Part shown: positions 1 through 64,000 of the stretch, one piece after another
How positions within the stretch are numbered: the stretch's first letter is position 1
Layout: each line of letters starts with the position of its first letter
Assembly (NCBI GenBank): GCA_023334545.1
Contig: JAADVB010000049.1
Location: 28,092 to 92,091 of the forward strand
DNA: 64,000 nt
Direction: 5' to 3'
Origin: Salisapilia sapeloensis CBS 127946
Taxonomy: Eukaryota; Protista; Oomycota
Position numbers and translations under genes: made by a program
Notes under the pieces: generated by a model
Database searches by the model: none
What the model was told of the DNA's origin: nothing
The model's input: only the letters and a program-made list of their open reading frames with translations

Positions 1-266
1 GTCCAGACTCTGATTATTAAAACCAACTACCACGAGATCTTCATATACCAAGATGCTGATGACAGTAGCTCTAGGTAAAAAGGTCTGGAAACTCTTTCGT
101 AAACAACATGAAAGACTCCAAGTAGTCTCTTCACGTCGATGGAGCTTGTTCTTTATCTATAAGAATGAAACTACTACACAAGAGCATGAAATTGAATGAT
201 TTGTTCTTCCGTTTACTTGTACACGCGTACAATATCAATTTCCAGTCTAATCATGTGCCGAAGGAC

Positions 267-1799
267 CTACTCTAACGTCCGTGATTCTGCTTCCGCGGCA
301 AGGGTATCCCACTTCCAGCGGCTCATCAATGTCGTTAACGCACAGAAAGCCGATATGATCGCAGCGCCAATACCAAGCCAAGCACCCTCGACTCCCCATC
401 CCAAGCGGAAGGCAAAGGCGGCGGAGAGTGGCAGACCGATAAAGTAGTACGCGACAAAGTTGACGGTCGCGGCGGCAGTTTGCTCACCAGCACCACGGAA
501 GACACCTTGCGTGACGGTGTTCAGTCCGTCCACGACTTGCAGCGGTGCCCAGATGAGCAAGACTTGGGATGCTAGCTCGATACTATCTGGAGCATTGATG
601 ACAATGCCGGCAATCTCACGGCGGAAGATGCCGAGCAATAGAGACACAATGGCACACATCACAAAGCCTACCCCGATGGAAAGTCTACCAGCAAGCTTAG
701 CGCGCATCGGCCGCTTCGCACCGAGCTGGTTGCCGACACGGACGTTGGCAGCGATGGAAACGCCCATATTGATCATGAAGATGCAGCTAGTACAGTCGAC
801 GACGACAGAGTGAGCACTTAGCGCCAAGACTGCATTTGGGAGCAATCCGACGAGGATGGACAGGATCTCGAAACTCCACCATTCAAGGATGACCATGAGT
901 GCTCCTGGGATACCAAGACGTAGGAAGAGACCGAGGTGTCGCCAAGCATTCTTTAGATCCCACCCATGTCGCCACCATTGCGTCAAGTGCGACGGGTACA
1001 TGTAAAAGTAAGGAATGAGCAAGAGACACATGGCCATGTTGCCCAGGACACGAGAGATCGGTACACCATCAAAGCCGAGAGACGTATGGTAGGTGAGGAG
1101 ATAGCCTCCTACCGTATTGACAATGTTGGACAGCACGATGATGACCACCGGCGGATTGACAATATTTTGTGCTTGGAGGACCCGCCGGAAGATCTCATAG
1201 AGAAACATGAATGGCCATCCGAGGATCGAGATACGAATGTAGCGTTGAGCTAACGCAATGACTTCCGGTTCTTGTCCTAGTGCTACTAAGAGCCCTCCAG
1301 CATTCCAATTAAACAGAAGAAGCGGTGCGACGCAGATGCCAAATGCGAGGATCAAGGCAGTTTGGAAGTAGACACCAATTTGGGCATATCGCTTAGCGCC
1401 GTATGCCTGGGAGCAGAGCGTATCGAGGCCAGTGAAGAGACCAATGATGAGCGAGTAGGCGGTCACATTCATAAACTAGGAGAATGCATGTTAGACTAGT
1501 GACAAGATGGATGGCTGGGACTAGATTGGACACACCGTGACAGAGAGTACAGTGGCATCGACGTAGAGCTGAGTGTTCTCTGTGCCTAAATGTCCAGCTA
1601 GAATACTACACGTAAAGCCTGGTATGAACTCTAGCAGGGACGTTGCGACCACAGGTCCAGCGAGATGAAGTAGCTCTTTGACTTCCAAGGTGACGTCGGC
1701 CGCGTCAAGCGGCGGTTCCTCCAGTGATTTCGTCCGCGAATCGTCGGATGTTTGCACCGGTAGCAAATGCTTGGCCTCTAACTCGGTGCTTTCCACCAT
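267..1799 (-). CDS. MATE-family multidrug/toxin efflux transporter (2 exons, intron 1476-1535)
   Basis: ORFs 1521-1799 and 267-1472 join in frame across a 60-nt GT-AG intron with CTAAC branch (LSVT|FMNVTAYS). Carries MATE motifs GLDTLCSQAYGAK, RLGIPG..LEWWSFE and RVGNQLGA, with many TM segments. Confidence 0.93.
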
Positions 1800-2271
1800 G
1801 GCGTCAAGTATGCAAATAAAAATATGCCAGGCTAGTCGCCACTAGCTCTACCAGTCGTGAATGAAGTTACTTATGGACGCCATTGTATCCATTTAATCAA
1901 ATGAGTCATTAGGTTTCCATCTACCGTATTTATTCCTTTGCATCGTTGAAGTTTCGGAAGTAAGGAAGCTAGAGCATTAGACCGGTATGCAGGTGCTGGA
2001 CGCAGACATGGCGACTGCGCATACGAACATCCGCAGTTGCAACCCATCGATTGGTACCGGATGCACTTCCACTTATATTTCGGATCCAAGTTCTTTTTAT
2101 TCACCGCATTGCTTAATTTCCGCCAATCACATACAAGTTTGCACCCCGCGCTGTCCCCCAACTTCATTTTCAAAGAAGCAACCAGGTGTCCAAGGTGCCT
2201 TTAGGCGCCCGCTCGGTCTCCCCTCGTGAAAGACTCTCCCCGCGTCCACCCGCCACTTATTCTACGTACCC

Positions 2272-3972
2272 ATGCTGCGCCGAGCCGTGTCATCGTCGTC
2301 AAGACTGCATCGTCCGATGCAACATTGCAGTCCGCTGCAACATCGTCATTCTCTCCTGCGCGCGAGAACGACGGCTGCTGCGTCCGACGCACAGCAACTA
2401 CAGGATGTGGAGGCGGAGCTGACGCGCGGTAAAGAGATCTCTTTCCGTGACACGGAGAAAATCTTCCGCCACAAGAAAACGTGGGAACTCATGCGAGCCT
2501 ATGCCGTCTTCCGCACGGCACAATTCCAGTGGCTTGTCAACAACAGCCAGCGCCTCATCGACCTGTCGACGAACATTCTCGGAGAAACCATCACGCACAA
2601 AATGCTGCGACTTAGCTACTTTGGCCACTTTTGTGCTGGTGAAGACGCCAACGAGATCCGACCAATGATCGACTCGCTTAGCAAGGCCGGTATTGGCAGT
2701 ATTCTCGACTACGCCGCCGAAGCCGATGTCGAGCAGCCGCGTGACCTGTCAGGTGTGTCTCAGAACCTCGTTACTGCCCGTACGTACGAGTACGAGGATG
2801 AAGCGACGTGCGATGCCAACGCTGCCATTGCTCGTCAAGCTATCATTGACTCGGGTTCAACGGCTTCTCCTGGTGACCCAGCGTTTGTTGCTATTAAATG
2901 TACTGCATTGGGTAAGCCCGAGCTTTTGATGCGCATGACGTCGATCATTGTGCGTTCTCAAATGCTTTTCCACTCGCTCGAAGGTCCCAACCTCAGTCGC
3001 TCGAAGAACCAGTACATTGACAAGCTCGTGGACTACGGTTCCCTCAGCGCTGGTATCAGCAATGCTGGCGTTGCGATGGAAGAAGAGGAAATCAGAAAGC
3101 TATTTGACGAAATTGACTCCACGAAAGACGGCGTCATCGACTTTGTCGAGTGGGTCAGTTACCTTGACCCAGTCGAACTGACGATGGGTCCTCTCACGCA
3201 GTTCATTGACGAGGAACCATTGAACGATCGTGAAAAGGTGCAACTTCGCAACATGTTCCGTCGATTGGAAGTGCTGGCGAACGAAGCGGCCGAGCACGGC
3301 GTCAAGCTCATGGTCGATGCCGAGCAGACGTACATGCAGCCAGCTATTGACCACGTGACGCTCAACCTCCAGCGTCAGTACAACCGCAACGGTAACGATG
3401 TGATTTACAACACGGTGCAGTGCTACCTAAAGATCTCGTCCCACCGCCTGGACATTGACTTGGAGCGTGCGCGTCGTGAGGGCTGGAAGTACGCAGCCAA
3501 GCTTGTGCGTGGCGCTTACATGGTGCAAGAACGCAAGCGTGCGCTTGACCGCGGATACGCTGACCCGATTCACGACACGATTGAAGACACGCACGCGAAC
3601 TACAACGCTCTCGTCGAGAAGCTTTTGCGTCAGAACCACCTCGCAAGCTTCATGGTGGCGTCTCACAACGAAAACTCCGTTAAGACTACCGTCCAGTTGA
3701 TGGATGAGCTCCAGATCAACCGTCGGGAAGGTGGCGTGTACTTTGGACAGCTTCTCGGCATGTGCGACAACCTGTCCTACACACTTGGTGACGAAAACTA
3801 CCGCGTTTTCAAGTACGTTCCGTATGGCCCGATTCAAGAAGTGCTGCCATACTTGATTCGCCGCGCGCAAGAGAACGCCGGCCTCATGGGTGGCGCGACG
3901 AAAGAAATTGATCTGTTAACGACCGAGATTCGACGTCGTCTCTCTGGCAACAAGAAGCTCCAATCTGCGTAA
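2272..3972 (+). CDS. PRODH: Mitochondrial proline dehydrogenase (proline oxidase) with internal EF-hand-like loop
   Basis: 566-aa ORF. Arg/Ser-rich targeting-like N-terminus; motifs YFGHFCAGED, KCTALG, VDAEQTYMQPAI, KLVRGAYM, ASHNE, YVPYGP..YLIRRAQEN. Confidence 0.95.
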   Translation: MLRRAVSSSSRLHRPMQHCSPLQHRHSLLRARTTAAASDAQQLQDVEAELTRGKEISFRDTEKIFRHKKTWELMRAYAVFRTAQFQWLVNNSQRLIDLSTNILGETITHKMLRLSYFGHFCAGEDANEIRPMIDSLSKAGIGSILDYAAEADVEQPRDLSGVSQNLVTARTYEYEDEATCDANAAIARQAIIDSGSTASPGDPAFVAIKCTALGKPELLMRMTSIIVRSQMLFHSLEGPNLSRSKNQYIDKLVDYGSLSAGISNAGVAMEEEEIRKLFDEIDSTKDGVIDFVEWVSYLDPVELTMGPLTQFIDEEPLNDREKVQLRNMFRRLEVLANEAAEHGVKLMVDAEQTYMQPAIDHVTLNLQRQYNRNGNDVIYNTVQCYLKISSHRLDIDLERARREGWKYAAKLVRGAYMVQERKRALDRGYADPIHDTIEDTHANYNALVEKLLRQNHLASFMVASHNENSVKTTVQLMDELQINRREGGVYFGQLLGMCDNLSYTLGDENYRVFKYVPYGPIQEVLPYLIRRAQENAGLMGGATKEIDLLTTEIRRRLSGNKKLQSA

Positions 3973-5480
3973 CCATGCCATTGGCACGCAGAAAGCAAAG
4001 AAAGACGAGTGCCGTTTTCGATAGAAAAGAAAGAAGTAGATTTACATATTTCCCAGTTTCTTTTTGAAGAAATAGATGTGCTACAAACCGATATCCATAA
4101 TCTAGTTGCTTGCTTTTCGGATGACATGGAGCCTCCGTCTATGAAAAAGCTGATTCCATCGAGATACTTGCGTACGTCTGAATTTATTCGTATGCGATCT
4201 GCTCTCTAGTTTTAGTGGCGATGAGCTCCAGTCATTCGATCTATCGACGACACGTTGAAGTAGCTTTGTCGTCTACAGTTTGCTCCGTCTATATCGATGC
4301 GAGATAGATGCATGTGGCTTGAAACGCGCGTCCGTAAACATCGTGTGACTGAGTACGTTACGTAGGGCTTCACTACGAAAGATCTGGTTCGACCAGGTGA
4401 CCCATTCACTTCAACACTGCTGCTTTCATGGATCGAGGACCACTCTATCCTACTCCATCAGACGATGTCAATCGAGATGAAGGAGCTTTGTGCTATTCCA
4501 CATTTGAAGCAAGAAGAACTCGATCGTAGGTATAGTGTGCATTATAATGAAGAAGCTGACAGTCATCTTATCAGATACGTTTGCCTACGAAGTCTGTGAT
4601 ATAATGGCATGTAGCAGATCGTACGAGATTCTAGCAAAATTGTTTAATCCCCGCCATATTTGTCTGGAAATGTAGACCTAGATGTTGTTTACCTCGAACT
4701 AGCTTCAAGTCCAGCGTTTTTGGCAGTACAAGGAGCCAAGGGACAGAGTAAGCTATCGTAAAAGCCGAGGTGGAAATGTTGTAGAATGAAACAGACGGGA
4801 AGTGAACGATCGACAGGAACGGAACACGCGATGCACGGGAAGTGTTCGCGAGACGTTGCTGAACGCATCCTTTCAAATCGAAAAGCAAGGAATCGGTGGA
4901 TCGTGATGATTTGCCAAGTCTCATCAGAGTCAGTTGCGACGCTTGTCTAGTCGCCGATTACGATGTCCTTCGAGAAACTGAATGCGATGATGACGTTATG
5001 CCAATCTACCAAGGTTCTCATCAAAGGCATCGTGTTGCTGTATGATTAGATCACCACAACACGACAAGGCAGATTAAAACCCCACAAGGTTCATTCGTAG
5101 TAGAATAAGAAGAGTGCTCTCTGGTCGGAGATAAAGATTTATTTAGATGTTTCCACGAGTGAATCCTTTCAAGTTTGTAATGGTAAGTCATCCGTACCAC
5201 TGGAATAGTTTAGGTAAGAAGCAAAGCTATTACTTGAACGTATGTACAAGGACAGCAAGAAATGTCCGAGAAAGAAATGTAATAGCTCCAATCACCATCA
5301 TCTAGCTCTTCATCAATACAAATGTGGGCCCTGGACCGTGCTCTACATCCTAAATCAAAGTGCCCATAAGCAATAAAAACTCAAAAGTACCGATTGTCTT
5401 AGACCTTTCGTTATGCACGATCAATCCTCTTCAGAGGACCACACCTCTTCCAAACAATATCAAGCTCAACCAACAAGCAC

Positions 5481-7175
5481 TCAAATCTCTTGGGCTGATA
5501 CGCTCTTGTCTTCGGCAATCTTGGTTCGTTTCGCACTCGGATCTTCTTCCAACTTCATAAACTCAGTCGCAGTGCCCAGAACCTCTGGCTCCTCTCGCTG
5601 CTTGCACGTCCTCTTGTTATGACCTTTAACGCCACACACGCTGCAACGCAGCTTGGAGCCTTTCGCAGACCCAGGCGTTTGCGTCATCTGTGCCACCTTC
5701 CGAGGTCTACCTCTGCTCACAACCACCGGAAACGGTTTCGTACTCTGGTCGCTCTCAACACGCTCCACATCCACAGGTGTGACACGACCTGCATACAGTG
5801 TCTGGAGCGTCGTCAAGAGGAACATGGGCGGGATACCTGCCTGCGTCGACTCTGTATTAGCATTCAGAGCCATGTACACATGCAAACAAGGAAAGTGAGA
5901 TGCATCGTACTCGCCACAAGAGCACGTCTTGAGCGCAATGTCCACGACTCGTTGCCTACCAGTCGCTTGTTCAATCACTTCAAACTTACTTTCATCCACC
6001 TGTGCGACGCTGTAGCCTGGTGCTTGGATTTGATACTCCTTCAATCGCTGCTGATACTCCTCTGGGTACTCCGTTCCAGTCTGAGCATACTTTTTCGAGC
6101 GAAGGAAGAGAAGACGAGCTACGCGCGAGATCCAGGACACAAAGAACATGAGAGGAGACTTGTCACAAATCGATTCGAGAAAAACGAGGAACGAGCCGTC
6201 GGTCGCATCGTCATTCGCTTCTGACGTAAGGAAGAGCTCCGTCTTGTTCGAGACGCTGACGGCCGGATACTCTCGAGAGATAGCGGCATCCAACACACCT
6301 CCTCGATTGTGCACGATCGAAAGCTGCCCGTCCAATCCGTTCAGCGCCGCTTCTTTCAGTTCACGCAAGAAGAAGTTCCAATTCGCTTCGTTCTCTTCAC
6401 TAACAACCGCCAGTGCGATTGGAACGTGGTTACGCATCGCATCTTGTGTGATAGCAGACAGCACGATGCCACCAAAGCTCGAGGTCAGTCGGAACATGCT
6501 CAAGAGTACACTCGAGCGGCAGTATCGAACACTCTCTTGCAACGCACTCGGACATAAGAACGCTCTCGCCATCACACTACCTTCTCCTTGCTCCTCTGTG
6601 TCGAACGCAATGCGACTACCCGGATTCTCCCTTTCAAACGCCTCCAAGTAGCCTTGTACACGCGAGAAGGATGTGCTTTCATCCTGCTTGAGCTCCCTCC
6701 GATATGCCTTGAGAGCCCTCCAAGCCGTCAAGTAGTTGGCTGACAGACCGAATTGCTCCCTAATCAAGTCAGCCATGTCCTTTGGTGTCACGTCCGTGCC
6801 GGGCAAGTACGGTCGCGTCGCCTCCATGAGAGCTGAGGCAGACAGAAGCTTTGCATTCGACTGCACGGCGGTACAATTCGGCGAGTGCTCGAGGTTCACT
6901 CGTACGACATAGACCCGTCCATCCGCTCGTTGCGTCCCTGTCACGTAGAATGGGCATAGTTCTTCCGAAGGAACTCCCTGCTGCTTCATGGATTTCCACA
7001 TCGGGCACCGTGCATCGAGACGTTTCGGACTACTGTGGTTGACATGGTATGGCGTATTATAGCGCACCGAGATGACCTTGAGATCCTTTCGTAGTTCCCC
7101 CATATTCGCATAACTTTCCTGGAAAGGAGGCTGCGGCGCTGGCAGTCTCCGATTCCGCTTCCGAACTTCTTCCAT
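5481..7175 (-). CDS. MULE (Mutator-like) transposase-derived protein with SWIM finger and CCHC knuckle; catalytic DDE apparently lost
   Basis: Intact ORF with likely start MEEVRK at 7175. MULE-like segments AFLCP, VPIALAVVSEENEANWNFFL; SWIM CSCGEYDASHFPCLH; RGRPRK; knuckle CSVCGVKGHNKRTC. No TIRs or TSD seen. Confidence 0.8.
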   Translation of the reverse strand: MEEVRKRNRRLPAPQPPFQESYANMGELRKDLKVISVRYNTPYHVNHSSPKRLDARCPMWKSMKQQGVPSEELCPFYVTGTQRADGRVYVVRVNLEHSPNCTAVQSNAKLLSASALMEATRPYLPGTDVTPKDMADLIREQFGLSANYLTAWRALKAYRRELKQDESTSFSRVQGYLEAFERENPGSRIAFDTEEQGEGSVMARAFLCPSALQESVRYCRSSVLLSMFRLTSSFGGIVLSAITQDAMRNHVPIALAVVSEENEANWNFFLRELKEAALNGLDGQLSIVHNRGGVLDAAISREYPAVSVSNKTELFLTSEANDDATDGSFLVFLESICDKSPLMFFVSWISRVARLLFLRSKKYAQTGTEYPEEYQQRLKEYQIQAPGYSVAQVDESKFEVIEQATGRQRVVDIALKTCSCGEYDASHFPCLHVYMALNANTESTQAGIPPMFLLTTLQTLYAGRVTPVDVERVESDQSTKPFPVVVSRGRPRKVAQMTQTPGSAKGSKLRCSVCGVKGHNKRTCKQREEPEVLGTATEFMKLEEDPSAKRTKIAEDKSVSAQEI

Positions 7176-7430
7176 ATCGAGAATAGAAACGCTTGATTTG
7201 TGGCCAAAAAGGGAGAATTGAAAAACTAACCGGATACACAACGTCATAAAGAACAAAAATGAGCGCCCGACAGGATGCCGCGAGCGACGCCGCGAGCCAC
7301 CACAGTCGAAGCAGCAGTGCGAGCAGTGGCGTACACCCGAACGTCCATTCGGGTACCTATCTACCCTTACATTCGACAGGCACCGTAGACTAAATAGTAG
7401 ACATTAGGACGGTACTCGCCGTCGACGAGC

Positions 7431-10349
7431 ATGGGACCGGATATGGCCCACTCTGGCAATCCTTTGCACCAACTTCTCCACCCCCAAGCCCAGCACGGAT
7501 ACGGTCCACCGCCTCCGCCAATGCCCAATCAGCCGCCGCCACCGTCCGCGCAGCAGTTCATGCAGCAGTTCATGAACAACCACGCAAGCGGTCCGATGCG
7601 TTCGATGCCGTACAACCCTCCTCTTCCTCCGATGCCCCACCCGGTCATGCATCCTGCCTACCAGCAGCAGCCACGTCCAGCCAACGGCATCCACTCTGCT
7701 TCTTCATCTCCCCAAGCCAACAGCTTTGCGAGTGCCAACCCGGCTCCTCCCAGTGCCAGTACGCTGTCGCAGCCAGGCACGGCATCTAGCTCGAGTCTAG
7801 CTGCGACGAATGGTCCGACGGAGCGTCCTGGAACGCCAATCTCGGGAGAAGATGTCGAGTACATGCCGCAGCATGATGACGGGGAAGAAGCGAGTCAGGC
7901 GCTGGAAGTCACGCCGATCACGCTATACAACTCGGAGCGTGCGTCTCAACATGGAAACCTCCTGGCTGTGAACGACAAGTTCATCTCGTATCCCATCCGT
8001 AACGGACTTATTCGTGTCATCAGTCAAAACGCTGTTGACCGACTGCTCTTGCGTCATCACGAACACCAATCCGTGACGGAACTCGCCTTCTTCCCTGGAC
8101 GAAGCGACCTCCTGCTCTCCGCGAGTACTGGCAATCGCATCGCAGTGTGGGAAATCCGTAGCGAACCAACTGTCTCGCGTGAACTCCGGAAGACGATCCG
8201 GTCGTCGGCGCAACGTGTCAAGTGGCATCCGACGGATCCGAACCGCATCGCGATTGTCGACGGAAGTGTCGTGTATATCCTTAACCTCTCGGCCGTCGGT
8301 GCAGAAGAAGAAGAAGACGATGACTTGAGTGAAATCAGCGTCGTGTGCGCCGATCCGTCGTCTTCGGCCTTTATCAATGACGTAGCCTTCTCTCCTGATG
8401 GAGCTTACCTCATTGCTGCGAACGCAGACGGCGTGGTACATGTCTATGGTGGCATTGAAGATCAGGCTGAAGGTGAACGTGCTGAGATAATGCACAGCTT
8501 TGAGCCGTTCGATGGCGAAGAAGTCAACTCGGTGCTCTTCTACAAGCAAAATCTATCGAACGCACCTCTTGGTTTACTCGTGGCAGGTGACGACAATCGT
8601 AAATTGTCGCTCTGGAGCTCTCCACTAGACGATACGACTACACCGCTTTGCTCTCAGACCGTCACAATCAATGATAATCACGTCGAGAGCGCTCCGTTGG
8701 ACATCGTACTCGACCCGACGCAGCAATTCCTTCTCTTGGCAGACAGAACCAAGCCGCGTCTATATGTGCTGCATCTAGCGTCCGACAACGCTGGCAGATC
8801 CTTTGATAATATTGTCGAGTTCGTGCTCGCCTACCCAGTGCTGTCCATGGCAGCGATCTGCCACGACGAAAACAGTCCGCCGAACACACGCATGTCTTCC
8901 CAAGACCTCGCGGGACTCTCCATCCAGCTGTACTGTGTCCAGACACAAGCTATTCAGCGATACAACGTCTACGCGAGCAACTGCTACGTGCCCCCACTCC
9001 CAGCGCAACCTGCTGCAGACGACTCATCTCACGCCGGCAACAGCTTCGGACAGACCGTCGGTGCCACGACGAACGAAGGTGAGCGGTCCTACCAAACGCC
9101 TGCCGAGTCTCCTGAAGCTCACGTGTCCGACGTGGATGCATCCGAGCCTCTTCTCCCTACTGAAAGCGTCACGTCAGAGGATACGCCGATGCTCGCTTCT
9201 CGTTCCTACACACGTAGCTCCCCGTCGTCGTCTGTTCGGGCCATGCAGGACGATTCGAGTCTCCCGTACGAACCATCGTTGGATGGAATCGATAGTGAAG
9301 GTCAACAGGCACTGCTGTCGTACCTCCGTCGCATGGAAGCAGCCCAGACACAGCGTGATGAGCAGCTAAAGGAGCAGATGCGTCAGTTCGGCCAAGGTCT
9401 AAATGCTCAAGTCTCGTCGCTCGTGGCGACGCAAGTGGAGAAGACCATCCAGAGACAACTGCAGTCGGTCCTAGTGCCTGCCATGGGCCGCATCGTCCTC
9501 CACACCATGGAGCACAACTTTATGAAGCCTGTGCAGACGGGATTCCAACAAGTGATTGCTGAAAAGCTACTTCCAGACATGGAAACCAAGCTCAAGGACG
9601 CACTGGCGACTTCCTTACCGGAAGAAGTGTCTAGTAGTATGGATCAAGTGGTGGAACGCATGGCTGATGACGTGCGGGAACCTGTGCGTAACGCTTTCCG
9701 CGAGTGTTTCCGCCAGCATATCATCCCGTCGTTTGAAGCTGCGACGCAAAAGATGTTTGAACAGATCGATCGGTCCGTCGCGAGTCACACTGCGAATGGA
9801 AATACTAGTCAGAGCGTCTCGGGACAATTGCAGTATCTCATTGATGCAGTTGACAACCTGACGCAACGTGTGGATGAATTCTCGGAACAAGCGGAAGGTG
9901 GGAACTTTGCAGCAGGTGCTGGGAGTGCGAGGGAAGTCCAATTTGAACAACAGAAGACGAAAATCCAGACACTCTTGGATCAAAACGAGTTTGAAGAAGC
10001 ATTTAAACTGGCGCTAGGAGAGCAGGACGTCGAACTCGTCGCTTTTGCTTGCAAGCAGACGGATCCACGCGTCGTCTTGAACTCGAGACCGCCCAAGCTG
10101 TCGCAAATGCTCGTGCTGTGTCTCGTGCAGCAACTCGGCGCTGACTTGAGAAACGACGTGTCGCTTAAGCTCCATTGGTTGCGTGAATCTCTACTAGTGA
10201 TGAATCAACGGGATGCATCTATCGCTGGGTTTGTCGTCAGCGTCCTCCAAGAGCTACGCACGAGTCTCGGGAACGTGCCGGAAGAAGCGCGTGACTCGCA
10301 GTACATGCTGCTGCACCACATTTTGAATTCCATGCTCAGTTCGAGTTAA
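7431..10349 (+). CDS. EDC4: Enhancer of mRNA decapping protein 4 (EDC4/Ge-1/Varicose)
   Basis: 972-aa ORF: Pro/Gln-rich N-terminus, WD40 region (GNLLAVNDKFISY..IRVI), helical region, and C-terminal FEEAFKLAL..LSQMLVLCLVQQLGADL typical of Ge-1. Confidence 0.9.
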   Translation: MGPDMAHSGNPLHQLLHPQAQHGYGPPPPPMPNQPPPPSAQQFMQQFMNNHASGPMRSMPYNPPLPPMPHPVMHPAYQQQPRPANGIHSASSSPQANSFASANPAPPSASTLSQPGTASSSSLAATNGPTERPGTPISGEDVEYMPQHDDGEEASQALEVTPITLYNSERASQHGNLLAVNDKFISYPIRNGLIRVISQNAVDRLLLRHHEHQSVTELAFFPGRSDLLLSASTGNRIAVWEIRSEPTVSRELRKTIRSSAQRVKWHPTDPNRIAIVDGSVVYILNLSAVGAEEEEDDDLSEISVVCADPSSSAFINDVAFSPDGAYLIAANADGVVHVYGGIEDQAEGERAEIMHSFEPFDGEEVNSVLFYKQNLSNAPLGLLVAGDDNRKLSLWSSPLDDTTTPLCSQTVTINDNHVESAPLDIVLDPTQQFLLLADRTKPRLYVLHLASDNAGRSFDNIVEFVLAYPVLSMAAICHDENSPPNTRMSSQDLAGLSIQLYCVQTQAIQRYNVYASNCYVPPLPAQPAADDSSHAGNSFGQTVGATTNEGERSYQTPAESPEAHVSDVDASEPLLPTESVTSEDTPMLASRSYTRSSPSSSVRAMQDDSSLPYEPSLDGIDSEGQQALLSYLRRMEAAQTQRDEQLKEQMRQFGQGLNAQVSSLVATQVEKTIQRQLQSVLVPAMGRIVLHTMEHNFMKPVQTGFQQVIAEKLLPDMETKLKDALATSLPEEVSSSMDQVVERMADDVREPVRNAFRECFRQHIIPSFEAATQKMFEQIDRSVASHTANGNTSQSVSGQLQYLIDAVDNLTQRVDEFSEQAEGGNFAAGAGSAREVQFEQQKTKIQTLLDQNEFEEAFKLALGEQDVELVAFACKQTDPRVVLNSRPPKLSQMLVLCLVQQLGADLRNDVSLKLHWLRESLLVMNQRDASIAGFVVSVLQELRTSLGNVPEEARDSQYMLLHHILNSMLSSS

Positions 10350-10390
10350 GAGAGAAGCAACTAGCATCGTTTCATCAACGTCTTGTTCCA

Positions 10391-11463
10391 TTAGTCTGTA
10401 GTGAATTGATAGCCGTTGGTAGCTTTTATGAGTTTCTGGACGATCTCCTCTACTTCGACTTCGTCCCTCCCATCAATCGTCAGCTTGGTGCTGTAGGAAG
10501 CATCATGGACACCAGTGTTCTCTTTCGTTAGGTTCACGTAGCTACCGATGGATACAGTCGGATGTGCGTTCTGGATGGCTGTCAAGTCCTCTGCTAGCTC
10601 TCCTTCCTTAAGCATTGTATGGACCTGGCATTCATTTCTTTAGTCATGTCGAAAGTAGGATACTTGGATAGGTCGTACGATAGAGCGATGGATCGGGATG
10701 CCAGTGAAATGGTCCTTGTTGTAATGCAGCATTTCTTTGACGATAGATGGGATGCCAGGAAGGACGTAGACGTTGTGCACGTAGGCTAGAGGAACCCACA
10801 TGCCGGTATCAAGGACTTGACAGTTCTCTGGTAGAATCGCCATACGCTTCCTGCTATCCGTCACTTCGACGTTTTTCTCTGCAAATACCTTGCTCATCTT
10901 CTCGAGTGTCGGTTCATGCAGCTCTACGCCTCGACCGAAAGCCTTGGCCTATGTCTGGACTTAGCATCGATATAGATGGAACGATAGTAACTAGACAAAA
11001 CGTACCACGCCTTCGTATGTGATATCGTCATGCGTCGGACCAATGCCTCCTGTCGTGATGACGTACCCTGAGGGTCCGACGAGCTCAGACAAGTCTTTCA
11101 CAGTAGATGCAATCGTCTATACATGCAGCAAGATGTCAACAAAATAAAACCATCATAAAGCTGCAATAACACATACATCAATTTCATCCGGAATGACTAC
11201 GATACGAGAGAGATCGACACCTCGTTCAAACATAAAGTTCGCCACGAAATGCGAGTTCGTGTCTTGAATCTGCATACGAAACACAAGATGAGCTACGTCT
11301 CCATGACATGGCCATAACATGCAGCTACCTTTCCAGATAGCACTTCATTTCCGATCACACATAGAGCTGCACGAGGAGGTTCCGTGGTAGTGGTAATGAA
11401 TCGACCGTGGGAACGGATGGACCGTCCAAGTGGCCACGTAAGACGTCGGGCATGTAGCATCAT
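10391..11463 (-). CDS. Stand-alone molybdopterin-binding (MoCF_biosynth/CinA-like) domain protein, Fpy1/FLAD1-MPTb-like, intron-rich
   Basis: Hand splice: MMLHARRLTWPLGRSIR..AALCVIGNEVLSGK|IQDTNSHF (intron 11270-11328). Later exons contain TTGGIGPTHDDIT, RKRMAILPE, NVYVLPGIP and VSIGSY. Confidence 0.85.
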
Positions 11464-11551
11464 TCTTCCTCAATATCCTCATTCGGTTTAGAAGGTCTTT
11501 GCATCAGTTTCCAGAGGTGACAACACTTCCTGACAACGAACAAGCGGAGCC

Positions 11552-13412
11552 ATGGAGAGTGCTCCGAATCGAATGCTTCTCGAGGTATGGACTATTGTAG
11601 ATCAAAACATCTAATGTACATTTCTGCACGTACTATATGTTATGATGAATACTGTAATTGGAACAATAAATGGAATGACTGAATGAATGGCACTATTTAA
11701 TTAGCGCATTCGCGAAACCAAGGACTCGATTGCAGCATTACAGCAACAAGTTAACAAGTACGATGACCTTGCCGATACGCTGAAAGAGCTACCTGACAGA
11801 CTGCAACACACGGTCATGGTACGATCCTTTAAGACTATTGGAGTATTGCTCGAGTGAATTTATCATTCTTGTCGTGGCAGGTACCAATGGGCAAGAGAGC
11901 CATGATGCCAGGAAAGATAGTGCGATCGAATGAGATCCTCGCGCACTTGGGCGACGAGTACTTTGCCTGGGAGTCTGCGTCTCGATCTATCGCCATCGTC
12001 GACCGAAAGAAAGAGAGTAGGCTTAATCCCTTTTCTACAATTGCCGGGGTCTTCTATAACCGCTAATGGAAATTCGTAGCTCTAACGAAAGCGATCAAAC
12101 TGCAGCAAGAATCTCTTGACTCCATCTCATCTACTCAAACGGAATCCAACGAACTTTTGAATGCTAAAAAGGTACGTGATGTAGATCATTTTACAAGCAT
12201 TATCCTCTATTCTCACGACGTCCGGTAGATGTATGAAGCTGAGGGTATCCGGGAGATCACTGAATCTGAAGAAGAAAGCAACAAGATGGCTGTATCTCGA
12301 GCTACACAAGATGGTACCTCGACCACTTCCATTAAACGTATCATACACTTTCTAATCCGTCGTTCAAACAGACATGAACGAGTACTTTGAAATGGAAGAG
12401 GAAGAACGGAAGAAACAGGAGAAGACAGCATGGGACTGGGACGACGTGATGCGTCGGATGGAGGCGTTGGAAGCGGCCGAAGAGCGTGGTGAGAATGAGC
12501 CTTCCATAGAAGAAGAGTCAAAAGGCCACGTCAGTGCCGAAGCCCAAGCCACTAAGCTCAAAGCTGACGGTAACAGCGCCTTTGCTAAACACCAGTACAG
12601 TCGGGCTGTCGAACTGTACACTCAAGCCATCGCTTTCGACGCTTCTTCCCACGTACAAAGGATTTTTCGTATGCTTTCTCCCATCAGAATTCTCACCCGC
12701 TCTTGTAGATTCTCTTCGGCAATCGAGCCGCAGCGTATCAGCGACTGAAAGAGTATAGCAAAGCCCTGAAGGATGCTTCGGAGGCTGTGAAACTAAAAGA
12801 TGACTGGGTCAAGGTACTTGTCTCCCTCTAGACATTCCTCTTAGCGAGGTTTCTAACGATAAAGCAGGGTCACTACCGACGTGCTGGTGCTCTCGCATCA
12901 CTCGGGCGCTACAAGGAAGCAGCTGATGCGTACGAACGTGCGCACAGTCTCAATCCAAGTGATAACAAGCTTTCAAACCTAGCGCTAGAGATGCGAGCAA
13001 AGGTGGTACCTCCTACCGCCCAGCAACCACAACAGCAGAGCTGTCCGACACCTCCTTCCGCATCGAGTTTCGCATCCGTCACGGAAGCGACATCTGACCT
13101 ACCGACGAACACATCCTCCTTTGCGTCCAAGCCTCTATCGTCCTCGACGGCAGCGTTCTCAGGAAGTATCATGGAAAAAGAGATCCAGGAGAAAGCTCCT
13201 CCATCTGTCGAGCCTAGCAACGACAGCACTCGCCCAACGTCTCGTTTCCTAGGCACCAGTCGATCCGGAGAAAGCTTATCGCTCGAACCTGTTGGAGAAG
13301 CTGTACGTCATCTAATTTTTACTAGTATACACGTAGCCTAACGATACGATGGTAGGAACCTGTGCAACGCGTCTCTCGATTCAAAGCAGCAAGAGCAGCT
13401 AGAAAGAACTAG
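11552..13412 (+). CDS. URI1: Unconventional prefoldin RPB5 interactor (URI/Bud27-like) with an inserted 3-repeat TPR domain; multi-exon
   Basis: Spliced: MESAPNRMLLE|RIRETK..LPDRLQHTVM|VPMGKRAMMPGKIVRSNEILAHLGDEYF (prefoldin-alpha hairpin); acidic linker; TPR KADGNSAF..LFGNRAAAY..WVK|GHYRRA; C-terminal RVSRFKAAR URI box; TAG at 13410-13412. Confidence 0.85.
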
Positions 13413-13449
13413 AGCAAAGAAACATGGTATTCGAACGAAAAACCTAGGA

Positions 13450-14969
13450 CTACCAGTCTCCTGTGAAAGCAGCCTCGCTCTCTTGTTCCATACGTCGCTT
13501 GTCCTTGGCAGCACCAACGACCTGTTTGAGCATCGTCGACTCGAACAACTTGACCGACTGTCCCATCGACGTCTTGTCCCATGCTATTTCATACAGCATT
13601 AGATTCTCCTAATTATGACCTCACTCTTATCGAAAAACCTACCAGCCTTGTCTCCACTCGCTTCGTTCAGCTCTTCCTGCAACTGACCGAGCGTCGGGAC
13701 TGTAAACGGATTAAAGTCTTCCACTGTGTCAGCATCGAGCGGCACACAGACTCTTCCTGTCTTTGGATGGACAGCAAAAGGGCTTTTCAGAAGATGGTTC
13801 CGTTGCTTGGACACGTTCGCATCCAGACGAGGGTATAAATACGCCAAGACAATCTCCTGCACGCACGTACGCAAATCTGCTAGTGCTGCTCTGCGACTAG
13901 CATCTTGCTGCTGATTCGCACCACGCTTGCGTCCTAAAGCATTGTTTCCTCTCGAGATGGCATTATTCACGCTATCTACTAGCTGCTCCCACTTTTCTTC
14001 CGGAGAAGAAGTGCAGGTAGGTACAGTCCATTTTTGCTCTAACTGACGACGTAAATCGTCATCTGGGATCATGTCCAGCAAAGGTTTCCATCTCTTCTCT
14101 TCCATTAAGACGCCCAGACCGTCTTCCTTGATGACCAAGTCCACAAACAGCGGCTCGATGATCTGATACGCTCGACTATTCCATCTCTCGTCATGTACTA
14201 CTCTTATTACAATAAGCAAGCAAGACATACTTTAAAGAAGGATGGAGGGGCTGCTGAAGACGCACTTTGCGTCGTGTGTTCTCACTGGCTTCTACTAGCG
14301 ACAAGTACTGCGTGACGGCTGAACGAGCTTCGTCCGTGAGGTTACGAGCTGCTTCATCCGAGACCCAGCAATGGATACCTCGACGACCAGAGTAGACCCA
14401 CATGAGCTGCTGGAAGCCAAAGTCTTGTCGAAGAGATGCTTCCATGACTTTGACGGCAGGGATCATGAGTTTCCAACATCTGGAGCAGATCGCAGCTCCC
14501 TGGCAGCACGTACGCACGTCGTCGTAATCCGTAAGATCGATATCAAACACCAGCTCTCGCTGCTCTGGTACGAACTCGGAAGAGTTCACTTTGCCTTTCT
14601 CGGCCGGAGACACAGAGAACACGGCGCCAATATCGATCTTGAATGGCAGCATCTTGATCATACTCGTCCGCATCTCGGCAGCAGTGTGGAACGATTTAAA
14701 ACGGATGTAAGTATCATCCTCGAGTGTAAACGACAGCTCTCGTCGGTGAAAAAAATCTGTGTCTGAAGCATATTAGAAGCAAGATGACAGAATCGATGTG
14801 AAAAGCTAGAGTACCTCCATCATACGACAGCCACTGCACCATTTGCTCATACGGAAAGAGCCGATCTATCTCAGGCATCAGTATACATACAAATAACTTT
14901 TTAACGGGCACTAATAACACCATAATAGAGCTGTAGAAGCTCTGGAGAGAACACCTCTTCATTCCCCAT
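13450..14969 (-). CDS. PRIM1: DNA primase small (catalytic) subunit
   Basis: Spliced start MGNEEVFSPELLQLYY|DRLFPYE; motifs KIDIGAVF, RELVFDIDLTDYD, WVYSGRRGIHCWV, YPRLDANVSK..HLLKSPFAVHPKTG; last exon ends AAFTGDW*. Confidence 0.95.
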
Positions 14970-14989
14970 TTTAGTTGATCACCTTGTTG

Positions 14990-15000
14990 TTTGGCGGGAA
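14990..15000 (-). promoter_or_regulatory. E2F-like site TTCCCGCCAAA about 21 nt upstream of PRIM1 ATG
   Basis: Plus strand reads TTTGGCGGGAA, matching the WTTSSCSS E2F consensus. PRIM1 is a classic E2F target class in animals and plants; function here is inferred. Confidence 0.5.
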
Positions 15001-15170
15001 CGACTGTCTCATAATACACTCCACCTCAATGACCCAGCCATGCTTTTCCATGCAAACAGTATACTGAACCACTCTTTCTTTTTATCCAATCCGAAACACT
15101 CGCGCGAAGACATCCATACGCTCATTGGATATTATTGACTGGTGGAGATGACCTTGACACTTCGATAGCA

Positions 15171-15188
15171 TCTCATTCCCCAAGTTAC
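15171..15188 (+). promoter_or_regulatory. Oomycete Inr/FPR-like core promoter of RPS8
   Basis: TCTCATTCCCCAAGTTAC lies about 20-35 nt upstream of the ATG and resembles the GCTCATTYBNNNWTTY oomycete core promoter. Confidence 0.35.
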
Positions 15189-15206
15189 CGTCGGACTGCG
15201 AAAAGC

Positions 15207-16045
15207 ATGGGTAAGTGCTTGTTGCTTGATCCGGTTCGCAGAGGCCGCTTTCATAAGTGTGCCGCGGTTGGAGCGTAAGCTTCACACCGCTCCCGCCCGA
15301 TCACTGCTGTTTCCGCTTTCGTGCAGCATTCGATCTGGGGTCTGGAGGCTCTGCTTTATAAAAACCTATGAGGTTTATTCCCTCAACGTCTACTAGAAAA
15401 AGCTCGTACTAAACGTATAACTTAGGTATCTCTCGTGATTCGCGCCACAAGCGCCGTGAAACCGGTGGCAAGCGTCGCCAGTACCGTAAGAAGCGAAAGT
15501 TCGAAATCGGCCGTCAGCCGGCCAACACCAAGCTCGGACACAAGCGTGTGCACGCCGTCCGCGTTCGTGGTGGTCACTACAAGCAGCGTGCCCTTCGTCT
15601 GGACACCGGTAACTTCTCCTGGGGTACCGAAGTCGCCACCAAGAAGACGCGTATCTTAGATGTCGTCTACAACGCTTCCAACAACGAGCTCGTCCGTACC
15701 AAGACGCTCGTCAAGGGTGCCATCGTTGTGATCGATGCTACGCCGTTCCGTCAGTGGTACGAGACCCACTACGGCGTCAAGATCGGTACCAAGAAGGCCT
15801 CGGAGCGTGGTGCTGCCACCGAAGAGTCCGGCAAGAAGAGCGACCACGTCCAGCGTAAGCTCGCCCAGCGTCAGCGTGAACGCGTCGTCGACTCCAAGAT
15901 CGAGGACCAGTTCGCTTCTGGCCGTCTCTTGGCCTGCATCTCGTCTCGCCCTGGCCAGTCTGGCCGTTCGGACGGTTACATCCTTGAAGGCCGTGAGCTT
16001 GAGTTCTACCAGCGTAAGCTCGCCACCAAGAAGTCCAAGAAGTAG
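15207..16045 (+). CDS. RPS8: 40S ribosomal protein S8 (eS8); ATG G|GT split by 215-nt intron 15211-15425
   Basis: Spliced [39 protein letters not shown]; [36 protein letters not shown]; strong C/T third-position bias. Confidence 0.97.
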
Positions 16046-16215
16046 AGTAGGTATCTACCACGATTTTCTTGTCACGACGGGGTTATCTTTGAAAAAATCA
16101 AAAGAATACAATTTGGTTTTTTCAAGAATTTGTTGCAATACATTACTTTTCTATTGGCTGAAATCCGTTTTATATGATCATGATTGGGTGGATCTGAGTC
16201 TGTTTGGACAAACGA

Positions 16216-16233
16216 TTGCATTCGTATTTTTGC
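16216..16233 (+). promoter_or_regulatory. Inr/FPR-like element upstream of chorismate synthase
   Basis: TTGCATTCGTATTTTTGC ends 10 nt before the ATG at 16243 and resembles the oomycete Inr plus CAWTTTNYY flanking element. Confidence 0.3.
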
Positions 16234-16242
16234 TGCATACCC

Positions 16243-17665
16243 ATGAGTACCTTTGGCCGTGTCTTCCGAGTTACCACGTACTACTCTTGTATCCTCCATC
16301 TCTACTCTCAAACTAATCAGTTCATCTAGTTTCGGTGAATCCCATTGCAAAGGCGTTGGCGCCATTGTCGATGGCGTGCCTCCGTGCTTGGACCTGACCG
16401 AGGCAGACCTCCAGCCACAGCTCACTCGCCGTCGTCCTGGTCAGAGCAAATTGACCACGCCGCGTGATGAAAAAGATAATGTCTCGATCCTCAGTGGCAC
16501 TGAACATGGACGTACGCTCGGTACGCCCGTCTCGCTTTTCGTAGCCAACGAAAATGTCCGTCCCAAGGACTATAGCGAGATGGACCAAGTGCCTCGTCCA
16601 GGCCACGCCGACTACACGTACCAGATGAAGTACGGTACGCGAGCAGCCAGTGGTGGCGGTCGTGCCAGTGCGAGAGAAACCATTGGTCGTGTTGCGGCCG
16701 GTGCTATTGCCGAAAAGTGGCTGGGACAGCAGTACGGGACCGAAGTCGTCGCGTGGGTGAGTGCCATTGGCGACACGGAGATGCCAGAGACGGAACTGAA
16801 CAACCCCGCCACGGCACCCACGTACACACGAGAGGACGTGGACAACATCGGAAGCATCCGTATCCTACGCGATCCGAGCGTCTGGACCAAGGTCGATGCA
16901 GAGGACCCAGACTACGCCACCAAGCAGGCCGAGAGCGACTTGGAGTACGAGAAGAAGTTCGTCTACAGTGATGACGTCACGACACCTGCGTACATCGACC
17001 CGAACCAAGTCGTGTACAACCGCAATGGCGCTCCAGTGGACGCTCCATCCGACCTAGAAGCGTGGCTCACGGACGATCTCGTGCCAGTGCGCTGCCCTGA
17101 CGCTCCGTCTGCCTGTGCGATGGCCACCAAGGTGCGTGGTGTCAAGCTCGAGCAAGACTCGATCGGTGGCGTCGTTACGTGTGTCATTCGTAACGTCCCG
17201 GTTGGCCTCGGTGAGCCTTGCTTTGACAAGATGCAGGCGACGTTGGCCCATGCCATCATGTCGCTGCCAGCTACGAAGGGCTTTGAGATCGGTTCTGGCT
17301 TCCGTGGCACCAAGAAGCGTGGTTCCCAGCACAACGATCCGTTCTGCAAGTCGGATGAAGAAGGCAAGCTGAACGTCACCAAGAACGATGCTGGTGGTGT
17401 CCTCGGCGGTATCACCAGCGGCGCAGACATCTACTTCCGTGTGGCGATCAAGGCCGTGTCGACTATCAGCCAAGCGCAGAAGACGGCGACATACGATGGA
17501 CAGGAGACGGTATTGGAAGCCAAGGGCCGTCACGACCCGTGCGTCTTGCCTCGGGCTGTGCCGCTCGTGGAGGCCATGGCATCTCTGGCGATTGCCGACG
17601 CTGCAATGGTCCAATTGTCGCGAGAAGGCAGTGTCCAGGCGCCGAGCAAGAAGAGGAAGCTTTAG
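16243..17665 (+). CDS. ARO2: Chorismate synthase with ~80-aa insertion (intron 16278-16329)
   Basis: Spliced MSTFGRVFRVT|TFGESHCKGVG; RRRPGQS, PRPGHAD, GGRASARET, DSIGGV, GSQHND, GGVLGGIT, GRHDPCVLPRAVP signatures. Confidence 0.96.
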
Positions 17666-17708
17666 ATTTTCGTACAACAAACATGAAAAGATGGTAGAAA
17701 CATTAGAG

Positions 17709-18443
17709 TTACATTGCTGCATCGTAGACTGGAGTCTCTTGCGGAGGTACGTGAGACACTAGGAGGTTATCTAGTGTACTTCCATCCACCTCCCTCTTTC
17801 TTTCCAACTCCTCTTGGAGATGATCATAGTACTTCATGTCGTCAAAGGCGCTAGACAAAGTCGGGAAGGAGAGAAACTGGTCGAGGAATAACTGCGCTTC
17901 TTGAAACGGCACTTCTTCACAGTCCCGACAGCTCGTGATCGACTTCTTCGTCGGTGTATTGCTCATTTTGATGCTTGTCAAGGCATGATTCGGGACGTCT
18001 TTAACGAGCAACCAGTCGAGATGGAAGACGCCAGTGTACTTTTGCTTCTCCCACAACGCAAATTGTTTGCTCTGATCTACGCTGGACGTCATGCGTGCAA
18101 TGCCATTAAAGTGTCGACTGTCACAGACGCTAAAGAAGAGCAGGATGGGTCGCACGGCGGCCAAGTCACTATTAAATGCAGCATCTAATATTGCATTATG
18201 TGACTCTGTACTAGCCCACACGCCGTACTTGAGACTCTTATGCAGATTCGCTTCGCTAAACGACTTGAGTACAAAACATCGGCACGTCGCTGGTGTCCGG
18301 AACATATTCCGTACCAGTCCATCATTCCTTTTATTCAACACGACCGCATTGGTATCCACTTGGTGCTCTTCCTTATCTTCCAAATACCGCGGAGCCCACA
18401 CAACCTTCCGCTTCCGTCGTCGATGCCTCCGCTCGCCACTCAT
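17709..18443 (-). CDS. YTH-domain m6A RNA reader
   Basis: CFVLKSFSEANLHKSLKYGVWAST, LFFSV..HFNGIARM, WEKQKY, DWLLVKDVP, SCRDCEEV; basic RRHRRRKRK N-terminus; ATG at 18443. Confidence 0.9.
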   Translation of the reverse strand: MSGERRHRRRKRKVVWAPRYLEDKEEHQVDTNAVVLNKRNDGLVRNMFRTPATCRCFVLKSFSEANLHKSLKYGVWASTESHNAILDAAFNSDLAAVRPILLFFSVCDSRHFNGIARMTSSVDQSKQFALWEKQKYTGVFHLDWLLVKDVPNHALTSIKMSNTPTKKSITSCRDCEEVPFQEAQLFLDQFLSFPTLSSAFDDMKYYDHLQEELERKREVDGSTLDNLLVSHVPPQETPVYDAAM

Positions 18444-18718
18444 CGATGTCTGCCGTGTCACTACTAGACCGAGATCCTTCACACCTCCGATAAAGAATGA
18501 TCATGGTAAACAATCTACCCGATTCTAAATTATCATTTATAGCAGTTTATCATATACTGCATCTCGTATGTAAGCTATTATTCATCAAGAAGGTGTTAAA
18601 TTTTATGACTTCTTGCAATATATAAATCTAGAAAGGATCATGTATAGCAGGTGTGACTGTAAAATTCTACCACGTGTTCATATCTCAATCTGCGCCGGAA
18701 GACGGAAGCATTGCCACG

Positions 18719-19330
18719 ATGAACCGCTTCTCGATGCTCGTACTAGCCTTTACGGCTTTCTTTGCCGTCGCTCTCGGCTCGAACGTCGTGGAGCTCAATG
18801 AAGACAACTTTGAAAAGCAGACGCAAGCAGCCTCTGGATCCACCTCTGGCGACTGGTTCGTCAAGTTCTACGCGCCATGGTGCGGACACTGCAAGCGCCT
18901 CGAACCGACGTGGGATGAACTCGCCGATGAGCTCAAGGGCAAGGTCAACATCGCCAAGGTCGATGTCACCCAGAACGGCGACCTCGGCAAGCGCTTTGGC
19001 GTCCGTGGATTCCCTACGCTCCTCCACTTCCACGACGGAAACTACTACAAGTACCAGGGCAAGCGTGAACTCAACGAGCTCAAGAGCTTTGCGGAAGGCA
19101 AGTTCAACGAACTCTCGTCTGCTGTCAAGGTCCCGGGTGAGCCATCTCCCATGGACGAAGTCGTCGCGCACGTCAAGGCGCTGCAGAACGACTTTGTGAC
19201 GCTCTTGGCGTCCAAGAAGAACGTGCTGGCCGTCACGTTCGGCGCCGGGTCGCTCTTCGGCATGATCCTCGCTGCGCTCTGTGGCTGCTGCTCTGGCCGT
19301 AGCCAGGCGCCCAAGACCAAGACCGCCTAA
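18719..19330 (+). CDS. ER thioredoxin/PDI-like protein with signal peptide and C-terminal TM helix (TMX-like)
   Basis: Signal peptide MNRFSMLVLAFTAFFAVALG; WFVKFYAPWCGHCK; GFPTL; C-terminal hydrophobic segment then basic tail. Confidence 0.9.
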   Translation: MNRFSMLVLAFTAFFAVALGSNVVELNEDNFEKQTQAASGSTSGDWFVKFYAPWCGHCKRLEPTWDELADELKGKVNIAKVDVTQNGDLGKRFGVRGFPTLLHFHDGNYYKYQGKRELNELKSFAEGKFNELSSAVKVPGEPSPMDEVVAHVKALQNDFVTLLASKKNVLAVTFGAGSLFGMILAALCGCCSGRSQAPKTKTA

Positions 19331-19391
19331 GGTGGAAGACGAAAACAATTCTAACAAACATGAAAACTTTGATCCAAGTAGAAAAGTATAA

Positions 19392-21704
19392 TTAGGTCGA
19401 TGCATGTAGCGCGGAGAAGCTGTACTTAAGCTCGAGACTCTCGAACAATGCGTCTTCCACGCCAGCGTAGCTCTCCAGCATCTCCTCGACACGAGGCAGC
19501 TCGGCCGGATCCTTCTCCTGAAGATACGCCACTAGTCTCCTCCTGTACGGATTCTCTTTCGCTCGAGGTTTTCCATTCAACAAGGCGATGTCATCTGCGT
19601 TTAACGTATACGCCACGCCTTCCTTGTCCTCCGACTTTGGTGGACGCTCTGGTGGCGTCGAATCGTCCACGAGGTTCCGGATCTGACTGAGCAAGAGTTC
19701 GTTCTGTCGTTTCAACCGTCGATTCACCATACGTGCCTCATTCGCCTCCGCCGCTGCAGCTGCCACTTGACTCTCCGTCTGCGACTTCATGTTCTTGATC
19801 TCGGCCACGAGGACCTTCTTCTGACTCCGATACTTTAGCAGCGCTTGCTGCAGTTGGTTCCTCTCCTGCGTCTCATCCTCATACCGTTTCTTTGCCTCAG
19901 CCATCTCCTTGGCAATCTTCTCCAATCGAGTCGATGTGCCTGTCAGTCGATTCGCGAGAGGGTACCCTAGCTCTGCTCTCAGTCGCAAGACCGACGCTTC
20001 TGCTTGACTCAATTCGTTCTCTAGTTCCTCCTTCTTCCCAGCCTCCAAGTCCGTTCGAGGCGTATCGTCTTCATTCTCCCACGCGTCCTGCATCTCCCAT
20101 CGATGCTTCTCCTCTAGTAACTGATCTCGTTCTTCCTGGATGGCGCCCCAGGCCTCTCGCTCACGTTGCATCCGGTCGATGTCTCCCTGGACATTCGACA
20201 GCTCAAGCGTCTTACTCTGCAGACTAGCCGCCATGGCCTCCTTCTCCGCCTCGAGCGCATGTACCTTGTCCATGGCATCATCCCTCTCCTTTGTAGCTGC
20301 ATGCAGTCCGTCCTGTAGCTCTTCGACACGCTCCAGGAGCTGCATGTTGAGTCCATTTAGCTCTTCCAGGAGACTCTTAGCTTGGTTTTCATCCGGAAGC
20401 GCATCACTTGGCAATTGCTCTTCGTCTGGTAGAGTAGATTGCGAGCCGAAGAGATATGGCAAGAGACTTCCAGCAGCATTGATAGGAGGTGCCATGATCC
20501 AATCGTTCACGACGGATGGGAGGTAGTTTTGAAAAGATAAGAGAGACGCTGCATCTTGTTCGTTCGAAAGAGTGAGGTCCGTCGGGGAGTGGGATACGGT
20601 ATCGAATGCTTCACCAGTGAACTTGGATGCTTCCTCTGCTTCTGCATAGGCAGCAGCTGCAGCAGACGCAGAGGTCATGATGTCTCTATCGACCACTTGA
20701 ACCTGATACACGATACTCTTTCCACGGATACGAGAGTACGTGTTGTCCCATCGGAGCTGGATCGTACCACTGCCAGGCGCTTTAAACATACCTACCAGCC
20801 CACCATCAGACTACAACACTTCTATACATAGAGAGGGTAGAACCTTGGAAGGAAGGGTCGTGGTCGGATGGAATGCACTTGCGTTTACTCTGGACGACGA
20901 TCTCTTCGTAGTCGTAGGTACTATCGTTATCCTCCTGTGCCTTAGCCTCGTCTATTTCTTCCGAGACGGATGTATCGGTTTTCTTGGGGTAGAATAGAAC
21001 GCTAAAGTCAATGTCATATCCCTCCACTTCGAACTTCCAGATCACGAATTGACCTGCCTGTTGGACATCTACCGTCACGTCATGTTCAGACGCTCGAGAG
21101 ATGTAGGTCTTTTCCGATGAGAATGGCTGGAGGATGAATTCAATCGCAGTCATGTCCGATCGACGGCGATCGCGTGTGTCATGCTCATCGATAAATGTCT
21201 TCCAGTCCGTATGATACCGCATCACTTCTGCTTGACCTATGCTACCAAGTTACCACTGCTCTATGTAGCTGCATGCGTTAGAAAGATACCAGCCAAGTAG
21301 TTGGACATGTCAGTACACCATTGTGCCATCGCGACGTCATCGTCGCTCTTATTCACTGGGAACTCTGGCACCTGCACGACCTTGTCGTCCATATCTGTCT
21401 CCATTTGTGCCCAACTCACAAGCAAAGCCTCGAGCTCTGCAACCGACCGACGGATCGTATACGATCTAGAGTCTTTCGATACCACCAACTCTGCTTCCCA
21501 CGCACTTAGTCCCTTCTTCTTCGCCGTCTCGAGCGCTTGTTGGAATCTCCCATCTTGCAAGTCAATCTCCACTCGCTCCTCCTCTGCTTTCTCGACACTC
21601 GTAACGACCACATCCACCAACATATCGGACTCACTCTCTTCCGAAGAAGACTCCAACATCGGTGGTGCCTCCGCCTCGCTCGACACCTCTTCGTCGTCCG
21701 TCAT
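19392..21704 (-). CDS. PX-like + two GOLD domains + coiled coil + C-terminal YRRRL..ELKY helical domain (multi-exon)
   Basis: ORFs 21261-21704, 20806-21225 and 19392-20789 are collinear. GOLD motifs IWKFEVEGYDIDFSVLF and GTIQLRWDNTYSRIRGKSIVY; long heptad region. Confidence 0.7.
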
Positions 21705-21796
21705 TCGGCGTCTGTTTTTCTTTTACGAAATTGACTGCGTTTTTCTATACGCTCAATTTCTTTTCTTCTTCGCTCCAACAAACAACCAAGCGAAAG

Positions 21797-22789
21797 ATGG
21801 AAGCCGAGGAGGGCGGACGTGCGGCCGATGGCCGACAGCACGCGAGTCGCACGGCGACTTCGACGACGGCGGCGACGGCCCCACCATCCGATGTAGCTGT
21901 CGTCGGCGTAACGGGCGTCTCGACGACGTCTGTACTCGGTGAAGGCGCCACCAATGGCGTCGAACCAACCGACATGAGCGACAGATCACCTGTCGTGGCA
22001 CCGACCAGAAGCTCTACGCCCATACCCAACGCCATTCGGAACGAACTCGTGACGCAAATGTATGTCTACTAGCATGCTCTTTATTTCGCTTTAAGTATAC
22101 ATGGGTTAACCTCGTCACTCGTCAGGATGGTCGAGCTCCGCCGCATCACAGGACTAGACGACACGCGTCACTTGCGTCGCTGTGCCTCGAGATACGAAGC
22201 TTCGGTCTGGAAGAAGTGCACGTCTCGACTGCAGTACATGCAGCGTCTAGAAAGTCGCATCCAGTCTCTCCGTCGCCACTCTCCAGGAGACGCCAAGGCC
22301 ATAGCCAACGTCCCGACAGAGACGTATCAGCCTCTCCCAGGTCCGCAGACTAGATCTCGCACTCGACGCGCGATGAAGCAGCAGCGCCAAGTACGACCGT
22401 CGAACGTTTCCACTGAGCTGCAGTACTTTGTCCGGCTGCGTGACATGCAGACGAGGTACCGAGACGAAGTAGCGCTCGTCTTCCGGGAGCTCTGTCGAGT
22501 AAACACGGTCATCCAGCACTCTGCGTGCCTCCGTCGGCACGACTCGAACAACCTTGGCGACTTCTTGGCCAATCTCAAGAAGATAATTTATTTGCTAGAG
22601 CAGCGGCCAGGAGAATTGGGTGGGATCATCCCGCCGCGCAAGCGTACGCTCGAGTACCTCGAAGTCCTCGAGACGCACATCCAGCGCAAGGTGCTTCCGA
22701 TTTTGGAGCGACTGCGACACACGTACTCGAGCATTTTGCGTCCGATCGTCTTGAACTACCTTCGCCACTCGCCACGCTTCTCTCGCTAG
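21797..22789 (+). CDS. MED15-like protein: KIX-like domain plus second helical domain (intron 22060-22125), ~308 aa
   Basis: IRNELVTQM|MVELRR..RRCASRYEASVWKKCTSRLQYMQRLESRI resembles the MED15 KIX fold. YFVRLRDMQTRY..LKKIIYLLE..LETHIQRKV resembles the plant MED15 central helical region. Confidence 0.55.
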
Positions 22790-23713
22790 CTAAACGGATA
22801 GTATGGAGCTTTAAGGCAAGGCACAAGTAAAGCGAATAGACGAATGAATTGAACGGTAATAGAGAGCAAAGACATCGACACATCTTGTTTCCTATCGACT
22901 TCGTCCTAGTTGATAGCATGACGACAAGCAGCTTGGTGGTAGAAGACATGGTAATATACTTTGTACTTTGGAGTCTAGAGTGGTTCATATCATCCTTCTT
23001 GCGGCAGAAACGTCCGTAGAAGGAAGGTTGAGAAAGATACATGCACATCCTTCCATCCTCTCGATTACATCAGAGTCATACGACGATGGACTAGTCTAGA
23101 CCTAGAGTCATGAGTAGGAAGATGCTGTCGATAGTAGATAGTGACTTCAAGATCTAGTAGAGACTCATGGAAACTCAGGAACGACGGTACGAATGGACGA
23201 ATGGACGTGTCAAGTCATCAAGCTACAACTTGTTACTGTATGCCGATCGTCCCTGTATGTGGATCTGCTTGAGCGCGCAGGTCGTACGATCGCAATGCAC
23301 ATCATACTCCCAGATTAATCACAGCCAGCTTACATGCATGCACATCTCCTTCATCCATCTACATCGCTACCAATGCACATCGATAGGTAGAAACATAGTT
23401 ACTACTGCTCTCTACTGCCATCCTACGACAGTCATGTCGATAGCGCCAGTAGAAATGTTGTATGCAATCCAGCACGACGACGAACGCCTCGCTCATGACG
23501 GTTGGAGATCCTACCGATCCATCCAACAAGCTTCCCAACCGCCTACACCACCTGTTAAACATACAGATCGGACATAAACACTATCCGGCCCTGTCCATTT
23601 CCCACTCCATCCACTCTCTATCAGGTAGCACCAAGAGAAACTGTCATCAAGTACCTACATGAGAATCTCTAGCTAGAAATCCAACAATCAAAATTGTATT
23701 CTTAAGGGCGTAG

Positions 23714-26005
23714 CTACATGCCTCTAGACTTCTGTGAAAGGTACTTCCACCATGCAGTCGGATGCAGACGCGACAGCGTAGTCGTAGCAAGCACAAGACA
23801 AGCCATTGCCAGTACACTCTTATTACTCGCCGTCCGCATCAGTCGAGCGAACGATGCCTTGGATACATTTCTATGAGCAATATACAAGACTAGAAGCACC
23901 ACTCCACTTTCCACCACCAACAAGCGAGCAGAGCGTCGTGTCAGCGTCTCATCTCGCTGCTGTCGCTTCTGCTTCATCACCGCTACCCACGATAGCATAT
24001 CCGAGAAATCCACGACGCCATCTTTATTAAAATCCATCGCATCCAAGTACTCTTTCGCCCGTTCTTCCGTCACGAACGAACCTAAAGAGTTGCGGACAAA
24101 CTGCCGAATGTCTTCCGAAGATAGACGCATGCTACCACTCACATCTATAAGGGTGAACATGAACTTGAGCATATCCAATTCCGATTGCTCCAACAGCTAC
24201 AGATATACTTTAGTCGGCGTTTTAGCTTATATACAAAGTACCTTACCGTCTCTCCTGTCTCCTTCTGCTGGTGCTTTACCCATGCACTAGCAACATCCGA
24301 CAGTACACGTCGTCTAGCATGCGGATGCATCTCATTCGTCGTCTGCCGCATCTCATCCACTACATAAACAATCAGAGCGTGCTCTTTACTATAAAAGACA
24401 TTGCTAGGCGTACTGGATCCTCTTGGCGGTTGAAGATTCGAGAGCTGGTCGCTACCAGAGACGACAGCCACGTTCGTACCACGCGGTTCTTTACTAAACT
24501 CTAGGATCGTATCAAAGATCTTTCTACTAGCAGGTAGAAACGGTAGTTTGGTCATAAACTCTCGCCAGATATCGACGCCACGACCTTCCGGAAAGATTAA
24601 TGCTGGTGGTGGATGGTCCACTGCACTGACTTCCTTCAATTCCCAACGACACTCGTCGTTATTTAGATGCAAGTACGCAGCCTAACGACGTGCTAAATAC
24701 AATGAAAAGTCATCTATCAAAAGGATCGCTTACCTTATTTCCGTGACGATCGCAATAGTTTGGACTGGAGAAGACTGTGAGTAAAGGAGGCATCGTCGTG
24801 GACGATCGACGATCCATCGCTTCCCACTTGCTTCCATGGAAATGGATCTTATACCCATGCTCCTCGAACTCGTGCGCTCGGACCATTGCTACAAGCTCAT
24901 TCTTCTCCAGAAACTGGAAGAGTGCTGCAGCGTTAAAACTATAGGAGCACCCGCGAACCTATCAAGACGATCAGCATATCGTCACAAGCTACTCAAGATT
25001 TCATCATACCGCATTTGTCTCCCATTGTGGCTCTCCATTCGTATCTACACAAATCCATGTCGATCTTAATACCGAAAGACAAGCTAAGCTACTAGGAATA
25101 TGTTTAAATGTACCTTGGACGTTCGGATCAGACCATACTAAGTCACATAAGAGTCCGGAATGCGGGATTTCTCGAAATCGATCTAGATTCTGAACGTCTT
25201 GTAGCGTCTTGAGATCTGGAGAGATACCTCCATGCACGCAGAAGAGCATCCCTTCGTACGTACGCGTTAATGCTGCAATCGGCATCGCTCGAAAGCACGA
25301 GATAAAGTGATAGTACACTGCAATCCCGTATTTGGCTCGACCTATTAGCCATTAGCTATCTCTTTATGCTGTGATTACAAGGCAAAGAGCAGTACATTCT
25401 CCTCGGAAGCCGTAGAAGCTAGAGATAGCTTCACATTCATGATTCCCACGCAAGAGAAATACGTTGAAGGGGTACTAGCATCAGATATGGTAAGACACTT
25501 CAAGATAGCGAGTACTCAAGTCTCATACACGCAGCTTTAAGAGCAGTAGATACAGCATAACTTCGCATGAGAAAGCTCCACGGTCTGTATAATACTCCAT
25601 TTAATAGACATGTATACTAGTCGTGCTATATCCAAACGTACCGATGTAATCGCCCAAGAAGAGTAGCTTGACACGGCCATCTAGACGCTCTCGATGAGCT
25701 ACAAGCAAGCATCGCTAACGCTCCTAGACCATACCTGCAATTCGATCCAAGCCGATACTATCGATCCGCGCGATAAGATCGTAGAACTGACCGTGGAAAT
25801 CCCCAAAGATGTAGGTTGAAGTGCCATCCACGTGCACTACATTCGGTTCGTCCGACAGCACGTCTTTCGCAGCATGAATGAGAGCAACTACATCTCCTAC
25901 ATCCAGGAGCTCCTGATCTTCCAACCGACTCTGTGTAGCTGCCACCGAAAGCCCCACACCAGACGACCGGCGGCGATGGCGTAGCTGCTTGTCTTCCTTG
26001 TCCAT
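23714..26005 (-). CDS. PPP phosphatase, calcineurin A (PP2B)-like, fused to a C-terminal EF-hand pair and hydrophobic tail; ~9-10 exons
   Basis: Hand-spliced motifs in order: GDFHGQ, LFLGDYI|[45 protein letters not shown]|AAYL, KLPF; then ..ETGET|[22 protein letters not shown] and [12 protein letters not shown]. 5' end uncertain. Confidence 0.8.
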
Positions 26006-26261
26006 CTTTCCTTGTCTACGAAAGAAAGAGCATTGTATCTCTTTTCTTTCGTACTCTTCCTCTGAGTCTGATAAATATTATTCTGATTCTACCCGAGCAA
26101 GATGCTCCATGCCTCTCGGCTGTCTACTATAGTAGCACTGCTAGATGGGTATATGGAGATCAACTAAAAGTATTGCCTATGGGATGAGTGGAGGGGGGTT
26201 ATGGAAGATGAAGAGGAAGTAGTACAGCATACATTCGATATATTGAGCAAAGACACACGAG

Positions 26262-27037
26262 CTACTCGTCGGATCCAAAGTCAGCGTTCAAAATGTCGTC
26301 CAGTAGATCGCTTTTCCCGTCAATATCATCCAAGTTGTCATCAGGAAATGGTACAATTTCATCTTCATCGGAATCAGATGCGTTTTTGCTCGTAAATGTT
26401 GGCAACGGTGCGTCTTCATCCCATGGCAAGACGTCGTCTTCCGAGTCCAAACCATCGACAATGCTATCGGTCACTTGCTCCAGGATCGATGGTACCTCTT
26501 CATCTGGCACCACCGGATCTTCCGAAGGGATACCTCCAGCAGCATACTCGACCTCCTATTCCATGCTTATTAGCACATAACTTTTAGTTGCAATCAAAAA
26601 TAAGCATACTTCGTCCTCGGATGGTCGTGTCGAGCTAATCTTTTCACTTGACTTTGTAGATAATCGAGCTTGCTTTCTCTTCTTATGAGACTTGACAACG
26701 TCTTTCGGTGTCGCTGCAACATCTTTCGCAGGAGTGTCATTTCGATCCTGGTTCGAGATATCTCCAAGTGCACGTCTGCTACGTATACTACTTTAGTACC
26801 CAGACTATTCTTCATTATGCAAAGAGCGTACCTCTTCTTGGACTTTGGTGTCTTGGCCTCATTCAGTGGCACTTCCACCAGCTTGTTGCACGTCGAAGAA
26901 CGTTTTTGTGGCGCTAGATACAGCTTTAAGAACATGCACACCCAAGAACATATTCGTAGGATATCATAGTTACTCTGAGACTTGTTGCTACGCGCTGGTG
27001 TCGGCGTATTCTCCTTACTTGCCGCCAACGAGCTCAT
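26262..27037 (-). CDS. 202-aa APC/C substrate, securin-like candidate (4 exons; introns 26914-26973, 26779-26831, 26556-26609)
   Basis: Three 53-60 nt GT-AG introns splice to one 609-nt frame: SKENTP (KEN box), RRALGDISN (D-box), TPQK/TPAK CDK sites, EEVEYAAG, acidic C-terminal half. The coding model is well supported; the securin identity is inference. Confidence 0.65.
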
Positions 27038-27057
27038 GCTGTCAACTCGCGTCTGCC

Positions 27058-27077
27058 AAGTTTTGGAGCGAAAACTT
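27058..27077 (-). promoter_or_regulatory. Palindromic E2F-like element AAGTTTTCGCTCCAAAACTT about 21-40 nt upstream of securin-like ATG
   Basis: 7-bp perfect inverted arms AAGTTTT/AAAACTT. The core TTTCGCTCCAAA differs by one base from the DHFR-type TTTCGCGCCAAA E2F element. Confidence 0.35.
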
Positions 27078-27189
27078 CGAGCGACCTTCGGGTAACATTT
27101 TGGTATGCTTTCTGGGTTTCCATGCTGTCCAAAAGGACTGCTATCTAGTGTTACATAGCTAGTCTAGGAAGATGAATATTCTCACACAG

Positions 27190-28307
27190 ACTACGTACAT
27201 TGTAAAGGTCGCTTACGCTTCTTAGTGATATGTGTACAGTGAGGTCAGTCACGGAAGAAATGCAGTGAAAGCAAATCTAATGACGTACTGATAGGCGATA
27301 GATGTACTGCATTATCCAGTTTAGCTCTGATCTCCTTCCTAATTTGCATGCACCCAGGTGTGATACGCTTAAAAGTTGAATTGGAGTCCTCTTCGAGGGT
27401 CGCTAAAGATTGGAAAATCGCTATGACGTTTAGATATGTAGTTCAGCAGTGAAGTTTCCACTCAATATAATCAATCCCCGCTGCCTTTCATCCGGAGCTC
27501 AGACACCAAATAAACTCTATTTAGACCTCCACCAGAGTTGTAAGCATAAATTTATCATTGGAATGACAGCAATGCATCCTCACTCTAATACAAGACGATC
27601 TGCGCTCTACGGATGATTGCATCGTCCAACAAGTCTCTACCTACTTTCTGCACACAAATTGACTGCTACTGATGAACGACAACTACACATAAGCTATATA
27701 ACTAGCCAAAAGCTCGTACACGATGTGCAAGTACACTTTGCAGCTAATCAACATGTCAGTCTGCTTGTTGGCGACTTGCATTGCGCTATAGAAATAGACT
27801 ATTTTCACCGATAAAAGTCTCTCTGCCTTTCATCTCATCCTACCACTGAACATTCCAACACAAATGCAACACATCCTAGTAAATGCAGCATCTCCATGTT
27901 TATGCAAAGCATCCACCAAAGTCCTTCTACTTGCCACCATTAAGATCCTTCATCATGCGCGTAACGTGGAAGAGCAGAGTCGATCGGTGAGCAGCCTTCT
28001 GACGATCCGCCTACAACAACAAATTCGCCACAAACACATCAGTATCTTCCATAACAAGTCACATAGACATCAGACATACCTTGGCTGTGAGCACCTGCTC
28101 CAGTCGTCTAGACTCTCGCTTGCACTGAAGCTCGTCAAAGTCATTCCGCTCCAACGCATCCATGAATGCAATGAATTCCGGCTGTCCTTCATTGCTCTCA
28201 CGTACCGTACGCAGGGTCATGCGCTTGATATGCACGGGTGAGATGGCCTTACGCACCGTCATGACCGTCCGATTGCTCGACTTTGAGCCTTTAATTGTCA
28301 AATACAT
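27190..28307 (-). CDS. Probable intron-rich hypothetical gene, structure unresolved
   Basis: The 82-aa ORF 28059-28307 splices in frame to ADRQKAAHRSTLLFHVTRMMKDLNG. Further exon-like blocks with splice signals run to ~27190, and it is head-to-head with the M16 peptidase. Downstream frame not resolved. Confidence 0.35.
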
Positions 28308-28390
28308 TCAATATTACGAGATTCCATACAAATTCTACGTTCTTTATAACATAAGTATTATGGGACAGACACAAGCCGAGCAAGAACAGC

Positions 28391-31300
28391 ATGATGCAGC
28401 AATCGCCAGCAGACCGGAAGCAATATCGGCGTCTGACGCTGCCGAATGGACTCGAAGCTGTTCTCATATCCAAGCAGGGGATGTATCATGAGCATGAGAA
28501 AAATGGTAGTGAGAATGAAGAGCAGGAGAGTGATGGAGATGAGGAAGAGTCGGATGATAGCGATGGCAGTGACGAAGAAGACGATGAAGAAGCTCCAGCA
28601 GCCGAACTAGCTGGTGCATGTCTCTCAGTCGGTGTGGGTAGCTTTTCCGACCCGGATGACTTGCCTGGACTAGCCCATTTCCTCGAGCACATGCTATTCA
28701 TGGGTATTCTTCTGCCTCGTAGACGGAAGAATCTCTTGTATCTTATACAGCAAATGTAAATAGGAAGCAAAAAGTATCCCGGAGAAAACGAAATGGAAGC
28801 TTTTCTAAGTGCGCATGGTGGCTACAGCAATGGCAGCACTGACAACGAGATCACACAGTTCACATTCGAAGTGTCTCCAGCGCACCTCGAGACGGCGCTG
28901 GACATGTTCGCCAACTGTTTCGTCGATCCGCTCATTCTGTCCGAAGCTATGGAAAGAGAACTGTCAGCCGTCGAATCAGAGTTCGTCCAAGCTACGCAGA
29001 GTGACCAAGTCCGCTTCGATGTACGTTCTTTTCTCCCATCTACTCTCCCTCCTCTTCTTACAATGATATCCGTCTATAGCAAGTCCTAAGTGCAATATCC
29101 AATACGGATCATCCGTATCATAAATTTGGATGGGGCAATCGTGTCAGTCTACTCGATCTTCCTCGTGAAAAAGGCATAGACGTCCGACAAGCCATGGTGG
29201 ACTTTTACAACAAGTACTACTCTGCCAACGTCATGAAACTAGTCGTATGTGGAAAAGACGCTTTAGATGACATGGAAGCATGGGTTACCAAGTCCTTTTC
29301 CAACATCCCTAATCGAAAGGTCTCTGTTCCGACGTTTGATTCCTTTGGCTCTCCATTCGTAACGCAGCTACCGACAGTCTGTCGTGTTGTCCCTGTGCGT
29401 GAGATCCACCGGTTAGAGCTGTCCTGGATGCTTCCTCCAGTCTTTGGTCTTCACCATCAAAAGCCGGAAGACTACATTGGCAGTCTCCTCGGCCACGAAG
29501 CTGAAGGCTCTGTCTTCTCCACTTTAAAAGAACGTGGATGGATCACCGCTCTATCAGCTGGTGTTGATCGCACAGATGGAGGTGACTGCGGTACGTTTGG
29601 TACGAGATTCGGTATCACGATGCGCGTGACGGAGGAAGGGATGACGCATTGGGAAGACGTAGTCGCCGTCGTCTTCTCCTACTTGTCCATCATCCGATCG
29701 AGTGGCTTCCCAGAGTGGGTATTTGACGAATTAAAGGCACTCGCAGCCATCTCGTACCAGTTTTATGAAGAACGAGATATCGTCGAGACGTGTGAAGAGC
29801 TCGCACAGGTCATGCAAGATATCTATCATGTCGACACGAATGAGGTCCTTCAGTACGAGCTCTTCCAAGGCTCCTTCCAACGACAACTCGTGTCCGATCT
29901 GATCGAATGCCTCGTACCATCCAATCTTGTCGTCGCCTTACTCTCTCCTTCCTTCGCAGACGATCCGACCTTCCTCAAGGAACAGCAGCTAGAACCGTGG
30001 TTTAACGTAGCTTACACCAAGCAAAACGTCCGGTCGGAAGCATACGACAAGTGGATGTCACCACCAGACATCTCGAGTATGCACCTCCCACGCCCCAACC
30101 TCTTCGTTCCACATGACTTTACTCTCGTCGACTCGTCTGCTTATGAAGACTTGAGCGCCCACGAGACCAAGTTTGGGAAGCTCTGGTTCAAACCAGATCG
30201 GCAGTTCCAGACACCTCGAGCCAACGTCTGTCTGCTGTTGAGTCTCCCAAGCATCCTCCACAGTCCTGAAAATGTCATCTTGACAGAGCTCTTCGCACAG
30301 CTCTCCAAGGACGCCTTATTAGAACACGCGTACGATGCAGACGTCGCCCACCTCAAGTACGAACTGTCTCGAAACGGATGCGCCTTGGAGCTCGTCTTTG
30401 GCGGCTTCAACGACAAGCTACATGTCCTCGTCGATGTTGTGATCCAATCAATCTTCTCCGGAGGCTTTGCCAAAGGAAGGTTTGACGTTATCAAGCAGGA
30501 AATGCTTCGGACGTACAAGAATGCTGTGATCAAACCTGGTCGCAAGTCAGATTACCTCCGTCTCCAAGTACTTGACACCACAGCCTTCCCTCGCGCAGAC
30601 CTCATCCAAGTGCTTGAGAACGCAACGTTTGAACAGCTACAGACGTTCGTGTCGACAATACTCTGGACGTCAAACGTCTACCTTCAGACACTTGCGCATG
30701 GTAACCTTCGTCTAGAAGAAGCAAAAGGCATTTGCGACCTCGTGGAGAGTCATCTAGAAAAACTATCTACCCCTCTTCCATTCGATAAGCTTCCCTCTCG
30801 GTCTGTCACTATAATCCCACAGACAGCAAGTGGGTATCTTCTAGAAGCACCAAGTGAGCACAGTGAAGACAGGAATTTGTTCGTGCAAGCGTACTATCAG
30901 GTAGGAGCCTTCAACCTGCGAGACATGGCGCTGCTAGATTTACTCCAGAAGATCATGGAAGAGCCGCTCTTCGATACGCTTCGTACGAAACAAGAGCTCG
31001 GATACGAGGTCTCATGTGTTGTGCGAGATACATTTGGCGTCCTTGGCTTTGGCGTCCAGGTTCAGTCGTCCTTGTTCCAAGCCAATTACATCGATACATG
31101 CATCCAAGACTTTTTAACGGACTTTGAGTACGCTATTCGGAATATGAGTGATCAATTGTTCCAGGATCATGTCGATGCCGAAGTCGTCTATCGACTCGGT
31201 CCAGACCACAACTTGAGTGAGACGACGCAGCGAGTCTGGCGAGAGATCTGTCTCCGTCGATACGAGTTCGATCTGAATGCCAAGTTGGCGCACGAGTATA

Positions 31301-31503
31301 AGACGGCGACGAAAGAGGAGCTAGCGGACAAATACAGGCTCTGGATTGTCGAGCAAGCTAGGAAACTCATCGTGCAAGTGGTGCCTCAAGATCAGTTGCA
31401 AGGTGGAGACAAGAACAATGAAGAGAGCGGAGTGAATCCGGAACGTATCGACGACCTGTACGCTTTCAAAGCCACATTAAAGTCGTACTCGGATAGCAAG
31501 TAA
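28391..31503 (+). CDS. M16A metalloendopeptidase, nardilysin/insulysin-like (multi-exon)
   Basis: DRKQYRRLTLPNGL, acidic insert, GSFSDPDDLPGLAHFLEHMLFMG (inverted HxxEH), EAMERELSAVESEF, FYNKYYSAN, KLWFKPD, EPLFDTLRTKQELGY. Confidence 0.92.
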
Positions 31504-31628
31504 CTATCGTAATTCAGCTTGAATCTCTTCTCTCTTATGCATATGCATTAGATATTCAATATAAGAGATAGAATCCTCTACTTTAGCATGTACTAGATAG
31601 AAGCATACGAAAGAGGATTTCAGTTCAT

Positions 31629-33286
31629 TTAGACGTGGAAGCAAAAGACATTGTCAGGTGCTAGAACAATCAACCTATCTCGCGTCGGCATGCACTGACC
31701 AACGATCGAGTGTTCCCCGATCTCGACGACGTACTGTCCGCGGACATGCTGCTCCACTTCTTCCTCCGATCCGTTCTGCAGATACACAAACGCCCGTCGC
31801 TCAAACTCGGCGATGCTTGCAACAAGTGTCTCCGGATGGAACGTCATGATCCTCTTGTCTTGTTTGGATGCTTGGACGTATCCGAAAGCCGGCAGCGTTT
31901 CCATGTGCTCTAGCGTAAGCTTTTCATTGCTGACACTCACGTCGAACACCAGACCATGTACGTCGTACTGAAAGAGTAGCTTCCGGTCGAACATACCAGC
32001 GGATGGTGTCGCCAGTCGAGAGCTTTCACATAAGAAGTGAAACTTTCGACAGTTGACCTCAAGTTGCTGCATGACCTGATGCTTCTTCATATCGAGTAGC
32101 ACCAGAGACGCAGTTGCATTCGGATCAAAGTCATCGCACTCTTCAAAGCCACCCAAGATCGTGTCTGGCGTCGGGATCTCCACATTTTGCGCTGCAGAGT
32201 CTCTTTGTGTTGGCACTTGCTGATCATTCGGTCCGTGCGTACCCTCCATAGAACTGTAAGGCGTTGAGGACGGTTGAAACCTGTCGGATAGTGGTCGATT
32301 AAAGTCCATAGCTAGCTCATCCGCGTGCTTGGCTTCTGAGACATCACCTTGGAAACCAATACCAGCTCGAGGAAGCTTGGAAAGGAGTTCATTCAAGTCC
32401 ATACCCAGCTCACTATCGATATGAGAACGCTTGTGGGGAGAAGTGACGTTGATAGATTCATCAGTGGATGTCTGAGGCGATTCCAGACCACTCTTGCTAG
32501 TCATTTCGAGATGATACGGTCCTTCCAACAACATCACGAGTTGGTCATGTGCGAATGAAACGTAGTTAGGTAATTTGGACACCGTGCCTATATCATATAC
32601 AGTCTCATGAACGACCTCATGTGGATGCTGCTCGATGTCTAGTAGCGTGAGACGAAAGACCTCATCTTTGTCATGCGATTCTAGAACCTGAGATAGGACC
32701 GACACAAGGTGGGAGCAGCCCTCTTCTTCGTACTTACTGGAACCTAGCACAAGGACTGGAGTGATACCCAGCGGAGAGCTAGAAGACAGCAGCTTCCATG
32801 TCGAGTTGATCTCTTCCGGATGATCCGTAGTGATGCACACCACTTGCCCATTGCCATCACCGTATACAACGACACCACTCGTCAGGACCTGCAGTGTAGC
32901 ATTCTCCTGTCTTGTCGTCACCATTGGAAATCTATAGAGTCCAGTCACATGCGCTTCGCCACTCTGTCTCATCATAAATACTTACAAACCACGCCACAAC
33001 GAGTAGACTTCTACAGCTATACCTGGTTGAAAACAATCTGCAGTAATTCGTTCTCCTTTGATAATGCATACGCAACGCTACGACTCAATGCATGGGAGCG
33101 GAATGGATCGGCCACCATTGCATTATAATGGGCTCGAGCATCCCACTGCGCTTTCCTCAGCGTATCCGTCGTATCCAATGGACTCAGCACTCCAGTTGGT
33201 AGACTAGCTTCATGAACAGTCGGTCCATTTGCAGCTAAGACGTACCGATCGAACTGCTTATCGATCAACTCGCGCTTGACATCCAT
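31629..33286 (-). CDS. NUDCD1: NudC domain-containing protein 1-like
   Basis: N-terminal VKRELIDKQFDRYVL; GFEECD; LLFQYDVHGLVF; LPAFGYVQASKQDKR, as in the NUDCD1/CML66 C-terminus. Confidence 0.75.
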
Positions 33287-33342
33287 CCTACCTACTTTCT
33301 TATGTGGTTGAGTACATCACATAAGTAGACACCAAACGTCGC

Positions 33343-34821
33343 ATGATCATGTCGGAAGCGATAGATGGACGAGTCGCTGCTATGCAGACGCAGCAGCACA
33401 TTCGAGAGAATGCATCCGAGCTACAAGACTACTTTTCAGACCTGTATGCGTGGGAGAAGAAGATTCAGCAGCAAGAACAAACTCGCAATGTGACGCGTAG
33501 CAACCAGTCGAGTGACGCACCAGACCCTCGGATGCATGCAAAAGTGGATTTAGCAATTGGTACACGCGATAACAGTGCCAGGAAGGATGCAAAGAGAGCT
33601 GATGCACATACGTATGATCGAGGATATCAGCGCTGGGAGAAATTTGATGTCGTAAGTCGAATAGTAGAGCATACAAGTGACTAGTCCTCAAGTGTCTGTA
33701 GGAAGAGGCATTGCGTGAGGATGGTAAACCAAGTACCAAAGTCTCCTCAAAGGTAGATACCATACCTCTACAGCTATATGATAATTGAGAATGATTTAGT
33801 TATCCGCTAGACGACGCCGGTGTCCAAGCCGAAAGCTGCCACTACTGGCAAGTCCAGAGGAGAGATCGAGCGTGAGGATGGGAATAATCACTACAAACAA
33901 GGAGACTATATCGCTGCCATCAAGTGTTATACGAGAGCCATCGGGTACGACGCGTCCAACCCGCTCATTCTCTCCAATCGCGCCATGGCGTACTTGAAAA
34001 CACGCGAGTACGCCAAAGCAGAAGAGGACTGTACTCGCGCTCTATCACTCGATAGCACCCACACTAAGTCATATACACGCAGAGGAACTGCAAGAAATGC
34101 ACTTGGGAAGCATCGTCTCGCGTTGGCGGATTTCCAGCAAGCAGCGTCTCTTGATCCAAAGAGCAAGCAGATCCAGAGCCAACTTGCCACCACGAGAGAC
34201 CAGATGAAGACAGCTATTAAGAGAGCTCCAAAGCATACAGACATACCTATAGCAATCGTAGAGTCTTCCGCCAAGGAAGTAGAGTATGAGCATCCGATAG
34301 AACGACAACAGGAAGCAAATGCAGAGGAGGAAGAGATAGAAAAGGTGGAAGAGGAAATATCTGAACCGAGTGTGGCATCATCGGCGGCTCCAATCCTGCC
34401 TCAACTACCGTCGAAAGCGCCATCGACGTCCTACGAGTTTACTCGTGTGTGGAAGTCACTTGTTCCGAGAGGAGACGCAGAGCACCTCTCTCAACTGCTG
34501 TCTCTCCGATCGAGATACCTGCAGATGATTCAGCCTAGTGCCTTGCCTCGCATCTTTAAAAGCTCAATCGAAGAATCCGTGCTGCTCGACATCTTTCACG
34601 TGCTTCGGCTGGAACTAGATGCAGAAAGGATAACTTCATCCTATGCAGCCGATGTGGCACGATCGTTGACGCAAGTCCCTCGCTTCAACATGACCGTTAT
34701 GTTCCTTTCGAAGAAGCAAAAGGAGGACATGGAAACTGTCCTACATCACCTCCAGACGAGCGAAACTAGTGATGAAGCCACCTCGTCTCTAGCTAAAGCT
34801 TACGATATCAATTTGAAATAA
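33343..34821 (+). CDS. RPAP3: RNA polymerase II-associated protein 3 (R2TP TPR subunit), single TPR domain + RPAP3_C
   Basis: QQHIRENASELQDYFSDLYAWEKKI N-terminus; TPR DGNNHYKQG..SNRAMAYLK..KSYTRRGTAR; C-terminal PSTSYEFTRVWK..PRFNMTVMFLS. Confidence 0.88.
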
Positions 34822-34846
34822 CTAGCATGACACCACTCGTGTTTCT

Positions 34847-35531
34847 TCATTTACTGCAGCTCTTGGTAGCAATACGGCAGACGATGGCCTCGGTCAACGA
34901 AGAGCATTCGAGCTCTAGATCCTGCACTTTGTAGTACTTTCGAATCTGCTTGACATCTTCATCCGTTAAATGCGTTCCGATCTCACTCACGGGTGTCAAC
35001 GTTCCCTGAACTTTTGCTAACACGCGCTCTACACTGTCCTTGTCCGAGTCCATGATGCATAACAAGAGCTCCGTCGAGTCGTCCGATAGACCGAACCGAC
35101 GGAAAGACTCATTCACGTTCCGACTGCCAGATACGTTGAACACGATCTCCGAGTGCACGCCTTTCGTCGTCATCCGTTCATCTTGCTCACATAGCAATGC
35201 TCTCGCGGCGGCTGCTTGGACCTGCAGCAGGTTTACAACCTAATGATCCATACGGCAGTGCGAAACCAATCGCATGACGTCAGTTCGTTTACATATTCGC
35301 ATCATCCAAATGATTAGAAATAGCGTAAATCACCCACCCGAGACGCGTTCAATAGGGCTGCATCGACGTCCTGGTTGGTCAGCGCTTCACGTAGCGCACC
35401 ACTATTCTGTACATTCCGAAAGTACGCCACGTGCAATTGCCTGCGAAATCACATCTACATTATTCTCCATTCTATTCCCTTCCACGATAAGCATACCGGT
35501 CAGCAAAGAGAGGGAAAGCAATGGTCTCCAT
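34847..35531 (-). CDS. TPRKB: KEOPS/EKC complex subunit CGI121 (TPRKB), 3 exons
   Basis: Spliced METIAFPLFAD|RQLHVAYFRNVQNSGALR..AALLNASR|VVNLLQVQAAAARAL..TKGVHSEIVFNVSGSRNVNESFRRFG. Confidence 0.88.
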
Positions 35532-35753
35532 GTCGAGTCCAAACACGAATATTTAATAAAAAATTTCATATTTTCTTTTCTTAGATTGCGTTAACTCTTT
35601 CGTGTCCGACAAGAGATCACGTAATATGGTGTCAAAAGCCATGTGATTGGGCAAAATGTGACGATCCGAAGCATTTGGACAAGATATCGATCATTTTCGA
35701 ATCGACGGCCTAGAGCACACGACTCGTATCTCCTTTTAATCCCCTTCGCCACT

Positions 35754-37838
35754 ATGTCCCACGTCGACAAGAAACCCCGCTTCGGTGAGGAGCAATGCAT
35801 TAACACCGTCCGCATGCTGTCGGCCGACCAGCCCAGCCACGCCAATGCCGGACACCCTGGTGCCCCTATGGGCTGTGCCCCCATGGCACACGTCCTCTTC
35901 GGAAAGACCATGAAGTTCAACCCCAAGAACCCGTCCTGGGCCAACCGCGACCGTTTCGTGCTCTCGAACGGACACGCCTGTGCCCTCCAGTACTCCATGC
36001 TCCACCTCACGGGCTACGACGTCAGTGTCGAGGACCTGAAACAGTTCCGTAGCTTCGGATCCAAGACCCCGGGACACCCGGAGAACCACTCCACCCCTGG
36101 TATTGAAGTCACCACGGGTCCGCTAGGACAGGGTATCTCCAACGCCGTTGGTATGGCCATTGCCGAGAAGCACCTTGCTGCTGAATTCAACATGGGCGAG
36201 TTCAACGTCGTTGACCACTACACGTACGTTATCTGCGGTGACGGATGTCTCCAGGAAGGTGTGTCTTCCGAGGCCTCTTCGCTTGCCGGCCACCTCGGCC
36301 TCGGCAAGCTCATCGTCTTGTACGATGACAACAAGATCACGATCGACGGTACCACCGATCTGTCCTTCTCGGAAGACGTCTCGAAGCGTTACGAGTCGTA
36401 CGGATGGCATGTGCTCAACGTTGATGAGGGTGACACCGACGCGGAAGCCATCAGCAAGGCTGTGGCCGAAGCCAAGAAGGTCACGGACAAGCCGTCGCTC
36501 ATCAACGTCCGTACCACGATCGGATACGGCGCCAATGTTGCCGGTACTTCTGCTGCCCACGGTGCTCCGCTCAAGGCCGACGACTTGTCTGCCACCAAGG
36601 AAAAGTACGGCATGGACCCGAACGAGCACTTTGCCGTGCCGGAGCAGGTGAAGAACTATTACGACAAGACCACGTCGGGCGCTCAGCTCGAGCAAGAGTG
36701 GAACGATCTCTTTGCCAAGTACAAGGAGGCCCACCCCGAATACGCCGCTCAGTTCGAGCGTCGTATCGCTGGCGAGCTCTACGACGGATGGAAGGACAAC
36801 CTTCCCGTCTACACGCCGGAAGATGCCACGGAGGCGACGCGCAAGTACAGCGAAAAGGTGCTGAACGCCTGCGCCACGGCTTTGCCGGAAATGGTCGGCG
36901 GCTCTGCTGACTTAACGCCTTCCAACAACACCAAGCTCACCATGAGCGGTGACTTCCAGAAGGACACGCCGATCGGCCGCTACATGCGCTACGGTGTCCG
37001 TGAACACGGTATGGCTGCCATCTCCAACGGTATCTTTGCCCACGGTGGTATCCGTCCGTTCGCCGCGACGTTCTACAACTTCATCGGCTACGCCTTCGGT
37101 GCCGTGCGTCTCAGTGCGCTTTCCCGTTTCGGTGTCATCTACATCGCGACGCACGACAGCATCTTCCTCGGTGAGGACGGTCCGACCCACCAGCCGGTCG
37201 AGATGAACGCACTCATCCGTGCCACGCCCAACATGTACTTGTACCGCCCTGCCGACGGTAACGAGACGGTCGGTGCCTACGTCTGTGCGCTTGAGAACAA
37301 GACGCAGACGGCCGTCATGGCCCTTTCTCGTCAGGGAGCCCCGAACCTCTCGGGCTCTAACGCCGACAAGGTCGCCAAGGGTGCCTACATCCTCCAGAAC
37401 TACAACCAGGGCGAGAAGACCGACTCCCTTGACAAGCCGGATATTGTCCTCTTGGCCACTGGCTCGGAAGTCAGCCTCGCGTGCGACGCTGCTGCCCTCT
37501 TGAAGCCGTACAAGGTCCGCGTCGTGTCCATGCCGTGCCGCGACCACTTTGTCGAGCAGTCGTACGACTACCAGAAGAGCGTCCTCGGCGAAGGCATCCC
37601 TGTCATGAGCATCGAGGCCGGCACGACGTTCGGCTGGAGCGAGTTCTCGCACTCTCACTACGGTCTCGACCGATTCGGTGCGTCTGGTTCTGGCTCCCAG
37701 CTCAAGGAAGAGTTCGGCTTCAACCCGAACGCCGTGGCCAAGCAGGCGACCAACGTTGTCAACTTCTACGAGGGCAAGCACGTCCCAGACTTTTTCAACT
37801 ACCCTGCGCCGCGTGAGTTCCACCCGAGCGATGAATAA
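35754..37838 (+). CDS. TKT: Transketolase
   Basis: Intronless. [39 protein letters not shown] (ThDP motif), [23 protein letters not shown]; strong codon bias. Confidence 0.97.
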
Positions 37839-38049
37839 GCGATGCCGGATGGACCTTTTGCCTAAAAAATTCAGCTACTCTTTTTCGTATCTGCTTCCAC
37901 TAGTCTTCGCATGACTTACGCTTCCATTCCATGACGTATCCTATTAACGCATCGAGTAACTGCCACATTGACGACGTAGAAGGCTCAAGAGACGCTCCAG
38001 TTACACCGTATCGCCTACGAGTCGCAAGTGGCGCTCCAAGTAGTTGAAA

Positions 38050-41000
38050 ATGAACGTCGAGTACCAGTCGGACGATTCAGACCATGGCGTATCGATCAAA
38101 CCGATGCCTGGAGGTAAAGGAGAGCTCAAGCATGGCATCGAGGCCAAGTTTCAACGTCGGTATACAGAGCTAGAGAAGACGTATGAACGAAGACTAGGAG
38201 CGTTGGCTTCCCAGTTACACACTACGATCACTCAGATCCAGACGGACGATGCGCTGCAGTATTTACAAGAGAGTGCTCTCACGCATGAATTCGTTAGTGT
38301 CCGACTGGAAGAGCTTATCTATGACACGTTCCTAGGTGAACGGGAGCAGTATGTGAAACAAGTGTCCGAGGAGCTGGCGTGGAGTACGAATGAAAAAAGA
38401 GATGTGGAGGAGAAACTCGATGCTGCCTTGAAAAAGCAGCAATCGATGAAAGAACAGTGGAAAGAGACGTGTTGGGAATTGCGGTCGATGGAACAGCGTA
38501 TCGCTGCGGCGGATCATGAAATTCGGGAACGGAAGGAGTTGAATCAAAGTCAGCAAGAGAAGGTGGATGTGCTTCTGGATGAACGTGACAACCTTCGTAC
38601 GGATCGAGAGAGACTTTATCGTCAGATAGAGCATCTGGAAGACAAACTGGAACGTAGTGAACAAACTAGTCGTAAGGCAGAAGAGCAGGACTTAATCATC
38701 GAAGAGCTCAATACAGCCTACTACGAGGTAAAGCAGGAGCTGAGCGCATTGACTCAGGTAGGATGATATACGCCTTAGACCATCCTACTCTCGTATTCAT
38801 TCGTCTGAATAGAAACGAGAGTCGGAGGAAGATCAAAACAGACAAGAGCAAGAGCATCTACAGCATCTATTGCACTTGTCGGACCAAAAGTGCGAGGAGC
38901 TACAAACTTCTTTGCGTCAGATACAGAGCGAAGACTACCCCACTCAAGTCCTTCATCTTAAAAGTCAACTGAACAAGCAAGAGGAAGCGTATGCTGTGTT
39001 AGAGAGTACAAAGGTAGAGCTGGAAGAGTGGATCAACGAGCACCAAACACAGGCAAAGTCTTCTTTGTCAAGGCTCGAGAGAGAGAATGAAGAGACTACA
39101 AAACAGTATCAAGCTCAAGTGAACGATCTCCGAGATCAATTGCAATATCTAAAGCAGGAGAGTACCCAGTCGATGCAAGAGAAAGTGGAAGAGGTTCATC
39201 GTCTTACGTACGAGCTGGATATGAAGCAGCAGGCCTTGGAACAAGAATTGGAGGCAAAGTCTTCCTTACGTGAGCGTCTTCAAAGTTTCCATTCTCACCA
39301 CGACAAGGAAACGGAAACCTTGACGAACAAGGTTACTGCTCTTGAAAAGGAGCTTAGTAAGTGGAAACGAACGCTTCAACAAGAACGTAGCAAGTTCGAA
39401 GTCACATTAAACGAGAAAGAAAAAGTATTTGAGTCGTTGCAAGAAGCCTTTGACCGTCAGAAGCAAGAGATCGAGCGAAAGCGAGAGCTGGAGGATCTCA
39501 CACGATGGCAAAATACGTTTGCGACGCAGCAAGAAGCAAAGATAGAGGCACTTAAAAGCAAGTATGATGCTGCTCTCCAGTCTCAACGAGAAGAGCTTTT
39601 GCGTTCTCAGCAAGCATCTGAAAAAGCTGAGTCGACATCACGGGAAGCAGAGATGGCAACAAAGCTTCGAGCTAGAGACGAAGACAAGGAGCGACAGGCT
39701 GAATGGAAACGCTTCCAACAGCAAATGGAGGAACGAGAGAAGGAAGTGAGAGAAAAAGAGAAGAGAGTGTGGGAACAAGAGAAAGCATTAGAACTGAAGA
39801 TAAGCGGAAAATCTTCTACTTTGACACCAGGAATGGTCGTTGTCAACGTAGGTGGCGAAGACATTAATGATGATGAGATGATGGATGCCTCAGCTAGTCG
39901 TCATCATCGACACCGTTCTACAGACTACAATAGCAGCCAAGTGAAGGAATCAATGCTAACGATGTCAAAGCACATGGCAGAAGTTCAAGCAAGGGAGAAT
40001 GCTGTCACTCTAAAGTGTCAGGAAGAAGCGAAAGTATCACTACAAAAATCTCTACAAGAGAAAGAGAAAGAGTACAAATCTGTCGTGTCAAGTATTCGCA
40101 AAAGCATGCGTAAGCTAGAGGATGCCTTGACTGAGGAGAAAAAGGAAAGAGGGAAGAAAGAGGAAGAAGCAGCTAGTATAACAAAGGAATTGAACAAGAT
40201 CAAGGAGGATCTAGAGACTAGAAAAGGAAAAGAAGAAAAGATGAGTCAACAGGTGAAGAAAGCAGAGGCAAAGATAATCAGTTTAAAGACAGAAGTGCAG
40301 AATATGCGTTCCAAGTGTGATGCATTGAATGAAGAGCTGCAGTCAGCTCGTGAAGAGAAGATGGTGGTGGATTCTACATATGAGAAGATTCAAGAAAGTC
40401 TTAAAAGTAGTAAAAAGGAGTCCAAGATGCTGTCAGAGGAGGTTGAAAGGCTTTCACAAAAGCTGGAGGCAAAGGAGAAAGAGTGCGAAGACGAGGTAAA
40501 TCGAGTAGAAATGTTGAAGCAGAAACTAGAGAGTACACAAGCGGCATTGACAGCAGACATTAGCCAACTGCAGAAATCGAGTGGGAAGGAACTGGAAGAG
40601 GTAAAGATGCAATATGAACTAGAGTTGGAGAGTAAACGCGATGAAATAGCTAATCATCAGCGTCACATTGATGCCATGGAAGCGGCAGCTGCAAAGTACG
40701 AGGAAGCACTCCGTGCGAATCAGAGTGAAAATCAGAATTTAAGAGAGAAGCTTTCGACCATGAAAGGCAAGTACATGGCAAAGGAGAAAGAAGTAACAGA
40801 ACTCACCGCATCACGTGAAAGTCTAAAACAGTCATCAGACAAAATGGCGCATGAAATTCGCCAAGAAGCGCAGAAGGCACAGCACATGGTAGCCGATTTG
40901 ACCATTGAGTTACAAGCTACTCAAAGCGAAAAGCGAAAGTCTTTAAGGACACTTAAAAAGCAAGTAGGATCTATCTCTCGAGATTGGAAAGAAATACGCG

Positions 41001-42689
41001 CAAAAGTGTCGGATGAGCTACCATCCGCGTACAATCTCTTCCGACAGGATATGTCCATTTCCATTTACGAGTGGCAGCATCGAATCGAGAAACGCATACA
41101 GCAGGCTTCTGCATCTACTGAAAAGCAAGTGCGTCAAGAAGGAGATCGCAAGACGCGAGACCTCCAGGTAAGAAACCAGAAATTAATGGAACGACTGCAT
41201 CATGAAAGTGAGAAAGCTCAAAAGGAACAAAGAGCACAAGATAAAGCAATCCAAGAGAAGCTAGAGCAAATGAATAAACTAGAGGCACAGCTTTATGCCG
41301 CTTCCACAAAAGCTGAAGAAGTGGCAAGCGAGATTAAGGCCATAAGTCAAGACAAATTGATGATCCAAAAGGAGCGAGATGACCTCCAGAACCAACTGAC
41401 GAGGCTGGAGGATCAGAATTACAAGTACTCAACTGAGGTCACAGATTGGCAAGGCCGACTAGCAGCAGCAAAGCGCCAATGTGTAGTATTTACACAAGTA
41501 CTGGAAGTCATCGCATCAGAGTTAAATGTCAGCATCCCGTTGCTATCCTTCCAAGGAGAGCTTGGAGAGGAAGAGTTCAACTGGTTTATTCATCAGCTTA
41601 ATGACCTACCGTCGAAATTGACAGAGCGAATCGAACAGGTAAGGACGTCAGCTAAAGACGAAGGCGCAGCTCCAACGAAAGGAGACATGGAAAGAGCGAA
41701 AGCAACGTTTAAAGAGTTTATGCTAGCCTCCTCATACACTCATGACGACTCTCCATGGTACGAACGCGTGTACGATCGTATCCAGGATGAGCTCCAAAGT
41801 CATCGTCAAAGAATTTCCACTCTGGAATGTCGCTTGACAGAGCAACAGTCGGAAGGAGAGTCGACGAAGCAAGTATCCGAACAAACGCAGGAAACGATCC
41901 GAATGCTTGAATTTGAAAAAGCGACTTCGATGCGCGAAATGAAGCAGCAGATGCATGCTTTGGAGAAGAAACATGAGCGTGCGCTTTGTGAGGCCCAAGC
42001 CAGTTATAAGCGGAAGATGAACAAAGTCAAGCACCGTTTTGAGACGGACAAAGTAAAAGCTGAGAGCGCTCATGAGGTATATATTACGCATGCGACTCTT
42101 TCCTCTTACGTTGCATCTAAGTAGTTGTAAAACTTTTAGACTGCACTACGTCAGTTGGAGGAAAAGCTAGAGGCAGAACGGGATCATGTCATCATGGCGA
42201 GAAATGAGACTGTCGTACAGGTTGCTCAGATGTCTAAGCACGGATGAATGACTAGATGAACTTAATATTGCTAAACTTGTAGAAACTGGAGACAGAGCGA
42301 ACAGGTCGTGATGTGGAAAGACAAAAAGAGAAACTCGAAAGAGAGGTACAAGAGCTTCGTGCTGCGGTAAACCTCTTTCCAAACTTTATAGAAAGCTGCC
42401 ATGGACAATTGCTAACATAAAAGACTGGGTTCGTACATAGGTAAAGAAATGGAAACGAAAGGCTTCTGAAGAAGGAAGCAAATACTTATCAACAGGATGC
42501 ACACTGCCGAGCCCATGCCTACATGAGACAAGAGCTTTATCTACTCGTGCTTGTAGCTGTGGTTCACCTTATCAAGTTTCCGAAATGCGAGACTTGTCTG
42601 TCATGATGCAGGATTCTCTTGAGCGAATGCGAGGGAAGAGCAAGCAGTCAAGACTTTCTCACTCGTCAACTCGTAGTGATGATCGATAG
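38050..42689 (+). CDS. Large (~1400-aa) coiled-coil protein, possibly centrosomal/cytoskeletal; multi-exon
   Basis: ORFs 38044-38766 and 38870-42124 plus three hand-spliced 3' exons ending RSDDR* (TAG 42687-42689). E/K/Q-rich heptads throughout; no enzyme motif. Confidence 0.75.
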
Positions 42690-42732
42690 TCATAGACTCG
42701 AGTAGAAAATTTGTAATTTAATGCAGCTCTAT

Positions 42733-44421
42733 TTACGTACTCATCCGTCTTTCCAGTAACATTAATATCTTCGTTGGTGAAGAAGTAGCCTCATCTCCTT
42801 CTTCATCTCGCTTTTCCATGATTTCCTTTAGCTGGACTGTACGTGCTTTCACGTCCGCGATTCGCTCTCGCATCGTCTCGATCTCTTGAACCAAATGACT
42901 GAGCTTTGCTTGCTCTGCTTGGATCATTTCCTCCACTTCGTACATTGACCGGACTCGAGCGAGCTCCGTTGCCAACGCATTAACCTTGTCAATCGTTCCA
43001 TGTTCACTCTGTAGTATGCTCAACACTCGCTTGGCGGAATCCTCTTCCTCATTCTCATCGTCCAGTAGCTCTCCAGTCTGCAGAACTCCTTTCGCCAACA
43101 TCTTGGACAAGGTGTTACGCCGTTTTAACCGTGCCTGCCCGTTTTTCGATGTTGCTCGCTCACGACTGGCAACCTCCTCAGCCTGGACTGCCGACATTTC
43201 TTTCCACTTAGGTCGGGGCGTATGGGACTCGTGAAGCTTGTTTATTTCATCCTCTGCTCTACCCTTATCCTTTTCACTCTCTTCTCTACGCTTTTGAAGA
43301 CCCTGGCAAGACGTCCGAATGGAAAATATCTCTTCCGTCGACGCTCTTACTAGAGCTTGTACTCTCTCTAGCTCCTGCATAAGCTCCGCTTTGCGTCGGT
43401 AACATAGAGCTACAGTCTGATCCAGGTCTAGTTCTTCGGTCGGAGTAGTGATTATCTGCCGTCCACCTGCTGCATTCGGCTGGATACTAGTTATCCGCTT
43501 CGACCTAGTACCAGCTACTCGTCCACCGGTTACTGGCGGTAGACTGGAATTTTTAATGTCTGCAGAGGCTTCTTTCAGCTGTCTTGATTTGAGTTGGAAA
43601 ACAGCCTCTTCTTCTCGCACTTTGGTCATGATAATATCCGCCTGCCGCCGCTGCTCGACGATGGAAATCTCGTAAGTGCTTATGTGTACTCGAAGCTCTT
43701 CACACGCCTTTCGCCGTAGTTCATACCTCTTTTCAAGCTCCTTTAGACACGACACCAGATCTTTCTTCGAAGTAGCCGAAGAGTCTTGCTCTCGAGACTC
43801 ATCTCGGGTTGTTCGACCGACAAAAACAGTCCCTAACTGCTCCCGTCGCCTTGCAATCTCCTGTGGTAACCTACGATTCTCATGGCGCAATTTAGCTAGA
43901 CGCTCCCGATTCGTTTCTCCATCCGACTTTGCCTGCTGGAGGCGAGATTGAACACCTCTAAATACTTGTTCCAAACGCAAGTGCTCTTGAACCTCCGCAG
44001 GCTCGGATAATACTTTACTATCATTGCTATGGACAACCCAGCAGCTCCGCCTGAGCCCATCAATAAGCTCTGAAGGTTTCATCTGCAGCATCCGCTCGGT
44101 CCCGGTGCTCGACATCAGAAGCTCTTGCAACGTCGTGAGAGCAGACTCGGGAGTCATCTTCGTCCGGCTCTGGCCTTTCAAAGGCGAAACAACTCGCTCA
44201 GATCGAAGTACCTCATCTAGCAATTGCATCGATCGAAATTTAGCAGTGCGTGGACTATCAATCGTTGCAAGAGCGAGTCGAGGAGACACGATCGTCTTAA
44301 ACTTGTCTCGAGAAGATTGTCGCCATCGCTTTCTAGCCAAAGCTTTCACCGATATCTTGGCAATCGACGTCGTACATTTACTGCTAGGTGTGTCTGGAAG
44401 TATGGGAGCACAAGAGTCCAT
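42733..44421 (-). CDS. Coiled-coil protein, possibly TSNAXIP1-like (flagellar-type)
   Basis: 562-aa ORF with heptad regions. HTPRPKW resembles the TPRPxW motif recalled from TSNAXIP1; family call is weak. Confidence 0.55.
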   Translation of the reverse strand: MDSCAPILPDTPSSKCTTSIAKISVKALARKRWRQSSRDKFKTIVSPRLALATIDSPRTAKFRSMQLLDEVLRSERVVSPLKGQSRTKMTPESALTTLQELLMSSTGTERMLQMKPSELIDGLRRSCWVVHSNDSKVLSEPAEVQEHLRLEQVFRGVQSRLQQAKSDGETNRERLAKLRHENRRLPQEIARRREQLGTVFVGRTTRDESREQDSSATSKKDLVSCLKELEKRYELRRKACEELRVHISTYEISIVEQRRQADIIMTKVREEEAVFQLKSRQLKEASADIKNSSLPPVTGGRVAGTRSKRITSIQPNAAGGRQIITTPTEELDLDQTVALCYRRKAELMQELERVQALVRASTEEIFSIRTSCQGLQKRREESEKDKGRAEDEINKLHESHTPRPKWKEMSAVQAEEVASRERATSKNGQARLKRRNTLSKMLAKGVLQTGELLDDENEEEDSAKRVLSILQSEHGTIDKVNALATELARVRSMYEVEEMIQAEQAKLSHLVQEIETMRERIADVKARTVQLKEIMEKRDEEGDEATSSPTKILMLLERRMST

Positions 44422-45369
44422 CTACACGTGAGAACAACTAAAGAGGTTTCAATCGATCATTGTATTTATAGCGCATCAAGTAGATGTCCATATTTTCCTA
44501 TAGCTAGATCTAGGTTTCGAAACGGCTCCGACTTGGATACAATATCCAAGTCGTCGTCATCGTGTCGAATCCCGCGGATGAAGTGATGCCAACAAAGATA
44601 CTTGCGTGATAGGATCCGTATAGAATGTCAAAAGGTGAAAAGTAACGCATGTGAATTCCACTTCCTGTCAAGTACTGTCAGATATGCTACCTCGAGCCAG
44701 ATACCAATACATCCGTTGACAGCTACGACATCTAGTCGGACATGTCTTAGTACTTCCCTACGACAACATTTCCTTTCGCATGCAGCTTCAAATGGACATA
44801 TACAGTGCAACTGCAATTACTACAACCTCTAGACGTCAAAGAATGACAGTTGGGTGCATGAATCGACTAAAGGAAACCTACAGACAAACGTAAGCAAGCA
44901 CATCCTCTTGTTTCCCCATATGATACGCCAAGAGACGTCCAGCGGCAACCCGCCTCCATGTAGAAGTTAAATCAGATGCGATCCATCGTTCGTATACAGA
45001 CTCCGTGTATACGACGACCTAGTCCATCCTTCCAGCGCACTAGTAACGTAGATACACGCTGCAAATGCGCCCGTCACTAACGCCGCCGCCTGCGATCCTG
45101 ATGCCCCAGCGCCCTGTCGTCTGCAGCATCCCATACGCTACTCCGAGACCAGGGTTGTTCGCCTACCGACGCAGGTGCATGTTGCCTTTGTCCTCTGCTC
45201 TGTACACTGTGGCATCCTCTGGGCAAAATTTCACTCCTTCCATCTTGCCTTTCGCTTCGTTGCCACTAGAAAAAAGATCTCGATACGATCGAAAATCAAT
45301 CATTCTGCAATTTGCCTTCGACCTTTCCGACCTCCGACCTCGGTGCATTTCCTTTGCACAAGACGATAC

Positions 45370-46536
45370 ATGATGAGCTCCAAGCTTGTCAAGCGTAAAG
45401 TGTCACTTGACGGCATCATCCTAGATGACTGCATGCCGGAAAGTAAGAGAGTCAAACGGGAACCTGTCGAAATCCCACACACGCCCACTTCAACGCGCGC
45501 ACAAAGCAAGACACCGACGTTCCTCCAGAGCGCAAAACAGAAGAATGTGCCTGTGCGCTTTGGCAAATGGAATAAAGATGAGGACGCGTACCTCTTTAAA
45601 CTCGTAGAAGTGTTCCATCGCGGTATCGTAGACAACTTGCCGCAAAAACACTCCCTCCGGAAGTGGCTTGCCGATATGTTAAATTGCTGCAAGATGCGCA
45701 TATCGAAGAAACAGTCGAGCGAAAAGAACTTCCATGGGAATGTCCGGTATCAGCGTAATGAAGAGAGCATTGCACGACTGACCCAGCGTGAGCACAATGA
45801 AATTTCGAGCGAGTTGCAGCGACTGCGGACCAACTTCCTTGAGCGCTGGGCTGTGGAGGAGGCTCGACGCAACACTTCTTCGTCACAAGCCGTCGAGTTC
45901 GAGCAATGGTACTACAAAGCCAAGCGATCGTTGCCTCGTGTCCACATCGCAAAGAATGAGCGGATTCAAGAGCAGTTTAAGGAGGATGCAGCCATCTCCT
46001 TCCCGTCTGCAGCCGACATCAGGCGAAAAGCTGATGCAGCTAGTCAATTGACATCATTTATAAACGATATAAAGCCACCGCAGAGCACTAGCAGCTCCTG
46101 TGATCCGTCCAAGCAAGAGTGGTGTTCCGTCGAAATATCTCCTGCACCTCTAGAGCCGCTTTTGTTCCAAGGAACTCACAATCAAGACGATTGCGCATCT
46201 TTCTTCTTCAATAGCAACTATACTGCGCCTCTAGCCGATATGTATCCTCCCAGTGGCGCGAACTACTGCTATTCACCTGCTTGTCATCTCTTCAACATGA
46301 GTCACCGCCTTCGTAATCAAAATCTCTATGCGGAAGAGCCGAAGGATTTCATGGAAACACCAAGCGCGCAGGTAGACATTCAGCCCGATACCACGGTCGG
46401 ACAGGACAACGATTTGTTGGGAGAAGTCTTCATGTTTAGTGAACCAGCAATGTTGGCATGGGGAGATACGCCCACCCACCCGAGTGTACACCAGTCATCA
46501 CGAACTATCCAGTCGTCCCTCCCACCATACTATTGA
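45370..46536 (+). CDS. Stramenopile-type putative transcription factor with GKW..LNC..MRISKK Myb-like domain
   Basis: RFGKWNKDEDAYLFKLVEVFHRG..SLRKWLADMLNCCKMRISKK, followed by a low-complexity acidic/Pro tail. Confidence 0.7.
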   Translation: MMSSKLVKRKVSLDGIILDDCMPESKRVKREPVEIPHTPTSTRAQSKTPTFLQSAKQKNVPVRFGKWNKDEDAYLFKLVEVFHRGIVDNLPQKHSLRKWLADMLNCCKMRISKKQSSEKNFHGNVRYQRNEESIARLTQREHNEISSELQRLRTNFLERWAVEEARRNTSSSQAVEFEQWYYKAKRSLPRVHIAKNERIQEQFKEDAAISFPSAADIRRKADAASQLTSFINDIKPPQSTSSSCDPSKQEWCSVEISPAPLEPLLFQGTHNQDDCASFFFNSNYTAPLADMYPPSGANYCYSPACHLFNMSHRLRNQNLYAEEPKDFMETPSAQVDIQPDTTVGQDNDLLGEVFMFSEPAMLAWGDTPTHPSVHQSSRTIQSSLPPYY

Positions 46537-46870
46537 TCGAGACCAATACCAGAGTTTACATTTGCATTTAGAAGCAATGGGCAGTTGCGTATATGTCGTC
46601 CATCTGCCACTTGATTGTCGTAAGGGGAAGAAATGGAATATCCTTTTGCACACCAGAGCTCCCGTTGGCAGACAATAATAAGAGTCACATCCGAGACATC
46701 ACACTAATATCATGAGCTTCAAGCTCCCTTGAAACGACTGCACGTAGGATAGAAACCGAAGCTAGAGATGCCAGTATGACGCTCGACTTGTGCAAATCAG
46801 GGAAATTGGTGAAATACAAAATGCCACGCATTTAAGCACCAACTTGCGATTCCCTTCATCGCCGTAAGCT

Positions 46871-47618
46871 ATGGTACGTCTATCGCTCTTTTTATCTACA
46901 TCCTCGACTTCCCTACTACAGCTATATGCATTCAAGTCATAAGGACGATACTGGTGATGTACCAAGTACTAACGCGATGAAAGTAGGCAAATCAAGCAAG
47001 TAAAAAGGCACAACGAGCGAGTGTCTCGCTGAGCGCTCAGCTGCGGCAGTATATCTGGCCCATTAACGTACACTACGACCAGATTTCCAACGTTATGAAC
47101 ATTATGCTAAGCCAATGGCTGCATCATAGGTCTTGTACGTGCTGTATCGACTCATGTGGCACTACGACTCGGTCACATGGACGACGCTAATGGGCTACTG
47201 TTTCCTCGCTGGAACCACCTACCTCAGCTACTCGTGGGTCGTCAGTGCTGCAGAGGAAGGTGCATCCAGCGAGTAAGTACAATTTTTATCATATATCCTA
47301 GAGGCGAACTAAGAAATGCGCTAGGTACGCGTTCGACGTCTTGGTCATTACTTTGTTCGTGCAGGCCGGTCTCATCCTGTCCGACTGGTTCTGGCTGGTC
47401 TACCTCGTCGTACGTACCCCCATCCATCCTACCTTCACTCCACCTAACAGTTCTCTGTCTAGATCCCTGGTTTTCTACTCTACCATGGAGGGCGGATGCT
47501 TCTCAACTACGTCTTTACACCCGATGCAGATGACTCGGAAGACCCTGCAGCACTTAAACGCAAAGAGAAAGCAGAACGTAAAGCTTCTCGTACGAAATAT
47601 CGCACCTCGAGACGATAA
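46871..47618 (+). CDS. TMEM208: TMEM208/SND2 (DUF788) ER membrane protein, 5 exons; not in ORF track
   Basis: Spliced M|ANQASKKAQ..IWPIN|VLYVLYRL..SS|EYAFDVLVITLFVQ..SDWFWLVYLV|IPGFLLY..KRKEKAERKASRTKYRTSRR*. Confidence 0.85.
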
Positions 47619-47684
47619 ACAAACCACATGACGGGATACAATCAATACACCTTCTTCCCAGCCATACACAATGTTGATTGATCA

Positions 47685-49506
47685 TTACAGTTTCCATGGA
47701 GGTCGATTCTCCGTCCGAGACGACGTTTGGAAAGTCTTACGCACTCTCGAAGTCCCATTTGGAGACAATGTACCACGAGGAGATATCGAACGCGGAGAAC
47801 TCGTCGCTCGTGGCGATCCACTAGCTCCAGACGCTGCTAGTCGAGCTTTAATCGCTCCATCCACCGTACGGTCCGGTACGTCCTTCCGCGACAACTTGTC
47901 CTTAACAGAAGATAGCAACTCGTCTGAAAGGGGGAGACTTGCACGGATATCTGGCTTGGCGAACGGATGACGAGCGATCTCGTACAGTAGATCATCCGGA
48001 AGGCAGTGCATCAACTAAGATAGATGAGATTCATACTTAATAGGTACAAAACCTAGTGTAATACCTGCAGCGCGACGGAGATGAGCTGATCAGCCTGGAG
48101 CTGAGGTGTAGATCGTAGGCTCAGGATCTTCATCAGATCCATATTCCTATGCGTGCTTTTCCATTAAGTACATACCATACTTATATATCAACCTTCTTAT
48201 ATACTTTTTCAAGAGCTCATCACGAAGGAGAATCGTTCGAGCGACGGCAAGTACCACGACAAAGTGCACTCCGACAGCAAAGAGCTACCATATAGAAATT
48301 AGAGTAGGAAGGAGGAGAACATGTATAGTACGTACGACATCCCACACACGCAGGAGCTCTTGGAGAGGAGGGACGCAGGCGAAGAGACTGAGGATGAGCG
48401 GAAGAGCGTAGATACGAGCAGTGATGCCACGCACACTTAGGTGGTGGTACAGCTCTACATCCAACTAGGACCCAACGACAATCAGCATATTGTAGAGTAG
48501 TACTAATGAAAAGAATATACCGTCTGTAAGCATTTGTCCACGAGAGCACAACCGTTCTCGACGCCTCGGAGCTGCGGGGCCACGTACAGAGGACAGTGGC
48601 GTGCGATCAGGTTGCAGAATGAGTGGAAGGCATCGGCTTCCGGCATCACGTACAAGAACGGCGCACACAAGACGTTCATGCCTTGAATATATCTACCACC
48701 TCTACACGTCAGCATCTACCTAGTACTGTGTACAGGATAGAACGCACCGAATAGAGTCGAGGTCCCCGTTTTCTGGTAGACACGCCATGTCGTCATCCGG
48801 ATTCGCTTCCTACTCATCCATCATCTACTTAGTCTAGCCCCCCTACTCTTCAATCCGAATATGTACAAGTTGGTTGATAAAGGCATTCAAGAGCCTCGCC
48901 AGTTTCTCTTCCGGCACTCTCTGTGCAAACTCTGGGTCGCCTCGGAACGTCCTACATGACGATTATGAACATAGTAGAGAGATTCATCATGTAGATGTAC
49001 GTACCTAAAGGTATCATTCCGAATATCGCAATTGAAACTAGAAGGTCCGATCTGGGTGAGCGTCGTGTAGTGGTCATCATCTTCACGATTCTGGACACCT
49101 AGTAGCACCTTCCAGATCCTCCCTCGTAACGAACACTTGTCCTCTTCCTCGACATTCGTCTCACTCGACGCCGAGTCCGAAAGCTCTGGGCTTTCGGAAA
49201 TCTTGTCGACCTGATGCGACTCTGTCAAGGACATACCAGTCGGTCTGGATTCATCCACTGGCAACCCATGTAGAATCACCATCCGCTTTAACTCTCTCCA
49301 TCGATCGTACTCGGTCGTGATCGGCTGTCCATCACCGTCTAGTGCCTCGATAAGCTCGTTTATCGTCTAGAATACTTATCAAATAGACGCACCAAGAGCA
49401 TTGTCGTCATTTAGTAGACACAAGTACTTTTGTCGTAGCTAGCAACGTATAAGATAAGCACATGATGATGGAAGAAGAGGATGTAAGCTACCTCGTCGTC
49501 CTTCAT
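47685..49506 (-). CDS. BUB2: TBC-domain GAP, Bub2/Cdc16-like (multi-exon; start approximate)
   Basis: ELKRMVILHG, SLRGRIWKVLLG, DIRNDTFR|TFRGD, YIQGMNVLCAPFLYVMPEADAF, PLYVAPQLRGVENGCALVDKCL. Confidence 0.75.
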
Positions 49507-49585
49507 CCTTCGGTCGCTTCGATAATAAGCATACAAACGTCAAGTATAAAACACACACAAGCTGATAGGGAACCTAGGAGAGACG

Positions 49586-52500
49586 ATGGCCGAATCCATG
49601 GATGTCGACCACGATATGCTCGATACCAGTGCTCCACCACAAGTAGGAGAAAGGGTACTCGTCTTCAGTAAGCATGCAGGGGTATGTATACCATCTAGTA
49701 GACATTGCATCAGCTCTAGGAAGTGCTCAATATCGTATAGGTCATCCAATACGTTTCATCTGATCGACAGCTCATCGGAGTGCATCTCGACCGACCGTAT
49801 GGAGACAGCGATGGCATGGTCAATGGGGACATACTATTTGAGTGCAAAGAACATTATGGCGTCTTTGTCCGACCAGATCAGCTCCAAGTACGCTCTCTCT
49901 CTCTCTCGACACTAGTAGATCGATCTTGCTAATAATATCCCATGCAGCGCTTCTCCCATGAAGATGCCGCTGCATGTGTACTGCAAAGCACGTGGCGAAA
50001 GTGGACTGCCATCCAAAAGGTTCTTGCTACATAATCGACAAGACTATATCTCGACACTCATCTCCATCCTCTACTCCAGTTCCGACGTCTCGTAAACATC
50101 CAGTCGTGGAACGTCCTAGACAACAATGAAGAGCAGCTCAATCTCATCCGGAATGAAAAGTTCAAGTCCGCGGAACAAGCACTTACTCTTCTCGCGAACA
50201 AGGTACATTTCTACTAGTCACCTCTCTACATCCTACTAACACCTGCCTAGAAACCACTGCATAGAAGTCCTTCCGTCGCCGCCGTGGAGAGCATCCAGAT
50301 CAGTCCAGACTACACTGGTCCACACATCCAATGGCCTCTAACGATCGAAAACGTCATGAGCCTTCTAGAGTCCTTTAAAACAGGCGAAATACTGCATTCC
50401 AAGTACCTTCTCCAAGTCATCAAAGAGGCCATTACGATCCTATCTCCACGTCCGACACTCCAAGAAGTGCAGCTCAAGGAAGGCGAGACGATAACTGTCG
50501 TAGGTGACCTCCATGGCCAGCTCCAAGACCTCTTTACGATCTTTTCACTCAACGGTCTTCCGTCTCCTACGAACAAGTACCTTTTTAACGGCGACTTTGT
50601 CGATCGAGGACGATATGGCACGGAAGTCGTCTTGTGTCTCCTCTGTTTCCTCATCTTATATCCTGACTCGATCTACCTCAATCGTGGTAACCACGAGTCG
50701 AGAAACCAGAACACCTGGATGGGCTTTGAAGACGAACTCTGGTCCAAGTACACTGGCTTCGACGCCGACGACGATCCAGAGCGAGCGAACTACATCTTTG
50801 AACGTTTCCAATCGCTATTCGAATCCCTTCCTCTCTGCTGTATCTTGCAAGATAAAATCTTCGTCGCCCATGGAGGTCTCTTCTCTCGAGATAACGTCAC
50901 GCTAGCGCACTTGCGTGCCGTGAAACGCAAGCGAGAGCCTCCTCTTCATCAGACGAACTTTGAAGACAAGATCTATGAAGACTTGCTCTGGAGTGATCCA
51001 CGTCCGATTGCCTCGAGGCAACCGTCTGAACGAGGAGCTGGCGTCGAGTTCGGTGTCGAAGTCACAAACAACTTTTGCATCGTGAATAAAGTCGCACTCA
51101 TCATCCGGTCGCACGAGTGTGTCCCAGAAGGCTTCGAGATCCTCCATGGCGGACGTCTCATCACGCTCTTCTCTGCTTCGAGATACTGTGGGACGCAAAT
51201 GAATAAAGGAGCTTTCCTAACGCTCGGACCGAGTCTCCAGCCAGAGATACAACAGTTCTACGCCCACCCGATCGACGAAAGCGCGTTTAAACTACCAGAA
51301 GACACAGAGCTACAGAACACTTTGGAGGAAGACACGCTCCGGATGATTGCTGAACGCATCTGCGACCATCGTCCGTCACTCTTCTGGTACTTTACCCAGC
51401 ATCAGGAAGAAGACAAGGGCACAGTCCCGAGACTCGTGTGGGCCGAAGCACTCAAGTCTGTGCTGCAGCTCGACCTGCCGTTCTTGACGTACCAAGCTCG
51501 ACTGGCAGATGCAGATGATGACACTGGACGGATCAACTACTCTCGTTTCTTAACGAGGTATCGTATCGAGAATGACGCTGTCGACAAGAACGGATGGCAG
51601 GAGAGTCTCATCGCTCGTATCTGTAAGAAACTCTTCCGAGCCATGGGCGCAGGGGACGTCCAGCAAGCTTTCAAGGTCTTTGATACCGACCAGAATGGAT
51701 ACATCGAGTACGAAGAGTTCATGTCGACGTTGAAGAAGATGGACACGGGGCTCGCGGATCAACAGGTCTATGAACTCATGCGCACAGCCGACGCGAATGA
51801 CGACGGACGGATCGACTTTTCTGAATTCGCACAGCGCTTTGAACTCATCTTTACACGCGCCAAAAACGCACCACCGTCGCCTAGTAGCAACTCTTCTAGC
51901 CTTGACTCACCCTCGGCCATGGCAGTGGATAAAGACAGCACTCGTCCGCCATCTCCTCTAGATAAGAAGGAGTCTGGCATGAGACGAAGGGTGTCGACTA
52001 TCGACGAGTTCACGTTCACGCCGACACCGGCGACGGACGTGGATATCGATACCATGGCTGTGCTTGTCAAGATCGGACGCACGCTCTTTGCCATGGACGG
52101 ATCGCTCCAAGATCACTTCACACGCTTTGACATCAACCAAGATGGTGTCCTCCAGCGAGAAGAGTTCGCTCAGGCGCTCCAGCAGCTAGGGTTTACGCTG
52201 TCACCAGATCTCTTTTCGAAAGTCATGACGGCTGTCGACACGGATGCAGGCGACTCGATCGACTACAAGGAGTTCGTGTCAGCGTTTGGCATCCAAGACC
52301 TCAAGGAGAGAGACGGCGGCGGGATGACGTGGCAGAGCTCTGTCCTCCAACAAGTCTCGAATGTCCTGTATCAGCATCGTATCCACATCCGAAACGCCTT
52401 CCGGATGTTCGATCGCGGGAACACAGGATACATTAGTAAAGATGAGTTCCGGACGGGCATCAAGACGTTTAATGCCGTGCTCAACTCGCCGTTATCAGAC

Positions 52501-52617
52501 GATCAGGTGGAAGAGCTACTTGACTTTCTCGACACGAATAACGATGGTGTCGTCAGCTATCGCGAGTTCCTAGATGGGTTCAGAGTCGTCGACGTGCAGA
52601 TGGTGGAAGAAGAGTGA
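49586..52617 (+). CDS. PPEF: PPEF/rdgC-type Ser/Thr phosphatase with N-terminal IQ motif and six or more EF-hands
   Basis: AAACVLQSTWRKW IQ-like exon; VGDLHGQ, FNGDFVDRG, NRGNHE, AHGG, IRSHE, FSASRY; EF loops DTDQNGYIEYEE, DANDDGRIDFSE, DINQDGVLQREE, DTDAGDSIDYKE, DRGNTGYISKDE, DTNNDGVVSYRE. Confidence 0.9.
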
Positions 52618-52785
52618 GGAAACGAGATACTTGTAGGTAGAAACTGAACATGGAGAATCTTTGTAGGGTAGACTTGACCCCGTTACTCGCATCGGATCTG
52701 ATACTGATCGTGGGACTTGAATGATCGGAAGGATTAGATGATATGCACTACATGCCCTCAAGAGCATTTCCCAATCGTTAAAGAC

Positions 52786-54074
52786 ATGGAGACGTCCCAC
52801 AAGAACCGGTTACCACAGGAGCTCATGCCCACGACCATTGACGTCTCGAACGATCAGAGGCTCGCGCTGCACGACATTGCGAATGAAGTCGTGCATACTA
52901 CCGTTGGTGACTTGGACCAGTTCGTACGGGACAATCGCAAATTACCATCCGTCGCGTGGAAGCATCTTAAGTCCACCGACGGTATCCAAATATATAAAGC
53001 ACGAACACTTCCTGCCGATGGAAAGGTCGAAGCTAGTCCTGTGAGCCCAGCCACCTCGACGCTGTCTGCGGACAGTGTCTTCTCCGACACGCCGAGTGAA
53101 CGTGGTCAGCTCTCCTCAGCTCAACCGCCGCAAGTCAAGGCTACAGGCTACATTGATTGCAGTCTAAATGACTATTTGCTAGCTACTAAAATCGAAACAT
53201 CATCGATATCTACACTCTTGCCAGCCCATAAGAAAGAGGTACATGAGCTTTTCATTTGTATTTGCCATCCGGCATGAATATGTCGTTTACGTATACAACG
53301 TAGCGCTTCCATCTCATCCGGACGCTCCGAGTGCTCGAGAGACCGACAAAGGAGCATCCCCTCTGCTTTCTGGCTATCCGATGGTTCGTAGTGGAACGCG
53401 CTGGTATCAAGAATCGAGAGTTTCTAATTCTTGAGGGCAGCGGGACCACGCGGGACTCGCGTGGTAACCCAGTCGGATACCACGTCTTCCATAGCGTCGA
53501 TTTGCCCCAACTCAAACGCATTACATGCAACATTCGAGCAGCCATGTCCTTTTGCTGGATCGTTCGTCCCGACGGCGACAAGCAATGCGAACTCTATTGC
53601 CAAGGCTATACTAATCTACGAGGGTCGATCCTCGACCTCGTCCGCTTACATATTGTCGTGAAACTCGCGCTCTACGTCTCTCTCATCGGAGAAGAGGCGC
53701 TATTAAAGAAACTACAGTACTGTGCACAGCAGTCAATCGAAGGCAAACTCCATATGCGACCGAGAAAGAATTCGTATCGACCGCCTCACTTTCGCACATG
53801 CAGCCTCTGCCCTATCAAACTCCAAGCAGCAGGATCAACCGTCATCTGCGAGATCTGTCACCAGGTACTTGACACAACTATCCTCTACCTCTTCCTTTTC
53901 TTATGATTCATATGCTTCTAGGGAGCTTGTGGCAAGTGCAGTGCATGGAAAAAAGTGCCGTTGCGAGTGGACAACCAAGTCGAGCGCAAGTACCGACCAT
54001 TCTGCGTTCGATGCATCTTGATGGCGAAATCGATGGACTCGAAAGAGTTTGCGAAAAGGGTTTTAATCAACTAA
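52786..54074 (+). CDS. Oomycete-type START-like + FYVE zinc-finger protein (3 exons)
   Basis: WKHLKSTDGIQIYK, FLAIRW..NREFLILE, GYHVFHSVDLPQL; Cys pattern CSLC..CEICHQ|..CGKC..FCVRC; stop at 54072-54074. Confidence 0.75.
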
Positions 54075-54177
54075 GCTACGCTTCTTATCAGTGCATGTAG
54101 GAGATGTCGTAATGCGTACGAAAGTATATTCACATTCATGTCAGACTTCAAACTACTTTAAGTCCATGCAAGTCGAC

Positions 54178-54949
54178 TTAGACGTGACCACGAAGCATTT
54201 CGACACGCTCATCATTCTCTTCTTCTTCTGGCTCCTCTTCCACATCATCCTCGGCTATCGGCACTTGAATCCCTTTCTTGGCTAAATACATGCCACGCAG
54301 TTTGTCGGACGACAGAGCTACGAACGTCTTCCACTGATCTTCCACGCGCAAGATCTCTGCTGCCTCCACGATCGATTCAGCTGATGTCAGCATCTTTTCC
54401 AGCCGTCCCACTGCATCATAGTAGGATCTCCCGATCGCACTCGACCGAGTCGGTCGGAGAAGAACCGATGCCTGGGACTCACCAGTGTCCGACCTCCGGC
54501 GCTTACGCTGAGACTCAAAGCTCTGGAGCGACGGACCATTCTTTCTCTCCATATTTGATTTGGCTAGTACAAACGTTAAGTCTTACCAAGACATATTTCC
54601 ATCGTCAAAATGTACCTTGGTCATCATCGGTACTACCGCCCGAATCAATTGTCTGCTGCTCATTCTTCAATGGAGCCCTTCCGACACTCACCGGATCATC
54701 CGCTGCAGCATTCACATTCCCCGTTCGTAACTCCCACCCGTTCTTCTTATACAAACGCTTTAAAGCACTCCACTTGTTCTTGAGTGTCACGAGTTTCAAG
54801 TTATCAGGTACGCCTTCCGGATGGATACGCGTGTGGAACTGTGCTTCTACGTCATGCCAGTTCACCCGATCCACCTGGGCTTCCATGATCTGCTTCAAGA
54901 CCTCTTCCCTCCTCAAATCCCACGCATACTGCTTGCCAGACCCTGCCAT
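54178..54949 (-). CDS. Myb/SANT-like DNA-binding protein of PIF/Harbinger accessory type
   Basis: YAWDLRREEVLKQIME..NWHDVEAQF..LKNKWSALKRLY; C-terminal EAAEILRVEDQWKTFVALSSDKLRGMYL helical motif; likely start MAGSGKQ at 54949. Confidence 0.65.
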
Positions 54950-55076
54950 CCGTCCTCCTACCGCCTTGATCTCCGTCTTTCGATTCCTATCAGAAAAAAA
55001 TTTCGAACGCGACTTGAAGTGGGGAATAAGGTGGTCCACGCTACTTTCGGACGACAATGACCCTTGTCATCCAAGA

Positions 55077-55084
55077 GCGGGAAA
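55077..55084 (-). promoter_or_regulatory. Perfect E2F consensus TTTCCCGC in the bidirectional promoter, 10 nt before the telobox gene ATG
   Basis: Plus strand reads GCGGGAAA. A single 8-mer is expected a couple of times per 64 kb by chance, so only its position supports it. Confidence 0.4.
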
Positions 55085-55093
55085 CCTCGGCCG

Positions 55094-56487
55094 ATGGACG
55101 GACAGATGACGGACGACTTGGCCCTCGTGGCGAGTCTACTGGGCTACTATGGCCTTGTAGACGAAGCTGAGCGTACATCTTGCATGTTTGTACAAGTAGG
55201 ATGCAGCTGAGACGTATTGTAGCTATATTAAGAAAGATGGAGGAGGGTGGCGTGGTGCTGCCAGAGGAGAGCGCGACCAAGTGGTACCTCCTCTATGCTG
55301 CGTTGCGTAAAGACCTCAAGCTCGGCAAGATCAACTACACACATGTCTACGAGCGACTCATGCAACTCGTACAAGTTACAACGATAAGCTACTAGCATCT
55401 AAGCTGACCATTCTTTAGCTCGTGAAGCTCCCGATGGACGTGGTCAAGACACTGTTTCAAACTCGCCTTCCCATCCATGTCCTCTCTTCCCTTCTATTCA
55501 TTAAGAAACGCTTGTATTAAGTCTCTATGACAGGTCATTGTAAAAAACCTGGATGAAGAGTTTTGTCGATACTCGGATGAAGACTTTATCCTTGAGCGAG
55601 AGGAGCTCCTGCGGTTTAATGGAGCTCTAGAGGTCTGTCAGGAGATGCAGAGGAACCTCGTCTCGAGTGGTGAGGAAGAGGAAGACAGGCAAGATGCTCC
55701 AGCCTCTTCTCTCGCATCCTTTATCGAAATGGTCGACACGCTCAAGGAAGAAAAGCAACCAAAGGTACCTCTTGCCAACCACTTGTTCCTCTTCTCGATA
55801 CTCATGCAGTGTCTAGACCAAGTGGGATGCCATCGTGAAAGAGTTTATCTTGGAAGAAAGCGTCTTCCGTCGAGACATGGAGCGCAGTCTTTTGCAGATG
55901 CAAGAAGCCACGCTCGGCCGTCCAAAGCATCCGTCTCCAAAGCCTCGTCACTCTCGTCCTCACAAGAAGCGAAAGTAAATCCACAATTAGCAGGTCGTAT
56001 GCATCTCTCTCATTCGTATGGTCTCATAGAGTAACGCACAAGTCCGAGGTCGTCCAGCGCTATCCTTCCACTGCCGCCGAGTGGGAGAAGGGTCTCGAAG
56101 ACCACGCCATCTCTCTCCCTTCCACAGCCACAGAAGACCACACGAAGTCATCCACAGCAGCTGCCAACGGTACGCTTTTCTACATCCATTTTCTTCCTAT
56201 CTAACCTCTCTCCAGACGACACGAGCTCCATCGAATCCGAGAGCGACGACAATGAGGCACAGTCTCAGTCAGCACCTCGGAAGACTCGAGCATCCTCTCG
56301 CGTCCGCCGCTTCTGGTCGACTGAAGAGACGGAAGCTCTCATCGCTGGTATCCACAAGTTCCACGGTCGAGACAAGATGTGGTCACTGATAAAACAAGAG
56401 CACAGCGACGTCCTAGCACATCGGTCGAACGTCGACATCAAGGACAAGTACCGGAACCTGATCAAGTTTGGCAAACTCGAGATTTAA
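55094..56487 (+). CDS. TRF-like telobox Myb protein: N-terminal helical domain, linker, C-terminal single Myb (about 7 exons)
   Basis: Splices in frame to RVRRFWSTEETEALIAGIHKFHGRDKMWSLIKQEHSDVLAHRSNVDIKDKYRNLIKF* (TAA 56485-56487). The R-x-x-V-D-I-K-D-K-Y-R-N segment is telobox-like. First exon (ATG 55094) is less certain. Confidence 0.75.
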
Positions 56488-56654
56488 AAGCAACTGATTT
56501 TCTTTTTTTTCGCCCCAGATACAACTTTCTTTCTTTCGTCCAGTTCCTCGCCGATGAAAACGATCTTCGCGGCGGCGTGTACATTCTTTCTTCTCTTCTT
56601 CTTCTTTCAGCGAATACGCATGTATCTTCGATCGATACAATTCTTGTGCATGGC

Positions 56655-58278
56655 TTAAGCGCGACCGACGGATGTGCTCATGGATAAATCGTTCGGCGTG
56701 TTGTACGTGAACCCTTGGAACGTATTACTCGGTCGAGACGCATCCGACGTCCGGAGCGCATTGTTTTCGACGCTATTGATCTGCATCTTGGTGAATTCCG
56801 CTTCAAAGTTCTTCGTCTCTTCAGCACTGCCGCTCGAAGCACATGGGTTGAACGGAGGGGAGATCTTGCGGTCGTACAACGCTTGCCAGTCCAAACCGCG
56901 GAAGAACTCGTGGTTCTTCACGTCATCTGCGCTGCGACTACCCAATCGCTCGCTCGGGTTACGGTTCAACAGACCACTGATCAGACTACGCGCAGACGAT
57001 CCGACTTCATCCGGGAACGTCAGCGGCGCATTCCGCACTCGGTCAAACAGCTTCTGACGGTTGCGAGTGTACCATGGAGGGAGACCCGTCAGCATCTCGT
57101 ACAAGACCATGCCGAGCGCCCACCAGTCGACAGCTGTGCCGTGTCCCGCTCGGTCGAGGATCTCGGGAGGAAGGTACTCTGGCGTCCCACACATCGAGTT
57201 GGCCCCTTCTGCGCCGTCCGTAATACCTTCCTTTGCCAGTCCAAAGTCCGCTAGGAGCGCATGGCCGACGGAATCGAACAGAATGTTCTCGGGTTTGAGG
57301 TCTCGGTAGACGATCCCGAGCTGATGCAAGTGTTCGAGTGCTAGTGCAACTTCAGCAGCGTAGAACTTGGCCATGTTCTCTGAAAACTTTTCCATCCGAG
57401 AGAGATGGAAGAAGAGTTCACCGCCAGGACAATAGTCCAGGACGAAGTAGAGCTTCTGAGACGTCTGGAAAGCGTAGTGCAAGTGGACGATGAACGGATG
57501 CTTCGCTCGACCGAGGACGCGACGCTCCGTACGCGTGTGCTCGACCTGATTGCGCTTCTTGACGTTACTTTTGTTCAAAGTCTTCATCGCGAACAAACGC
57601 TTGCCCTCCTTCTTCCGCACTAGCGTCACTTTACCATAGGAGCCTTTACCGATGACCTTGAGTAGCTCAAAGTCGTCCAAGTTGGTCTTGGGCGTATTGA
57701 ACAGTGCCTCGCTCTTCTCGCCACCGGCCTGCGTCTCGCCAGCGTCGTACTTGATGGCGTTCGGGCCATGCACTTCTTCATCCAGTGGCTCTTTCTATCG
57801 TAATGATAAGTAAAAAGATCAAGATGAGGTTGATCGGGATCAATACGTTTTGGAGGAGAAAGTCTCGGAAATGGTCCGACAGGCGCGGATCGGGCGTCCC
57901 GGATGTGCCATCCCATGAGCACAAGAGGTGGAGCCAAAATGTGAGCTCTTGCTGACGCTTCTCGATAAACTCCTTGTTCAAGGAGCCGAGGAATTTCTTG
58001 GGCGGCAGAGCTGGGCTCTTGTAGCCGTCCGCCACGAGCTAGGCATAATAGGTCAATCGTTTGTAGTAGATAGGAGTCCTAGGAAAAGGTACCTTGTCGT
58101 GGAACTCTTTAAACTCGTGGTATCGATGCTTGACGACGTACATGGCGCCTTCGGACTGGACCTGGAGAAAGTAGACGGTGGTCTTGGAGCCATTATGACT
58201 CTTGTTCTCGTGGCCGATGATGCCGATAAAGGTCGGCCCTTTGCCGTTGCCGCTACTCGTCGAATCCGTCGTGCTCAT
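56655..58278 (-). CDS. AGC kinase (SGK/Akt-like) with N-terminal PX domain (3 exons)
   Basis: PX: VVKHRYHEFKEFHDK|..LPPKKFLGSLNKEFIEKRQQEL. Kinase: VIGKGSYGKV, YRDLKPEN, DFG, CGTPEYL; hydrophobic motif FQGFTY. Confidence 0.92.
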
Positions 58279-58812
58279 TCGTAAAGACAAGTATACTCTT
58301 GTGCCAACCTGTGCGCAAGGTCGCTAGAGTCTGGAAATGAGCACCAGCGTCCGGAGAGAGCTGGCTCGACCAATTGGGACGTGCATTGCGAGACAAAGAC
58401 CGAAGCATTACCAGCTTGATGCCTTCGTACTGCGTTGGAGTATAGTCGAAAGACAGCTGGTTTTCGTGCTACTTTTTCTGGGCGGACGAGCAGGACGATG
58501 GACTGGCGAGGTCCAGTTGATACGACCAGAGGATGGTCTTTTCAGTCGAAAGAGAGCCGGCATGCATGATGGACAGGGAGAAGGCGGATTTTGGAGAACG
58601 GACGGGCGATTTCGAAGGAGGAAGGCGCGATGGGGCAACGATGCGATCGTACGGTCGTCGTGACCTTGGTGGAAACTTGGAGGACCGACGAAACAAAGGA
58701 CGAACGAATGTACTTATCACGATCGGGTGACGAAGCGCCTCGTTTGACAGAGATGCAATCCAATCGCAGCAACACAGTGATCGAATGCCCATCAAACTCG
58801 ATGCAATTCGTG

Positions 58813-59240
58813 CTAACGCGCCAGACGGCAGTAGCGCAGATTGCTATCTCTTTCACACGCCCTGAGGCGTTTCAGACTTCGTCTACACGTGCCTAGATCA
58901 CAAAATGTGGACTCAAAGGTCAACTCTGCACGAGTGTCCAATTCGTCATGGTACTCGTGTGCAGGCAATCTTCTTGTGAAAGCAATGCGCCATCCCATAA
59001 ACCAAGGAGCTCGTTCGGGATACCATTGATGAGTGATCTTCCACCGTCTAGTGCCAGTCTCTACACCATCCTCTAGCTAGCCGTGGCCATGTCGAGATAC
59101 TCCGTAGTACCTTTGTAAGCAGACCGTTGCGTAATCGAGAGGCACCTCCGTGGTACATTCTTGCTCGAAGCGAAAGACGCATGCCAATGTTTCCACAAAC
59201 GCGTTTGAGGCAGTGAGTGCGAACGTGCCGAAAACTAGTC
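58813..59240 (-). CDS. Possible 3' exons of an unknown intron-rich gene
   Basis: FGTFALTASNAFVETLACVFRFEQECTTEVPLDYATVCLQ R|RWKITHQWYPERAPWFMGWRIAF.. joins in frame across a GT-AG intron. Upstream exons unresolved. Confidence 0.3.
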
Positions 59241-60225
59241 GGCAACAAGCCGAGACTCGTCGACCAAACCTTCTCTAAATTTTCATAAAAACGCTATCTC
59301 GAAAAGTTCCATCTACAGCATCAACTAGACTTGATGCTCTTGTCAGCTTCCAAAGAAGCTAATTGTATCATGTAATCCAGCTTTTCTGAAGACGATAACG
59401 CAGTTGATGCATGTGCATGTCATCAAGTTGTGGATTATTTCTGATAGATCCTGAACTGATGGACGTGCTGAAAAGAAAACAGCACGCGTGTGTACAGATA
59501 AAAGTTTGCAATCCACTAGGTAATGACTTGAAGCTACTAGCATACGCTTCTCGAACAAGCCAGCCAAGATGAGCTGATAGGAATGTCGAATAAACCATTT
59601 ACATGCTACATAGCTCACTGGTTAAATTGCTTTCACACAGAGCTCAACGCATGCAAATTGTATGCTGCCAAATGTCTACTATACAGCGTCAAGACCGTAT
59701 CGCATCATACGTTTCAATTTCATCCTCGCCGTCGTGTTGAGGAGAAGCAAGGAAGATTGAGTGACAAACAAGTTGTACATCGTCTTTCGTCTCAATGGCG
59801 GCAGGTTTACAAGAAATGCACTTGCAGTAGTACTCACGACAGACAGAAATGTATGGTTGCTCTTCCTCTCATGGAAATCTGGAACGTAGAGTACTAGGAA
59901 GCTTCTACCATCTCTATCCCATGCTTTGAAACCTCTACGCGAGAAGAATCTGGCTACATCATCTATTCGTACCTACATCCTGGCCGCATGCCGTTGTCCA
60001 TGTAAGACCTCTGCTGCCGATATCACTGCACGTGACGCCAGTAGCTTCGACCAAAGCTACTTGATGACTGGCACTAGACTATCCACCACACATCCAAACG
60101 CACTAGACAAGGTACCTACAAGTCGCGACACGACAAAGCCTACACTAAACGCATGTCAGAGCACACAAGAAATGAAAAGCTGAATTCGTAGCATGTTGCT
60201 TGTTATGCACTTGGTTCGGCTGCAT

Positions 60226-62040
60226 CTACTGGGCGCCGCCGAACTGGAAGACACTCGGCTGGTCTCCTCCGGCCGCACCAAACTGGAACTGCTGGGCAGA
60301 CTGGTCTGTCCCGGGTGCCAGGCCGTCCTCGACATCCTCTTCCCCATTGAAGTAGCGCTCCACAATCTTGGCCGCCTTGTCATAGATTTCTATACGAGCA
60401 AAAGCATTAGACCTTGTATCCGACTAGACGCTACCATCTCCCTACCTTCGTTCGCGTGATACTGCAGCGCCTGGATCTTGTTCACGCCGTCCGACTCGTC
60501 CACAAGCGTCGCGACTTCATTCAACTCGCCCGTCCGCTCCTCTTCGCCCACTCGCAAGATGTTCTCGAGTCCTTCCAGCGCCACGATCACTACCTTGGCA
60601 TCCTTGACCTCAAGCAAGTCGCACAGAGGCTTGATGCAGCCGAGACTCACGAGGTGCATGATCTGCTGCGGAGAACCACCGGACGTGGCATTCGACACAG
60701 CCCACGCAGCCTCCTTCCGGACGTCAAACTCGGCCGTCGAGAGGAAACTAATGAGCGTCGGGAAGATGTCTGCCTGGATGACACACTCGATCTGTTCCTG
60801 ATTGCCCGCCGTAATGTTCGATAGCGTCCAGCACGCTTCCTTCCGAATGCCCTTCTTCGGGCTCTCGAGAAGAGATCGGAGGCACGGCAGCGCCTGCAGA
60901 TTGATAATCACCTGTGTCTGGAGGTCGTTGCCTGTCACGATGTTCCCGACGGTCCGCAGTGCCGGCGTCTGGACGGACGGAGACGGGTGGATGAGCAGCT
61001 CGACGATCCGGCGGCAGACGCCTGCCTCGATGACCGCCTGGATACGCTCGTCCAGACCATCCGACATGTACGACAGCGCCCAGCAAGCGTCCGTCAAGAC
61101 CTCCTCGTCCTGTGTATAGATGAGCTGACCGAGAGTCGAGAGCGCCGGCGACACAAGCTCAAACTGCGGCTGCGGCTTGCCTCGGCAAAAGTTCGACAGC
61201 GTCCACGTCGCGTTGCGGAGCATCGTCGGCTTCGAGTTCTCTATGAGCTGCTGTAGCAACGGCAGCAAGGCGCCGCAGCGGAGGACCATGTCACGGCATT
61301 CGATCGAGTCACCGGCGATATTTCCGAGCGCCCACACAGCTTGCTCACGCACGTCGTCGTTCGTAGACAAGAGGAGCTGGCAAAAGATCGGGACGGCGCC
61401 GTTGTTGATCACGACCTTGGTGTCATCCGACGTACCGGACGCAATGTTCGTGAGTGCCCAAGCTGCTTCGAACTGTAGCGTCGGGTAGTCCTCTCGCTGG
61501 AGGAAGTTGACAAAGATCGGCACGACGCCCGCCTCGATGACTTCCTTGATCGGCGGATTACGTTCTAGTTTTTTACATATAATTAGTTTATTAATATAAA
61601 TAAATAAAACAAGACGAGTCTACCGATGGAAAGGAGCTTCCGGAACTTGGTCACGGCATCCAACTGGGCAGCAGGGTCCGCAGAGTTGACGCCAGCAACC
61701 ATTTGCGGTAGCTCTTGCAGCTAGATTCCTAAAGTGAGACGGAGCGATCGCGAATGGAGATGGAGGTACGTACTCTTTCGGCGAGAGAAGGCTCGACGCC
61801 TGGCGTGCCCTCTGCAACCGTTGGCTCTGCAACCTATTTGGAAGGATGCATAAATATAAAAAGACAAGACAAGAGGGAGGATGGGCGTACCATTCGACGG
61901 CGTTGGTTCAGCCGGTCCTCCTTGATGTTCTTCCGGATCTGAACCGTGGTCTCCGACCGACGGCGACGAACCTCATCGGCATCAATCGTCTTCTTAAACG
62001 CATTCTTGCGATCTGGCGCTTTCCCACCCTGGAACGACAT
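60226..62040 (-). CDS. KPNA: Importin subunit alpha (karyopherin alpha), multi-exon
   Basis: IBB domain [26 protein letters not shown]; ARM repeats [39 protein letters not shown]; last exon [21 protein letters not shown]. Confidence 0.96.
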
Positions 62041-62471
62041 GCTCGTATCACCTGTCTGAAAGTGTTCTCCACTACTTTTGCTTCTCGTGCGCTCGACCAC
62101 GGGCGTCTCGATTATCTTGACTTTAGTATACCCTGCCACCGCCGACTCCAGTTACACGTATCGCCCACAGAACACAGTACAAAGTACATATTACAATGGC
62201 ATTCTATATCATATAGATGGCAGTATATGGAGAGAGCTAGTGACGAGTACCACGAGACCTCGTGTTGCTTGCTCGTGGGTCTCCATCTGGAGCGCGTTCG
62301 TCAGGAAAGCACGGGAAGGAGCGTAAAGGTCAAGAGAAACATCCGGACGTGTATGTCGGTATTAGAAAAGTCTAGTAGAACGCCGAGATAAGAGGAAAGA
62401 GACAAGAGACAAGAGCAAAAGACATGACTCGAGTGCGCTTTAAATATGGTACACGGACGACCTGTCTGCAA

Positions 62472-63673
62472 CTAGCCTCCTGCATCAGCTTCGGCTTCAA
62501 AGAACTGGTCGAACCCGTCATCATCTTGTTCCAGCCCAAACGTAAACTCTGGATCGGACTAGACACGCATTAGCTAGATCGCATATTCATACCAACAAGA
62601 AACGTACTCGGAAAGGCTCGAGCTTGTGCAATCCGCCGTCCGAATCGTACGACTAGACACACATCAGACACGCTTGCTCATAGCAATACATAGAAACCAT
62701 ACGGTATCGAGAGGAACCAACGGACTCGATGGATGCGACTCAGACGCTCGGCGCTCGTGTCCTCTCGTCGGAGAGCGCACGAGGAACACGTCCACGGCGC
62801 CTTGCTTGGAGCTAAAATACAGGTGGTACCGCAGCTCATTCGTCTCTGGATCGTGATCTGGATCCGGCACTTCCATCGTCGAACTCGGAGGCGCCTTGAC
62901 CACGATCAAATTCCGATCGCTAAAGCTCTCAATACGCTGCATGTCGCCACGAGACACGAATGCATGGCTTTCAATCGATTCGTCATCAGTGTTCTCCTGG
63001 TACATTTGTCGAATGCTGGTGGTTTGCTCTTCGATCAAACGGTCATACTTTTGCTCTTCCTCGACTTGCTCTGCCAGCGTCTGCGTCAACCTAGTCATAT
63101 CTTCCACCCGATCATTCGCACCAGACGATACACTCGCAGCTCTGTCATACGTGAGAAGTTCAGTCGAGGATGGTACGAAGACAGGAGCCTACTTCCAATG
63201 GATGTTGTTTTTCGATGTCTTCTCAATCAAACCAATGCCTTCCAGTACATTCGTAATGTCATAGATCCGACGTTTCTACATAGTATCCGCCACATTAGTT
63301 CCTACCCTCTACTCTAGACCATACTGCATTGCAACCTGGACGCCAAGTGCTTCCGATGCAGCGTTTAGATCGAGGTCTCCAGTCGGAGACGACTGGATCA
63401 AGTCCACGAATTTCTTCGTGAGCAGACCTAACGAACTATCATATCGACTGGCACTCGCAGGCGACCTCATCGTCGCTAGTACATGCTTAATACAACCAAA
63501 TGCACATTTGCAATCGGACTTGACGTACTTTTGCTCGTGGCGGGCGGCGACTGGAAACCGCCTTGCGCAGTCGAACCTGTCGCTTTCCGAGGCGACTGGA
63601 ACGACTCTTCCGACTTGCGCTTCGGCGTACGTCGCTTGCTCTCGCCGTCGTCCGTCGACTTAAACCGCGGCAT
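62472..63673 (-). CDS. E2F: E2F-family transcription factor (multi-exon; start uncertain)
   Basis: [28 protein letters not shown]|[28 protein letters not shown]; marked box [31 protein letters not shown]; C-terminal [19 protein letters not shown]. Confidence 0.93.
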
Positions 63674-64000
63674 CCGACCTCCCTCCGGTGCTACTTTCGT
63701 TGCACTTGCTGGCGGACGAAACGCTTCTCTTGATTCCAGTATACTTGTATAAGAGTTTGTATACCACGGACACTTAAGTCGAGCCACGAAGCCAGGCACG
63801 ATGGGAGCTGGATCGAGTACGACCAGCGCTTCCACAGACCACGATGATGAATTGCAAGTCAATGGTACCTCTATACTTCCACTTGAACGTTCCTGGCAAT
63901 ACTGATAGACGAGAGAGTAGAGCTACATGTGAATACAGCCGACCAAAATGCTGTCAAGAGCATGCTCGATGACGCTGTGATCGATTATTTCAGAGATAAC

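Follow-up and report, generated by a model that had tools for sequence, protein, structure and literature searches.

A probable URI orthologue with a carboxylate-clamp TPR domain in Salisapilia sapeloensis and other oomycetes

Main finding

We have found in Salisapilia sapeloensis a gene of nine exons which joins the parts of a URI prefoldin and a complete TPR domain in a single protein. The reading which we consider fairly probable is that this protein is an orthologue of URI/Bud27 whose TPR, of the carboxylate-clamp type, would grip the EEVD tail of Hsp70 or Hsp90 and act as a second docking point for these chaperones. URI/Bud27 belongs, as its alpha-type subunit, to the prefoldin-like module which handles RPB5 and the assembly of RNA polymerase. 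The gene is found in positions 11552-13412 of the forward strand of the window, by which we mean the whole stretch of DNA analysed, 64,000 nucleotides long. As far as their sequences tell, the same URI-TPR design is common to all the oomycetes sampled.

Gene structure

The gene model was obtained by translating the three forward frames of region 11200-13800. It has a coding sequence of 1338 nt, 445 codons and a TAG stop codon in positions 13410-13412. Each of the nine exons is open in its own frame and there is no stop anywhere in the spliced frame; the two codons split by introns are ACT for Thr and GAC for Asp. Upstream of the ATG at 11552 there is a TGA in frame, at position 11531, with no further ATG in between. 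The eight introns have lengths of 53-120 nt and all of them are GT..AG. The exons are as follows:

Exon 1, 11552-11584, forward strand: ATG and first 11 codons; contigs derived from RNA use its donor GT at 11585
Exon 2, 11705-11818, forward strand: first coiled-coil helix of the prefoldin, with a weak Pfam Prefoldin match (profile 5-38)
Exon 3, 11881-12016, forward strand: beta-hairpin region of the prefoldin (VPMGKRAMMPGKIV...LGDEYF) and start of helix 2; PF02996 with E=5e-7, profile 43-87
Exon 4, 12080-12171, forward strand: second coiled-coil helix of the prefoldin, colinear with the orthologues; helix 89-150 in the orthologue model
Exon 5, 12229-12313, forward strand: conserved acidic linker (IREITESEEES), from the orthologue alignments
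Exon 6, 12372-12652, forward strand: acidic helices with the motif YFE.EEEE...W.WD..M.R.E.LE, then TPR1 with a clamp K and a clamp N
Exon 7, 12709-12813, forward strand: TPR2 with a clamp N, and the first residues of TPR3 with a clamp K; Pfam TPR_1 with E=2e-6
Exon 8, 12868-13302, forward strand: remaining part of TPR3 with the clamp R, capping helix, low-complexity tail and FSGSIME motif; Pfam TPR_1 with E=1e-7
Exon 9, 13356-13412, forward strand: C-terminal URI box RVSRFKAAR and stop; 76% identity to the C-terminus of the Bremia orthologue P0010

The splicing has been followed in contigs assembled from public runs. In four runs, all from a single study, 64% of the words sampled from region 11400-13600 are present, which is approximately the share of exons and UTRs. 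Intron-less contigs from three runs (X1, X2 and X4), which belong to one study, skip all eight introns at exactly the borders of the model, with GT..AG and zero mismatches. All nine exons are found on one contig in X1 and X4, and the X2 contig ends at the end of exon 8. Exon 5 is absent from the listed contig pieces: there are 86 letters of the record between the pieces of exon 4 and exon 6, which fit its length. The RNA nature of the runs was a guess; since intron-less contigs can arise only from spliced RNA, we take spliced RNA to be their source. The contigs are unstranded assemblies and extend into both neighbouring genes. As they merge neighbouring genes, a contig alone is no proof of a single mRNA; that we deal with one gene is strongly argued by the uninterrupted frame and by the presence of URI parts on both sides of the TPR. 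The single spliced frame 11552-13412 proposed in the preliminary description of this DNA is thus upheld.

Domain architecture and clamp residues

The order of domains in the protein is an alpha-type prefoldin, a conserved acidic helical linker, three TPRs with a capping helix, a disordered tail and a C-terminal URI box. Pfam finds PF02996 on exons 2 and 3 and TPR_1/TPR_2 on exons 6, 7 and 8, in agreement with the prefoldin hairpin and the TPRs which had been read in one frame; the acidic linker is seen in the alignments with the orthologues. The domain searches were run exon by exon; the results for whole proteins are those of orthologues, chiefly P0010 from Bremia, which is approximately 50% identical. 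Exon 2 was aligned to residues ~18-56 of the orthologue and exon 3 has 69% identity with P0010. The five residues of the clamp and an additional conserved motif have the following positions:

Clamp K, 12560-12562, forward strand: exon 6, in LKADGN
Clamp N, 12572-12574, forward strand: exon 6, in LKADGN
Clamp N, 12721-12723, forward strand: exon 7, in GNRAA
Clamp K, 12811-12813, forward strand: end of exon 7, in WVK
Clamp R, 12877-12879, forward strand: exon 8, in GHYR
FSGSIME motif, 13156-13176, forward strand: exon 8; its F, G and E are invariant in 30 orthologues

These residues were located by comparison with PDB sequences. In exon 6, LKADGN pairs with LKEKGN of Hop TPR1, which gives the first K and N. 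Exon 7 is aligned in its full length to Hop residues 39-73; GNRAA pairs with SNRSA, and WVK, at its end, with WGK (second N and K). The opening of exon 8, GHYR, corresponds to GYSR of Hop, and the clamp R was placed through the alignment of orthologues. The clamp of Tah1 is formed by K8, N12, N43, K79 and R83, which correspond to the clamp residues of CHIP and Hop (PMC13153604). All five dicarboxylate-clamp positions are therefore found where they had been claimed: they align with Hop TPR1 and in the orthologues they never vary.

Type of TPR and predicted structure

The TPR region of the orthologue (residues 205-345) was compared with PDB sequences: it matches PP5 with 75 bits, SGTA with 65, Hop TPR1 with 64, Hop TPR2B with 64 and RPAP3 TPR1 with 57-62; SPAG1 is also found. 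In the AlphaFold2 model of the Bremia orthologue, built with an alignment of 30 sequences, the TPR has a pLDDT of 96-98 and seven helices between residues 209 and 356. The prefoldin part is modelled as a helix (2-45), strands (54-88) and a second helix (89-150), with a pLDDT of ~80-96 in the coiled coil. There follow two linker helices in residues 159-202 with a pLDDT of ~80; the tail is modelled as disordered, with a short C-terminal helix at the URI box. The pTM of the model is 0.36, which leaves the relative placement of the domains undefined.

In Foldseek the best PDB matches of the orthologue TPR are all EEVD-binding clamps, with a target TM of ~0.9 and rmsd of 1-1.6 A: they are Sgt2/SGTA, Hop TPR1 with an Hsc70 peptide, SPAG1 TPR3, RPAP3 TPR1 and TPR2 with HSP90 peptides, CHIP and PP5. 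Judged by its residues and its predicted fold, the TPR belongs with the carboxylate-clamp domains of Hsp70/Hsp90 co-chaperones, and it is complete. Among its closest relatives are domains which prefer Hsp70 (Hop TPR1, SGT), dual binders and domains which bind Hsp90 (PP5, RPAP3); the clamp alone does not assign the bound chaperone.

Conservation

Thirty orthologues from Peronosporales, Pythiales and Saprolegniales were aligned. The clamp residues, numbered K226, N230, N261, K291 and R295, are identical in 30 of the 30 sequences. Mean column conservation is 0.87 in the C-terminal box, 0.78 in the TPR, 0.74 in the prefoldin, 0.71 in the acidic linker and 0.41 in the low-complexity tail. Residues E144, E146 and S149 of the linker are invariant in the 30 orthologues and its motif YFE.EEEE...W.WD..M.R.E.LE is conserved. 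Another conserved motif, F-S-G-x-(I/V)-x-E, is found ~50 residues ahead of the C-terminus.

Probable identity as URI

Three features define URI: a PFD domain, a domain which binds RPB5 and, at the C-terminus, the URI box (PMC10893143; PMC2346476). The alpha-type prefoldin domain is present: the orthologues reach an E of 1e-18 with PF02996 over profile positions 3-111. At the extreme C-terminus Pfam DUF3835, which co-occurs with Prefoldin in URI-type clusters, is found with 23.8 bits in P0068 (Phytophthora nicotianae) and 22.3 bits in P0010, over a cut-off of 21; in three other orthologues (Pythium and Saprolegniales) it has 16-17.5 bits, under that cut-off. The match spans profile positions ~40-77 of 78. 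In the window exon 9 has only 18 aa and its box was assigned by alignment to the box of the orthologues, with the 76% identity to P0010 given above. RVSRFKAAR had been named as the URI C-terminal box in the preliminary description, and this alignment, with DUF3835 over the cut-off in two orthologues, agrees with that name.

The N-terminal 205 residues of P0010 were also compared with the ESM Atlas. Beyond the cluster of P0010 itself, its next structural neighbours are URI1 from chordates (a cluster with TM 0.67 over residues 4-195) and a cluster from arthropods with Prefoldin, Prefoldin_3 and DUF3835; both of them outrank PFDN5, which covers residues 5-139 only. In the search of PDB sequences no chain of a solved URI was matched: the best match of the prefoldin part is human PFDN5, with 33 bits, and the tail of P0010 has zero matches there. 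From the DUF3835 match, the Atlas neighbours, which are leads only, and the names given by annotators, the oomycete protein is a well supported, not a proven, orthologue of URI. The linker helices 159-202 of the model are a candidate for the RPB5-binding region.

Orthologues in oomycetes

An exhaustive HMMER search with exon 6 among 1.84 billion representative proteins gave orthologues at 45-57% identity, which span the linker as well as TPR1. The window protein itself is not among them: exon 6 had no self-match in these representatives, and the best identity is at most 57%. The long matches carry Prefoldin and TPR: P0010 from Bremia (459 aa), P0028 from Thraustotheca (415 aa) and P0014 and P0015 from Aphanomyces. 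Other matches of exon 6, such as P0012, P0013 and P0055, were ruled out as fusions: they are generic multi-TPR proteins.

A word-indexed search was run with the whole of P0010, with its prefoldin part (10-140) and with its C-terminal part (380-459, E up to 10). With P0010 as query about 40 full-length or partial oomycete proteins with PF02996 and TPR families are listed. The fusion is found in Bremia, ~15 species of Phytophthora, Peronospora, Hyaloperonospora, Plasmopara, Nothophytophthora, Peronosclerospora, Pythium, Globisporangium and Thraustotheca, and also in Aphanomyces. For the fusion, or any URI, beyond oomycetes, only oomycete proteins and unrelated TPR proteins were returned; this search needs shared words of five residues, so that absence elsewhere is not implied. 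A model from Phytophthora ramorum without TPR (P0099) was considered as an isoform and rejected: its cut falls in the middle of a repeat after TPR1 and resembles a spurious intron.

The translations of the nine exons tile the full-length orthologues colinearly from the first residue to the last. Summed over exons, the window protein has ~50% identity with every orthologue of Peronosporales and Pythiales and, over the aligned parts, ~44-46% with those of Saprolegniales, which suggests an oomycete placed outside the group of Phytophthora and Pythium. A tblastn search with the Bremia protein found the whole architecture in two Logan genomic contigs (L001 and L002), with the same order of domains as in the window. 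They are also syntenic with it: URI, the DNA primase small subunit on the opposite strand, and RPS8. The ESM Atlas cluster of P0010 has 76 members, all from Oomycota and all with Prefoldin and TPR_1.

The deposited names of these proteins vary: "hypothetical", "Prefoldin, alpha subunit", "uri1, prefoldin-like chaperone", "Hsp70-Hsp90 organizing protein 2" or "Molecular co-chaperone STI1". The question raised earlier, whether the fusion is already annotated in other oomycetes, has thus a positive answer: it is, from Bremia to Aphanomyces, with names which are generic or misleading. Both the sequences and the Pfam domains assigned to them are already public. In full-text searches of the literature we have found no description of a URI with a TPR, nor any paper which prints the URI box; the word TPR is absent from the prefoldin reviews consulted, including PMC10893143.

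RPAP3 in the same window

A canonical RPAP3 gene is found at ~33343-34821, 20 kb from the URI gene in the same window. Its main part is:

RPAP3 ORF, 33820-34821, forward strand: a TPR domain, then RPAP3_C (PF13877, E=7e-22)

No match to PF13877 was found in any exon of URI or in its orthologues. We considered whether the TPR of URI could be a recent copy of the TPR of its own RPAP3, and rejected it: the RPAP3 TPR of the window has 29% identity with the URI TPR of P0010, which is below that of P0010 with human Hop TPR1 or PP5. The clamp of URI would be an extra docking site and not a transfer from RPAP3; because RPAP3 is kept with its own TPR and RPAP3_C, it is an addition and not a replacement. 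A "rewired PAQosome", the term used in the preliminary description, is too strong for a genome in which a normal RPAP3 is found in the same window.

Proposed mechanism and alternatives

Direct recruitment of Hsp70/Hsp90 by the oomycete URI is plausible from its residues and its predicted fold. The TPR clamp would grip the C-terminal EEVD tail of cytosolic Hsp70, Hsp90 or both. The prefoldin-like module, a holdase, might then hold the ATP-driven chaperone beside its clients (RPB5 and the subunits of RNA polymerase), bypassing RPAP3. The URI clamp would thus be a second docking point alongside the retained RPAP3.

Another possibility, which we regard as unlikely, is that the gene is as described, but its clamp grips a different acidic C-terminus or internal motif: that of a client, of a PAQosome subunit or of its own acidic linker, in this last case as an autoinhibitory contact. 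The five residues define a pocket which binds carboxylates, not a partner, and a highly acidic conserved linker is placed directly upstream of the TPR. Carboxylate-clamp TPRs can reportedly have chaperone-independent ligands, according to the title of a review cited in PMC13153604. However, the nearest neighbours of this TPR in sequence and fold are all proven EEVD binders, and the AF2 model puts no part of the chain confidently in the TPR groove; its pTM leaves the arrangement of the domains undefined. An EEVD tail is thus the ligand that we favour.

The identity of the protein and the unity of its gene can be questioned in a similar way. It is rather improbable that the protein is not URI, that is, an alpha-prefoldin paralogue of the PFD3/PFD5 type which has gained a TPR and has a C-terminal box of coincidental likeness. 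PFDN5 as best match in the PDB would agree with such a paralogue, but no chain of URI was matched there for comparison. In the Atlas feature matches the N-terminal part is named as prefoldin subunit 3, with a value of 0.79, which is under the reliable range; in its structural ranking the chordate URI1 and arthropod Prefoldin and DUF3835 clusters, which reach residue ~195, are above PFDN5. The scores of DUF3835 are near the threshold, and under it in Saprolegniales and Pythium; yet, just as in URI, the match is found at the extreme C-terminal end, and it passes the cut-off in two species. Furthermore, canonical PFD3 and PFD5 have ~150-200 aa without a C-terminal extension, and uri1 is the name given by some annotators. 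Still more remote, to the point that we give it hardly any credit, is the idea that the gene of a short URI-like prefoldin and an adjacent one of a small TPR co-chaperone have been merged by read-through or in the model. It could find support in the unstranded contigs, which merge the neighbouring genes as well, and in P0099, which lacks most of the TPR; but the cut in P0099 has the spurious look described above, the spliced frame is free of stops, the linker continues in frame across intron 5 into the TPR exon, the URI box comes after the TPR, so that URI parts flank it on both sides, and the same colinear protein has been modelled independently in over 30 species.

Significance

According to a review, it is still unclear in what way HSP90 and the URI prefoldin-like module work together in the PAQosome. 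A URI with an intact and invariant clamp of the EEVD type offers a simple handle on this cooperation: it predicts a direct contact of URI with Hsp70/Hsp90 which could be broken by five point mutations. The names in the databases can also be corrected, as several URI-TPR proteins are labelled Hop or STI1. No practical use follows yet from the finding. Oomycetes include major crop and fish pathogens and the assembly chaperone is essential in some organisms, so that a feature specific to this lineage is worth knowing. In the fly uri is an essential gene (PMC2346476).

Comparison with known systems

We will start with URI itself. Human URI1 and Bud27 are longer than the oomycete protein, which has 445 aa. 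As URI1, Bud27 and plant URI, the latter has an N-terminal alpha-prefoldin, next a long acidic region and a short URI box at the C-terminus, the three regions described in PMC10893143. It differs from URI1 and Bud27 by the presence of a complete carboxylate-clamp TPR of three repeats, placed after the acidic region and before the URI box; according to the prefoldin reviews, the corresponding region of animal and yeast URI is a disordered acidic stretch.

With RPAP3, Tah1 and Spaghetti it shares a carboxylate-clamp TPR of the same fold; in the PAQosome it is the TPR subunit of R2TP which binds the tails of Hsp90 and Hsp70. A W..D-type motif ahead of the TPR also resembles residues 86-162 of human RPAP3, weakly (16.8 bits). 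Unlike RPAP3, the oomycete URI has no RPAP3_C, and RPAP3 is a separate gene.

The TPR is also similar to those of Hop/STI1 (TPR1 and TPR2B), SGT/Sgt2 and PP5: the orthologue domain matches them with 64-75 bits, 29-36% identity and a target TM of ~0.9, with identical clamp positions. The oomycete URI differs from them in that DP, phosphatase, U-box and glutamine-rich parts are all absent. The DP domain of Hop/STI1 (PF17830) had no match in the exons or in the URI orthologues, which have a single TPR domain only; true Hop matches such as P0042 carry PF17830. "Hsp70-Hsp90 organizing protein 2" and "STI1" are misnomers for the URI-TPR proteins.

Finally, there are Atlas clusters of proteins which join a beta-type Prefoldin_2 to TPR_1/TPR_2: one of 257 aa, commonest in Oomycota, and one of 326 aa, commonest in diatoms. 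These fusions, as described by their Atlas clusters, differ from URI-TPR by having a canonical subunit of the beta type, a shorter length and no URI box. One may speculate, as a tentative idea about which we are rather doubtful, that in oomycetes, and perhaps in stramenopiles at large, holdases of the prefoldin type are wired directly to ATP-driven chaperones through URI-TPR and beta-prefoldin-TPR fusions, and that RPB5, RNA polymerase and other clients of assembly are handed to Hsp70/Hsp90 independently of R2TP. If this idea is true, the prefoldin-like module would itself be a co-chaperone of Hsp70/Hsp90, and the fusion would be a natural "Rosetta stone" for the contact between URI and Hsp90, which is only indirect in animals and yeast. 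The fusion of clamp TPRs to parts of chaperones may be a habit of this lineage.

Genomic context of the URI-TPR gene

We will start with the surroundings of the URI-TPR gene, which has the same two genes after it in the window and in two Logan genomic contigs of other samples (L001 and L002; SRR15309572 and SRR15309571):

13599–14673, minus strand: DNA primase small subunit, the neighbour of URI-TPR, on the opposite strand from it
~15211: RPS8, the gene after the primase subunit

This order is a conserved microsynteny among diverged relatives; the ORFs of these two contigs equivalent to exon 6 (P0003 and P0004) have only 52–54% identity to exon 6 of the window. The intron-less contigs which we take to derive from RNA run without a break from URI-TPR into both adjacent genes (positions 11400–11551 and 13413–13584), with an additional splice at position 13584. 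The UTRs of adjacent genes of this compact genome therefore overlap or abut.

Conserved features and variants of the protein

Exon 8 has the motif F-S-G-S-I-M-E (positions 13156–13176), in which F, G and E are invariant in the 30 orthologues. It precedes the URI box by about 50 residues, and in Thraustotheca the motif lies inside the part of the protein matched by Pfam DUF3835. At the other end, residues 1–25 of the Thraustotheca and Aphanomyces proteins (P0028 and P0138) form an N-terminal extension, M(A/T)NY.KW(N/D)RILRELxEDxxE. This Saprolegniales extension is missing in the protein of the window and in Peronosporales; it is similar to the acidic W-D motif with which several Hsp90 co-chaperones open.

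Two public gene models are probable annotation errors: that of Phytophthora ramorum (P0099) has had the sequence from the middle of the TPR through to the tail removed, and that of Aphanomyces astaci (P0014) has 170 foreign N-terminal residues, the rest of its cluster being DUF1990 proteins.

Another kind of prefoldin-TPR fusion, with a Prefoldin_2 domain of beta type, is found in ESM Atlas clusters.

Prefoldin_2-TPR clusters in the ESM Atlas (length; group in which the cluster is commonest)
257 aa; Oomycota
326 aa; diatoms

RPAP3 and a possible relation to it

The window also has a canonical RPAP3 gene:

33343–34821, plus strand: RPAP3, with TPR and RPAP3_C

Its ORF 33820–34821 (plus strand) has a single TPR domain and RPAP3_C (PF13877, E=7e-22). 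Upstream, ORF 33343–33684 ends with a Y..W.KFDV-type motif, which is probably part of an earlier RPAP3 exon.

In URI-TPR a conserved segment W.WD..M.R.E.LE (positions 12410–12470, exon 6) immediately precedes TPR1. Because this segment aligns weakly with residues 86–162 of human RPAP3, also placed ahead of TPR1, there is a hint that the inserted module may come from an RPAP3-like co-chaperone, a match of 16.8 bits being too weak for a conclusion.

Follow-up and report, generated by a model that had tools for sequence, protein, structure and literature searches.

A calcineurin-type phosphatase with a calmodulin-like EF-hand pair in its own chain in Salisapilia sapeloensis and other oomycetes

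Calcineurin is the standard example of a phosphatase activated by calcium and calmodulin, and its design of two subunits under calmodulin control is usually taken as universal in eukaryotes. A locus in the oomycete Salisapilia sapeloensis CBS 127946 raises the question of whether a phosphatase of the calcineurin (PP2B) type may instead carry a calcium sensor in its own chain. The locus lies in a stretch of 64,000 nucleotides of contig JAADVB010000049.1 (the window), to which all coordinates refer. A sequence-only reading of the window had proposed a PP2B-like catalytic domain, joined through a phase-0 intron at 24197–24246 to an EF-hand lobe resembling calcineurin B (CnB), with two hydrophobic stretches before the stop. 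The gene model and its transcripts are as follows.

23714–26005, minus strand: whole coding region, 10 exons and 9 GT..AG introns, 598 aa; junctions matched by transcript contigs
26005–25735, 25680–25642, 25584–25529 and 25474–25396, minus strand: exons 1–4, from the gene model and transcript contigs
25341–25114, 25044–25010, 24958–24734 and 24681–24414, minus strand: exons 5–8, from the gene model and transcript contigs
24359–24247 and 24196–23714 (stop included), minus strand: exons 9 and 10, from the gene model and transcript contigs
23652–26012, minus strand: longest spliced transcript contig, 1866 nt with 0 mismatches, including at least 7 nt of 5′ UTR and at least 62 nt of 3′ UTR
24360–24413, minus strand: intron of 54 nt, phase 1 (splitting a codon); the joint 24359/24414 was present in all four runs
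24197–24246, minus strand: last intron, 50 nt, phase 0, joining the phosphatase/autoinhibitory part to the exon with the EF-hands and hydrophobic segments

The minus-strand frame is open across the GT..AG introns, which are 50–69 nt each, and the whole gene was recovered as one molecule in contigs X1, X3 and X4 (1832–1866 nt each, 0 mismatches). These contigs matched the 8 predicted junctions and added a ninth intron, 24360–24413, so that the “about 9 introns” of the earlier reading became exactly 9. A model built from open reading frames only (9 exons, 616 aa) was ruled out by this additional intron, the removal of which takes out 18 aa of the linker; since 54 nt is a multiple of three, it is spliced without a change of frame. 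The joint that attaches the EF-hand exon (24196/24247) was found in all three of X1, X3 and X4, and its equivalent in X5, a contig from a related organism that is ≈95% identical. Retention of the intron 24197–24246 would end the frame after 32 codons. The transcript runs carry the label “RNA?”, which is a guess, and the assembled contigs begin 5–7 nt upstream of the ATG; however, the contigs lack precisely the nine GT..AG introns, and their source is therefore spliced RNA. The fusion of phosphatase and EF-hands on a single transcript, for which a cDNA check across 24246–24197 had been suggested, was borne out: assembled, spliced contigs bear the joint, and X1, X3 and X4 cover all ten exons. 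A gene-model artefact, or EF-hands on a separate transcript, was ruled out by the single spliced contigs from three runs and by the X5 joint.

The catalytic core maps as follows.

24610–25873, minus strand: PPP catalytic core, aa 45–335, split by introns; all metal and phosphate motifs, PDB search, trees

The core contains GDFHG (aa 68), GDYIDRG (aa 100), GNHE (aa 132) and HGG (aa 185), with the further catalytic-domain strings VRGCS (aa 237), RAHE (aa 263) and SSPNY (aa 300); all of the metal motifs that had been read as intact, and the strings quoted with them (VRGCS among them), were present in the recomputed protein. Pfam called Metallophos on exon 5. A PDB sequence search with an ortholog ranked calcineurin A at 225–232 bits, PP1 at 175 and PP2A at 171, and per-domain HMM scores were 300–325 bits for calcineurin A against 190–240 for PP1/PP2A. 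(Apparent PP1/PP2A homologs at 320–336 bits were tandem-duplicated gene models, which scored 190–240 bits per domain.) In the tree, which comprised neither PP5, PPEF, PP7, PP4 nor PP6 and gives no order of the family relative to canonical calcineurin A, the calcineurin-like clade was separated from PP1/PP2A with support of 100/100, and the oomycete family was supported at 100/98. The catalytic domain is, as judged by sequence, a member of the calcineurin A group (PP2B type) as against PP1/PP2A. The PP2B assignment made earlier held up in the PDB ranking, the HMM scores and the tree; the phylogeny suggested as a check placed the domain with calcineurin A against PP1/PP2A, in a tree that did not extend to the comparison with PPEF and PP5.

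The architecture is not unique to the Salisapilia genome. Orthologs of the same layout were found in Phytophthora, Plasmopara, Peronospora, Pythium, Lagenidium, Aphanomyces, Saprolegnia, Achlya and Thraustotheca, and full-length orthologs with both Metallophos and EF-hand_7 in at least 10 oomycete genera; it is conserved across the oomycetes. The databases list these proteins generically, as “PP2B catalytic subunit”. In 10 more relatives, some of which also have a RING at the N-terminus, Pfam placed one EF pair at the extreme C-terminus. The wider relatives belong to other stramenopiles, where the named members are from Chrysoparadoxa and most others are unnamed metagenome proteins, and their EF pairs align with that of the oomycetes. 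These (RING-)PP2B-like-EF proteins (among them Chrysoparadoxa australica P0196 and P0198; metagenomic P0193, P0197, P0202, P0204 and P0213) share the calcineurin-like core with the Salisapilia protein, as well as a CPYMP/LPF motif and a single, homologous C-terminal EF-hand pair. A second oomycete group (P0221, P0265) likewise has the calcineurin-like core, the LPF motif and a C-terminal EF pair. Both the wide clade and the second oomycete group differ from the family of the Salisapilia protein in being longer (740–1056 aa), in many cases with a RING at the N-terminus and a ≈200–300 aa linker, and in ending right after the EF pair, without the hydrophobic hairpin and without a helix bearing an invariant Trp; the two-segment hydrophobic tail was seen in the oomycete family only. 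Searches by language-model features and by shape in the ESM Atlas returned generic phosphatase clusters only.

The core is followed by a helix that had been likened to the CnB-binding MDVFTWSLPF of calcineurin A.

24490–24579, minus strand: post-core helix region with the LPF motif, aa 346–375; counterpart, by shared motif, of the calcineurin B-binding helix

The LPF motif is at aa 357 of the 598-aa protein. The corresponding strings are SLPFVGEK in canonical calcineurins, TLPFLPAS in the family, LPFLPxDFY in the second oomycete group and CPYMPTSF in the wide clade, and the helices of this region were predicted at pLDDT 84–92 in monomer models of orthologs. When the family segment was compared with 15 canonical calcineurins by hmmsearch, the alignment ended at the HP before the LPF helix; the similarity of the helix is therefore without statistical support in HMMER, and the short LPF/CPYMP motif alone is shared. 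The modelled helix also deviates from the crystal orientation, the rmsd rising from ≈2 to 4–5 Å once it is included. Thus the likeness to calcineurin A stands for the LPF motif itself, while the profile stops short of the helix and its modelled orientation differs. No calmodulin-binding segment was found in the 28 residues (aa 376–403) between the LPF helix and the segment described next. This linker has an acidic composition with many Pro and Gly residues, and the matching region of the orthologs is disordered in both models described below (pLDDT <50).

24277–24351, minus strand: autoinhibitory-like segment, aa 404–428, with the core NEMHP (aa 409–413) followed by a helix; motif and ortholog models

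The sequence-only reading had recognized neither a calmodulin-binding nor an autoinhibitory segment. The former is indeed not recognizable, but an autoinhibitory-like segment was found around NEMHP, both as a motif and in two models. Canonical calcineurins have F..AK..D..NE(R/K)(R/M)P, the wide clade Y..A...D.INE(M/V)HP, the oomycete family (T/S)(S/N)E(M/K)HPxA and the Salisapilia protein TTNEMHPHA. In the motif comparison, INE(M/V)HP was present in ten non-oomycete proteins of the wide clade (P0193, P0195, P0196, P0198, P0201, P0202, P0203, P0207, P0213 and P0258) and was not found in P0197 and P0204, nor in P0221 and P0265 of the second oomycete group. NEMHP is followed by a basic, amphipathic helix, which ends in a Trp that is invariant across the family. 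An HMM of the wide-clade motif had its best local match at the true autoinhibitory domain in at least 17 of 42 canonical calcineurins; the sequence support for homology is weak, with a best score of 8.1 bits against a maximum of 6.3 for shuffled sequences. The oomycete-only profile gave no match to canonical calcineurins because its RRR run dominates, and only the wider-clade profile bridges both.

AlphaFold models of the orthologs from P. infestans (pLDDT 82, pTM 0.75) and Aphanomyces (pLDDT 87, pTM 0.80) both superposed the NEMHP-equivalent segment on the autoinhibitory helix of 1AUI, 4OR9, 4ORA, 4ORB and 4IL1. In the alignment to 1aui_A, 326 residues (model 5..432 to chain 36..486) matched at rmsd 2.0, compared to 307–309 for the core alone. 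The segment also overlaps with substrate-peptide complexes of PP5 and PP1. The alignments used for folding contained no canonical autoinhibitory domains; nevertheless, 1AUI was part of the training data of AlphaFold, which may set a helix in the cleft by habit, and the segment has a pLDDT of 58–80 in the ortholog models. As far as these models go, the autoinhibitory segment is present and predicted to lie in the active-site cleft, as in calcineurin.

The last exon encodes the EF-hands.

23963–24190, minus strand: single EF-hand pair, aa 441–516, calmodulin-lobe-like; Pfam EF-hand_7, best PDB matches to calmodulin, alignment
24110–24145, minus strand: EF loop 1, 12 residues, aa 456–467; non-canonical, with Met at position 6 and Asp at position 12
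23999–24034, minus strand: EF loop 2, 12 residues, aa 493–504; canonical at positions 1, 3, 5, 6 and 9

EF-hand_7 was called on this exon at 40.4 bits (Pfam cut-off 30), consistent with the real EF-hand pair that had been reported after the phosphatase. Its proposed likeness to CnB was not upheld. Chain 4il1_A contains both kinds of lobe, and there the EF-pair profile scored 40.0 bits against the N-lobe and 29.0 against the C-lobe of calmodulin, compared to 14.3 and 13.6 bits against the N- and C-lobes of CnB. The four EF-hands in two lobes that are typical of CnB were not found either: there is one pair, with low scores against the CnB lobes. By sequence, the pair is calmodulin-like and not specifically CnB-like. 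In an alignment of 29 EF-pair sequences, D53 and D64 are invariant and G58 nearly so. At position 12, loop 1 has a Lys in Phytophthora and a Glu in the Saprolegniales, while loop 2 has an Asp in all 29 sequences. An Asp in place of Glu at position 12, or a degenerate loop, lowers the affinity or selectivity for calcium.

The two hydrophobic stretches before the stop were confirmed, and are conserved in the family.

23873–23932, minus strand: first hydrophobic segment, aa 527–546; Kyte–Doolittle 2.18 over 17 residues
23765–23821, minus strand: second hydrophobic segment, aa 564–582; Kyte–Doolittle 1.75, preceded by a short basic loop

Two such segments, 7–26 residues apart and divergent in sequence, occur in each of the 19 family sequences examined, with Kyte–Doolittle values over 17 residues of 0.7–2.2 (most 1.3–2.2). 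Together, the two segments make a candidate membrane hairpin. Insertion is not certain, because the loop is basic and the first segment holds charges (a Glu in the Salisapilia protein, Arg-Asp in Peronosporales).

A single mRNA thus encodes, in this order, the core, the LPF helix, a short disordered linker, the NEMHP segment, the Trp helix, the EF pair and two hydrophobic segments. Calcineurin A (PPP3CA in 1AUI, fungal Cna1) likewise has the core, the LPF motif and a downstream NE..P motif that is predicted in the active site; the Salisapilia protein differs in that no calmodulin-binding segment is recognizable, and in the EF-hand pair and two hydrophobic segments added after the autoinhibitory segment. 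We lean towards the view that it is a Ser/Thr phosphatase of the calcineurin lineage with the calcium sensor in its own chain, in which autoinhibition is relieved in cis and the enzyme is tethered to a membrane. At rest, the autoinhibitory-like segment would occupy the active-site cleft, as in autoinhibited calcineurin. The canonical calmodulin-binding segment would have been lost and its role taken over by the EF pair in cis. Calcium, bound mainly at EF loop 2, would cause the EF pair to clamp the neighbouring Trp helix or the LPF helix, and the clamping would pull the inhibitory segment out of the cleft. The hydrophobic hairpin would hold the enzyme at a membrane, leaving the catalytic domain on the cytosolic side. 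The proposed logic is that of the CDPKs of plants and alveolates, in which a catalytic domain, an autoinhibitory segment and calmodulin-like EF-hands form one chain, here applied to a phosphatase; CDPKs differ in being kinases, in having four EF-hands instead of two, and in showing no sequence relationship outside the EF-hands.

The same elements may be arranged differently. The EF pair might stand in for one half of calcineurin B and dock on the LPF helix, giving a self-contained enzyme that needs neither a separate B subunit nor calmodulin. The LPF helix is kept, at pLDDT 84–92 in the monomer models as given above, and some structural alignments pass from the core straight into helices of the EF pair where the B-binding helix, or the αJ helix of PP5, would lie (for example 2p6b_A, model 4..510; 1m63_A, model 5..527; PP5 rows ending at 486–503); these ranges give the first and last aligned residues only, and suggest that the EF pair lies near the base of the LPF helix in the models. 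We nonetheless consider this arrangement rather unlikely, as the score of the EF pair with calmodulin lobes is about threefold that with CnB lobes, a single pair cannot cover the full B-binding helix as the four EF-hands of CnB do, and the helix position matching Trp352 of human calcineurin A is not conserved, as read from the alignment. Conversely, the LPF helix could bind a separate calcineurin B, with the cis EF pair providing an extra or local calcium input or membrane targeting, and the helix after NEMHP might even bind free calmodulin. Core, LPF helix and autoinhibitory segment follow one another as in calcineurin, and a basic, amphipathic helix with a Trp, such as the one with the invariant Trp here, is typical of calmodulin targets. 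The literature searched, however, yielded nothing on canonical calcineurin B in oomycetes, and the profile alignment and modelled orientation of the LPF helix depart from calcineurin as described above, and we regard such a hybrid, too, as improbable.

Less probable still is that the EF pair is structural or binds magnesium, and that control is exerted by phosphorylation or by membrane location alone. Loop 1 is degenerate (with the Lys at position 12 in Phytophthora), loop 2 has the invariant Asp at position 12, and most orthologs have a basic site of the RRxS/T type directly before E-x-H-P, where RRRxT/S-S-E overlaps the inhibitory segment. The kinase site is not universal, however, because the Salisapilia protein is without the RR pair (MRQTTNE), and loop 2 retains its other liganding positions and the Gly at position 6 across the 29 sequences, including those of distant stramenopiles, which argues for selection on ion binding. 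PPEF/RdgC phosphatases (PP7 class) also have a PPP domain followed by EF-hands in one chain, and share the idea of direct calcium control. That the Salisapilia protein is one of these, and not a relative of calcineurin, would fit the overall architecture and the metazoan “phosphatase with EF-hands” clusters among its language-model neighbours (scores 0.91–0.93). We consider it highly improbable, since calcineurin A is closest both in sequence and in structural-alignment identity of the ortholog models (39–44%, Z about 46, versus 34–36% for PP5). FLGDY(I/V)DRG and LLRGNHEC are present, as in calcineurin, PP1 and PP2A, whereas PPEF and PP5 have FNGDFVDRG. In PPEF, an IQ motif stands at the N-terminus and the catalytic domain carries inserts, and there are neither LPF nor calcineurin autoinhibitory elements; the Salisapilia protein keeps both of these calcineurin-specific motifs and has no IQ motif in aa 1–44, which align with the N-terminal helices of the orthologs and fall, in the models, inside the span aligned to calcineurin A (from ≈3–5). 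The resemblance to PPEF/RdgC is most likely convergent, judging from these motifs and alignments.

The architecture was not described in the literature searched (full text), and the supplements of PMC5322657 contained no match; it is a real and conserved variant of calcineurin, apparently undescribed in that literature. The contribution is one of interpretation, not of new sequence, as public databases already contain these proteins under generic names. A broader and rather tentative proposal, which we hold with more doubt than confidence, is that stramenopiles have a third coupling of Ca2+ to calcineurin, in which a calmodulin-like EF pair in cis, placed after a retained autoinhibitory domain, replaces the calmodulin-binding segment. 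The oomycete enzyme would then be membrane-tethered, independent of calmodulin and CnB, and probably insensitive to FK506 and cyclosporin: a “CDPK of phosphatases”. If so, the regulatory problem that CDPKs solve for kinases would have been solved again in cis, and the family would offer a natural system for studying how an EF pair displaces an autoinhibitory domain. Calcium signalling is important when Phytophthora infestans develops its spores, and RNA-seq of this species showed stage-specific expression of nine “calcineurin” genes (PMC5322657). A lineage-specific, structurally distinct calcineurin would be a reasonable target for functional studies in the oomycete pathogens of plants and animals.

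The minus strand from 23400 to 26400 was read and translated in three frames, and open segments were joined at GT..AG sites to give a nine-exon model of the phosphatase gene (26005–23714). Public sequencing runs containing the stretch, which we guessed to be RNA, were aligned to the window. Three runs (X1, X3 and X4) gave one contig each (1832–1866 nt, 0 mismatches), spanning 23652–23684 to 26010–26012. Nine segments were absent from these contigs, bounded by CT..AC when read on the plus strand and hence by GT..AG in the gene's own orientation. Because DNA cannot be without nine introns so precisely, the contigs represent spliced RNA, and the "about 9 introns" of the sequence-only reading are confirmed. 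Eight of the nine skipped segments coincide exactly with introns predicted from the sequence. The ninth, 24360–24413, lies inside one apparent long open exon and was invisible to ORF reading, since its length (54 nt) is divisible by three. With this intron removed, the gene comprises 10 exons and its product 598 aa. The joint 24196/24247, which attaches the EF-hand exon, is present in every contig, placing the EF-hands in the same transcript as the phosphatase, as had been proposed. The fused gene is thus real and is expressed.

The joint was also present in a contig from X5, a metagenome-like run from 2025 that contained short spliced contigs of a close relative (roughly 95% identical) across 23754–25989. 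This relative has a 6-nt insertion after 23806 and exon junctions identical to those of the window gene, so the fused gene is also expressed in another species or strain. (Retention of intron 24360–24413 would add 18 aa with the frame intact, and it was spliced out in all transcript contigs, including those of the relative.) The stop of the upstream neighbor (ORF ending at 26265) is only about 260 nt from the start codon (26005), and the transcript contigs begin 5–7 nt ahead of the ATG. This implies a very short 5' UTR and promoter, or else 5'-truncated contigs.

All PPP motifs were found intact in the 598-aa protein, in agreement with the sequence-only reading. Pfam matched exon 5 to Metallophos and the last exon to EF-hand_7 (40.4 bits, cut-off 30). 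The two hydrophobic stretches previously noted ahead of the stop were located by hydropathy at aa 527–546 and 564–582.

The last exon, searched exhaustively, retrieved generic EF-hand proteins and a small set at 40–47% identity over one stretch, including two full-length members, P0005 (610 aa) and P0016 (622 aa), with the EF pair at 453–562, after the Metallophos domain. A word-index search with P0005 found the family in Plasmopara, many Phytophthora species, Peronospora, Pythium, Lagenidium, Nothophytophthora, Globisporangium, Aphanomyces, Saprolegnia, Achlya and Thraustotheca. In P. infestans it is represented by XP_002908546 / D0MUI2, and a 649-aa form is encoded by several 2-kb Logan contigs. 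The window protein itself was not found in the sequence collection searched; its core is about 60% identical to that of Pythium oligandrum. The proteins are labeled "hypothetical" or "serine/threonine-protein phosphatase 2B catalytic subunit" in the databases; the family is conserved, and its sequences are already public under these generic names. No description of its architecture (calcineurin-like core, cis EF pair and tail) was found in the literature searched. The family alignment contains five conserved blocks:

Conserved blocks of the oomycete family, from the family alignment (block 5 also from hydropathy).
Block 1: catalytic core
Block 2: W..F...LP(F/Y).P.S..FF
Block 3: R(R)..(S/T).E.HP.A.......W
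Block 4: EF pair
Block 5: two hydrophobic segments, sequences divergent, positions kept

Some public gene models look mis-predicted: P0176 (P. oligandrum, 580 aa) is without the entire LPF-helix block, and P0005 (Plasmopara) has an aberrant N-terminus. P0186 and P0187–P0192 are tandem-duplicated or construct sequences.

Several comparisons bear on the PPP subfamily. Against the PDB, the first 400 residues of an ortholog scored 225–232 bits with calcineurin A, 175 with PP1 and 171 with PP2A, and PP5 was absent among the best 60 matches listed. The family HMM gave 300–325 bits per domain for canonical calcineurin A, versus 190–240 for PP1/PP2A. (The high total scores of PP1/PP2A in the P0005 word-index search came from tandem-duplicated gene models.) By Foldseek and VIA-align, calcineurin A ranked first against the models (Z 45–46.5, 39–44% identity), ahead of PP5 (34–36%) and PP1/PP2A. 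In both quick and careful trees, built from calcineurin-like and PP1/PP2A sequences, all calcineurin-like rows formed one clade against PP1/PP2A (100/100), which upholds the PP2B-type assignment of the catalytic domain on that comparison. The oomycete family was monophyletic (100/98), with the window protein on a long branch with the Pythium/Lagenidium group in the careful tree; canonical calcineurin A, the oomycete groups and the other stramenopile groups had no supported order. A PPEF identity is argued against by the retained calcineurin regulatory elements (LPF and the autoinhibitory motif) and by the motifs known for the PPP subfamilies. In a broad sense, the window protein belongs to the calcineurin A group.

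Directly C-terminal to the core, the oomycete family has TLPFLPAS..FF, the wide clade of related stramenopile phosphatases CPYMPTSF..F, a second, divergent oomycete group LPFLPxDFY, and canonical calcineurin A SLPFVGEK. The HMMER alignment to canonical calcineurin A does not reach across this helix; hence, of the likeness to the CnB-binding helix claimed earlier, the short LPF-type motif is shared, and HMMER lends no statistical support to similarity of the helix beyond it. In the window protein only 28 residues, acidic and rich in Pro and Gly, separate the LPF helix from the autoinhibitory-like segment, and this linker is disordered in ortholog models. No calmodulin-binding helix was found there, consistent with the sequence-only reading.

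That reading had also recognized no autoinhibitory segment. Downstream, ten of the non-oomycete wide-clade proteins carry Y..A...D.INE(M/V)HP(D/E); P0197, P0204 and the second oomycete group gave no INE(M/V)HP match. The oomycete family has (T/S)(S/N)E(M/K)HPxA(I/L) (TTNEMHPHA in the window protein), and the canonical calcineurins in the set have F..AK..D..NE(R/K)(R/M)P near their C-termini, the site of the autoinhibitory domain. This site was the best local match of the wide-clade motif profile in at least 17 of 42 canonical sequences, at low scores (maximum 8.1 bits; shuffled maximum 6.3, shuffled 99th percentile 1.3). Two AlphaFold models of orthologs, from P. infestans (pLDDT 82, pTM 0.75) and Aphanomyces cochlioides (pLDDT 87, pTM 0.80), were built from alignments whose canonical sequences had been truncated ahead of their autoinhibitory domains. 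Full-length calcineurin structures align with both as far as the autoinhibitory helix: 1aui_A matched the Aphanomyces model over 326 residues with an rmsd of 2.0 (model 5..432, chain 36..486), 4or9, 4ora, 4orb and 4il1 align likewise, and core-only entries covered 307–309 residues. The PP5–Cdc37 complex 5hpe, with a substrate peptide in the active site, also reaches into the autoinhibitory-like segment in both models, as do the PP1 chimeras 6zeh, 6zei and 6zeg (peptide in the active site) in the P. infestans model. The shared NE..P motif and the superposition on the calcineurin autoinhibitory helix therefore correct the earlier reading, and point to such a segment.

The EF-hand lobe had been described as calcineurin-B-like. 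A profile from 29 EF pairs, scored along the calmodulin–CnB–CnA fusion chain 4il1_A, gave 40.0 and 29.0 bits for the calmodulin N- and C-lobes, versus 14.3 and 13.6 for the CnB lobes, and the closest PDB matches to the last exon were calmodulin lobes (about E 2.5e-8). By these scores the pair resembles a calmodulin lobe and not a CnB lobe. Loop 2 departs from the canonical pattern only at position 12, where Asp is invariant. Loop 1 is degenerate, with a residue other than Gly at position 6 and Asp, Lys or Glu at position 12, depending on lineage. In some structural alignments the last residues fall in EF-pair helices, where the B-binding helix or the PP5 alpha-J helix would lie, a hint that the EF pair may pack close to the LPF helix at its base.

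The nearest relatives outside the family are proteins of 740–1056 aa from Chrysoparadoxa and metagenomes, and the second oomycete group (914–973 aa). Each of them ends in a single EF-hand pair, and the EF pairs of the wide clade align with that of the window, with invariant positions including Asp at 1 and 12 of loop 2, and a nearly invariant Gly at 6. This shared, alignable pair indicates an ancient fusion with a calcineurin-like core, at least among stramenopiles; the oomycete family itself added the hydrophobic tail and the invariant-Trp helix. Several relatives have an N-terminal RING by Pfam. The RING finger, calcineurin-like core and C-terminal EF pair are combined in P0193, P0196, P0197 and others, so that one chain would contain both a domain of the E3-ligase type and a calcium-sensing phosphatase; no description of this combination was found. 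The second oomycete group (P0221, P0265, P0212, P0210 and P0246; 600–970 aa) is very divergent (branch length about 1.0), with a long N-terminal extension, the LPFLPxDFY motif, no hydrophobic tail, and a weak C-terminal EF pair where Pfam-checked (P0210, P0221 and P0265). The ESM Atlas also contains Metallophos plus EF-hand clusters for Haptophyta, Chlorophyta and Apicomplexa, and one labeled Nucleocytoviricota (1092 aa), all candidates for either the same calcineurin-derived clade or PPEF.

Nine "calcineurin" genes with varied stage expression have been described in P. infestans (PMC5322657). A further paper, PMC3019232, refers to a CBL-like protein. Compared to canonical calcineurin, the window protein is without the calmodulin-binding segment, has a cis calmodulin-like EF pair behind a retained autoinhibitory segment, and adds a putative C-terminal hydrophobic hairpin. 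From this architecture we infer, as the most likely mechanism, that calcium would relieve autoinhibition in cis at a membrane.

Follow-up and report, generated by a model that had tools for sequence, protein, structure and literature searches.

Results

A four-exon gene on the minus strand adjoins a PPEF-type phosphatase gene

The window analyzed here is a stretch of 64,000 nucleotides from Salisapilia sapeloensis CBS 127946 (contig JAADVB010000049.1, positions 28,092 to 92,091 of the forward strand), and all positions given below are positions within it. A PPEF-type phosphatase gene lies on the minus strand at 23714-26005 and adjoins the candidate gene, which occupies 27037-26262 on the minus strand. 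On the other side lie a small conserved gene (28059-28307) and an M16 peptidase (nardilysin) gene on the plus strand (28391-31503). The candidate consists of four exons separated by three GT-AG introns of 60, 53 and 54 nt, and once spliced its coding sequence is 609 nt long and encodes 202 amino acids with zero internal stops. The original prediction had proposed a protein of 202 residues hidden across four exons, with GT-AG introns of 53-60 nt, and the spliced translation reproduces every peptide fragment quoted there. The features of the gene are listed in the order of transcription.

27037-27035, minus strand: start codon ATG, the earliest start downstream of an in-frame stop
26974..27037, minus strand: exon 1, 64 nt; ATG at 27037, then MSSLAASKENTPTPARSNKSQ
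27016-27008, minus strand: KEN box codons, within exon 1
26973-26914, minus strand: intron 1, 60 nt, GTAACT...CTAG; GC 0.37, scores non-coding
26832..26913, minus strand: exon 2, 82 nt; TPQKRSSTCNKLVEVPLNEAKTPKSKK(S); a basic stretch that contains CDK-type sites
26831-26779, minus strand: intron 2, 53 nt, GTACGC...GTAG, phase 2; ends directly 5' of the D-box
26610..26778, minus strand: exon 3, 169 nt; D-box, then a Lys/Arg/Ser-rich linker up to SEDE
26777-26751, minus strand: codons of the D-box RRALGDISN, within exon 3
26609-26556, minus strand: intron 3, 54 nt, GTATGC...ATAG, phase 0; GC 0.30, ends directly 5' of EVE
26262..26555, minus strand: exon 4, 97 codons plus TAG; putative separase-interacting half, an acidic tail dotted with hydrophobic residues
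26555-26532, minus strand: EVEYAAGG codons at the start of exon 4, proposed P6-P1-P2'
26510-26502, minus strand: VPD in exon 4, a possible LPE/VPE-like docking motif
26264-26262, minus strand: stop codon TAG, the sole stop of the spliced frame, terminal

The neighboring phosphatase gene provides an internal reference for splicing in the window. Three of its introns, fixed by conserved catalytic motifs, measure 52, 54 and 57 nt and have GTA.G donors and YAG acceptors, and the introns of the candidate are of the same class. The candidate introns have a GC content of 0.30-0.38, compared with 0.49 for the exons, and score as non-coding. Using a codon model trained on the Pfam-confirmed exons of the window, the log-likelihood per codon of the spliced coding sequence was +0.11 bits for the modelled frame and -0.52 and -0.69 for the other two, and held-out open reading frames of the window displayed the same pattern. 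Intron 3 is the sole well-scoring splice path joining the D-box to the exon that begins with EVE. At intron 2, a tandem acceptor (TAG/CAG, 26776) leaves an ambiguity of one Ser codon. Additionally, a strong donor-like GTAAGG is found at 27018, inside the KEN codons; if used, this donor could in principle give rise to an isoform that lacks the KEN box.

Permissive splice modelling may join chance or decayed open reading frames, in which case the gene would be non-functional here. Indeed, many alternative GT-AG combinations likewise give open frames (27 solutions), the gene model comes from genomic sequence, and its GC3 of 0.50 is below the 0.64 of the housekeeping genes in the window. Against this, the coding score is positive in the chosen frame alone, the intron sizes and donors match those of the phosphatase gene, and the exon number, the intron positions and three conserved islands are common to seven other species (described below), three of which have an annotated gene. 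Given the coding score, the intron class and the conservation across eight species, a spurious open reading frame is very unlikely.

N-terminal degron motifs are followed by an acidic C-terminal half

The encoded protein contains a KEN box at residues 8-10 (as SKEN, residues 7-10), followed by T-P, and a D-box, RRALGDISN, at residues 50-58. The full ten-residue D-box consensus reads RxxLx[D/E][hydrophobic]xN (PMC5717348), and RRALGDISN fits this consensus, including the preferred basic residue at P2 and acidic residue at P6. Six S/T-P sites are present in the first 75 residues, of which three are full CDK sites (TPAR, TPQK and TPAK) and three are minimal. The net charge is +12 before residue 106 and -31 from residue 106 onward, and EVEYAAGG, the eight residues that open exon 4, is located exactly at the charge switch. 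The KEN box, the D-box and this DIE-type patch are each encoded by their own exon, the latter two at exon starts.

The C-half is acidic and of low complexity in composition. AlphaFold2 modelling of this half from an alignment of eight sequences gave a mean pLDDT of 57.6 and a pTM of 0.15, with two short helices only. The C-half of the candidate is thereby predicted to be intrinsically disordered, as expected of a segment that binds in extended form. Most of the protein features named in the original prediction are borne out by this analysis: a KEN box together with a textbook D-box, and a basic N-half and an acidic C-half with EVEYA at their junction. Its list of CDK sites stands in part, in that TPQK and TPAK are full sites while the sites given as 'TPK' are minimal only.

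We compared the motifs to their chance expectation in Markov-1 simulations of the window. The six frames of the window contain 9 KEN (∼4 expected) and 8 RxxLxx[ILVM]xN (∼7.5 expected); because both are common by chance in the window, a KEN box and a generic D-box alone mean little. The more specific RxxLGDIxN is unique in the window with 0.01 expected, as is [DE][IV]ExAxGG with 0.00 expected. Additionally, the combination of motifs recurs at the same syntenic place in eight species.

Orthologues are found at the nardilysin locus of other oomycetes

The best matches of the nardilysin encoded in the window are oomycete proteins only (Lagenidium, Phytophthora, Bremia, Peronospora, Plasmopara and Pythium), with 46-51% identity, which places the window in an oomycete lineage distinct from these genera. 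Because sequence searches with exon 4 alone yielded nothing useful, we located orthologues by synteny, inspecting the nardilysin loci of nine assemblies upstream past the small conserved gene of 82-89 amino acids that lies between nardilysin and the candidate. An orthologous minus-strand gene was found in seven species: Lagenidium giganteum, Phytophthora ramorum, Phytophthora cactorum, Nothophytophthora sp., Plasmopara halstedii, Bremia lactucae and Pythium insidiosum. The 8 kb upstream of the nardilysin gene of P. infestans yielded no orthologue. The genes were rebuilt with canonical introns and, together with the window gene, make up the eight-species set used below. The rebuilt models equal the annotated products in length, at 263 aa in P. 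ramorum and 283 aa in P. cactorum.

A structure of four exons and three introns, the latter at matching places, is common to all eight genes. The D-box comes just after the end of intron 2 (phase 2), and the [DE][IV]E patch just after that of intron 3 (phase 0). In P. ramorum both introns have the same positions as in the window gene, and in Lagenidium they lie one codon away. Exon 2 of the candidate aligns with an exon that carries TP[KR]R..F.IH.D in other oomycetes. The intron model of the original prediction is thus supported twice over, by the evidence within the window and by the conserved intron positions of the orthologues. An annotated gene is already present at the locus in P. ramorum, P. 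cactorum and Plasmopara, where it is labelled only 'hypothetical' and lacks a Pfam assignment. The gene is unannotated in the Lagenidium, Pythium and Bremia records, and in the Nothophytophthora record it is fused to the neighboring small gene. Judged from these loci, the gene appears to be oomycete-wide, with the candidate as its local orthologue.

Three islands are conserved in a fast-evolving protein

The window protein shares 29-35% identity with its seven orthologues, and the two Phytophthora orthologues are 64% identical to each other. Protein lengths range from 202 to 298 amino acids. With pN at 0.22-0.36 and pS at 0.66-0.78, pN lies far below pS, and the gene is therefore fast-evolving yet constrained by purifying selection. 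Full-length and C-half alignments identify three islands conserved in all eight species: KEN, RR[AV]L[GS]DISN and [DE][IV]ExA[YA]GG[LI]. KEN is invariant and falls within the first 7-18 residues, with seven orthologues starting M..L...KEN. In the third island, the Glu, the Ala and both Gly residues are invariant; the patch reads DIE[FLV]AYGG in six species, EIESAYGG in Lagenidium and EVEYAAGG in the window. Across the eight proteins the net charge is +11 to +19 in the N-part, which is basic throughout the set, and -19 to -33 in the acidic C-part, and the third island marks the boundary. Collecting orthologues and asking whether KEN, the D-box and EVEY form the conserved islands had been proposed together with the gene, and in eight oomycetes the islands are indeed KEN, the D-box and the E-V/I-E patch. 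The third of these required revision: the patch is conserved with a core of [DE][IV]ExA.GG, and the Tyr of the window's EVEY is not.

Homology searches did not recover known cell-cycle families. No Pfam match at E <= 10, PF04856 (Securin) included, was obtained with the C-halves of all eight orthologues, and Pfam gave no match for the D-box-to-C-terminus read-throughs of Lagenidium and Plasmopara or for four D-box exons. PDB searches with pieces of the protein, both profile and single-sequence, yielded no securin match, nor was similarity to any other PDB chain detected at permissive thresholds. This lack of Pfam and PDB similarity counts against a securin, yet it is usual for securins. A word-indexed search with exon 4 as the query returned nothing from 5.8 billion proteins, using a tool whose length window excludes proteins of ∼200-300 amino acids, and a word-indexed protein search with the Lagenidium D-box-to-C-terminus read-through likewise returned nothing. 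In a phmmer search of 1.84 billion cluster representatives, exon 4 produced only two weak acidic low-complexity matches. Since P. ramorum, P. cactorum and Plasmopara do have annotated orthologues, this near-null result reflects a limit of sensitivity.

The same searches bear on the proposal that the gene encodes a divergent sororin, a divergent shugoshin or a truncated B-type cyclin, each of which we consider improbable. RRALGDISN is a D-box of the cyclin-B type. Additionally, the supplementary table of a 2025 preprint gives Sororin = 0 and Shugoshin = 0 for P. infestans and Saprolegnia diclina, so that these slots stand 'empty' for oomycetes in that table (bioRxiv 10.1101/2024.01.07.573240). 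Against these identities, no Pfam cyclin box, Sororin domain or shugoshin motif was detected in the orthologue pieces at E <= 10. A truncated cyclin is further disfavored by the reading frame itself, which closes in the acidic tail 257 nt before the ATG of the next gene. As for sororin and shugoshin, the protein has no FGF and no basic C-terminal SGO motif, its C-terminus being acidic, and no long coiled coil or long helix is predicted in the C-half. We therefore set aside all three, the cyclin because none of the pieces gave a cyclin domain and the frame ends after an acidic tail, and the other two for the absence of a Pfam match in these pieces and of these motifs.

The conserved patch appears to fit the pseudosubstrate rule of securins

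Separase substrates carry (S/D/E)xExxR at P6-P1, and in securins, which take this site as pseudosubstrates, the 'DIE' motif stands at P6-P4 while P1 is a residue other than Arg, usually large and hydrophobic (PMC10317155). As aligned, the oomycete patch fits this rule: P6 is acidic, P4 is Glu and P1 is a residue other than Arg. The cleavable form, [SDE]xExxR, is absent from all eight orthologues. In Cut2 and human securin, replacement of P1 by Arg has been shown to create a separase substrate. The P1-aligned residue is Tyr in seven of the eight proteins and Ala in the window protein. This small Ala argues against a securin, as the described ones have a large hydrophobic residue (PMC10317155). 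An alternative register is possible in the window protein, with E106 at P4 and Y109 at P1, and it finds no support in the alignment.

Human securin carries 113-EIEKFFP and, at residue 130, an LPE docking motif 15 residues beyond the P4 Glu, where yeast has VPE (PMC6858450). The window protein has VPD 13 residues after its P4 Glu, which counts toward a securin. Among the eight proteins, [LV]P[DE] occurs in six (once in five of them and twice in one) and is missing from two. It is placed 13, 51 or ∼100 residues downstream of the patch, and shuffled sequences are expected to contain ∼0.5 per sequence. [LV]P[DE] is thus not positionally conserved, which argues against the securin identity.

The region between KEN and the D-box introduces the main rival to a securin, namely that the protein is an APC/C substrate or a pseudosubstrate regulator unconnected to separase, for example a Cdc20/Cdh1 inhibitor resembling Acm1 or Mes1, with the [DE][IV]ExA.GG patch and the acidic tail binding another partner. 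We regard this as possible though rather unlikely. The conserved KEN box and perfect cyclin-B-type D-box would suit such a regulator. In five of the eight proteins, all from Peronosporales, an ABBA-like F[VK]IH.D lies between the two. Cyclin A2 has the ABBA motif PAFTIHVDE (PMC6712056), and a KEN/ABBA/D-box triad is found in Acm1 and BubR1 (PMC5717348). KEN, ABBA and D-box being also the layout of APC/C pseudosubstrate inhibitors, the motif in these five orthologues weighs against a securin. An APC/C regulator is additionally favored by the missing sequence-level tie to securin families in Pfam and PDB and by the small Ala aligned to P1 in the window.

On the other side, the ABBA motif Fx[ILV][FYH]x[DE] is absent from the window protein, from Pythium and, strictly, from Lagenidium, and is thus not part of the conserved core. 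Nor does a regulator of this kind predict that the best-conserved non-degron element would be an exact fit to the separase rule at P6-P4 with an uncleavable P1, heading an acidic disordered half. To our knowledge, Acm1 and Mes1 are lineage-specific fungal proteins that have no DIE-type patch, which also counts against this rival.

Discussion

Securins are essential anaphase regulators that diverge too fast for homology search. We know of no validated securin beyond animals, fungi and plants. The original prediction put the gene forward, with reservations, as a candidate securin, and that candidacy has gained from the three conserved islands, from a patch that fits the published pseudosubstrate rule and from a splice model that has been upheld. 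Cromer et al. (2019) describe as securin hallmarks conserved N-terminal KEN and D boxes and an invariant Glu within a conserved patch (PMC6690013). With moderate confidence, based on its sequence features, we consider that the candidate most likely acts as a securin, a small disordered protein of the cell cycle. Its dependence on APC/C, its binding to separase and its inhibition of separase are what we infer from the motif architecture. Short linear motifs can arise convergently, a warning given in a preprint survey of securins (bioRxiv 10.1101/2024.01.07.573240), and this point weighs against the assignment.

If the candidate is a securin, its acidic C-terminal half would bind along separase and the [DE]-[IV]-E-x-A-[Y/A]-G-G patch would occupy the active site as an uncleavable pseudosubstrate. 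Occupied in this manner, separase would be restrained from cleaving cohesin. At metaphase, APC/C-Cdc20 would recognize the N-terminal KEN box and D-box, and CDK phosphorylation at flanking S/T-P sites would probably modulate the use of these degrons. Ubiquitination and destruction of the candidate would then free separase and permit the onset of anaphase.

The preprint mentioned above searched eukaryotes for securins in a motif and HMM survey based on KEN, D-box, LPE and a separase-interacting segment. Its supplementary table gives Securin = 1 for Phytophthora infestans, Saprolegnia diclina, Hyphochytrium and Phaeodactylum (bioRxiv 10.1101/2024.01.07.573240). The search logic and the clade are the same. 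The oomycete candidates of that table, which gives counts only, likely belong to the same family as the window gene, and we take the table as independent support from the literature for a securin. Full-text literature searches yielded no description of an oomycete securin and no study of how oomycete separase is regulated. The statement made with the first identification of the gene, that no oomycete securin had been described, is accordingly correct as far as descriptive papers are concerned and needs amending for the preprint table, which already scores one. The intron layout, the invariant Gly-Gly, the ABBA-like motif and the widespread lack of annotation do not appear in the available portion of the preprint text. 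New in the present work are the gene models for eight species, the layout of introns relative to motifs, the ExAxGG core, the lineage-restricted ABBA-like motif and the annotation gaps.

For the family as a whole, we lean slightly toward its being the oomycete securin and by extension a model for that of stramenopiles, an unrecognizably diverged descendant of the securin of the last common ancestor of eukaryotes that has preserved its architecture. Whether securin dates back to that ancestor is a question on which a defined oomycete family would bear, and such a family would make the separase-securin-APC/C switch testable in the SAR supergroup. If the assignment is true, that supergroup would gain its first separase inhibitor amenable to experiment, and with it a handle on nuclear division in coenocytic pathogens of plants and animals. 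The value of the family extends to both cell-cycle evolution and oomycete biology. On the practical side, several public oomycete annotations lack the gene or merge it wrongly.

Comparison with known securins and APC/C regulators

Human PTTG1, S. pombe Cut2, S. cerevisiae Pds1 and C. elegans IFY-1 are likewise small (∼200-370 aa) and disordered. The animal and fungal securins resemble the oomycete family in having an N-terminal KEN box and then a D-box with CDK sites around these degrons, an acidic-x-Glu patch in mid-protein whose P1 is other than Arg (PMC6858450, PMC10317155), and an acidic C-half dotted with hydrophobic residues, possibly with V/LP[D/E] soon after the patch. They differ in that no sequence homology is detectable, PF04856 included. 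While the oomycete patch is followed by an invariant Gly-Gly, that of animal and fungal securins is followed by Pro. Human securin has an NxLx(hydrophobic)E helix motif that is not apparent in the candidate. Additionally, unlike in animal and fungal securins, P1 of the window protein is Ala. Several short patches in the C-halves of the Phytophthora orthologues seem to recur colinearly in human securin, a resemblance to which we give no weight in the verdict.

Acm1, Mes1, BubR1 and cyclin A2 are similar to the family in combining a D-box and a KEN box within a disordered region. The F.IH.D of the Peronosporales orthologues resembles the PAFTIHVDE of cyclin A2 (PMC6712056), and this motif is not conserved in the window protein. 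In contrast to the oomycete proteins, these four have no equivalent of the DIE-type patch and the long acidic tail.

The plant PATRONUS/RSS1 proteins differ from the oomycete family in the type of evidence at hand, as separase binding has been demonstrated by experiment for PATRONUS and the oomycete proteins are so far known as sequences. The C-terminal half of PATRONUS binds separase according to genetic, Y2H, BiFC and pull-down evidence, and a non-degradable PATRONUS mutant blocks the release of cohesin (PMC6690013). Similar to the oomycete family, PATRONUS/RSS1 proteins are fast-evolving, show no similarity to opisthokont proteins and are recognized by their architecture only (PMC6690013).

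Gene neighborhood of the candidate securin

We compared the surroundings of the candidate with nardilysin loci from nine oomycete assemblies (L001-L009). Synteny is kept on the nardilysin side only. There, all oomycete loci examined carry a small gene of 82-89 amino acids beside nardilysin; no Pfam family is assigned to it, and its conserved core reads ..HIKRMTLRTVRES.EGQPE...F..ALE..D[FY]DE..CKRE... On the other side, the downstream neighbor is a PPEF-like phosphatase gene in the window, with introns of 52-57 nt and directly adjacent, and a zf-DNL gene in Lagenidium. In Peronosporales and Pythium, the orthologue's other neighbors encode a MutS-family protein, a Mad2-like HORMA protein and SPC25.

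Features in the window
5484-7256, minus: 591-aa ORF with MULE transposase and SWIM zinc-finger domains
23714-26005, minus: calcineurin-like Ser/Thr phosphatase with C-terminal EF-hands (PPEF-like), first of two
28059-28307, minus: small conserved gene (82-89 aa) adjoining nardilysin
50284-52617, plus: calcineurin-like Ser/Thr phosphatase with C-terminal EF-hands (PPEF-like), second of two

Features in the nardilysin loci
L001 7883-8179; L002 7567-7836; L004 7486-7826: small-gene counterparts
L004 1-5697; L007 1-5826; L008 1-5214; L005 1-1508: MutS-family/HORMA/SPC25 neighborhood
L001 6405-7414; L005 5966-6914; L006 3420-4537; L009 5400-7675: orthologue unannotated, merged or probably mis-modelled in public records

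The second PPEF-like phosphatase also carries a PPP5-type TPR region. Elsewhere in the window, the 591-aa ORF represents either a Mutator-like element or a copy that has been domesticated.

No orthologue was found in the 8 kb upstream of nardilysin in P. infestans, and the gene must sit further away or elsewhere in that species. Transposon-like ORFs are present in this interval (L002/L003 4000-7500).

Annotation of orthologues in public records

The orthologue is unannotated in the public records of Lagenidium giganteum, Pythium insidiosum and Bremia lactucae. Additionally, a single 201-aa model in Nothophytophthora fuses it to the adjoining small gene, and the annotated 265-aa model in Plasmopara probably uses a wrong acceptor ahead of the D-box.

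A donor-like site within the KEN codons

At window 27008-27018 (minus strand), a strong donor-like GTAAGG lies within the S-K-E-N codons (AGT AAG GAG AAT) of the candidate. Splicing from 27018 to the intron 1 acceptor at 26914 would keep the frame, with a predicted product, MSSLAA|TPQKR..., from which the KEN box is gone. This product could be a regulated isoform or could have no significance at all.

An ABBA-like motif in orthologues

In the rebuilt Peronosporales orthologues, F[VK]IH.D occurs between the KEN box and the D-box.

Protein coordinates of F[VK]IH.D
L004 38-43
L008 39-44
L009 36-41
L007 28-33
L006 40-45

The Lagenidium orthologue instead reads FHVLSD, and a motif of the F[VK]IH.D type is absent from the Pythium orthologue and the window protein. 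This distribution suggests that binding to APC/C-Cdc20, or the timing of destruction, may be tuned in a lineage-specific manner. The Peronosporales pattern is the same as that of the cyclin A2 ABBA motif, PAFTIHVDE.
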